A DNA stretch of 32,000 nucleotides from assembly GCF_051307035.1 (NCBI RefSeq), contig NZ_CP195536.1, positions 1,740,001 to 1,772,000 on the forward strand, given 5' to 3'. Below are positions 1 through 32,000 of the stretch, piece after piece (position 1 is the first letter of the stretch; each line of letters opens with the position of its first letter). A program made the translations under genes and the position numbers. This stretch comes from Psychrobacter sp. DM4. Its GTDB lineage: Bacteria > Pseudomonadota > Gammaproteobacteria > Pseudomonadales > Moraxellaceae. The notes beneath the pieces are model-generated. The model saw only the letters and a list, made by a program, of their open reading frames with translations, was not told the origin of the DNA and did no database searches.

Positions 1-2
1 CA

Positions 3-317
3 GTGCGTTTACAATGGACCAATACAGGCAAGGCAACTGAGCAGCTATATACACAGAACAAGGACGACGCGATAATAGCGGCCTTTAAAGACTGGCGTTT
101 TTTTGGTCGTGTTGATGTGCTCTATAAGAACCGTCAGCAAACGCTAGTTAGTATCGATGAACACGACGTAAATGATGAGCCTGTGCTCATTGTCGATGCC
201 AGTCCCGAATATCAACAGCTACCAGCTACTCACGCTCTATCAGCTATCGCTAAAATCGAGACAGAAAAAGACAAGTTGCCTTGGTTTGAGGCTGCTATCT
301 TAGAGCGCCTTGAGTAA
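3..317 (+). CDS. hypothetical protein, C-terminal part of an ORF open to the left window edge
   Basis: Frame-3 ORF has no stop before 315-317 and runs off the 5' edge. I see no recognisable motif. It sits 53 nt upstream of ilvD on the same strand. Confidence 0.35.
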
Positions 318-370
318 TAGCTCTTTTTAAACGTGTCATTACAACTCTATTTATTTGTAAGGAATATCAC

Positions 371-2257
371 ATGGATTATCGCTCAAAAACCTCTACCGGT
401 GGTCGTAACATGGCAGGTGCACGAGCACTCTGGCGGGCAACTGGCATGACCGATGGCGACTTTGGCAAACCCATCATTGCGATTGCCAACTCATTTACCC
501 AGTTCGTACCGGGTCATGTGCATCTAAAAGACTTAGGTCAACTGGTCGCACGTGAGATTGAGCAAGCAGGCGGCGTTGCAAAAGAGTTCAATACCATTGC
601 CGTCGATGACGGTATCGCGATGGGTCACAGTGGTATGCTGTACTCCCTACCAAGTCGTGATTTGATTGCGGACTCTGTGGAATATATGGTCAATGCTCAT
701 TGTGCCGATGCGCTTGTGTGTATCTCTAACTGCGATAAAATCACTCCCGGTATGTTGATGGCAGCAATGCGCCTCAATATTCCAGTGGTATTTGTCTCAG
801 GCGGGCCCATGGAAGCGGGCAAAATTCTTGCCAGTACGGTCGGTCAAAGCCATAACAACGAAGACAGTAAAGGCAGTACCATTCGTAAACTGGATCTCGT
901 CGATGCGATGATGGATGCCGCTGACGATAGTATTAGTGATGAAGATGTCGCTGCTATAGAAGTCTCAGCGTGTCCCACTTGTGGTTCATGCTCTGGTATG
1001 TTTACTGCCAACTCGATGAACTGCTTAACCGAAGCCTTGGGATTGGCCTTACCGGGTAATGGCTCGTTACTCGCCACTCATTCACTGCGCCGTGAGCTGT
1101 TTTTAGAAGCTGGGCGCACTATTGTCTCGCTTGCCAAACGTCGCTATGAGCAAGATGATGACTCGGTATTGCCGCGCTCCATCGCTAGCAAAGCGGCGTT
1201 CGAGAACGCCATGACATTAGATATCGCGATGGGTGGCTCGACCAATACTATTTTGCATTTGTTGGCAGCAGCGAACGAAGCAGAACTTGACTTTAAAATG
1301 TCAGATGTCGATCGTCTAAGTCGCGGTGTGCCTTGCCTAGCAAAAGTCGCTCCTGCCTCGCAAAAATACCATATGGAAGATGTGCATCGTGCCGGCGGTG
1401 TCTTTGCATTATTGGCCGAGCTTGATCGTGCTGGATTATTGAAGACTGACGTACCAACTATCCATAGCGCGACGATGAAAGCGGCGATTGATAAATGGGA
1501 CATCATGAACCCTGATAATCAAGAAGCACGCGCGCGCTTCCTTGCAGCACCTGGTGGCGTACGCACCACTGAGGCATTTTCACAATCAAAAGAATGGTCA
1601 AACCTCGACGTCAACCGTGAGTCAGGTTGCATCCGTAGCGCCAAGCATGCTTATTCAGAAGATGGTGGCCTTGCAGTACTATACGGTAATATTGCTGAGC
1701 GCGGCTGCGTGGTCAAGACCGCAGGCGTCGATGAGAGTATCTTAACGTTTACGGGTCGTGCGCGTATTTTTGAATCACAAGATGATGCGGTAGAAGCGGT
1801 ACTTAGTGACGACATAGTCGCAGGCGATGTGGTTATTATTCGTTATGAGGGTCCAAAAGGTGGCCCTGGTATGCAAGAGATGCTCTATCCAACGACTTAT
1901 CTGAAGTCAAAAGGTCTAGGTAAGGAGTGTGCCCTACTCACTGACGGTCGCTTCTCTGGTGGCACTTCAGGATTGTCCATTGGTCATGCCAGCCCAGAGG
2001 CCGCTGAAGGCGGCGCTATCGGTTTAGTGGTCGAAGGCGATACCATACACATCGACATCCCCAATCGTACGATTAACATGCAAGTGAGTGACGCCGATCT
2101 AGCAGCGCGGCGCACCCAGATGGACGCTCGTGATCGCGATGCATGGAAACCTGTAAGCCGCGTGCGTCATGTATCCCCAGCTTTGCGTGCTTATGCGGCA
2201 ATGACGACTAGTGCTGATACGGGCGCAGTACGTGATGTTAGCCAAGTTGAGCGCTAA
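371..2257 (+). CDS. ilvD: dihydroxy-acid dehydratase
   Basis: 628 aa. IlvD/Edd family motifs [30 protein letters not shown] and the Fe-S cysteine region [19 protein letters not shown] are present. C-terminal [26 protein letters not shown] is typical. AAGGA lies 7 nt upstream of the ATG. Confidence 0.97.
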
Positions 2258-2302
2258 GCGCAAGAATTTTGGTTTCATACTCCAAACACAATAATCATCT
2301 CA

Positions 2303-2326
2303 GTCAGCATTCGTGCTGGCTTTCTT
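2303..2326 (+). terminator. putative rho-independent terminator of ilvD
   Basis: Stem GTCAGCA (2303-2309) / TGCTGGC (2314-2320) has one G-U pair and a TTCG loop, followed by TTTCTT. It lies 46 nt after the ilvD stop. Confidence 0.5.
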
Positions 2327-2453
2327 GTGCCCAAAAATCACTACCAAAACACAACGTATTTGCGTCTCTGATAACGTTTTTTTGCGAAAATGTGATTACT
2401 TTATCGTCATTATAAGTGACGTTTTATTAGCAACCTTTTGTCCTTATTATTAG

Positions 2454-2728
2454 GGTCTGTTGAACATTCAAATGTGGAACTGGCAGTGGCTATTTTTTAG
2501 ACAATACGCAGTGAAATTTTTGATGCCTAGTCATTCTAGGTTAGACAATTTCGCCATGTATTGGCAAAAAATAGCCCTGCCCTAAAAGGCTGATGCTAAA
2601 ATCACCCCAAACGTTGTTGTAAACCTCGCTAAGGTCTCGACATTATCGTCGATTTACGCCTGATCTAATAAAAAGTTTGATGCGATTTTAGCGATCAGCA
2701 GTCCTAATATTTGAATGTTCAACAGACC
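2454..2728. mobile_element. MITE-like non-coding element with perfect 20-bp terminal inverted repeats (alternatively a structured cis-regulatory RNA)
   Basis: GGTCTGTTGAACATTCAAAT (2454-2473) is the exact reverse complement of ATTTGAATGTTCAACAGACC (2709-2728). TTA flanks both ends. Two long internal imperfect hairpins occur at 2482-2498/2566-2581 and 2589-2603/2684-2699. No ORF of 60 aa or more lies inside. Confidence 0.45.
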
Positions 2729-2748
2729 TTAAATACAACAATAAACTG

Positions 2749-4008
2749 GTGCAGGCAAATCTTATGATTGAGAATTACAATCAGCTTTTATTAATCGGCG
2801 GTATGGCTTTTTTGTTTGGCTCTCTATTTCCATTGATATCCAAGCGTATTCCTATCTCTTTGCCTATATTACAAGTGACCTTTGGGGCGCTTATTGGTTA
2901 CTTTTGGATCACGCTGTCGTTTTTAAATCCGCTTGAGAACGGCATTATCATAGAAAAGCTCACCGAGATTGTTGTATTGGTATCCTTGGTTGGCGCTGGT
3001 ATAAAAATCGATACTGAATTGGCTTGGCGACTATGGCGTCCAACCGTACGCTTACTATTGATTACGATGCCTATTGGCATATTTGCGATGGCAATTCTTG
3101 GCTACTATACTTTTGGTTTGAGTCTTGGCGCTGCTATCTTATTAGGAGCTGTATTAGCGCCAACCGATCCCGTACTGGCCTCTAGTATTCAGGTTGGGCC
3201 GCCCAATACAGGCAATGAGGACACCCCAAGATTTACCTTAACCTCAGAGGCAGGACTCAATGACGGTCTCGCCTTTCCCTTTGTATATCTAGCGATAAAG
3301 GTGGCAGAAGCTTATAGCGAAGGCAAGCGCTTTAGCCTTGAGATGCTTGGGTCATGGTTCTTGCAAGATGTGCTATGGCAGATTAGCATAGGCGTGCTTG
3401 TCGGCGTCATCGTCGGCAAGCTTATGGCAAAGGTGGTTTTTTCAAAGTATACTCGTGAGACGACTATCTCTCAGGGTTACGTAGTCATTGCGTTGACGTT
3501 GTTGTCTTATGGCATAGCGGAGTACGTCCATAGCTATGGCTTTATCGCCGTATTCGTCGCCGCTTTTTCGTTTCGGCGTTCAGAATGCGAGCACAGTTAT
3601 CACGAAGAATTACATGACTTTGCCGAGCAATCTGAAGGGTTGCTCATGTCATTGGTACTCGTGACTTTTGGCATGCTCGTGGGTCAAGGATTGCAATCTG
3701 ACATTGAGCTTACTTGGCAAGTCTATATCGTCAGCTTTATATTCTTGCTAATAATAAGGCCTATTGGCGGCATTATCGCCTTATCTGGACTCGATATGCA
3801 CCGCACCGAAAAGTATGCGGTGTCGGCTTTGGGTATTCGCGGTATCGGCACGCTATATTATCTATCCTATGCGCTCAATCAAGGTTATTTTGCAGATGAA
3901 GACGCCATCAAACTATGGGTCGTCTGTAGTATTGTCATCTTGATATCTATCTTTATACATGGTCTGAGTGCACCTAAACTGCTAAAGATGACGCCTGATA
4001 TCGACTAA
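2749..4008 (+). CDS. cation:proton (Na+/H+) antiporter, CPA1/NhaP-like family
   Basis: 419 aa polytopic membrane protein. Na+/H+ exchanger family regions ILLGAVLAPTDPVLASSIQ and TSEAGLNDGLAFPF are present. The ORF opens with GTG at 2749. ATG at 2764 (MIENYNQ...) is an equally plausible start. Confidence 0.85.
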   Translation: MQANLMIENYNQLLLIGGMAFLFGSLFPLISKRIPISLPILQVTFGALIGYFWITLSFLNPLENGIIIEKLTEIVVLVSLVGAGIKIDTELAWRLWRPTVRLLLITMPIGIFAMAILGYYTFGLSLGAAILLGAVLAPTDPVLASSIQVGPPNTGNEDTPRFTLTSEAGLNDGLAFPFVYLAIKVAEAYSEGKRFSLEMLGSWFLQDVLWQISIGVLVGVIVGKLMAKVVFSKYTRETTISQGYVVIALTLLSYGIAEYVHSYGFIAVFVAAFSFRRSECEHSYHEELHDFAEQSEGLLMSLVLVTFGMLVGQGLQSDIELTWQVYIVSFIFLLIIRPIGGIIALSGLDMHRTEKYAVSALGIRGIGTLYYLSYALNQGYFADEDAIKLWVVCSIVILISIFIHGLSAPKLLKMTPDID

Positions 4009-4107
4009 TTTATGATCCTAATGAATAAGTGATTAAAAGGTCGCGACTATCATGGCTTTTATCGTAAGATAAAACGGCAGTTTTGATTTTTACTTAGTGG
4101 TTACTCA

Positions 4108-5487
4108 CTAAACTCGTTCTTTATCAATCAAATAAAGAATGGCTTCTGTTAACGCAAACTGACGAATATCGCCTAGCATAGTGGTATCAAAATTATGCAC
4201 ATAGGCAAACGATAATTGCCGTGATGGATCACACCAAGCGACCGAACCGTTGTAGCCCATGTGACCAAAACCAGCTTCAGTATCGGTACAGACGCTAAAC
4301 AGACGATGATAACCAAGACGCCATTTCATTACCGCAGGCATAACCGCGTCCATACCGTTTGACTGTACTGATGAGAGCTGCGTGAACGTTTGCTTGTTAA
4401 TGATTGTTTTGCCTTGCCATACCCCGCCATCAGCGAGCATCGCATAAATAGTCGCTAGTGCATCGGCTGAGGCAACGGCGTTGGCGGCGGGTATGATGGC
4501 TTGTAATACCTCATCAGTGTAGTAATTAATAGGCTGCATGTTAGAAGGCACTAACGCAGCTCTGTAGTTGTTGGCATTGATAGCGCTATGATCAAAATAT
4601 AAACGATTAATTTGATCGGTAGTTAATTTATCAGTCTTGGTTTGAGGATGTGCCGATACTGTCTCATTGTCAGACACCAACTGTTGCCAACAAGCATAGC
4701 TTGGCAAGCTCTCATAGGTCTCTAGCGTGCTTGGTGAGTCCACTTTCAATACAGGTTTATGACGTTTAGCGCCTAGTTGTGAGCTGCCTTGCTGTAATGG
4801 CTTAAAATCCTTGCCAAGTTTGGCAACTGTATGCACCTTGTCAGCGGGCACGCCAAAATAGCAGCTATCTGCTATGCCCAGTGGCTCTGTTAAATAATGG
4901 CGCAAAGCTTGCGCTAGCGTCATATTGGTAGCGGCTTCTATCAAACCGCCAAGCACCCAACCAAAGATCAAAGCGCTATAAGCACTCTCATATCTATCCG
5001 TATCATCACTAGCACTCTTATCACCTTGATCTGGATGAGTTGTCGGCATCGCTGCGACTTTTGCCAGCATAGCCTGCCAATCGATTAGCGTCTCGCTATT
5101 TGTCTCAATAGACGCAATTGCAAATAGATTGGCCTGATGCGATAGAACATCTCTTAGAGTAATATCGGCTTTGTTATTAGCCGCGAAATCTGACCAATAG
5201 CTAGCAATGGACGTATCGTAGTTTAGCAGTCCTTGTGAGACCAAGACATGAATCAGCGTCGCTAACACCCCTTTGCCTGTAGAAAAGTTCAGAGACAACG
5301 TATCGGACTGCCAAGGGGTCTCAAGCCGTGCCATACCGATACTAACTTTTGCGATGCACGCGCCTTTTTGATAGACGACCAACGAGCCGCCTACTGGTGC
5401 GTCGTTTAATTGTAAATCAGAAAGAACTTGCTCTAGGCGCTGTTGAAACTGAGTATCAATAGTAGTAGTGCTGTTAGCTTTGGTCAT
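4108..5487 (-). CDS. serine hydrolase, beta-lactamase/EstB-like family
   Basis: 459 aa. An S-x-x-K nucleophile motif (FSTGKGV) lies near the N-terminus. C-terminal GHMGYNGSVAWCDP resembles the GHxGxxGs box of PF00144-type proteins. Substrate is unknown. Confidence 0.8.
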   Translation of the reverse strand: MTKANSTTTIDTQFQQRLEQVLSDLQLNDAPVGGSLVVYQKGACIAKVSIGMARLETPWQSDTLSLNFSTGKGVLATLIHVLVSQGLLNYDTSIASYWSDFAANNKADITLRDVLSHQANLFAIASIETNSETLIDWQAMLAKVAAMPTTHPDQGDKSASDDTDRYESAYSALIFGWVLGGLIEAATNMTLAQALRHYLTEPLGIADSCYFGVPADKVHTVAKLGKDFKPLQQGSSQLGAKRHKPVLKVDSPSTLETYESLPSYACWQQLVSDNETVSAHPQTKTDKLTTDQINRLYFDHSAINANNYRAALVPSNMQPINYYTDEVLQAIIPAANAVASADALATIYAMLADGGVWQGKTIINKQTFTQLSSVQSNGMDAVMPAVMKWRLGYHRLFSVCTDTEAGFGHMGYNGSVAWCDPSRQLSFAYVHNFDTTMLGDIRQFALTEAILYLIDKERV

Positions 5488-5583
5488 AATAATTCCATTT
5501 ATAGTGACTTGAACAGAGTGATTGATACCTGTTATCTTGAGAATATTTGTCTAAAAAATAAGTACTAAGTATGTATCATTGAT

Positions 5584-5608
5584 AAAAAAAGGCAACCTGA
5601 AGGTCACC
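5584..5608 (-). terminator. putative rho-independent terminator (minus strand) after the phosphatase-like gene
   Basis: On the minus strand GGTGACC-TTCA-GGTTGCC forms a 7-bp stem with two G-U pairs, followed by TTTTTTT. It lies about 50 nt downstream of the stop at 5658. Confidence 0.5.
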
Positions 5609-5657
5609 TATTCTCTATCAAGACCGTTGTCTTTTAGAACTAGCGATAATCTTTTGA

Positions 5658-6197
5658 TTATCTTGGTACTAGCAAACGGTTACGCACTTCTTCCTCTAAA
5701 CTACCTAGTCCATGACTATATCCGCGCGCCATAGCCGTATCCATCTTACGACCGCGTAGCCAGCCAGCACGCAAAGCAGAGGCGGCGCCAACACGATTGC
5801 CAGAGCCGCAATGTATTACAACTTTTTTACCATGATGCTGACGCAATATATTATCGAACGCCAGTATATTAAGCTGCTTTAGATCTTTAGCGCCGCTAAT
5901 TGGCAATTGCTCATAGCTCATGCCTGCTTGCTGAACCGCATGGGCCTCATCAAATTTTAGCTCATCGTCGGGTTGTAGATTGATGACAAGCTCAACGCCT
6001 GCTTTTGCAAGCCCTGCTATTTTGTCATCATCTAGTGCCCCGCAAACGATGGTTCGCTCATCGGGACGAAAATAGGGATGTAGAACTTGATTGAGCGCCG
6101 CGCCATTATCAGTAGCGCTATACTCATCAAAATTGGCAGCGTCGTTTGTATTGGCATTACCATGTATATCAACTGGGTTTTGAGTAGATTCAGTCAT
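5658..6197 (-). CDS. DUF442/TIGR01244-type nonclassical phosphatase-like protein (CX4R motif)
   Basis: 179 aa. VVIHCGSGNRVGAASALRAGW contains an HCxxGxR P-loop one residue shorter than classical PTP CX5R, as in the DUF442 family. The N-terminal ~35 aa form a low-complexity extension. Confidence 0.65.
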   Translation of the reverse strand: MTESTQNPVDIHGNANTNDAANFDEYSATDNGAALNQVLHPYFRPDERTIVCGALDDDKIAGLAKAGVELVINLQPDDELKFDEAHAVQQAGMSYEQLPISGAKDLKQLNILAFDNILRQHHGKKVVIHCGSGNRVGAASALRAGWLRGRKMDTAMARGYSHGLGSLEEEVRNRLLVPR

Positions 6198-6306
6198 AAA
6201 ATTTTTATATGCGATGGTGAATAAAAGTTGCTATCGTTAGGCGCTTATCACTGATCCCTCAGTTATAAGCGCCCACCATAAAAGGCTGTAAACAATTACT
6301 ATAAAA

Positions 6307-7215
6307 CTAGTCGTTATCGCCCAATAGCTCAATGTGACCTGAGAGATGCGGCTTGTCGTTTTTTGCGCTATACAGACCGAACACACACTTATCCGATGCA
6401 TCTTTAAGCTTGGCCATAGGTTCAGAGATTAACTCTACTTCTGAGGGCAAGAATATAGGCAGCTTAAAGGACACCTCAACCTTGCAAGCATCAGGCAAGT
6501 CGCCAATGAGCGCCAAACTTTTGGCCTTTGACCACATTCCATGCGCGATCGCTTTTGGGAAACCAAAGGCGCGAGCAGATAAAGGATGCAAGTGGATCAG
6601 ATTAAAGTCGCCTGAGATAAAGGCATAACGACGACCGATATCCTCTGGCACCTCAAAGATACTGTGTACGCCGTCCTCATCAATCATAGGTTTAACTGTC
6701 ACTTGGCGCGGTGCGCTTTTTTTACTGGTGCTTCCCGCTTTTTTGCTGCGAGATAGATACGTTGATGTTCCCTGCCAAACCGTATCTTCACCTGATTTAA
6801 CAAGGGTGACAAAGTCAAACTGCTGGCCTTGATTATGCTCACGCAGATTATCAAAAGCAACAGACATGGTAACCGTTTCGCGCTCACCGATGGGGCGGTA
6901 CTGAGTGACACTGTTGTCCACATGGACCAAGCCTAGCATCGCAAAAGGAAAGGACTCTTTGACCATCATATTCATCTGTAGCGCTTGTGATAATACAGAA
7001 AAATAAGTAATCGGTATTTTACCATTGTCAAGAAAGCCGCAAATCTTGCGATAATCGTCCAAGTTGCCTTGATCGATATGTAAGTTTTCGACATAATAAG
7101 TAGCGTTTGGTAATGAGTCTTTGCTGGCCTTTTCACCGATAGGTAGCAGGCTTTTGATAATATTAGCGTAAGTGGTATGCGCTTTTGGCAACGCATCAAA
7201 ATATTTGTCTGGCAT
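6307..7215 (-). CDS. MaoC-like (R)-specific enoyl-CoA hydratase/3-hydroxyacyl dehydratase (HtdX-like)
   Basis: 302 aa double hot-dog size. The C-terminal MaoC hydratase motif FISGDFNLIHLHPLSARAFGFPKAIAHGMW is present. It lies downstream of the FabG4-like reductase on the same strand. Confidence 0.85.
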   Translation of the reverse strand: MPDKYFDALPKAHTTYANIIKSLLPIGEKASKDSLPNATYYVENLHIDQGNLDDYRKICGFLDNGKIPITYFSVLSQALQMNMMVKESFPFAMLGLVHVDNSVTQYRPIGERETVTMSVAFDNLREHNQGQQFDFVTLVKSGEDTVWQGTSTYLSRSKKAGSTSKKSAPRQVTVKPMIDEDGVHSIFEVPEDIGRRYAFISGDFNLIHLHPLSARAFGFPKAIAHGMWSKAKSLALIGDLPDACKVEVSFKLPIFLPSEVELISEPMAKLKDASDKCVFGLYSAKNDKPHLSGHIELLGDND

Positions 7216-7339
7216 AAGTCAATCCTAGTGAGGCAAGTTTAATAACTGTAAAAAATCTAAAGCAAATTGGGTTGATGTCGCTAGCAGCAGTTCCTGTTTA
7301 AAAAGAATCAAACACGCCTTCCGTTTGTGTTTTTATCAT

Positions 7340-7361
7340 AAAAAAGCCACCCTAGGGCAGC
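7340..7361 (-). terminator. putative rho-independent terminator between reductase and dehydratase genes
   Basis: On the minus strand GCTGCCCTAGGGTGGC forms a stem with two G-U pairs around a CTAG loop, followed by TTTTTT. It lies ~90 nt after the reductase stop. Confidence 0.45.
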
Positions 7362-7452
7362 TTAATTTATATTTATTAGTAATAATTTGTGATTTTATAT
7401 TAATTTAGTCAATACTATCAACAATTTAACATATCTTAGAAAGAGTAAGTCA

Positions 7453-8853
7453 TTAAGCACCTAATAAGCTTTGACCACATACGCGTACCGTATTACCGTT
7501 CAAACCGCCAGAGGCAGGCGAGGCAAACCAAGCGATAGTCTCAGCCACATCGACTGGCAGGCCACCTTGGCTCATTGAGTTCATACGGCGACCTGCTTCA
7601 CGAATAGCAAACGGAATAGCTTCTGTCATTTGCGTCTCAATGAATCCTGGCGCAACCGCATTGATCGTCATACCCTTGTCATTAGCATCTAACTGCTTGG
7701 CCGTTGAATTGACTAGGCCGATAACGCCAGCTTTTGAAGTCGCATAATTGGTCTGACCCATATTACCTGCGATCCCTGAGATTGACGAGACACAAACGAT
7801 ACGCGCATCATTCTTTAAGACATCATTATCAAGCAAGTAGCGATTGATTCTGGCAATACTACCTAAATTGATGTTGATGACCATATCCCACTTTTGCTCA
7901 TCCATATTAGCAAGCGTCTTATCACGAGTCACGCCAGCGTTATGAATGACAGCATCAAGTCCGCCACGTTTTTGCGCGGCTTCTGCAATCTCTTGACCTG
8001 CATCGTCACTAGTGATATCAACCGTTAGAACGGAACCACTAATCTCACTTGCGACCTTTTGCAAGTCCGCTTGCTGCTGCGGGACGTCTAGACAGATCAC
8101 GTGAGCGCCTTCACGAGCCAATACGCGTGCAATCGCTTCACCGATACCGCGACTAGCGCCTGTCACTAGCATCGTTTTGCCAGCAAGTGGCTGCGTCCAA
8201 TCGATATCAACCGCATTGCCTGCGCTGACACGAACGACCTGTCCTGAGACATAAGCTGAGCGTGCTGAAGTAAAGAAGCGCAAGGTTGACTCTAGATTAT
8301 CTTCAGCGCCCGCACTAACGTAAACAAGCTGCGCTGTAACACCGCGCTTAAACTCTTTGCCTACTGACTTAACGAAACCTTCAAGCGCACGCTGTGCCAA
8401 TGCGGTTTCGATATCATCGATAGATTCTGGCGGACGACCAATGATGATGACGCGACCTGATTTTTCTACGCGGCGTGCAACCGTATGGAAGAACTCATAA
8501 ACCGCTTTTAGACCCTCTGCGCTACTGATATTACTGGCATCAAATAACAATATTTTAAACTTATCTTCGCTACCAGTATTGGCTTTTGCTTCAATACCAG
8601 CGTCGGCGAGCACCTCTTTGATATCATCACTACTATTGACGAATACTTCAGCATGTAGCTCTGATAAGATACGGCCAATAGACGCGCTTACGCGGTTGTC
8701 TTCACCTGCAGCGGCGCCTACGAGCACGCTACCGCGCACTAAACGTTGACCACTCTCAAAACGATCAAGGGTCACAGGCTGCGGCAAACCAAGGTTTTTG
8801 GCTACTTTTTTACCTAGCGAAGATTGAACGAAATCACCATAACGGTCTGACAT
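7453..8853 (-). CDS. two-domain high-molecular-weight 3-oxoacyl-(ACP/CoA) reductase, FabG4-like SDR
   Basis: 466 aa. The C-terminal half is a classical SDR with LVTGASRGIGEAIARVLAREGAHV (TGxxxGxG) and the catalytic YATSKAGVIGL (YxxxK). The ~220-aa N-terminal extra domain matches FabG4-type enzymes. Confidence 0.9.
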   Translation of the reverse strand: MSDRYGDFVQSSLGKKVAKNLGLPQPVTLDRFESGQRLVRGSVLVGAAAGEDNRVSASIGRILSELHAEVFVNSSDDIKEVLADAGIEAKANTGSEDKFKILLFDASNISSAEGLKAVYEFFHTVARRVEKSGRVIIIGRPPESIDDIETALAQRALEGFVKSVGKEFKRGVTAQLVYVSAGAEDNLESTLRFFTSARSAYVSGQVVRVSAGNAVDIDWTQPLAGKTMLVTGASRGIGEAIARVLAREGAHVICLDVPQQQADLQKVASEISGSVLTVDITSDDAGQEIAEAAQKRGGLDAVIHNAGVTRDKTLANMDEQKWDMVININLGSIARINRYLLDNDVLKNDARIVCVSSISGIAGNMGQTNYATSKAGVIGLVNSTAKQLDANDKGMTINAVAPGFIETQMTEAIPFAIREAGRRMNSMSQGGLPVDVAETIAWFASPASGGLNGNTVRVCGQSLLGA

Positions 8854-9354
8854 AGTATGCTCCTATTAATGAAAATTTAAGTATTTATGCTTATTAAAAT
8901 TTGTCCTATTGAAAATGTGTCCTTATCATGTCGGTAAGAACCGCTTACAACCAAGACTTGAGTTAATTAATTCAGATGGCTTATTATAGACTGATAAAGT
9001 GTCCAGTCATATAGACACGGCAGTTACTTTCTACTGCTTTAAAAAAGGCAGGCTTGTGCTAAAATAAACACTACAAATTATAGCTAACTGATAAAGATAT
9101 AACAATATGTTATCAAAGCTACCGATTCGTCTCTCTTTGTAGTTCTACTTCGCCTATATTCTATATGAAAAAGACTCCCTGTTAGTTTATAGAGACGATC
9201 TGCAGGATATAAGCGCTTTAGTTTGCTAATAAGCTACACTTTGAAGCAAAAAAATCATTATTATAAGTACCATTTATAGACACAAGGCGCTTGCACTTGA
9301 TCAGAGTGCTAAGTTAGATTTTATTTTTCAACCTACATATATGAGGACAAGATT

Positions 9355-11199
9355 ATGAGCGACAAAAAAGACAGCCCAATTGTTGAAAGCACCGTTGTAA
9401 AAGGCAACGCTACAACTGAAAAAACGATCGATAAAAACGCTTCTGCTAGCAAAGACACCGCAAAAGCGAATGATTCGGGATTCAACTCTATTGCTGATCT
9501 CAAGCAAGCGACCGATATTGTTGACGCTGATGGCAAACCTGTAAACGATCAAGCCAAAAGCGACGACGCTGAGAAGAAAGCTAAAATCAAAGCCGATATA
9601 GCTCTCGAAAACGTTGAGGCTGAAGAAGCCAAATCAAAGGTAGCTTCATCTACTCAAAGCAAGGAAGCACCAAAGGCTAAGAGCGAATCTAAAGCTGACA
9701 CCAAATCAGAAGCTAAAGCAAGTAGTAAGCCTGATACTAAATCAGATAATAAATCTACTGCTAAGCCAAAAACTGAAGACAAAATGGGTAGCAAGGCTGA
9801 GTCAAAGCCAGCTGCTAACACCAAAAAAGACGACAAAGCTGTTGATACCAAAACGATTTCAGCTAGCAAACAGACAAGTGCTAAGCCTAAGAAAAAGTCC
9901 AATGCTACGTTAAGCTCTAATCAGCAACGCGTTGCGGTCATCGGTGGTAACCGTATCCCATTTGCACGCTCTAACGGTACTTATGCTGATGCTAGTAACA
10001 CTGACATGCTAACCGCTGCCTTGAACGGTTTGATCGAGCGTTTTGATTTGCAAGACGAAGTATTAGGCGAAGTCGTCGCAGGCGCAGTCATGAAACTTAG
10101 CCGCGATATTAACTTAACTCGCGAATCAGTACTCAATACTGCGTTGGATCCACACACGCCATCGTACGATATCTCGCAAGCTTGCGGTACTGGACTTCAA
10201 GCCACTTTTGCCTCAGCGAACAAAATTGCATTAGGTCTTATTGATTCTGCTATCGTTGGTGGTGTAGATACTACCTCAGACGCGCCTATCGCTATTGGTG
10301 ATGGTCTACGTAAAGTCATAATCAAATTGGGCGCCGCCAAAAACAATAAGCAGCGTCTAAAAGCACTTATGGGTCTCAACCCTAAAGACTTAATCGATGC
10401 GCCGCAAAATGGCGAGCCACGTACAGGTCTGTCTATGGGCGAGCATCAAGCGATTACTGCGCTTGAGTGGAACGTCAGCCGTGAAGCTCAAGATGAGCTG
10501 GCCTTTAACAGCCATCAGAACCTTGCTCGCGCTTATGACGACGGCTTCTTTGACGATCTACTCACCCCGTACAAAGGTCTGACTCGTGATAACAACTTGC
10601 GTCCGGATACTACTCTAGAAAAACTAGCTAAACTCAAACCTGTGTTTGGCAAAAGAAATGCTAATCCTACGATGACTGCTGCCAATTCTACGCCGCTGAC
10701 TGATGGTGCCTCTTGTGTACTACTTGCGAACGATGAGTGGGCAAAAGAGCATGGTCTAAAGACTTTGGCTTATATTGTCCATCAAGAGACTGCTGCGGTT
10801 GACTTCATTGGCAAATCTGGTACGACCGAAGGTTTGCTCATGGCACCAGCGTACGCCGTACCGCGTATGCTTGAGCGTGCTGGTCTTACCTTACAAGACT
10901 TCGACTTCTATGAGATTCATGAAGCCTTTGCCTCGCAAGTCCTCTCAACGCTAGCGGCTTGGGAAGATGAGAGCTTCTGTAAAGAGCGCTTGGGTCTGGA
11001 TGCGCCACTAGGTTCAATCGATCGCAGCAAGCTCAACGTTAATGGTTCATCGCTTGCCGCCGGTCATCCGTTTGCTGCAACCGGTGGTCGTATCTTGGCT
11101 ACTGCTGCTAAACTGCTCGATCAAAAAGGTTCAGGTCGCGTACTTATCTCTATCTGCGCCGCTGGCGGTCAAGGTGTAACTTGTATCTTAGAGAAGTAG
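9355..11199 (+). CDS. acetyl-CoA C-acyltransferase (thiolase, FadA2-like) with ~189-aa Lys/Ser/Ala/Thr/Asp-rich N-terminal extension
   Basis: The thiolase core runs from about residue 190 (QRVAVIGGNRIPFARSNG). It includes the active-site Cys region ISQACGTGLQA, GSSLAAGHPFAATGGR and the C-terminal ICAAGGQG. GAGGA lies 7 nt upstream of ATG 9355. Confidence 0.92.
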   Translation: MSDKKDSPIVESTVVKGNATTEKTIDKNASASKDTAKANDSGFNSIADLKQATDIVDADGKPVNDQAKSDDAEKKAKIKADIALENVEAEEAKSKVASSTQSKEAPKAKSESKADTKSEAKASSKPDTKSDNKSTAKPKTEDKMGSKAESKPAANTKKDDKAVDTKTISASKQTSAKPKKKSNATLSSNQQRVAVIGGNRIPFARSNGTYADASNTDMLTAALNGLIERFDLQDEVLGEVVAGAVMKLSRDINLTRESVLNTALDPHTPSYDISQACGTGLQATFASANKIALGLIDSAIVGGVDTTSDAPIAIGDGLRKVIIKLGAAKNNKQRLKALMGLNPKDLIDAPQNGEPRTGLSMGEHQAITALEWNVSREAQDELAFNSHQNLARAYDDGFFDDLLTPYKGLTRDNNLRPDTTLEKLAKLKPVFGKRNANPTMTAANSTPLTDGASCVLLANDEWAKEHGLKTLAYIVHQETAAVDFIGKSGTTEGLLMAPAYAVPRMLERAGLTLQDFDFYEIHEAFASQVLSTLAAWEDESFCKERLGLDAPLGSIDRSKLNVNGSSLAAGHPFAATGGRILATAAKLLDQKGSGRVLISICAAGGQGVTCILEK

Positions 11200-11294
11200 T
11201 CTGCAATAAGATACAAAGACTCGTAACGTACAGCGTAATTATCACTAAAGGTACTGATTGATCCGTTCAGCCAGTACAGACGCTTTCCTAAAAA

Positions 11295-11327
11295 CGCTCC
11301 TTAATTTATATTAAGGGGCGTTTTTTT
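11295..11327 (+). terminator. rho-independent terminator of the thiolase gene
   Basis: A 10-bp stem CGCTCCTTAA / TTAAGGGGCG (one G-U pair) with a 6-nt loop is followed by seven T. Confidence 0.85.
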
Positions 11328-11349
11328 GGATGCTATATTTGTCACAATA

Positions 11350-11370
11350 AAAAACCTATAATAGGTTTTT
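11350..11370 (+). promoter_or_regulatory. perfect 21-nt palindrome containing a TATAAT hexamer upstream of ppk2
   Basis: AAAAACCTATAATAGGTTTTT is self-complementary around the centre at 11360. TATAAT lies at 11357-11362, 43 nt before the ppk2 ATG. It could be a -10 element with an overlapping operator, or a second hairpin. Confidence 0.3.
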
Positions 11371-11404
11371 GCAGTCATTATTCAACTGATTAGAGGGGGA
11401 GTCT

Positions 11405-12484
11405 ATGGGTATATTACGCTCGCTATTGAATAAAATTAAACATACTATAGTTGGTCATGAGGAGGATATCGTGACAAAACCACTCTTAACGCGTCAGCCT
11501 CAACCCTTAACAGTACAACCGCACACGAATAAAAAAGTGTTAGAGCAGACGGCTATTACTCAACGCATTGATAAAGATGTCTTGAATGACGATCTACGGC
11601 GCAAGATGCATCAAGACTTAATTGACACTTATGATGAAGAGCTTGAAAACGAAATCGATGACTACATGCGCGATTTGCGATTTGATGGGCATGTGATGAG
11701 TAAGCAGGAAAAACTTGATAGGCAAACTTACTTTCAAGAATTGGTACGTTTGCAACGTGAGCTCATCAAATTACAAGATTGGGTCGTTGATAGCGGCGAG
11801 CGTATTGTGGTGGTGTTCGAGGGACGTGATTCTGCGGGTAAAGGCGGTGCGATTAAGCGCATTACTCAGCGCTTAAATCCACGGGTTTGTAGAGTCGCCG
11901 CCCTACCTGCACCCACTGAACGTGAGCAGACGCAGTGGTACTTTCAGCGCTATGTGGCGCACCTGCCAGCGGCTGGCGAGATTGTACTGTTTGATCGAAG
12001 CTGGTACAACCGTGGCGGCGTTGAGCATGTTATGGGGTTTTGTACAGATGCGCAGTACGAGGAGTTTTTTCAATCAGTACCTGAGTTTGAGCGTATGCTA
12101 GTGCGTTCAGGGATACGTCTGGTTAAGTATTGGTTTTCGATTACTGATGATGAACAACATTCACGATTTATGAGCCGTATCTATGATCCGCTCAAACAGT
12201 GGAAGCTCTCACCAATGGATTTACAGTCTCGTAGACGCTGGGAGGACTATACCAAAGCTAAAGAAACTATGTTTGAGCGTACCCATATACCAGAAGCGCC
12301 TTGGTGGGTCGTTGAAGGTAATAATAAAAAGCGCGCGCGGCTCAATTGTATTGCGCACTTATTAGATCAGATCCCCTACAAAGAAGTACCGCGTGAGGAG
12401 GTAGAGCTACCTGAGCGCAAACGCGATGATGAATATTACCGCGAGCCTATTCCTGATGATATGTACGTGCCACCGCGTTACTAA
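11405..12484 (+). CDS. ppk2: polyphosphate kinase 2
   Basis: 359 aa. PPK2 P-loop region VVVFEGRDSAGKGGAIKRITQRLNPRV is present, along with FDRSWYNRGGVEHVMGF and WWVVEGNNKKRARLN. A strong SD, GAGGGGGAG, lies 4 nt upstream of the ATG. Confidence 0.93.
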   Translation: MGILRSLLNKIKHTIVGHEEDIVTKPLLTRQPQPLTVQPHTNKKVLEQTAITQRIDKDVLNDDLRRKMHQDLIDTYDEELENEIDDYMRDLRFDGHVMSKQEKLDRQTYFQELVRLQRELIKLQDWVVDSGERIVVVFEGRDSAGKGGAIKRITQRLNPRVCRVAALPAPTEREQTQWYFQRYVAHLPAAGEIVLFDRSWYNRGGVEHVMGFCTDAQYEEFFQSVPEFERMLVRSGIRLVKYWFSITDDEQHSRFMSRIYDPLKQWKLSPMDLQSRRRWEDYTKAKETMFERTHIPEAPWWVVEGNNKKRARLNCIAHLLDQIPYKEVPREEVELPERKRDDEYYREPIPDDMYVPPRY

Positions 12485-12509
12485 GCATAGCAAAAGCGGT
12501 TGAAGCGCT

Positions 12510-12857
12510 CTACATTGTATAAGTCGACTGCAGGCTATCGATCTTGCCTGCTAACAAGCGCTCAATCTCGTTCTTGATTCTTTGTCCTGCAGCGTCCGAA
12601 CCGATTTGTACCGCAAATCCAGAAGGACGATTGGCTTGCGCTTTTGAATTGATCCAAACCACTTTGCCGTTCATCGGCAAGCGCTCACTCGAATTGGGCA
12701 AAGTTACCGCAATGAATACCTCGTCGCCCAATTGCTGAACACGATTTGAGGGCACAAATAGAGCGCCATTACTGACAAAGGACAAATAGCTGGCATATAG
12801 CGTCGCTATGTCTTCGATATGACAAGTCAAAATACCGCCGCGTCCAGGCATAGCCAT
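12510..12857 (-). CDS. pilZ: type IV pilus assembly protein PilZ
   Basis: 115 aa. It is collinear with Pseudomonas PilZ (GDEVF...LP...GKVVWI...IERLLAG...TM). It sits immediately downstream of holB, the conserved holB-pilZ arrangement. Confidence 0.85.
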   Translation of the reverse strand: MAMPGRGGILTCHIEDIATLYASYLSFVSNGALFVPSNRVQQLGDEVFIAVTLPNSSERLPMNGKVVWINSKAQANRPSGFAVQIGSDAAGQRIKNEIERLLAGKIDSLQSTYTM

Positions 12858-12931
12858 CCTAAGCTCCTCAGATATAGTAATCGTAAATAATATTAACGGT
12901 AAACAGCGTGCACATTAAAGTAATGCTTAAG

Positions 12932-14050
12932 TTATAACTGTGCAAGATCTTGCATCAGCTTATCATAAGCGAATTTTTCTTGCACGTTCTGATGTAGCGA
13001 CACCTTGATACCTTGTAGGCTGAGCGTTAGACTATTAAGCGCACTGTCAGAAGGCTGATACTTTGCAAGCGGCGCTGACATATCAACATCTCGTTGCATA
13101 CTCTCAAGTCCAAGACTGATGCGGCGTATATCGAGTAGCATGAGCTCTGATAGTTTAATAAATTCGGTAATACTTAACTGAGACTGCCAATAGTCGCTCG
13201 CCGCTATGCTGCTACGCTTGCCTACGCGTAGTGCTTGCCATGTCGTCATCCATAATGTGCGTTTATTATACCAAGGCGCTTGCGCCAAACTGATCGCTGC
13301 AATTGGTGCGCCATTCGCCAATTGTAATAATTGCGTTATGGCACTAGGACCAACCGCTTCACGATTAATCGTGCTACCCAACTTGTCAGTGACATAATCA
13401 TGAGCGATTTTGTGATCTATAGTTTGTAATGGCAATTGTTGCACGCGGCTTTTGATCGTTGGTAGTAGCTGCGCTGGCACATCACTAATCAAAATAAGAT
13501 GTACCTGAGATTGCGGCTCTTCTAAAGTTTTGAGGAGCGCATTGGCCGCTGCAATCGTCATCTGCTCGGCATGATCTAAAACGCAGATACGCATGCCCTG
13601 CCCACCCTGATAAATGAAAGGTTGCATAGCACGAATATCATCGACTTTTATCTTGAGAGTTGCTTTACTAGCTGCTTTGGCAGATTTGCTACTTTTGGCT
13701 TTGCTCTCTTGTTGGCTATGATCAGCGCTCACTGGCAAACTTGCGGTAGGTAGTACTTGTAAGCTTGGGTGCGTGCCAGATCGTAGCCATTGGCAACTCT
13801 TGCACTGACCACATGCCCCTGACGGGTGACTACGCTGCTCGTAACAAAGTAACCAAGCCACTAAACGCCAAACAAAAGCGCGTTTGCCCATACCTTGCAT
13901 ACCTGCGGCTAGTAACGCAGGTGGTAGGTGATTAGGCGGGGTTAATGCACGCTCTGTCAGCTGTGCCCACAATCCTTGTTGCCAAGGCAATAGTGGCGCA
14001 AAGTAAATAGCGTCTGTAGATGCTGTCGTATCTGTCATAGTTATTGCCAT
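12932..14050 (-). CDS. holB: DNA polymerase III subunit delta'
   Basis: 372 aa. It has GMGKRAF, the Zn module CGQCKSCQWLRSGTHPSL and LLPTIKSRVQQL (the SRC-motif position). A ~30-aa Ser/Lys/Ala-rich insert follows the Zn module. Confidence 0.9.
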   Translation of the reverse strand: MAITMTDTTASTDAIYFAPLLPWQQGLWAQLTERALTPPNHLPPALLAAGMQGMGKRAFVWRLVAWLLCYEQRSHPSGACGQCKSCQWLRSGTHPSLQVLPTASLPVSADHSQQESKAKSSKSAKAASKATLKIKVDDIRAMQPFIYQGGQGMRICVLDHAEQMTIAAANALLKTLEEPQSQVHLILISDVPAQLLPTIKSRVQQLPLQTIDHKIAHDYVTDKLGSTINREAVGPSAITQLLQLANGAPIAAISLAQAPWYNKRTLWMTTWQALRVGKRSSIAASDYWQSQLSITEFIKLSELMLLDIRRISLGLESMQRDVDMSAPLAKYQPSDSALNSLTLSLQGIKVSLHQNVQEKFAYDKLMQDLAQL

Positions 14051-14122
14051 ACCTTACCGCTTAGTACATCGCTTAAATATCAGAACCCTGCTCGTATTAC
14101 TTAGACCATTTCTAATTGTGTT

Positions 14123-14965
14123 TTATAAAGTAGTATTTTGAAATTCACTTAAACTCATAGCATTTAGACGATCTAGATCGTCTTGAGTATCTACGCCTGC
14201 TGGCAGCTGAATATTGGCCTCAGCGATAGCAATACTCCCCCCATTCTCCAAGATGCGTAGCTGCTCTAAACTCTCAAGTCTCTCAAGCGGGGTCTGCGGC
14301 CAGCTTATGAATTGCTGTAATAATTTAACGCGGTACGCATAGAGACCTAAATGACGGTATGCCTCTTTGGGCGCTGATCTGTTTGAGCGGCTACTGTCAC
14401 TTAAACCTGTCAGACTACTATCTGCTAGGACCAAGTCACGATCGCACGGAATAGGTGCGCGGCTAAAATAAAGTGCGCGCTGCTGCTCACCATGGGTATG
14501 ACTGACCACTTTGACGACAGAAGGCCTTGCAAAAGTCTCGTAGTCCTCAATAGGCTCATATAAGGTTGCCATAACGCTGTCATCGTCCGCCACTAGCAAA
14601 TTTTTGACTTGCTCTAATAACAGCGGCGGCACTAACGGCTCATCCCCTTGCATATTAATAACAATATCCTGAGCCGCCCAGCCTTTTATTTTAGCAACTT
14701 CAGCTAAGCGATCTGTACCTGACACATGGTTAGCATTGGTCATTACTACTTCAAACCCAGCTTTGGTACACACGGCCGCGATACGCTCGTCATCAGTTGC
14801 AATACACATATCATCGGCAAAATGAGCGGATCTTGCCTTTTGCGCGACCCATAATATCATGGGGATGCCATGTATCATGAGTAACGGTTTACCAGGCAAG
14901 CGCGTGCTTTTGTAACGTGCTGGAATGACGATATGAGTTTTGGCAGATGATGAGTGAATGGACAT
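14123..14965 (-). CDS. kdsB: 3-deoxy-manno-octulosonate cytidylyltransferase (CMP-KDO synthetase)
   Basis: 280 aa. The N-terminal VIPARYKSTRLPGKPL motif, GTDRLAEV and NMQGDEPL are present. Confidence 0.95.
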   Translation of the reverse strand: MSIHSSSAKTHIVIPARYKSTRLPGKPLLMIHGIPMILWVAQKARSAHFADDMCIATDDERIAAVCTKAGFEVVMTNANHVSGTDRLAEVAKIKGWAAQDIVINMQGDEPLVPPLLLEQVKNLLVADDDSVMATLYEPIEDYETFARPSVVKVVSHTHGEQQRALYFSRAPIPCDRDLVLADSSLTGLSDSSRSNRSAPKEAYRHLGLYAYRVKLLQQFISWPQTPLERLESLEQLRILENGGSIAIAEANIQLPAGVDTQDDLDRLNAMSLSEFQNTTL

Positions 14966-15048
14966 AAACGGCTCCTACGGTATAGCTTGGCAATCATAAA
15001 GTTGGCAGGTAACGCCCTTATAATCAATAGTACAGCAGTTAAACGATA

Positions 15049-16137
15049 TCATCTGCTATCCTTGGCATATATATTCAAGGCTTGTAATTGTCGTTGTAAT
15101 GCTTGATAACAGCTATCAGATAATACTGCGCTTACGGGTAATACCCATAGTCTATCGATAATCTCTTGATACTCAGCACTCAGATTTTGCTCTTGCATAA
15201 GTAACGCTCGTATCTTAACCGCATCTTTGCTAGTAACGATAATAGGATACTCTTGATACTGGAGTAGCTCTGTGAGACTAAAATTATAATGATCAGGATA
15301 AGGATGTTCGACAACCTTGAACCCTAGAGTCTTTAGCGTCTCAAAAAATCGTCTGGGATAGCCGATACCACTGACCGCATGCACTTGGCTACTGGATTTA
15401 ATATTATCCTTGGCATCGGGTGCAGCGCTATGTGCTGTGTCTTCACACTGCCATAAGCGCTCTAACTTATTAGGTGACAAACTCATAGTTAGTAATGAGG
15501 ACGCAGCCAAAGTCTCTGTCTCATCTGGCCTTTTATGGTGCACAACGCAAGCGTCTTGCAAGCGTGACATCGGCTCACGTAAAAACCCCGTCGGCAGTAG
15601 CTGTCCGTTACCAAACCCGCGGCTGCTATCGACAACTATCCATTCAATATTGCGCTCTAACGCATAATGCTGCAAGCCGTCATCTGCGATAATCAGCTGT
15701 AGCTCTGGGTGCGCTGCGAGTAGAGTCTCAATCGCTTGTTGACGATTGGGACAGACGCTCATGGCAACACGCGTTGTACCTACGATCAAACAAGGCTCAT
15801 CGCCAACTTCGCTTGGGAGACTGCTTGCTTCAACCAGCGCTGGCATCAGGCTACTATCACCGCCATAACCACGGCTAATAACACCGACTTTTATTTGCTG
15901 CCGCTGTAAATGCTCAACCAAAGCAATAATTAAGGGGGTTTTACCACTACCACCTACGGTGATATTTCCGATCACCATGATGGGAATGGGCGCACGGAAA
16001 CTGCTGAATATACCTAGCTTATAGGCTTGGCGGCGTAGCAACGTAAGCAAACCATACAGCCAACTTAGTGGCAGTAATAGCCAAAGCCAAGGCGCTTGTC
16101 TTTGCCAAGCCTCGGTCATTGTCTTGTCTACGTTCAT
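15049..16137 (-). CDS. lpxK: tetraacyldisaccharide 4'-kinase
   Basis: 362 aa. It has an N-terminal membrane helix (WLWLLLPLSWLYG) and the P-loop GNITVGGSGKTP. It lies between msbA and kdsB. Confidence 0.93.
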   Translation of the reverse strand: MNVDKTMTEAWQRQAPWLWLLLPLSWLYGLLTLLRRQAYKLGIFSSFRAPIPIMVIGNITVGGSGKTPLIIALVEHLQRQQIKVGVISRGYGGDSSLMPALVEASSLPSEVGDEPCLIVGTTRVAMSVCPNRQQAIETLLAAHPELQLIIADDGLQHYALERNIEWIVVDSSRGFGNGQLLPTGFLREPMSRLQDACVVHHKRPDETETLAASSLLTMSLSPNKLERLWQCEDTAHSAAPDAKDNIKSSSQVHAVSGIGYPRRFFETLKTLGFKVVEHPYPDHYNFSLTELLQYQEYPIIVTSKDAVKIRALLMQEQNLSAEYQEIIDRLWVLPVSAVLSDSCYQALQRQLQALNIYAKDSR

Positions 16138-16234
16138 AAAGCTACCATCTACCTATCAATACTGTGGACGTTACCAATACTAAGAACCATTTTTAATCAA
16201 AGTTATGACGTGTTCTAGTAATTTACCGTTACGG

Positions 16235-18031
16235 TTATTCAAAATCTCGCTCATACATCTGTGCGTAATGTCCTTGTAGAGTCATCAGCTCACTATGAGT
16301 GCCTAGCTCTACGATTACGCCTTTGTCCATCACTGCGATACGATCAGCGGACTCAATAGTTGTAAGTCTGTGAGCAATGACTAAAGTAGTGCGGTTTTTC
16401 ATGACATTATCAAGCGCTTGCTGAATATAGTACTCTGACTCATTATCGAGCGCACTTGTTGCCTCATCCAATATCAATATTGGCGCGTTTTTGAGCAGAG
16501 CGCGTGCAATTGATAAGCGCTGACGTTGACCACCAGATAGCTGTAGACCTTCAGCGCCAATCTCGCTCTGATACCCCTTTGGCATCGCCATAATAAAGTC
16601 ATGAGCAAAGGCATCTTTTGCAGCTCTTTCGACCTCAGATTGTTTTTTATTGGCCAGACTACCATAAGCAATATTGTTTAATACCGTCGTATTGAACAGC
16701 ACCACTTGCTGATTAACGATAGCGATCTGCGCGCGCAAGCTCTCAAGCGTGATGTCTTCAATGGCCATACCATCCATCGTGATCTGACCTGAAGACGTCG
16801 TCAAGGTACGCGTCAGCAGATTCACCAGTGAGGATTTACCAGCGCCGCTACGTCCTACTAGCGCGACAGTCTCACCTGACTTAATGTCTAGGCTGAAATT
16901 GGTCAGCGCCGTCGTTGAGTCAGGGTACACTAGACCCACTTTATCTAGACGTATGTCACCTGATAGCTTTGGATTAAGGCTGCCAGTATCAGCCTCTTCT
17001 GGTTCATCAAGTAATGCAAATATAGATTCGCCTGCAGCGATACCTTTTTGCAATTTTTGATTGACGTCGGTCAAAGAGCGCACAGGCTTACTGAGGAGTC
17101 CGGCCGCTGCAATGTAGGATATAAACTCGCCTGCTGAAAAGTTACTAATGACCTGAGGACGTAATGCCAGCCAGACGACAACTGACATCGCCATCGCCAT
17201 TAGAAGCTGAACCGCAGGGGTATTAATACTGTTAGTGACGACTATTTTCATGCCCTGGCGTAAATTTTTGAGGGAGGTTGCATTAAAGCGTTTTGCCTCA
17301 TAGCTTTGACCGCCGTAGTTTTTGACCACATGATAGCCGCTAATGACCTCGTTAGTGATGTGACTGACCTCACCCATGGTCTGCTGTATACCCTTAGATA
17401 GCTTGAGGTAGCGCTTAGATGCTATTCGAATCAGCCACAAAATTGGCGGTAGCACTAAAAATAAAATTAACGTCAGACGCCAATTGCTATAAAGCAAAAA
17501 CCCCATTAAGGCGACAACGGTAAGGCCATCACGCAACAAAGTTTTAAGGGAGTCCGTACTTGCCGCTGTTACTTGCTCAACATCGAAGATAAGCTTGGAG
17601 GATATCGTACCAGCTGGGTTTGCCAAATAGAACGAGCTTGGCAAACGTAGCAGTTTATTGAATACCTGTACGCGTAGCTCATATACCAAGTTTCGCGATA
17701 CCAAAGCTGTGTAATAGTTACCTAAAAAGCTACCAATACCGCGTATCAAAAATAACAAGATAATCAATAGGGGAAATAAGTTCTGTTTGGCCTGATCGCC
17801 TTGATTGATAGCGTCAGTGATATATTGCAAAAGTTTAGCAATCCAAATCTCAGTACCCGCATTAATAGCGAAACCCAACACCGTTAGCGAAAGCGCCCAC
17901 CAGTAAGGTTTTAGATACCGAAGCAGACGCAATAATGTTTTGTGTTTGGGAATACTAGTGCGCTCATTCGCCAAAGCGACATGCTCTTTGGGATGTGTTT
18001 TTTTATTATTAGCTTTAAAAGCTTGGCTCAT
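16235..18031 (-). CDS. msbA: lipid A export ATP-binding/permease protein MsbA
   Basis: Six-TM domain plus an ABC domain with Walker A GRSGAGKSS, signature LSGGQRQR and Walker B ILILDEATSALD. The ORF is open to GTG 18064. ATG 18031 (MSQAFK...) has GAGG 6 nt upstream and is preferred. Confidence 0.94.
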   Translation of the reverse strand: MSQAFKANNKKTHPKEHVALANERTSIPKHKTLLRLLRYLKPYWWALSLTVLGFAINAGTEIWIAKLLQYITDAINQGDQAKQNLFPLLIILLFLIRGIGSFLGNYYTALVSRNLVYELRVQVFNKLLRLPSSFYLANPAGTISSKLIFDVEQVTAASTDSLKTLLRDGLTVVALMGFLLYSNWRLTLILFLVLPPILWLIRIASKRYLKLSKGIQQTMGEVSHITNEVISGYHVVKNYGGQSYEAKRFNATSLKNLRQGMKIVVTNSINTPAVQLLMAMAMSVVVWLALRPQVISNFSAGEFISYIAAAGLLSKPVRSLTDVNQKLQKGIAAGESIFALLDEPEEADTGSLNPKLSGDIRLDKVGLVYPDSTTALTNFSLDIKSGETVALVGRSGAGKSSLVNLLTRTLTTSSGQITMDGMAIEDITLESLRAQIAIVNQQVVLFNTTVLNNIAYGSLANKKQSEVERAAKDAFAHDFIMAMPKGYQSEIGAEGLQLSGGQRQRLSIARALLKNAPILILDEATSALDNESEYYIQQALDNVMKNRTTLVIAHRLTTIESADRIAVMDKGVIVELGTHSELMTLQGHYAQMYERDFE

Positions 18032-18150
18032 AAAAGCCTCAGTTTTGGTATGGATAGGTATCACACTTATAAAATAAGAATGACTTAATGATAAAAATAG
18101 TAATCAAAACATCTAGGGCATTTTCAGATAGGACATGGTCAAAGCACATA

Positions 18151-18582
18151 TTATTGCGACATTGGCTGACCTAGTGGGACAACTGTGCTGATATTCAAAT
18201 TTAAAAATCCAAGCTTGCCTGCGACATCCATGACTCTAACGACAGATTGATGCGTTGCATTGCCATCTGCGGCTATCACAAATAGCAAATCACGATTACT
18301 GCCCGCTTCTTGCTGTACCATACTCATCAGCTCAGCCTCGCTGCTATTGGCAAGGCTTATGCCATTGACCAAATAACTGCCATCCTCTTGGACTGCGACC
18401 TCAATCGTATCTTTTTGCTCAGCTTGCGCTACTCCTTCAGCTTCTGGTAGCACTAGGTTTAGGCGGCTATAGTGATTGAATGAGGTTGCTAAGAGCAAGA
18501 ATACAATTAGAAACAGCAAGCAATCTATCATAGGCGTTAAGTTAATGTCGAGTGGCTCAACAGTAGGTTTTCTAAAACGCAT
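18151..18582 (-). CDS. exbD: ExbD/TolR family biopolymer transport protein
   Basis: 143 aa. It has a single N-terminal TM (INLTPMIDCLLFLIVFLLL) and a periplasmic ExbD-like domain. It lies 31 nt downstream of the exbB-like gene. Confidence 0.88.
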   Translation of the reverse strand: MRFRKPTVEPLDINLTPMIDCLLFLIVFLLLATSFNHYSRLNLVLPEAEGVAQAEQKDTIEVAVQEDGSYLVNGISLANSSEAELMSMVQQEAGSNRDLLFVIAADGNATHQSVVRVMDVAGKLGFLNLNISTVVPLGQPMSQ

Positions 18583-18613
18583 AATGATCTCAGCTTCTTG
18601 GAATAGTCTCTAA

Positions 18614-19351
18614 CTAAATTGTATTCATCTTTGCAGTAGACGCACCGCTATTCGCATGTAGTGCTTCACTAATTACTTTTTCGCTAATTACCTTGTTGAT
18701 ACTAGACGTTGTCGTGGGCGTCTCACCCGGTATAGATCCTAATAGCTGGTAATCATATAACTCTTGCACCATTAGTCCCGCTTGGGTCTCAAACTGAGCA
18801 TTGATATCGACGATGCGGCGCTGAAAATAACGATATGCAACCAGCGCTGGTATAGCGACAATCATGCCCGCAGCGGTAGTAATGAGCGCCTGCGATACCC
18901 CTGCGGCAAGCAATGTCGGATCTTGCATCGTGCTATCTGTGATCGCTAAAAACGAAGATATAATACCTAAGACAGTCCCTAACAACCCAAGTAGCGGCGC
19001 AATTGCCCCTATAGTGCCAAGCATGTTTATATTCTTTTCAAGCTCATGTATCTGTACACTTGCGCGGTTTTGCATGTGCATGGTCATGGACTCAAGCCCA
19101 TACTGACGATAGAGCAAACCGGTGGCTAGTATGTCGCCCAAAGGAGTGTTTTCTTTGACGTTCATCAGTTGCGTGCGGCTGATACTACCACTATCACGCA
19201 AACGGGTGATGAGCTGCTCTCGCAATCTATTTGGAGCCATTTTGCTAAACTGAAGCGTATAGCTACGCTCAATTATAATAATCAGAGCGACTATTGAACA
19301 CACAACGATAGGTGTCATCAACCAACCGCCCGCCTTTACCAGCTCCCACAT
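18614..19351 (-). CDS. exbB: MotA/TolQ/ExbB proton-channel family protein
   Basis: 245 aa. It has three TM segments and the conserved region LGTIGAIAPLLGLLGTVLGII...QALITTAAGMIVAIPA. Confidence 0.88.
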   Translation of the reverse strand: MWELVKAGGWLMTPIVVCSIVALIIIIERSYTLQFSKMAPNRLREQLITRLRDSGSISRTQLMNVKENTPLGDILATGLLYRQYGLESMTMHMQNRASVQIHELEKNINMLGTIGAIAPLLGLLGTVLGIISSFLAITDSTMQDPTLLAAGVSQALITTAAGMIVAIPALVAYRYFQRRIVDINAQFETQAGLMVQELYDYQLLGSIPGETPTTTSSINKVISEKVISEALHANSGASTAKMNTI

Positions 19352-19443
19352 AATGACTCTCTTACTATTTTTATTCTAAGAAACAACTTGATTGTAGTAT
19401 TCAAACGAGATACTAGCTGATTATGAGTAGGCGCAGACCAAAT

Positions 19444-20586
19444 CTAACGTTGCGCTTCTATATATTTGATAATGGCGGAAAGCTCATCTTGATTATGAAA
19501 CATAATCTCAACACTACCCTGTCCGTCTTTTTTATGTTTGAGTTTGACCTCAGCGCCTAACGCATCAGTCAAACGCTGAGTCAAACGCTGCGCATCATGA
19601 GCAGGCGACGGCTCAGTACGACCGGCTTTAGGCGTAGGGTTTAGGATAGATTTAACCAGTTTTTCGGCATCACGAACGGTCATATTACCATCGATAATCT
19701 TTTGCGCGATGATAGGCTGCTGCTCGGATGATAAGGCGAGCAAAGTGCGGGCATGACCCATATCAAGAGCGCTATTGGCGAGGTGGTCTTTGACGGTATC
19801 ATGCAATTGATTGAGCCGTAGCAAGTTTGATACCGTGGTACGTGCTTTGCCCACCACCTCTGCGATCATGGCATGGCTCATACCAAACTCGCTATGAAAG
19901 CGTTGCAAAGCGGCCGCTTGCTCAATGACAGATAAATCTTCGCGCTGAATATTTTCGATAAGCGCAAGTGCGATTGCTAGCTCATCAGATAGCGCGCGTT
20001 CTATCGCCGGAATGACAGTCTTACCTGCCATTTTTGCGGCGCGCCAGCGGCGTTCGCCCGCGATGATCTCGTGCGTAACCAAATCATTGCTTTTATTTTC
20101 AGTGGCGAGCAGTGGACGAATGACGATAGGCTGCATAATACCATGCTGCTCGATTGAAGATGCAAGCTCGGTCAACGCCGTCTCACTCATATCACGGCGC
20201 GGCTGGTACTTACCTGCTTGTAATAAACTGACCTCTATCTGTACTAAGCTGATTTGATCTTCAGTACCATTTTTATCTTTATAAGACTTGTTCGCAGTAC
20301 GCGGCGCACGACTATTAGTACTGCCAGTAGCGCTATTTTGTTTTGTACTGCCCTCTTTTGTACTGGTATTAACGAGTGATGTTTTTACCTTTTTACTACT
20401 TTTAGGCTCACTACTGGATTTGGACTCAGCAAGGGTTTGGGCAGTTGAGATATCCTCTGGCAAAGCACCATCACGCATGGCCATATCATCTTGTAAGGCG
20501 GTAGCGGTCATTTGCTTTTCTTTTTTGATTGACCCAAGTAAGGCATCAAGACCTCTATTGGCAGCCAATCCACGTTTCTTTGCCAT
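19444..20586 (-). CDS. parB: chromosome partitioning protein ParB
   Basis: It has the N-terminal MAKKRGLAANRGLDALLGS, ParB box IIAGERRWRAAKMAG and an HTH region. The ORF is open to GTG 20607, but ATG 20586 matches canonical ParB N-termini. A ~60-aa Ser/Thr/Lys-rich insert follows the N-terminal peptide. Confidence 0.94.
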   Translation of the reverse strand: MAKKRGLAANRGLDALLGSIKKEKQMTATALQDDMAMRDGALPEDISTAQTLAESKSSSEPKSSKKVKTSLVNTSTKEGSTKQNSATGSTNSRAPRTANKSYKDKNGTEDQISLVQIEVSLLQAGKYQPRRDMSETALTELASSIEQHGIMQPIVIRPLLATENKSNDLVTHEIIAGERRWRAAKMAGKTVIPAIERALSDELAIALALIENIQREDLSVIEQAAALQRFHSEFGMSHAMIAEVVGKARTTVSNLLRLNQLHDTVKDHLANSALDMGHARTLLALSSEQQPIIAQKIIDGNMTVRDAEKLVKSILNPTPKAGRTEPSPAHDAQRLTQRLTDALGAEVKLKHKKDGQGSVEIMFHNQDELSAIIKYIEAQR

Positions 20587-20787
20587 GATTCCCAATTCCT
20601 TTAACACTAAAATAAAAGCTCGATTATAACCGATAATAAATGAAAGCGACGTCTAATGACAGAAAAACGATGGCAATATTATTTACCAAGCGTTCATTTG
20701 ACTCAGCCAAAAAATGATTCAATCTTACAAAAAGGTGTCTTTAAAGAAGTCGATAAATAGTTACTTTTGCACACCAAAGTAGCGTAT

Positions 20788-21567
20788 TTATTTGCTTTGT
20801 TTAATGACTTCTGCGGCCAATTTTTGGTAAGCGCGCGAGCCTTTAGACCATTTCTCGTAGGCAATGACTGGCATGCCATGGGCAGGCGCTTCTGCTAAGC
20901 GCACATTTCTTGGGATATGAGTTTTGTACATAGTATCGCCAAAATGGGCTTCAAGCTCAGCCGATACATCGCGAGCCAAAGTATTTCGCGCATCAAACAG
21001 TGTTCTGACAACGCCTCGAATATACAGCGATGGGTTAAGCTCCGTTAAGCGCTCAATCGTTTGCGATAGATCAGCCAACCCCTCTAGCGCATAGTATTCA
21101 CATTGCATAGGAATGATGACCCCATCTGTTGCCACCAAAGCGTTAATAGTCAAAAGATTCAGACTTGGCGCGCAGTCCATTACCACATAGTCATAGGGTT
21201 TGCTTTGCGTCTTAGCTTGATGCTGAGTCAAAGCGGTCATCGCCGTCTTTAGCAGCTCATGACTGTTGGTCTGACCCATCAAAGTCGTATCCATACCCGC
21301 AAGCTCACGGTTAGCACCGATCACATCGAACCCTGCAGGACTTTTCACTCGTGCGTCTTGTAGCAATACGCCATCGAGCAAGACGTCGGTAATACTCAAT
21401 GCCAAATCGTTTTTGTCGAGACCTGTGCCAGAGGTTGCATTGCCTTGTGGATCTAAATCAATTAAAAGAACACGCTTGCGTTTGGCTGCAAGGCTTGCTG
21501 CCAGATTCACCGCTGTCGTCGTTTTGCCAACGCCACCTTTTTGATTCGCAATTGCTATGATTTCCAT
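20788..21567 (-). CDS. parA: chromosome partitioning ATPase ParA/Soj
   Basis: 259 aa. It has the deviant Walker A IANQKGGVGKTTTAVNLA, DLDPQGN and DCAPSL. Confidence 0.95.
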   Translation of the reverse strand: MEIIAIANQKGGVGKTTTAVNLAASLAAKRKRVLLIDLDPQGNATSGTGLDKNDLALSITDVLLDGVLLQDARVKSPAGFDVIGANRELAGMDTTLMGQTNSHELLKTAMTALTQHQAKTQSKPYDYVVMDCAPSLNLLTINALVATDGVIIPMQCEYYALEGLADLSQTIERLTELNPSLYIRGVVRTLFDARNTLARDVSAELEAHFGDTMYKTHIPRNVRLAEAPAHGMPVIAYEKWSKGSRAYQKLAAEVIKQSK

Positions 21568-21621
21568 AAACTCACTCGATATTATTAATATAGGTCTAGC
21601 AGATAAGGACTACTTTATAAA

Positions 21622-22353
21622 TTAAGTCTCTTTACGACTCATCTCAATTAAGTGCCGACTATCATGCAATCTAGGGACATTTAGCTTTATCGTCTTGATT
21701 TGCCATTCTTCTTCTAACGATTGCTTTTCCTGCTCTGTTGGCGATTTGCCTTTCATTGCACATAAGTGCCCGTTAGACTTTAGTCGTGGCTGCGCCGCTA
21801 GTACAAAATCATTTAAACTGGCAAAAGCGCGCGAAGTGACCACATCATAGTTAGCCTCATGCGCCTCAATTCGAGAGGCGATAGGCTGCACATTGCTAAG
21901 TCCAAGCTCACTACTAATTTGCTTAATAAAGCGTATCTTTTTTTGGTTGCTATCTAGAGCAGTGCAATGGCGCTCAGGCTCACAAATAGCAATAATGACC
22001 GCAGGTAGACCTGCTCCTGTACCGATATCGAGTAGGGTTCCTGCCGGCAGATGCGGAATAATCGCTAAGCAGTCGACGATGTGTTTGGTCAATGCCTCTA
22101 CTGGGTCAGTAATCGCCGTTAGGTTGTACGCTTTATTCCATAGTAAGAGCTTATCTAAGTACAATAATAGCGTGCGCTGTCTCGATGCGTCGAGGTTTAG
22201 TGTCAAATCTTTTACCGCCTCTGACAACATGTCTGCAAGTTTGGGTAATTGCGCGCCTATTTTGACAAAACCTGTGCTATCGAGTCCAGAAAAACCTTTA
22301 GGGTCATTCGATTTATGAGCGGGTTTAGTACTCGCATTTGGGGAGACTGACAT
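21622..22353 (-). CDS. rsmG: 16S rRNA (guanine527-N7)-methyltransferase RsmG (GidB)
   Basis: It has WNKAYNLTAI, the SAM-binding LLDIGTGAGLPAV and the DSNQKKIRF motif. The N-terminal 41 aa are extra relative to E. coli-type RsmG. The internal ATG at 22230 (MLSEAV...) is an alternative start. Confidence 0.9.
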   Translation of the reverse strand: MSVSPNASTKPAHKSNDPKGFSGLDSTGFVKIGAQLPKLADMLSEAVKDLTLNLDASRQRTLLLYLDKLLLWNKAYNLTAITDPVEALTKHIVDCLAIIPHLPAGTLLDIGTGAGLPAVIIAICEPERHCTALDSNQKKIRFIKQISSELGLSNVQPIASRIEAHEANYDVVTSRAFASLNDFVLAAQPRLKSNGHLCAMKGKSPTEQEKQSLEEEWQIKTIKLNVPRLHDSRHLIEMSRKET

Positions 22354-22666
22354 AAAACAATGCGTCCGATTTTGGCCTGTGAAACCTCTATTTTATCATG
22401 GGGTTTGCACGTTGAATAGTTTGAGATTGCGCTGATGTCCGTCATCTTATACTATCTTTGAGCGAAGTGATGCGTTATTCGTCTTTTCTGTCTTTTCATA
22501 AATGACATATAATGCCATCCTCTTGGTTTGTTATCAGTGCTGAGCGGTAGTCACTTGAGGAATCTGTTATGCTATGTCAAATTAATACTTAAACATAAAG
22601 ATACGCAAGTATCCTCTTAAAAGTCCTTGTCCATAATACCTATCATATGTCGCTATCTGCCCTGTC

Positions 22667-25573
22667 ATGGTGGATAAGCCCAATAATGAAGCCCAATACT
22701 TTATGACTCAAACTTTGATAAATGCTAACGACACCTTCGCGCCTAACGCAGATAATACAGAAGCTAAACCTGAGAGCTCAAGCACGCCGCATTCTGTATT
22801 TATCACTGTCAATAAACGCTGCTTGCTACGCTCTGAGCAGCTCAAACGCTACAGCAATCATAGAGTATTACCTAAGGACACGCGCGTGGCGCCGCCTTTG
22901 GATATCGGCTTTGGTCAGCAACGCGCGCTCAAAGCTTTGCGTACGGCGCTAGATATTCAGGCCAGTGGCTATCACGTATTTGCCGCAGGTGAGAATGGGC
23001 TGGGAAAACGTACTATCATTAGTCGCATATTGCAAGATAGTGCAGCTGGCGTGCCCACTCCTGATGACTGGGTCTATGTGCATAACTTCTCAGATCCGCG
23101 CACCCCTATTGCGCTGACAATGCCCGCAGGTCAAGCACCCATCCTACAACAGCAAATCAATACATTGTGGCAACAAGCAAAAAAGCGCTTGAGTCAACGC
23201 TTTCGTAGTGATCAGTATCAGAGCCAGATTGAAGCGATAAAAAACGACGCCCACGCGCAAGAGAGCCAAGCCTATGAGGCGTTAAATGCTGAAGGCAAGC
23301 AGTATGATTTGGCACTGACTTTTCGTCCCTCTGACAACAAAGCGGTGTTTGTGCATCCTAGTCAATTGGCGACAGAAACCTCTCTTAGTCATACTGACTC
23401 AAGTACTCCTAACTCAAACGCTACACTAGGTCAGTCAAAGACTGATATGAACTTAGATGTCAACACTCATGTACCTATGAGAGATTCTCAGTCAAACAGT
23501 ACTGTTAACGATAAAGAGTCTACAGCGTCAACTGATGAGAGTCAGTCTGAGGATTACAACAACACGCGGCGTAATTTTGCACAAAAAAACCATATGCATA
23601 AGCGGCTTAGTCAATTGACCATTGCTCTTGAGCAACTAGAAGACGATGCCAATGATGCCATAGAAACCATGCATCGCGATATCGCCACGCGTACGCTTGA
23701 GTCTTTATTTACACCCATCAAAAAGCAATTCGAGACGCTGCCCGCAGTGAGCACTTATCTGACAGCGATGTTCACTGATATGGTCAGCCATGTTGAGCGT
23801 ATCGTGAACGCAGATGATGAAGAGTTTGTGGCCGCTATCCTTGCCACGACGCCGAGCCGCTATGCGGTAAACGTTATGGTCACCCATACCCCTAATAGCG
23901 GCGCGCCCGTAGTATTTGAGGATCTGCCGACGCACCTTAATCTATTGGGTCATGTTGAACAGATCACCCAGTTAGGTACAGTCACGACTGATGTCAGTAT
24001 GATTCGAGCCGGTGCCCTACACCGTGCCAATGGGGGTTATTTGCTACTTGAGGCTAGCCACGTCCTTGAGCATCCTTATGCGTGGCAAGGGCTTAAGCGC
24101 GCTTTACAATCGCGTAAAATTAAACTCTCAAGCTTGGAGCAAATGCTAACCTTGACAGGGAGTTTGTCACTTGCACCTATGCCTATAGATCTGAACGTAA
24201 AGGTTATCTTACTGGGTGAGGCCGATCTTTATTATGAGCTGTTAGAATTAGAGCCTGAGTTCGATGCGGTATTCAAAGTCCGCGCTGATTTTCATGACGA
24301 CGTTATGCGCACCCACGAGCACGAATTGGCTCTCGTTGCCAAGATGGCAGACATCATCGAATACGCAGAGCTTTATCCTTTTGATAGTAGCGCGCAAGCC
24401 GCTTTACTTGAGCACTTGAGCTTACAAGCTGAAGAACAAGATCGCCTAAGCCTACATAGTGATCGTCTGATTAAATTACTCCATGAGTCCAACCGTCATG
24501 CGCGCCTAAATAATGAGAATATCGTTGATGCCACGCACGTAACCAATGCTATAGCCGATATGGATGAGCGCTCAGGCTACTTACGGGATCTATACTGGGA
24601 TGAGCTCAAAAACGGTCAGCAGCTCATCAAGACTCAAGGTCAGGCAGTCGGTCAGGTCAATGCTCTCACCGTCGTCAGCTACGCCGATAGCGAATTTGGT
24701 ATGCCGGCGCGTCTAACTGCGGTTATCCAGCCTAATATTGGCACAGGTGAGATTTTGGATATTGAGCGAGATGTCGACTTAGGCGGTAGCTTGCACGCCA
24801 AAGGTATGCTCATCATGACCAGCTACTTGCGGGCATTGTTTAGTCAGCATCATGCGTTAAATTTTAGCGCCTCGCTCGCTTTTGAGCAAAGTTACGCACA
24901 TATCGATGGCGATAGTGCGACCGTTAGTGAAGCCTGCGCGCTCCTATCTGCTCTAGCTAATGTCCCGATCAATCAAGCGCTGGCAATCACAGGCTCAATG
25001 AATCAGCTGGGTGAAGTACAGGCCGTTGGCGGTATCAATGCCAAGATTGCAGGGTTCTTTGATGCTTGCCGCGAGCAGACGTTGACGGGACAACAAGGCG
25101 TGGTCATCCCTATGGCAAACGTACAGCAGCTTATGCTTCGCGACGATATTATCGAAGCGGTTGAAAACAAACAGTTCTCCATCTACGGCGTTCATACGAT
25201 CGGTGAGGCCTTGACCCTCATGACAGGCTTGCCTATCGATACGCTCAACAAGAAGAAACGCTATCGCAAAGAGACCTTATTTGGCAAAGTATTGCAGCGT
25301 CTTATGCTATGGGATGAAAACCAAGACGACGATAATACTGAAGATAAGGCATCAAAAAAAACATCAAAAAAGAAAGCTGAGCAAAAAGCAAAAAAGCAAA
25401 AAGCAAAGCAGACGCTTAAAAAAGAGGAACGCCAAAAAAACGAGCAGCAGACTAAACGAAAAGATACGCAAGTAAAAGAGACAAATGAGATGCTGTTGAG
25501 ACAAAATAGTTCAGATAATGACTATTTAGAAAGTAACAACTTAAAGGGCAACAACTTAGAGAGTAATGATTAG
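22667..25573 (+). CDS. Lon-like ATP-dependent protease, YcbZ/LonH (AAA_32 + Lon_C) family
   Basis: 968 aa. It has IGFGQQRALKAL followed by Walker A GENGLGKRT. The C-terminal Lon S16 domain has FEQSYAHIDGDSATVSEACALLSALANVPINQALAITGS (catalytic Ser) and GGINAKIAGF (catalytic Lys). A S/T/N/D-rich insert spans about residues 231-300. A Lys-rich tail starts at residue 884. Confidence 0.88.
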   Translation: MVDKPNNEAQYFMTQTLINANDTFAPNADNTEAKPESSSTPHSVFITVNKRCLLRSEQLKRYSNHRVLPKDTRVAPPLDIGFGQQRALKALRTALDIQASGYHVFAAGENGLGKRTIISRILQDSAAGVPTPDDWVYVHNFSDPRTPIALTMPAGQAPILQQQINTLWQQAKKRLSQRFRSDQYQSQIEAIKNDAHAQESQAYEALNAEGKQYDLALTFRPSDNKAVFVHPSQLATETSLSHTDSSTPNSNATLGQSKTDMNLDVNTHVPMRDSQSNSTVNDKESTASTDESQSEDYNNTRRNFAQKNHMHKRLSQLTIALEQLEDDANDAIETMHRDIATRTLESLFTPIKKQFETLPAVSTYLTAMFTDMVSHVERIVNADDEEFVAAILATTPSRYAVNVMVTHTPNSGAPVVFEDLPTHLNLLGHVEQITQLGTVTTDVSMIRAGALHRANGGYLLLEASHVLEHPYAWQGLKRALQSRKIKLSSLEQMLTLTGSLSLAPMPIDLNVKVILLGEADLYYELLELEPEFDAVFKVRADFHDDVMRTHEHELALVAKMADIIEYAELYPFDSSAQAALLEHLSLQAEEQDRLSLHSDRLIKLLHESNRHARLNNENIVDATHVTNAIADMDERSGYLRDLYWDELKNGQQLIKTQGQAVGQVNALTVVSYADSEFGMPARLTAVIQPNIGTGEILDIERDVDLGGSLHAKGMLIMTSYLRALFSQHHALNFSASLAFEQSYAHIDGDSATVSEACALLSALANVPINQALAITGSMNQLGEVQAVGGINAKIAGFFDACREQTLTGQQGVVIPMANVQQLMLRDDIIEAVENKQFSIYGVHTIGEALTLMTGLPIDTLNKKKRYRKETLFGKVLQRLMLWDENQDDDNTEDKASKKTSKKKAEQKAKKQKAKQTLKKEERQKNEQQTKRKDTQVKETNEMLLRQNSSDNDYLESNNLKGNNLESND

Positions 25574-25613
25574 AGCAAACGAACGATACTTCTACTATTG
25601 TGGAGTAACTCTG

Positions 25614-25682
25614 TCAATGTCATTTAGAATCAATGTCATTTAGAATCAATGTCATTTAGAATCAATGTCATTTAAAATCAAT
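25614..25682. repeat. 16-bp tandem repeat, 4.3 copies (TCAATGTCATTTAGAA)
   Basis: Three identical units at 25614-25661 are followed by one unit with a single G>A change (25662-25677) and a 5-nt partial unit. Each unit contains the small palindrome AATGtCATT. Confidence 0.95.
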
Positions 25683-25727
25683 ATTATATAGACCCTAGAC
25701 GCTCCAACTGTTTTCTGCGATGATAAA

Positions 25728-25819
25728 TAGATTCGCCCGTTTATCTTCGATACCATATTTTGTAGCAACTGATAGTACCCGCTTAAGGGTATTGACTCCA
25801 CCTAATGATAAGACTTATC
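25728..25819 (+). promoter_or_regulatory. two GATAA-type inverted repeats in the WYL-regulator promoter/leader region (candidate operators)
   Basis: CGATGATAAA (25728-25737) and TTTATCTTCG (25750-25759) form 10-bp arms matching 9/10. The perfect 13-bp palindrome GATAAGaCTTATC (25807-25819) ends 19 nt before ATG 25839. A TTGACT hexamer lies at about 25790. Confidence 0.35.
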
Positions 25820-25838
25820 CCACAAAAGGTATTTAGCA

Positions 25839-26951
25839 ATGACTGTATCTCAGACTGATAGCCTGCCAACCGATACCAAAGCCATTGCGACAAATAATAG
25901 TAAAGAGAGTGCTGATAGTCGCCATGGCGCGGCAACCACAGCGCGCCAATGGCAGGTGCTCTCGCAGCTCCAACGTAATCGCTGGGTGGGTACTACGCAT
26001 GTGTACGAGCAGTTGGTGCTAGCAGGGTTTGATATTAGTCTACGTACGGTACAAAGAGACTTAAATGCCCTAGCAAAACGTTTTCCTATAGAAAAAAACA
26101 ATGCCAACCCGCAAGGCTGGCGATGGCGTGATGATGCTCCGCTCCAAAGCTTACCGCATATGAATCTATCGCAGGCCGTCGCCTTTAATATGGTTGAGGC
26201 CAATCTCACCCAGCTACTCCCGCCTGCTATTTTAGACGAGCTGTTTCCTTGGTTTGATTTGGCGCGGCGTCAGCTAAAAAATAGCAAGGTTACCCACTCT
26301 TGGATAGATCGCGTGCGTATCGAGCCTGCCACTCAGCCTTTGATCGCACCGCACGTTGATCTAGAGAGCAAAGACAACATTTATCATGCGCTGTTCTACC
26401 AGCTTCAGATACAGGCTTGTTATACCCGTAGTAATAAATCAGAGGCGAGCGAATACATCCTTAACCCTATTGCTATTATTCAGCGCGGCGTCATTATCTA
26501 TATGCTCGCCACTCGTACTGATGACCCTGAGATGATCATTCGCACTTTTGCTCTACATCGGTTCGAGAGCGTTGAGATATTAGATACCCCATCCGTAACA
26601 CCAGAGGGTTTTGAGCTTGACCGCTACCTTGACGCAGGTGGTATGGGCTTTACGCATCATCTACTAAGCCAGCTGCCAGATCATGGCAAAAACACGGCAG
26701 TCGAGCTATGCTTTAGCAAAAGAGCAGGAAAAAGCTTGACTGAAAGTAAGCTGAGCGAAGATCAAACGGTGATAGATAACGATGATGATACTTTGACCAT
26801 AACCGCAACGGTCAATCTGACCTCACAATTGGTCTGGTGGCTACGCGGTTTTGGTAAAGGACTTATTAGCGCCAAACCAGAGCTGCTCTATGAGGCAGTA
26901 CTCAACAAAGCCTCTAAAGACACTCAAGACCTGAGCAAACAAACCCTCTAA
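25839..26951 (+). CDS. HTH + WYL domain transcriptional regulator (YafY/BrxR/CapW-like architecture)
   Basis: 370 aa. The N-terminal winged HTH is WQVLSQLQRNRWVGTTHVYEQLVLAGFDISLRTVQRDLNALAKRF. The central WYL-like segment is IQACYTRSNKSEASEYILNPIAIIQRGVIIYMLATRTDDPEMIIRTFALHRFESVEIL. A further C-terminal domain follows. AAGG lies 9 nt upstream of the ATG. Confidence 0.78.
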   Translation: MTVSQTDSLPTDTKAIATNNSKESADSRHGAATTARQWQVLSQLQRNRWVGTTHVYEQLVLAGFDISLRTVQRDLNALAKRFPIEKNNANPQGWRWRDDAPLQSLPHMNLSQAVAFNMVEANLTQLLPPAILDELFPWFDLARRQLKNSKVTHSWIDRVRIEPATQPLIAPHVDLESKDNIYHALFYQLQIQACYTRSNKSEASEYILNPIAIIQRGVIIYMLATRTDDPEMIIRTFALHRFESVEILDTPSVTPEGFELDRYLDAGGMGFTHHLLSQLPDHGKNTAVELCFSKRAGKSLTESKLSEDQTVIDNDDDTLTITATVNLTSQLVWWLRGFGKGLISAKPELLYEAVLNKASKDTQDLSKQTL

Positions 26952-26977
26952 TAAGACAACTCTAATAAAGGATAACT

Positions 26978-27646
26978 ATGTCCCCCTCTGCCCCTTACCC
27001 CCAAGTCAAAGCTCCTATTCTCTCGGACAGCCTGAGTGCGTTAGGGTTAAGCGCCAAGACATTGTTTTTTGCTTTAAATTATGAATTTACCGAGATTGAA
27101 CCTACAGGATTACTCAAGCGCTTCAAAAAAGACCAAGGCGCTATAGATCTCGATATCGCCTGTGTACTATACGACAAGCACTGTACTATTGATGATATCG
27201 TTTGGTTCAAGCAGTTACGTGATAAAGCTGAGTCGGTAAGGCATCAAGGAGATAGTCTCAACAGCAAAGATCGAGGCGATCAGTCTTTGTACCGTGCGCC
27301 GCTCGACCAAGAGCAGATTCGCCTCTCTCTAGTTGATATCCCAGAACATATCGAGCATATCGCGATGTTGGTCAGCTCTTATCATGGTCATCCTTTAGGC
27401 AAGCTCAATGCGGGTGAAGTGCACTTGAGTGATGATGAAGGCAATCGCGCTTTTGAGGTCAACCTAAGACAGTCTCCTCGCGATTGTAGCGCGGTATGGA
27501 TAGCCAGTATGCGCCGCGGTATCGACGACTGGCAGCTGACTTTACAAAATCTACCTTTGAATGAGCATGACATATCTAAAGCAGCTCAACTTGTAGCGCA
27601 CGAGCTTGCCCGTGTACTACCCATGCCGCAAGCTATCAGCAGCTAG
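26978..27646 (+). CDS. divergent TerD-domain (TerD/TerZ/CABP1 family) protein
   Basis: 222 aa. The pattern is collinear with TerD: DLDIACVLYD, IVWFKQL, SVRHQGDS, DQEQIRLSLVDIPEHIEHIAMLV, GEVHLSDDEGNRAFEVNL and AVWIASMRRGIDDWQL. AAGGA lies 5 nt upstream of the ATG. The start is 26 nt after the WYL gene stop. Confidence 0.62.
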   Translation: MSPSAPYPQVKAPILSDSLSALGLSAKTLFFALNYEFTEIEPTGLLKRFKKDQGAIDLDIACVLYDKHCTIDDIVWFKQLRDKAESVRHQGDSLNSKDRGDQSLYRAPLDQEQIRLSLVDIPEHIEHIAMLVSSYHGHPLGKLNAGEVHLSDDEGNRAFEVNLRQSPRDCSAVWIASMRRGIDDWQLTLQNLPLNEHDISKAAQLVAHELARVLPMPQAISS

Positions 27647-27655
27647 CCACTTAAC

Positions 27656-27703
27656 GTGAACATAAATCTTGGTGAATATAAGTTTTAGTGAACATATAAC
27701 TTA
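27656..27703. repeat. degenerate 16-bp tandem repeat, 3 copies (GTGAAYATA...)
   Basis: The units are GTGAACATAAATCTTG, GTGAATATAAGTTTTA and GTGAACATATAACTTA, at exact 16-nt spacing with 11-13/16 pairwise identity. The array starts 10 nt after the TerD-like stop. Confidence 0.6.
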
Positions 27704-27714
27704 CGTATCACTAT

Positions 27715-27752
27715 AAAAAAGGGGCGAGACTGTTTAGCATCTCACCCCTTTT
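27715..27752. terminator. bidirectional rho-independent terminator between convergent TerD-like and K+ channel genes
   Basis: A6 is followed by the stem GGGGCGAGA / TCTCACCCC (one C-A mismatch, 10-nt loop) and then T4. It reads as a hairpin plus U-tract on both strands. Confidence 0.7.
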
Positions 27753-27772
27753 ATGCAAATATATTTAAACTT

Positions 27773-28753
27773 TTATTCTAAAGACTCACCGCAGTGCGGA
27801 CAGAAATTCTTTTTACGCATCTCTTTTTCGCGCCGTTCAAGCTCTTGCTCCCGCAATACTTGTAGTACAATATCCTGAGCTTGCTCTCTATCTAATCCAA
27901 GCTCACGGCGAATCTTATCAATCATCACCTGGTTTTGTACTAGATCAAAATCACTATCGACCAGCTGCTCACGAAAGTCCTGTTCTAACTCGTCTCGGCG
28001 CTGAGCAAGCTCATTGGCCAGACCTGTCGCCAAAATACCAGCAGGCAGAGCGGCAAGACCCACACCCAGTATAGTGATAATCGCGCCTAGTATTTTACCA
28101 GCGGTAGTGATGGGTATCACATCACCGTAGCCCACAGTCGTTAAGGTGACAACAGCCCACCACATCGCTTTGGGTATTGACTCAAACTCATCGGGCTGTG
28201 CGTGATTTTCAACCAAATAGATGCCACTTGATGCGGTAACTATCATAATAATTAGGATAAATATAACCGCTTGAAAAGAGCCTTTCTCCTTGCTCAAAAC
28301 GACAAGCAAGATACGCATTGAGGCAAAGTAACGTGTCAATTTTAAGATTCTAAACAGACGTAGAATGCGTAAGAATCGCAAATCGATAGTGACAAAGAAA
28401 TTCAAAAACGCAGGAGCAATGGCTATCAGATCAATAAGTGCTGAAGGGCTTTTTAGCCACTCCCAGCGCTGTCGCCATGTTGTATTGTCAGGTTTGGCTT
28501 CAGCCACACTCCATAATCGCAGTAGATACTCGATAGAAAATACAATAATCGAGAAGTTCTCAAATAGAGTAAAATACTCTTGATAAGGGTAGTACCAGTG
28601 ATCTACGGACTCAGCAATGACAGCTGCCACGTTCGTCATAATCAAAAAGATTAAAAAGTAGTCGATGTAACGACTCAGCCAAGTATCGTGGTCATCATTT
28701 TGTAGCACATCATAAACAAAATGACGCAAGCGCCGTACAGGGTGGAATAGCAT
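27773..28753 (-). CDS. voltage-gated (Kv-type) K+ channel, 6TM, with coiled-coil tail ending in a CPHC knuckle
   Basis: 326 aa. The S4 segment RFLRILRLFRILKLTRYF has six basic residues at 3-residue spacing. The K+ selectivity filter is TLTTVGYGD. The charged C-terminal tail ends ...KKNFCPHCGESLE. These are the only two Cys in the protein. Confidence 0.9.
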   Translation of the reverse strand: MLFHPVRRLRHFVYDVLQNDDHDTWLSRYIDYFLIFLIMTNVAAVIAESVDHWYYPYQEYFTLFENFSIIVFSIEYLLRLWSVAEAKPDNTTWRQRWEWLKSPSALIDLIAIAPAFLNFFVTIDLRFLRILRLFRILKLTRYFASMRILLVVLSKEKGSFQAVIFILIIMIVTASSGIYLVENHAQPDEFESIPKAMWWAVVTLTTVGYGDVIPITTAGKILGAIITILGVGLAALPAGILATGLANELAQRRDELEQDFREQLVDSDFDLVQNQVMIDKIRRELGLDREQAQDIVLQVLREQELERREKEMRKKNFCPHCGESLE

Positions 28754-28933
28754 GCCGTTCCTATGCGGTGTAAAACCGATCTAGTATAAAAAATCATTGA
28801 GCAAACCAGTCAACAAAATATCATATTAAAAGATAATTTGTCGACATTGCTATAAAAGCGCCTGATTTACTTTTATGGACACTAGGGCGTGTTTATATTG
28901 TCAAAATAACGTTAGAAATTAACTGACAGTCAA

Positions 28934-29161
28934 TTAATAAGAGACTGTGTAATAAAAATAAACTAAGACCAATAATACAATCACCGTCATTATCAAAATA
29001 GCCTGTAAGACACGGTGATCAATACGTAGGTTACGGCTGACATCCTTTGCAGGTATCAAGGATAAGCCGCAATCAGGACAGTAGTTATCAGACTGATTGA
29101 GCGAAGTCATATCATAAGCATTTTTACAGCGAAGTGGGGAGTTACTACAGTATCCAATCAT
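28934..29161 (-). CDS. putative zinc-ribbon miniprotein with C-terminal transmembrane helix
   Basis: 75 aa. It has four Cys (C5, C12, then CPDC at 28-31) and a C-terminal hydrophobic helix AILIMTVIVLLVLVYFYY. The SD is weak or distant (AAGGGG 13 nt upstream), so coding status is uncertain. Confidence 0.4.
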   Translation of the reverse strand: MIGYCSNSPLRCKNAYDMTSLNQSDNYCPDCGLSLIPAKDVSRNLRIDHRVLQAILIMTVIVLLVLVYFYYTVSY

Positions 29162-29359
29162 AACGTATTTATAACCCCTTACTCTTTATATAAACCGCTT
29201 TTTTGAAAATTTATCATGTATTTAAGGACCATCATTCTAATAAAAATTGAAGCCATATACGATAATAATATGTAACACTAGGGATTTTTTGTCGTTTACC
29301 CTATTTTTGTGCAGCTTGCTTAGGCATATCTATAAGCGACCATTTATCAGTATCCTTAC

Positions 29360-29387
29360 AAAAAAACCAGCCTTAAGCTGGTCTTTT
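29360..29387 (-). terminator. rho-independent terminator of aceF
   Basis: On the minus strand ACCAGC-TTAAG-GCTGGT is followed by seven T. It lies ~60 nt downstream of the aceF stop at 29449. Confidence 0.7.
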
Positions 29388-29448
29388 ACCTGTGAATTAT
29401 TCAAAAAGATTCAGTATAGAGAGTCTTTTTGAGTTTTATGACTAGTTC

Positions 29449-31233
29449 TCACAACAAGATACGACGCGGATCAGCAAGCAAAGTCGTGATATAGCGAGTA
29501 AAGACAGCCGCATCAGCGCCATTGATGACGCGGTGATCATAAGATAAGGATAGTGGTAACATGAGACGCGGCTCAAAGGCTTGCTTACCCTCATTCCAAC
29601 GCGGCTGCATACTTGCTTCAGACACGCCCAAAATTCCCACCTGTGGCCAGTTTACTAGAGGTGTAAAGGCCGTGCCGCCCAAGTTACCTTGACTCGATAT
29701 CGTAAAGCTAGCTCCTTGCAGATCTTTGGTGCCAAGCTTCTTGTCACGAGCTTTTGCTGCCAGCTCGCCGATCTCAATAGCAATTTGCTTGAGGCCTTTA
29801 TCTTGCGCATCTTTGATGACGGGTACTATAAGTCCATCATCAGTGGCAACCGCAATACCTATATTGACGCTTTTACGTAAGATGACTTGTGTGTTGTCAT
29901 CACTCAAATGACTATTGAACCGCGGATGCTGCGTCAGTGCATAAGCCGTTGCCTTAACGATAAAGGCCAGTATCGTAAAACCAATACCCTCAGCCTTCAT
30001 ACCACCTTTGAGCTCACCGCGTAGCTTTTCGGTCTCAGTGATGTCGGATAAATCAAACTGCGTTACTTGCGGCAAATAAGTATTATAGTTGAGCTGCGGG
30101 ATAGAGACCTTTTGCAAGCGGCTCAAATCTACTGTTTCGCTCTCGCCCCAGATCTCGATATTACTCATATCAGGCAAACTGGGTAGTCCTGAGCTGACGT
30201 GTCCGCTACTAGTGGGCGCAGCTTTTTGCGTGGTTATACGATCTTTAACATGAGCGAACAGATCTTCTTTTAAGATACGATCGTTGAGTGCTGAACCATC
30301 GACTTGAGTGATATCGACGCCCAATTGACGCGCCAGCTTGCGTACGGCAGGGCCTGCATACACTTCAGTCAGTTTTTGATTGATCTCGCTTTCTGTCAAT
30401 TTGCTATCAGAGGACTTCTGAGCCGCTTGTTTTGGCTCACCATTGGTTTGTTTTTGCGCAGATGCGGCGGTAGAGGCATTGTTATCTGAACGATCTTTAG
30501 ATTCTGACTGAGAAGGCTCAGATTCTGTGCTTTGAGATGACTTGCTCTTAGAATCTCTATCTTGGGACGACTCAGTATCAGCTTTGTCGCTATCACTACT
30601 CTGTGAGCCACTACCTTTGATAACGATAAAGTCTTGACCATTAGCCACCATGTCACCAGCTTCAACCAAAATTTTCTCAATAGTACCTGCTTCTGGCGCA
30701 GGCACTTCAACCGAGGCTTTATCCGACTCAACTAATAGTATCGACTGATCAGCGCTCACCGTATCGCCGACGCTGACCATAATCTCAGCAACTTGCGCTT
30801 CATCAACGCCTAGATCAGGCAAGGCATGAGTCGTAGCAGTACCTGATTGAGCAGCAGGTTTATCTTTATTTGATTCATTTGCGTGATCTGTACTTTTATT
30901 ATCTGCTTCTTGCTTATCTTTAGCGTCAGGCTCAGACTCTTCTTCCCTGTTTTTCTCTACGCTATTTTCATCTGTGCTTTGATTATCGTCTTGATTATCT
31001 TGACTGTCATCACTTTCAAGCGCAATCAGTACCATACCTTCGCTGACTTGGTCGCCGACAGCCACATTTATACTAGTGACTTTACCAGCGGCTGAGCTTG
31101 GCACTTCAACGGACGCTTTGTCAGACTCTATCAAAATAATGTTGTCGTCTTTTGCAATAACGTCACCGATTGCTACCATGATCTCACTGACTTCAGCACT
31201 ATCAACACCTAAATCTGGGGCTTTAATATCCAT
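29449..31233 (-). CDS. aceF: dihydrolipoyllysine-residue acetyltransferase, E2 of pyruvate dehydrogenase (two lipoyl domains)
   Basis: Two lipoyl domains carry ESDKASVEVP. The E1/E3-binding domain is AGPAVRKLARQLGVDI. The catalytic domain has SLSYDHRVINGADAA. The ORF is open to ATG 31242. The second ATG at 31233 (MDIKAPDLG) has AAGGA 8 nt upstream and is preferred. Confidence 0.95.
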   Translation of the reverse strand: MDIKAPDLGVDSAEVSEIMVAIGDVIAKDDNIILIESDKASVEVPSSAAGKVTSINVAVGDQVSEGMVLIALESDDSQDNQDDNQSTDENSVEKNREEESEPDAKDKQEADNKSTDHANESNKDKPAAQSGTATTHALPDLGVDEAQVAEIMVSVGDTVSADQSILLVESDKASVEVPAPEAGTIEKILVEAGDMVANGQDFIVIKGSGSQSSDSDKADTESSQDRDSKSKSSQSTESEPSQSESKDRSDNNASTAASAQKQTNGEPKQAAQKSSDSKLTESEINQKLTEVYAGPAVRKLARQLGVDITQVDGSALNDRILKEDLFAHVKDRITTQKAAPTSSGHVSSGLPSLPDMSNIEIWGESETVDLSRLQKVSIPQLNYNTYLPQVTQFDLSDITETEKLRGELKGGMKAEGIGFTILAFIVKATAYALTQHPRFNSHLSDDNTQVILRKSVNIGIAVATDDGLIVPVIKDAQDKGLKQIAIEIGELAAKARDKKLGTKDLQGASFTISSQGNLGGTAFTPLVNWPQVGILGVSEASMQPRWNEGKQAFEPRLMLPLSLSYDHRVINGADAAVFTRYITTLLADPRRILL

Positions 31234-31288
31234 CTTGTCCATCCTTGTCTTTTAATTTCCTAGTCATGTGATTACTAGTCATATGGTT

Positions 31289-32000
31289 TTATTCTGCGAC
31301 GTCATCATCATTGAGCAAAGCTGCATCAGCTTGATCTTCGGCACGGCCTTCACTAGTGATCTCGTCGTCGTCTTCACCGACAAACTCAGGTACAGGATTT
31401 GGGTTAATATTATCAGAAGCTGGCGCTGGCGCATCTGGGAAATGGTCATAGTGCGGCTGCGTCTGCCACGCAGGTGGCTGGTCGGCATCGATATCGAAGC
31501 TGGAGATGGCGTCTTTGACCAAGCGCATCTCAACCTCGCCTTCATCAGCTAAGCGCTTAAGAGTCGCTACCACGATGTGCGCTGCATCGACATGAAAGAA
31601 GCTACGCAGCTGCTCTCGGGTGTCTGAGCGTCCATAGCCATCAGTACCAAGGGTAGTAAAGGGGCGATTGTCAGGCAGCCAAGCGCGAATTTGCTCTGAG
31701 TAGTTGCGCATGTAGTCGGTCGCCGCCACTACGATACCTTCGTGCGGAGCAAGCTGTTCTGTGATCCATGAGACCTTTTCTTCTTCCATAGGGTGCAGGC
31801 GATTGTAGTCATCACAGGCCATACCATCACGAGTAAGCTCATTGAAGCTGGTCACGCTCCAAACGTTGGAGGTAATATTGAACTCCTCTTTGAGTATTTT
31901 TGACGCTTTTTGTACTTCGCGCAAGATAACCCCTGAGCCTAGCAGTTGTACTTGGCTTGAGCCGTTGTCCTCTAACAGATACATGCCGCGCTTGATACCT
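31289..32000 (-). CDS. aceE: pyruvate dehydrogenase E1 component, C-terminal part (gene continues beyond the right window edge)
   Basis: ATDYMRNYSEQIRAWLP...LGTDGYGRSDTREQLRSFFHVDAAHIVVATLKRLADEGEV is collinear with the E. coli AceE C-terminus. The frame is open to position 32000. About 56 extra acidic residues follow the normal C-terminus. Confidence 0.95.
   Translation of the reverse strand, partial: GIKRGMYLLEDNGSSQVQLLGSGVILREVQKASKILKEEFNITSNVWSVTSFNELTRDGMACDDYNRLHPMEEEKVSWITEQLAPHEGIVVAATDYMRNYSEQIRAWLPDNRPFTTLGTDGYGRSDTREQLRSFFHVDAAHIVVATLKRLADEGEVEMRLVKDAISSFDIDADQPPAWQTQPHYDHFPDAPAPASDNINPNPVPEFVGEDDDEITSEGRAEDQADAALLNDDDVAE

Follow-up and report, generated by a model that had tools for sequence, protein, structure and literature searches.

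A conserved TerD-like gene beside ddaA in the Psychrobacter and Moraxella lineages

Within the window (the whole 32,000-nucleotide stretch of Psychrobacter sp. DM4 DNA that was analysed), a WYL-domain regulator gene and a TerD-like gene make up a pair whose order, orientation and adjacency are conserved across the related loci compared. Judged by its sequence, the first gene is the orthologue of ddaA, which encodes an already described global activator of the DNA-damage response; the second encodes a divergent TerD-fold protein that appears to retain one of the two Ca2+ sites of the family. What is new is modest, namely a conserved and previously unreported TerD-like partner of a known regulator in the Psychrobacter and Moraxella lineages, and the published accounts of DdaA make no mention of TerD (PMC12392091, PMC13010146). 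We consider it fairly probable that the pair is a lineage-specific ddaA–terD-like operon, the second gene of which would provide an accessory cation- or ligand-binding partner. The features on which this reading is built are collected in Table 1.

Table 1. Features of the ddaA–terD-like pair and its flanks (window coordinates; a dot in the strand column denotes no strand)
Feature	Position	Strand	Basis	Details
16-bp tandem array	25614..25682	.	TRF	TCAATGTCATTTAGAA x4.3, 98% matches; lon–ddaA spacer
Promoter-like block	25696..25724	+	conservation	-35-like TAGACG 25696-25701, 17-nt spacer, extended -10 TGcGATGAT 25716-25724
Assigned ddaA orthologue	25839..26951	+	Pfam and A. baumannii match	predicted wHTH-WYL-WCX activator, 370 aa
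Intercistronic spacer	26952..26977	+	direct sequence read	26 nt, SD AAGGA 26968-26972, without terminator
Divergent single-domain TerD-fold protein	26978..27646	+	Pfam, profile, Foldseek	222 aa, 24.9 kDa, pI 5.6
Weak 16-bp repeat	27656..27696	.	TRF	2.6 copies, 80% matches, not conserved
Bidirectional intrinsic terminator	27714..27753	.	RNAfold	A-run, stem GGGGCGAGA / TCTCACCCC, T-run; common to convergent K+ channel gene

Identity of the regulator

An earlier note on this DNA had described the product of the first gene as a 370-aa HTH-WYL protein with an extra C-terminal domain. The description holds, with exact coordinates, Pfam matches to WYL (1.2e-8, residues 179-247) and WCX (3.3e-6, residues 287-358), and a weak match to the DeoR-type HTH (HTH_DeoR, residues 60-86) at the N-terminus. 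Its further suggestion of a dedicated local regulator serving an undescribed module has to be given up, because the protein is assigned as the orthologue of DdaA, a global activator (PMC12392091, PMC13010146). DdaA senses ssDNA and activates the DNA-damage response of Moraxellaceae, where it has taken the place of LexA/SOS (Song 2025; Ellison 2026; PMC12392091, PMC13010146); in Acinetobacter it is homodimeric, binds boxes of the form CGWCA-N5-TGWCG and becomes active allosterically when ssDNA binds its WYL domain, turning on DNA-repair genes and some defence genes (PMC12392091, PMC13010146).

Searching three A. baumannii chromosomes with the regulator by tblastn returned one place in each (45.5-45.6% identity, 97% query coverage, E 2e-99), and a blastp comparison with the A. 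baumannii protein of 335 aa gave 47% identity across its full length (E 2e-114). Residues R47, R51, Y173 and Y200 of the latter match the published DdaA positions (PMC13010146); their counterparts in the window regulator are R69 and R73, the DNA-contacting arginines of the recognition helix, and Y195 and Y221, the ssDNA-contacting tyrosines of the WYL domain, and the Moraxella-like regulators carry R48, R52, Y174 and Y200 at the equivalent places. Moreover, strand β4 of the regulator (FALHRF) aligns with WRLDRM of DriD in such a way that the first ssDNA-contacting Arg is replaced by Ala (A238), a residue that is invariant in both regulator alignments and also found in A. baumannii DdaA (FALHRF); this Arg-to-Ala change is reported to be a DdaA-specific feature (Song et al.). 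A unique full-length match in A. baumannii, functional residues in register and the Arg-to-Ala change together identify the WYL gene as the orthologue of ddaA.

Profile comparison of the regulator with the PDB retrieved entries of DriD only (7U02, 7TZV, 8TP8, 9CU3 and 9PFQ), the reported sister family of DdaA; phmmer with the regulator sequence against the PDB gave no match, NCBIfam matched neither protein of the pair, and the AlphaFold model of the regulator is weak (pLDDT 39). For another member of the genus, P. aquimaris, a preprint gives 45% identity to DdaA, in agreement with the values above, and the homologue from strain KCTC 12254 bound the canonical Acinetobacter box in EMSA.

The TerD-like protein

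Pfam assigns the second protein to TerD (PF02342; 47.1 bits versus a cut-off of 25.3, E 2.4e-12, residues 51-187), and all six Foldseek matches of its model at E<=1e-3 are TerD-fold structures (3IBZ, 2KXT, 9A6R_B, 2QNG, 2QZ7), with target-normalised TM-scores of 0.54-0.64 for a model of moderate quality; the divergent 222-aa TerD-domain protein proposed earlier is thereby borne out. The altered Ca2+-binding signatures and the insertion proposed with it are also seen in a profile alignment to 3IBZ and 2KXT, which sets HQGDSLNG...DQEQI opposite HTGDNxTGEGxGDDEQI and gives the insertion a length of nine residues. Modelling with AlphaFold2, suggested as a way to inspect the Ca2+ sites, yielded the TerD fold at weak to moderate quality (pLDDT 57). 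Mapping of the ligands shows that of the two sites one persists and the other does not. With site 1 defined by residues 40, 41, 42, 78, 79 and 89 of K. pneumoniae TerD, its equivalents are D57, L58, D59, D92, S93 and E112, so that five of six ligands are kept and Asn is replaced by Ser; these positions are invariant in 23 Psychrobacter sequences except for residue 58, which is I, L or V. At site 2 (K. pneumoniae residues 29, 82, 84 and 88, of which residue 29 was left out of the mapping), D88 is replaced by an invariant glutamine, Q111. The mapping indicates that Ca2+ site 1 is retained and site 2 lost or remodelled.

The Ca2 loop (residues 93-109) is 17 residues long in Psychrobacter, 8-42 in Moraxella-like members and 8 in K. 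pneumoniae TerD, and the AlphaFold2 secondary structure places a C-terminal helix at approximately residues 196-213. Overall, the protein evolves about twice as fast as DdaA, down to 30-35% identity across lineages. A precedent for TerD-family proteins as protein-binding partners is offered by the 9A6R GlpD-SCP2 model, which is among the Foldseek matches. A P. frigidicola "TerD" known from chaperone pull-downs and proteomics was considered as evidence of expression and set aside, being a canonical TerD of 20 kDa and pI 4.4 and hence a different protein.

Conservation, context and control of the pair

Of the 80 Psychrobacter species loci, 79 have ddaA immediately before the TerD-like gene. Because the whole neighbourhood is syntenic in this genus (in 74-79 of the 80 species), linkage can be judged only from the Moraxella-like loci; in these, the pair is kept between other flanking genes (TonB-receptor/DAGK, RecJ/IDH, ExbD/DAGK and Cu-oxidase_4), which makes at least five sets of flanks in all, Psychrobacter included, and at least four beyond it, and agrees with the earlier description of a discrete conserved unit. 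The pair is also present in all 23 informative metagenome loci. Solitary copies of the TerD-like gene, lacking a WYL gene within 7 kb, occur in M. macacae, M. marmotae and one metagenome contig; conversely, ddaA of A. baumannii has no TerD-like gene within 5 kb, and a plasmid collection that includes the three A. baumannii chromosomes contains no TerD-like match at >=80% coverage. A Lon-like protease, considered as a third member, was rejected, since it adjoins the pair only in Psychrobacter and not in the Moraxella-like loci.

The window itself is core Psychrobacter chromosome near oriC, the neighbours being lon-like, K+ channel, aceEF and rsmG-parAB genes. No other ter genes (TerC, TerB, TerA, TerZ or TerE) were found in the window, as had been noted before, or in the 12-kb related loci; canonical ter clusters are present at other places in Psychrobacter genomes (PMC5822837), so that the TerD-like protein shares the cell with other members of its family. 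PADLOC has no match for the TerD-like or the Lon-like protein and matches the regulator with generic CRISPR-associated WYL models only, and searches of plasmids and phages found no close relatives of the TerD-like protein, only canonical TerD at <31% identity. Of the expectation that WYL pairing would be conserved and enriched in defence islands, the first half is thus upheld (79/80) and the second is not: a defence-island setting was rejected for a core, syntenic locus with housekeeping neighbours and no defence genes found in the window.

The 26-nt gap and the AAGGA Shine–Dalgarno sequence described earlier were read directly from the DNA; in the other species the spacer measures 11-252 nt (median 97), with AAGGA always conserved. 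Terminator-like hairpins between the two genes are absent from all 80 loci, and no conserved promoter block is seen in the spacer across species. Upstream of ddaA, the only strongly conserved non-coding stretch is the promoter-like block, whose 10-mers TTCTGCGATG and CTGCGATGAT recur in 66 of 80 loci; a simple promoter scanner makes no call there, and we infer from its conservation and layout that it is a sigma-70 promoter with a start near 25731. These features suggest that ddaA and the TerD-like gene are co-transcribed, against which it must be said that the spacer, A/T-rich and approximately 100 nt long in most species, may hold an internal promoter. Downstream, the bidirectional terminator reported to close the unit is confirmed by a hairpin (27721-27748, −18.5 kcal/mol by RNAfold) flanked by an A-run and a T-run, and a strict scan calls it on the minus strand; terminator-like sites 3' of the TerD-like gene occur on the minus strand in 55 of 78 loci and on the plus strand in 25 of 78.

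The pair had furthermore been thought to be bracketed by two 16-bp arrays. The one before ddaA is solid and the one after the TerD-like gene weak, and neither is conserved: in 80 related loci such arrays are strain-specific, which led us to reject them as operators or boundaries, and in other Psychrobacter the lon–ddaA spacer has either no tandem repeats or short ones (period 8-34) of unrelated sequence. The upstream array probably has no function in the unit.

Control of the TerD-like gene by the WYL protein, as formerly proposed, also finds no support in the flanking DNA, where neither a DdaA box nor a palindromic operator was found upstream of either gene in 80 loci. Specifically, the lon–ddaA spacer is free of exact and relaxed boxes in the 80 loci and the other spacers are likewise free of boxes, the 300 nt upstream of the TerD-like gene lack one at <=1 mismatch in 79 loci, and no DdaA-regulon gene with a box is found in the window. 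The only box with one mismatch, which is in excess of expectation (13 versus 1.3), was rejected as an autoregulatory site, since it lies within the 3' end of lon in a single clade of close relatives, approximately 186 nt from the -10 element. Two-mismatch sites before the TerD-like gene number 38 where 19 are expected, roughly double the background, and are not independent, as they differ between clades in sequence and position and repeat among close relatives. Self-regulation of ddaA has been reported as lost in Acinetobacter, Moraxella and Psychrobacter, with ddaA mRNA unchanged after UV (Song et al.).

Interpretation and relation to known systems

The reading we favour is that the two genes form an operon belonging to the core genome of the Psychrobacter/Moraxella branch of Moraxellaceae. 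Once this branch had separated from Acinetobacter, a divergent TerD β-sandwich would have been recruited to the position immediately behind ddaA and held beside it through repeated rearrangement of the flanks. Both genes would be co-transcribed from the sigma-70-like promoter, probably constitutively, as ddaA is in A. baumannii; production of the TerD-like protein would then parallel that of DdaA instead of being induced by DdaA, which favours an accessory role over that of a damage-induced effector. It may act as a cytosolic binder of cations or small ligands that contacts other proteins and modulates the DdaA response or supplies it with a further input, with the variable Ca2 loop and the C-terminal helix as likely interaction surfaces. 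A narrower version, in which it is a physical partner of DdaA, that is, a co-regulator that binds the DdaA dimer through these two elements and gates or tunes ssDNA-triggered activation by way of Ca2+ or a nucleotide-like ligand, is put forward tentatively and is itself rather unlikely. Each gene occurs without the other, and Acinetobacter DdaA works without a TerD-like partner, both of which speak against partnership.

The main competing account is that the two are neighbours without a common function, the TerD-like gene having its own promoter in the spacer and an unrelated role in stress or Ca2+ homeostasis, and the adjacency persisting by inertia. Long spacers (a median of 97 nt and up to 252 nt), the survival of the TerD-like gene alone in three loci, the functioning of DdaA without it in Acinetobacter (PMC13010146) and the very different evolutionary rates of the two proteins are all in keeping with this; yet order, orientation and adjacency have been kept at TerD-like identities of 30-35% with every flank changed and in at least five contexts, none of the 80 loci has a terminator between the genes, and the Shine–Dalgarno sequence is conserved where a promoter block is not. 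We therefore regard this account as possible but not likely.

Far less credit is due to the proposal of the earlier note, that a CapW/BrxR-like WYL repressor or sensor controls a minimal TerD effector against phage, tellurite or colicins in an undescribed defence module. Although genes for WYL regulators are often found upstream of the systems under their control (PMC9122601, PMC11662680), ter operons have been connected with resistance to phage, colicins and tellurite, and Acinetobacter DdaA also activates RM and CRISPR-Cas genes, the regulator here is assigned as a global activator outside the CapW/BrxR clade, neither gene has an operator or DdaA box nearby, both are core, syntenic genes near oriC among housekeeping genes, and the TerD-like protein has neither a PADLOC match nor close plasmid or phage relatives; we judge it very improbable. 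The idea that the TerD-like gene is a damage-induced member of the DdaA regulon, through a degenerate or Psychrobacter-specific site within either the 3' end of ddaA or the spacer, could draw on the doubled frequency of two-mismatch sites (38 versus 19). These vary between clades and are not independent, however, and 79 loci lack a box at <=1 mismatch; moreover, since the P. aquimaris homologue recognises the canonical Acinetobacter box, a very different Psychrobacter site is not expected, and there is accordingly scant reason to believe in such induction.

DdaA was described only in 2025-2026 and has replaced LexA/SOS in a family that contains major pathogens as well as radiation- and cold-tolerant species, and functional work on it has so far concerned Acinetobacter. 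That a TerD-like gene is firmly linked to ddaA across Psychrobacter and in much of Moraxella suggests a lineage-specific accessory component and, if this is right, results from Acinetobacter may not carry over unchanged to Moraxella. The TerD fold, itself poorly understood, gains a new and experimentally tractable context in a single-domain protein that is encoded outside any ter operon and has kept just one of the two Ca2+ sites. Were the physical partnership real, this would be the first TerD-fold protein to work with a WYL transcription factor, adding a layer of control to the SOS-replacement pathway of Psychrobacter and Moraxella; were the linkage neutral, it would still be a useful correction that the pair is no new defence system.

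Among known systems, the closest is DdaA itself (Acinetobacter baylyi ACIAD2439; A. radioresistens A0A7U9PMQ2), with which the window regulator shares the wHTH-WYL-WCX architecture and, in the case of A. baumannii DdaA, 47% identity over the full length, the contact Arg and Tyr residues and the β4 Arg-to-Ala change. Its promoter lacks a DdaA box, as reported for ddaA of Acinetobacter, Moraxella and Psychrobacter, and in both settings ddaA is found near origin-proximal genes (rsmG-parAB in Psychrobacter, mnmG in A. baumannii). Unlike its Acinetobacter counterpart, the Psychrobacter protein carries an N-terminal tail of 22 low-complexity residues, and a TerD-like gene missing from Acinetobacter is conserved behind ddaA in Psychrobacter and Moraxella. 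DriD, the ssDNA-activated WYL regulator of an SOS-independent damage response in Caulobacter crescentus, matches by profile over the C-terminus of WYL and over WCX, and its reported binding motif, CGAC-N7-GTCG, resembles the DdaA box; the match is very weak, however (E 0.03-0.14), and WRLDRM of DriD keeps the first Arg that FALHRF of the window regulator has lost. We know of no TerD-like partner of DriD.

TerD of terZABCDE (Klebsiella pneumoniae 2KXT/2KXV; Streptomyces 3IBZ) has the same Pfam domain and β-sandwich fold as the TerD-like protein and shares five of six Ca1 ligands with it, at an identity of 14-15% in structural alignment and approximately 29% in the best tblastn segments. In the TerD-like protein, however, the 13-residue GDNxTGEGDGDDE motif is broken by the nine-residue insert and Ca2 residue D88 is replaced by Gln, a C-terminal helix is added and the protein is less acidic (pI 5.6 versus about 4.4); its gene, moreover, lies outside a ter cluster, without TerC, TerB or TerA neighbours, and is paired with that of a transcription factor. 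CapW and BrxR, the defence-associated WYL repressors, are of the same three-domain class as the window regulator and, like it, are encoded upstream of a co-oriented gene, but they belong to another clade, with no PDB profile match from the window regulator to either; the window gene lacks a downstream defence system, a palindromic operator in its own promoter and a variable-island setting, and they are repressors, whereas the orthologue of the window regulator activates. Finally, UmuDAb–DdrR of Acinetobacter consists of a damage-response regulator and a small genus-specific co-regulator encoded alongside it. Though its folds are unrelated and it serves as a lead only, it provides, within the same family, a conceptual precedent for a lineage-restricted accessory protein.

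The gene pair and its chromosomal setting

Both open reading frames that the earlier note had described as a two-gene cassette are present on one strand, and their assignments hold: the first product matches Pfam WYL (E 1.2e-8), WCX (E 3.3e-6) and, weakly, a DeoR-type HTH (residues 60-86), and the second scores 47.1 bits against Pfam TerD (gathering score 25.3). The genes are separated by 26 nt, with AAGGA 5 bases 5' of the ATG, and the proposed terminal hairpin lies behind them, with an A-run and a T-run on its sides (folding energy -18.5 kcal/mol). Of the two 16-bp-period arrays said to bracket the pair, the upstream one is strong (4.3 copies, 98% matches) and the downstream one weak (2.6 copies, 80%); neither is conserved in other species, where the same spacers hold unrelated short repeats. 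Across the Psychrobacter loci (L001-L080), short tandem repeats, their units unrelated and their periods ranging from 8 to 34 bp, flank the pair upstream in 29/79 and downstream in 11/78; these spacer positions seem prone to repeat formation, the repeat sequences themselves being unconserved.

The window belongs to the core chromosome and lies close to the origin; it carries ilvD, a Na+/H+ exchanger gene, holB, kdsB, lpxK, msbA, exbBD, parB, parA and rsmG, then a Lon-like protease gene, the pair, a K+ channel gene, aceF and aceE. No defence genes and no other ter genes were found in it; the latter agrees with the earlier note, and the former, together with the core location, speaks against its defence-module setting. 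All of the best protein matches are from Psychrobacter, and close relatives of the TerD-like protein were found in neither the plasmid nor the phage collection. Among the other window genes, that for the Lon-like protease gave no PADLOC match; its product is interrupted by a long insert of low complexity and ends in about 120 residues very rich in lysine. A 75-aa ORF begins like a zinc ribbon (CxxC...CxxC) and has a hydrophobic segment towards its C-terminus; it matches no Pfam entry and keeps its position in 77/80 Psychrobacter loci (39-79% identity). The thiolase and short-chain dehydrogenase each bear an N-terminal extension of ~190-225 residues without a Pfam match.

Features of the window and of related loci (L034-L063, Psychrobacter; L085 and L092, further TerD-like gene loci; L119, A. 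baumannii ddaA locus)
Feature	Sequence	Position	Strand	Remarks
Short-chain dehydrogenase	window	7453-8853	-	
Thiolase	window	9355-11199	+	
rsmG (gidB)-parA-parB to ddaA	window	19444-26951		
Lon-like protease	window	22667-25573	+	968 aa; LonB-type AAA, LonC helical, S16 protease domains
Upstream 16-bp array	window	25614-25682		
Conserved non-coding block	window	25696-25724		
WYL gene (gene 1)	window	25839-26951	same as gene 2	370 aa
TerD-like gene (gene 2)	window	26978-27646	same as gene 1	222 aa
Downstream 16-bp array	window	27656-27696		
Hairpin	window	27721-27748		
75-aa ORF	window	28934-29161	-	between K+ channel gene and aceF
DdaA-like palindrome	L034, L044, L046, L049, L050, L052, L053, L058, L061, L063	about 4502		AGACAACAGCTGTCG
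N-terminally extended TerD-like ORF	L085	7001-8056		
Solitary TerD-like ORF and its neighbours	L092	954-3049		
mnmG (gidA) and adjacent ddaA	L119	5037-8311		

The ddaA orthologue and its conserved neighbour

DdaA, described in two recent papers (PMC12392091, PMC13010146), is a wHTH-WYL-WCX activator that took over from LexA/SOS in Moraxellaceae; its binding site is CGWCA-N5-TGWCG and its signal ssDNA. In a PDB profile search, the only relatives of the window regulator were entries for DriD, a family placed next to DdaA by Song et al., with no CapW, BrxR or PafBC entries among the matches. The DdaA-specific feature given by the same authors, alanine in place of the first of two ssDNA-contact arginines, is present and invariant: FALHRF stands opposite WRLDRM of DriD, which keeps the arginine. 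These are indirect indications; the decisive comparison, with A. baumannii, used three chromosomes mislabelled as plasmids in the plasmid collection (PLSDB NZ_CP077849.1, NZ_CP104448.1, NZ_CP064203.1 (L119); 3.7-4.1 Mb, almost unannotated), a trap for plasmid statistics. Each gave a single match (45.5-45.6% identity, 97% of length, E 2e-99), a 335-aa gene product with FALHRF and with R47, R51, Y173 and Y200, the residues published for A. baylyi DdaA. Blastp against this protein gave 47% identity (E 2e-114); for P. aquimaris DdaA compared with that of A. radioresistens (334 aa, 38.7 kDa) the DdaA preprint reports 45%. On all this evidence gene 1 is assigned as the ddaA orthologue; what had been taken for the regulator of an undescribed module is thus an already described one. 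The Moraxella-like WYL partners (39.2-39.9 kDa) carry R48, R52, Y174 and Y200, which, set against the published DdaA residues and mass, is a further indirect pointer to DdaA.

With one genome per species, 127 relatives were obtained, and the best 80 of these, examined as loci, are all Psychrobacter or Psychrobacter-like MAGs. As the whole neighbourhood is syntenic there (Lon 79/80, WYL 79/80, K+ channel 78/80, aceF 74/80), co-occurrence within the genus is uninformative by itself. An exhaustive profile search, however, delimited a TerD-like subfamily of 26 full-length cluster representatives (E<=1e-30), clearly separated from ordinary TerD proteins, whose distant named members are all from Moraxella. 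There the WYL gene again lies directly 5' on the same strand, amid flanks wholly unlike those of Psychrobacter: TonB-receptor/HmuY before and diacylglycerol kinase after the pair, RecJ before and isocitrate dehydrogenase after, ExbD before and DAGK + histidine kinase after, or Cu-oxidase_4 before it; the Lon-like gene, directly 5' of ddaA in 79/80 Psychrobacter species, does not have this position there. Another 25 Moraxella-like loci came from a metagenome scan, and the WYL gene is present in 23/23 that had sufficient upstream sequence. Moreover, no terminator-like hairpin separates the genes in any of the 80 loci, one follows gene 2 in most, and the A/T-rich spacer (11-252 nt, median 97) ends with AAGGA in every case. 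The pair is therefore a conserved, co-oriented, terminator-free unit, which bears out the discrete unit of the earlier note, and is likely co-transcribed.

The link is not obligatory, since either gene occurs without the other. The TerD-like gene stands alone in three loci (M. macacae, M. marmotae, one contig), a WYL gene being absent within 7 kb. In A. baumannii, ddaA adjoins mnmG, no TerD-like gene was found within 5 kb, and the plasmid collection, including the three chromosomes, holds no match covering at least 80% of the TerD-like query; among these lineages, only the Psychrobacter/Moraxella branch thus has the partner. TerD is mentioned in neither of the DdaA papers (PMC12392091, PMC13010146). 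The origin-proximal neighbours of ddaA in both genera (mnmG in A. baumannii; in Psychrobacter rsmG-parA-parB, at a distance of two genes) may go back to an ancestral position near oriC. In L092, the solitary TerD-like ORF shares about 50 nt with the 3' end of a phosphoribosyltransferase gene, and an N6/N4 DNA methyltransferase gene comes next; PRTases are recurrent Ter system components (Iyer et al. 2021).

The TerD-like protein

The TerD-like profile matches solved TerD structures weakly (3IBZ, E 1e-4; 2KXT, E 3e-3), placing HQGDSLNG...DQEQI opposite HTGDNxTGEGxGDDEQI with a 9-residue insertion, in agreement with the earlier motif reading. Published K. pneumoniae TerD ligands, mapped through this alignment, correspond at Ca2+ site 1 to D57, L58, D59, D92, S93 and E112, so that 5/6 ligands are kept (Asn to Ser) at positions invariant save residue 58. 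At site 2 the acidic ligand is gone (D88 to Q111), and the loop measures 17 residues in Psychrobacter, 8-42 in the Moraxella-like proteins and 8 in canonical TerD. At the level of sequence, one predicted Ca2+ site is thus shown to be kept and the other lost, in keeping with the altered signatures of the earlier note. The AlphaFold model reaches only moderate confidence (pLDDT 57), yet 6/6 significant Foldseek matches are TerD-fold structures. The protein (pI 5.6) has an additional C-terminal helix, and reading of its sequence by eye showed neither a signal peptide nor a membrane segment.

In three pairwise comparisons it diverges much faster than DdaA: within Psychrobacter (66-88% identity versus 79-92%), between the window and Moraxella-like proteins (30-35% versus 58-63%) and among Moraxella-like lineages (43-48% versus 75-79%). 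In many Moraxella-like members (P0132, P0134, P0138, P0140, P0145, P0148) the N-terminus is extended by 60-160 residues of low complexity. Within these extensions lie two short conserved motifs, approximately vYStLLDdsPi and hKsExLTDxxILxqSxQ, that the Psychrobacter proteins lack and that may serve as linear interaction motifs. Canonical ter clusters are present elsewhere in Psychrobacter genomes (PMC5822837), and 'a variant of terZ' reported in 2018 on a separate contig is probably the TerD-like gene of the pair. The 'TerD' seen in chaperone pull-downs from P. frigidicola has 20 kDa and is of the canonical type, so it does not speak for expression of the protein of the pair.

Putative promoter and possible role

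In the 80 loci the spacers around the pair are free of DdaA boxes, exact or relaxed, and in 79 loci the 300 nt preceding the TerD-like gene contain none with at most one mismatch. This counts against the proposed WYL control of that gene and agrees with the published loss of DdaA self-regulation in these genera and with ddaA mRNA unchanged after UV (Song et al.). A one-mismatch box seemingly enriched upstream of ddaA proved to be confined to one clade of close Psychrobacter relatives and to lie within the 3' end of lon. This near-perfect DdaA-like palindrome, AGACAACAGCTGTCG, precedes the stop codon of lon by 31 nt and the conserved -10 by about 186 nt, and is not in the window. The sole well-conserved non-coding block upstream of ddaA, kept in 66/80 loci, reads as a putative sigma-70 promoter (TAGACG, 17 nt, TGcGATGAT). 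Both genes would share this constitutive ddaA promoter, so that the TerD-like protein would be made in step with DdaA, not induced by it.

Such in-step production would fit an accessory role, perhaps as a cation or small-ligand binder acting via protein contacts, better than that of a damage-induced or anti-phage effector. We therefore lean towards a ddaA-terD-like unit whose second gene encodes an accessory partner; a direct physical partnership of the two proteins is itself doubtful. That the genes are functionally unrelated neighbours, a view helped by the occurrence of either gene alone, is rather unlikely given the pairing retained amid unrelated flanks. The defence cassette of the earlier note keeps its WYL and TerD assignments and is, in its core setting, very improbable; a DdaA-induced effector is very improbable where boxes are absent.

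In summary, the pair is chiefly a lead for researchers of the Moraxellaceae DNA-damage response and of the TerD fold. The regulator is already known as DdaA, and gene 2 already bears the annotation 'TerD family protein'. Three points seem not to have been reported: the operon-like linkage of the two genes that Psychrobacter and Moraxella conserve, the lack of this linkage in Acinetobacter, and the specific way in which the Ca2+ loop of TerD is remodelled.
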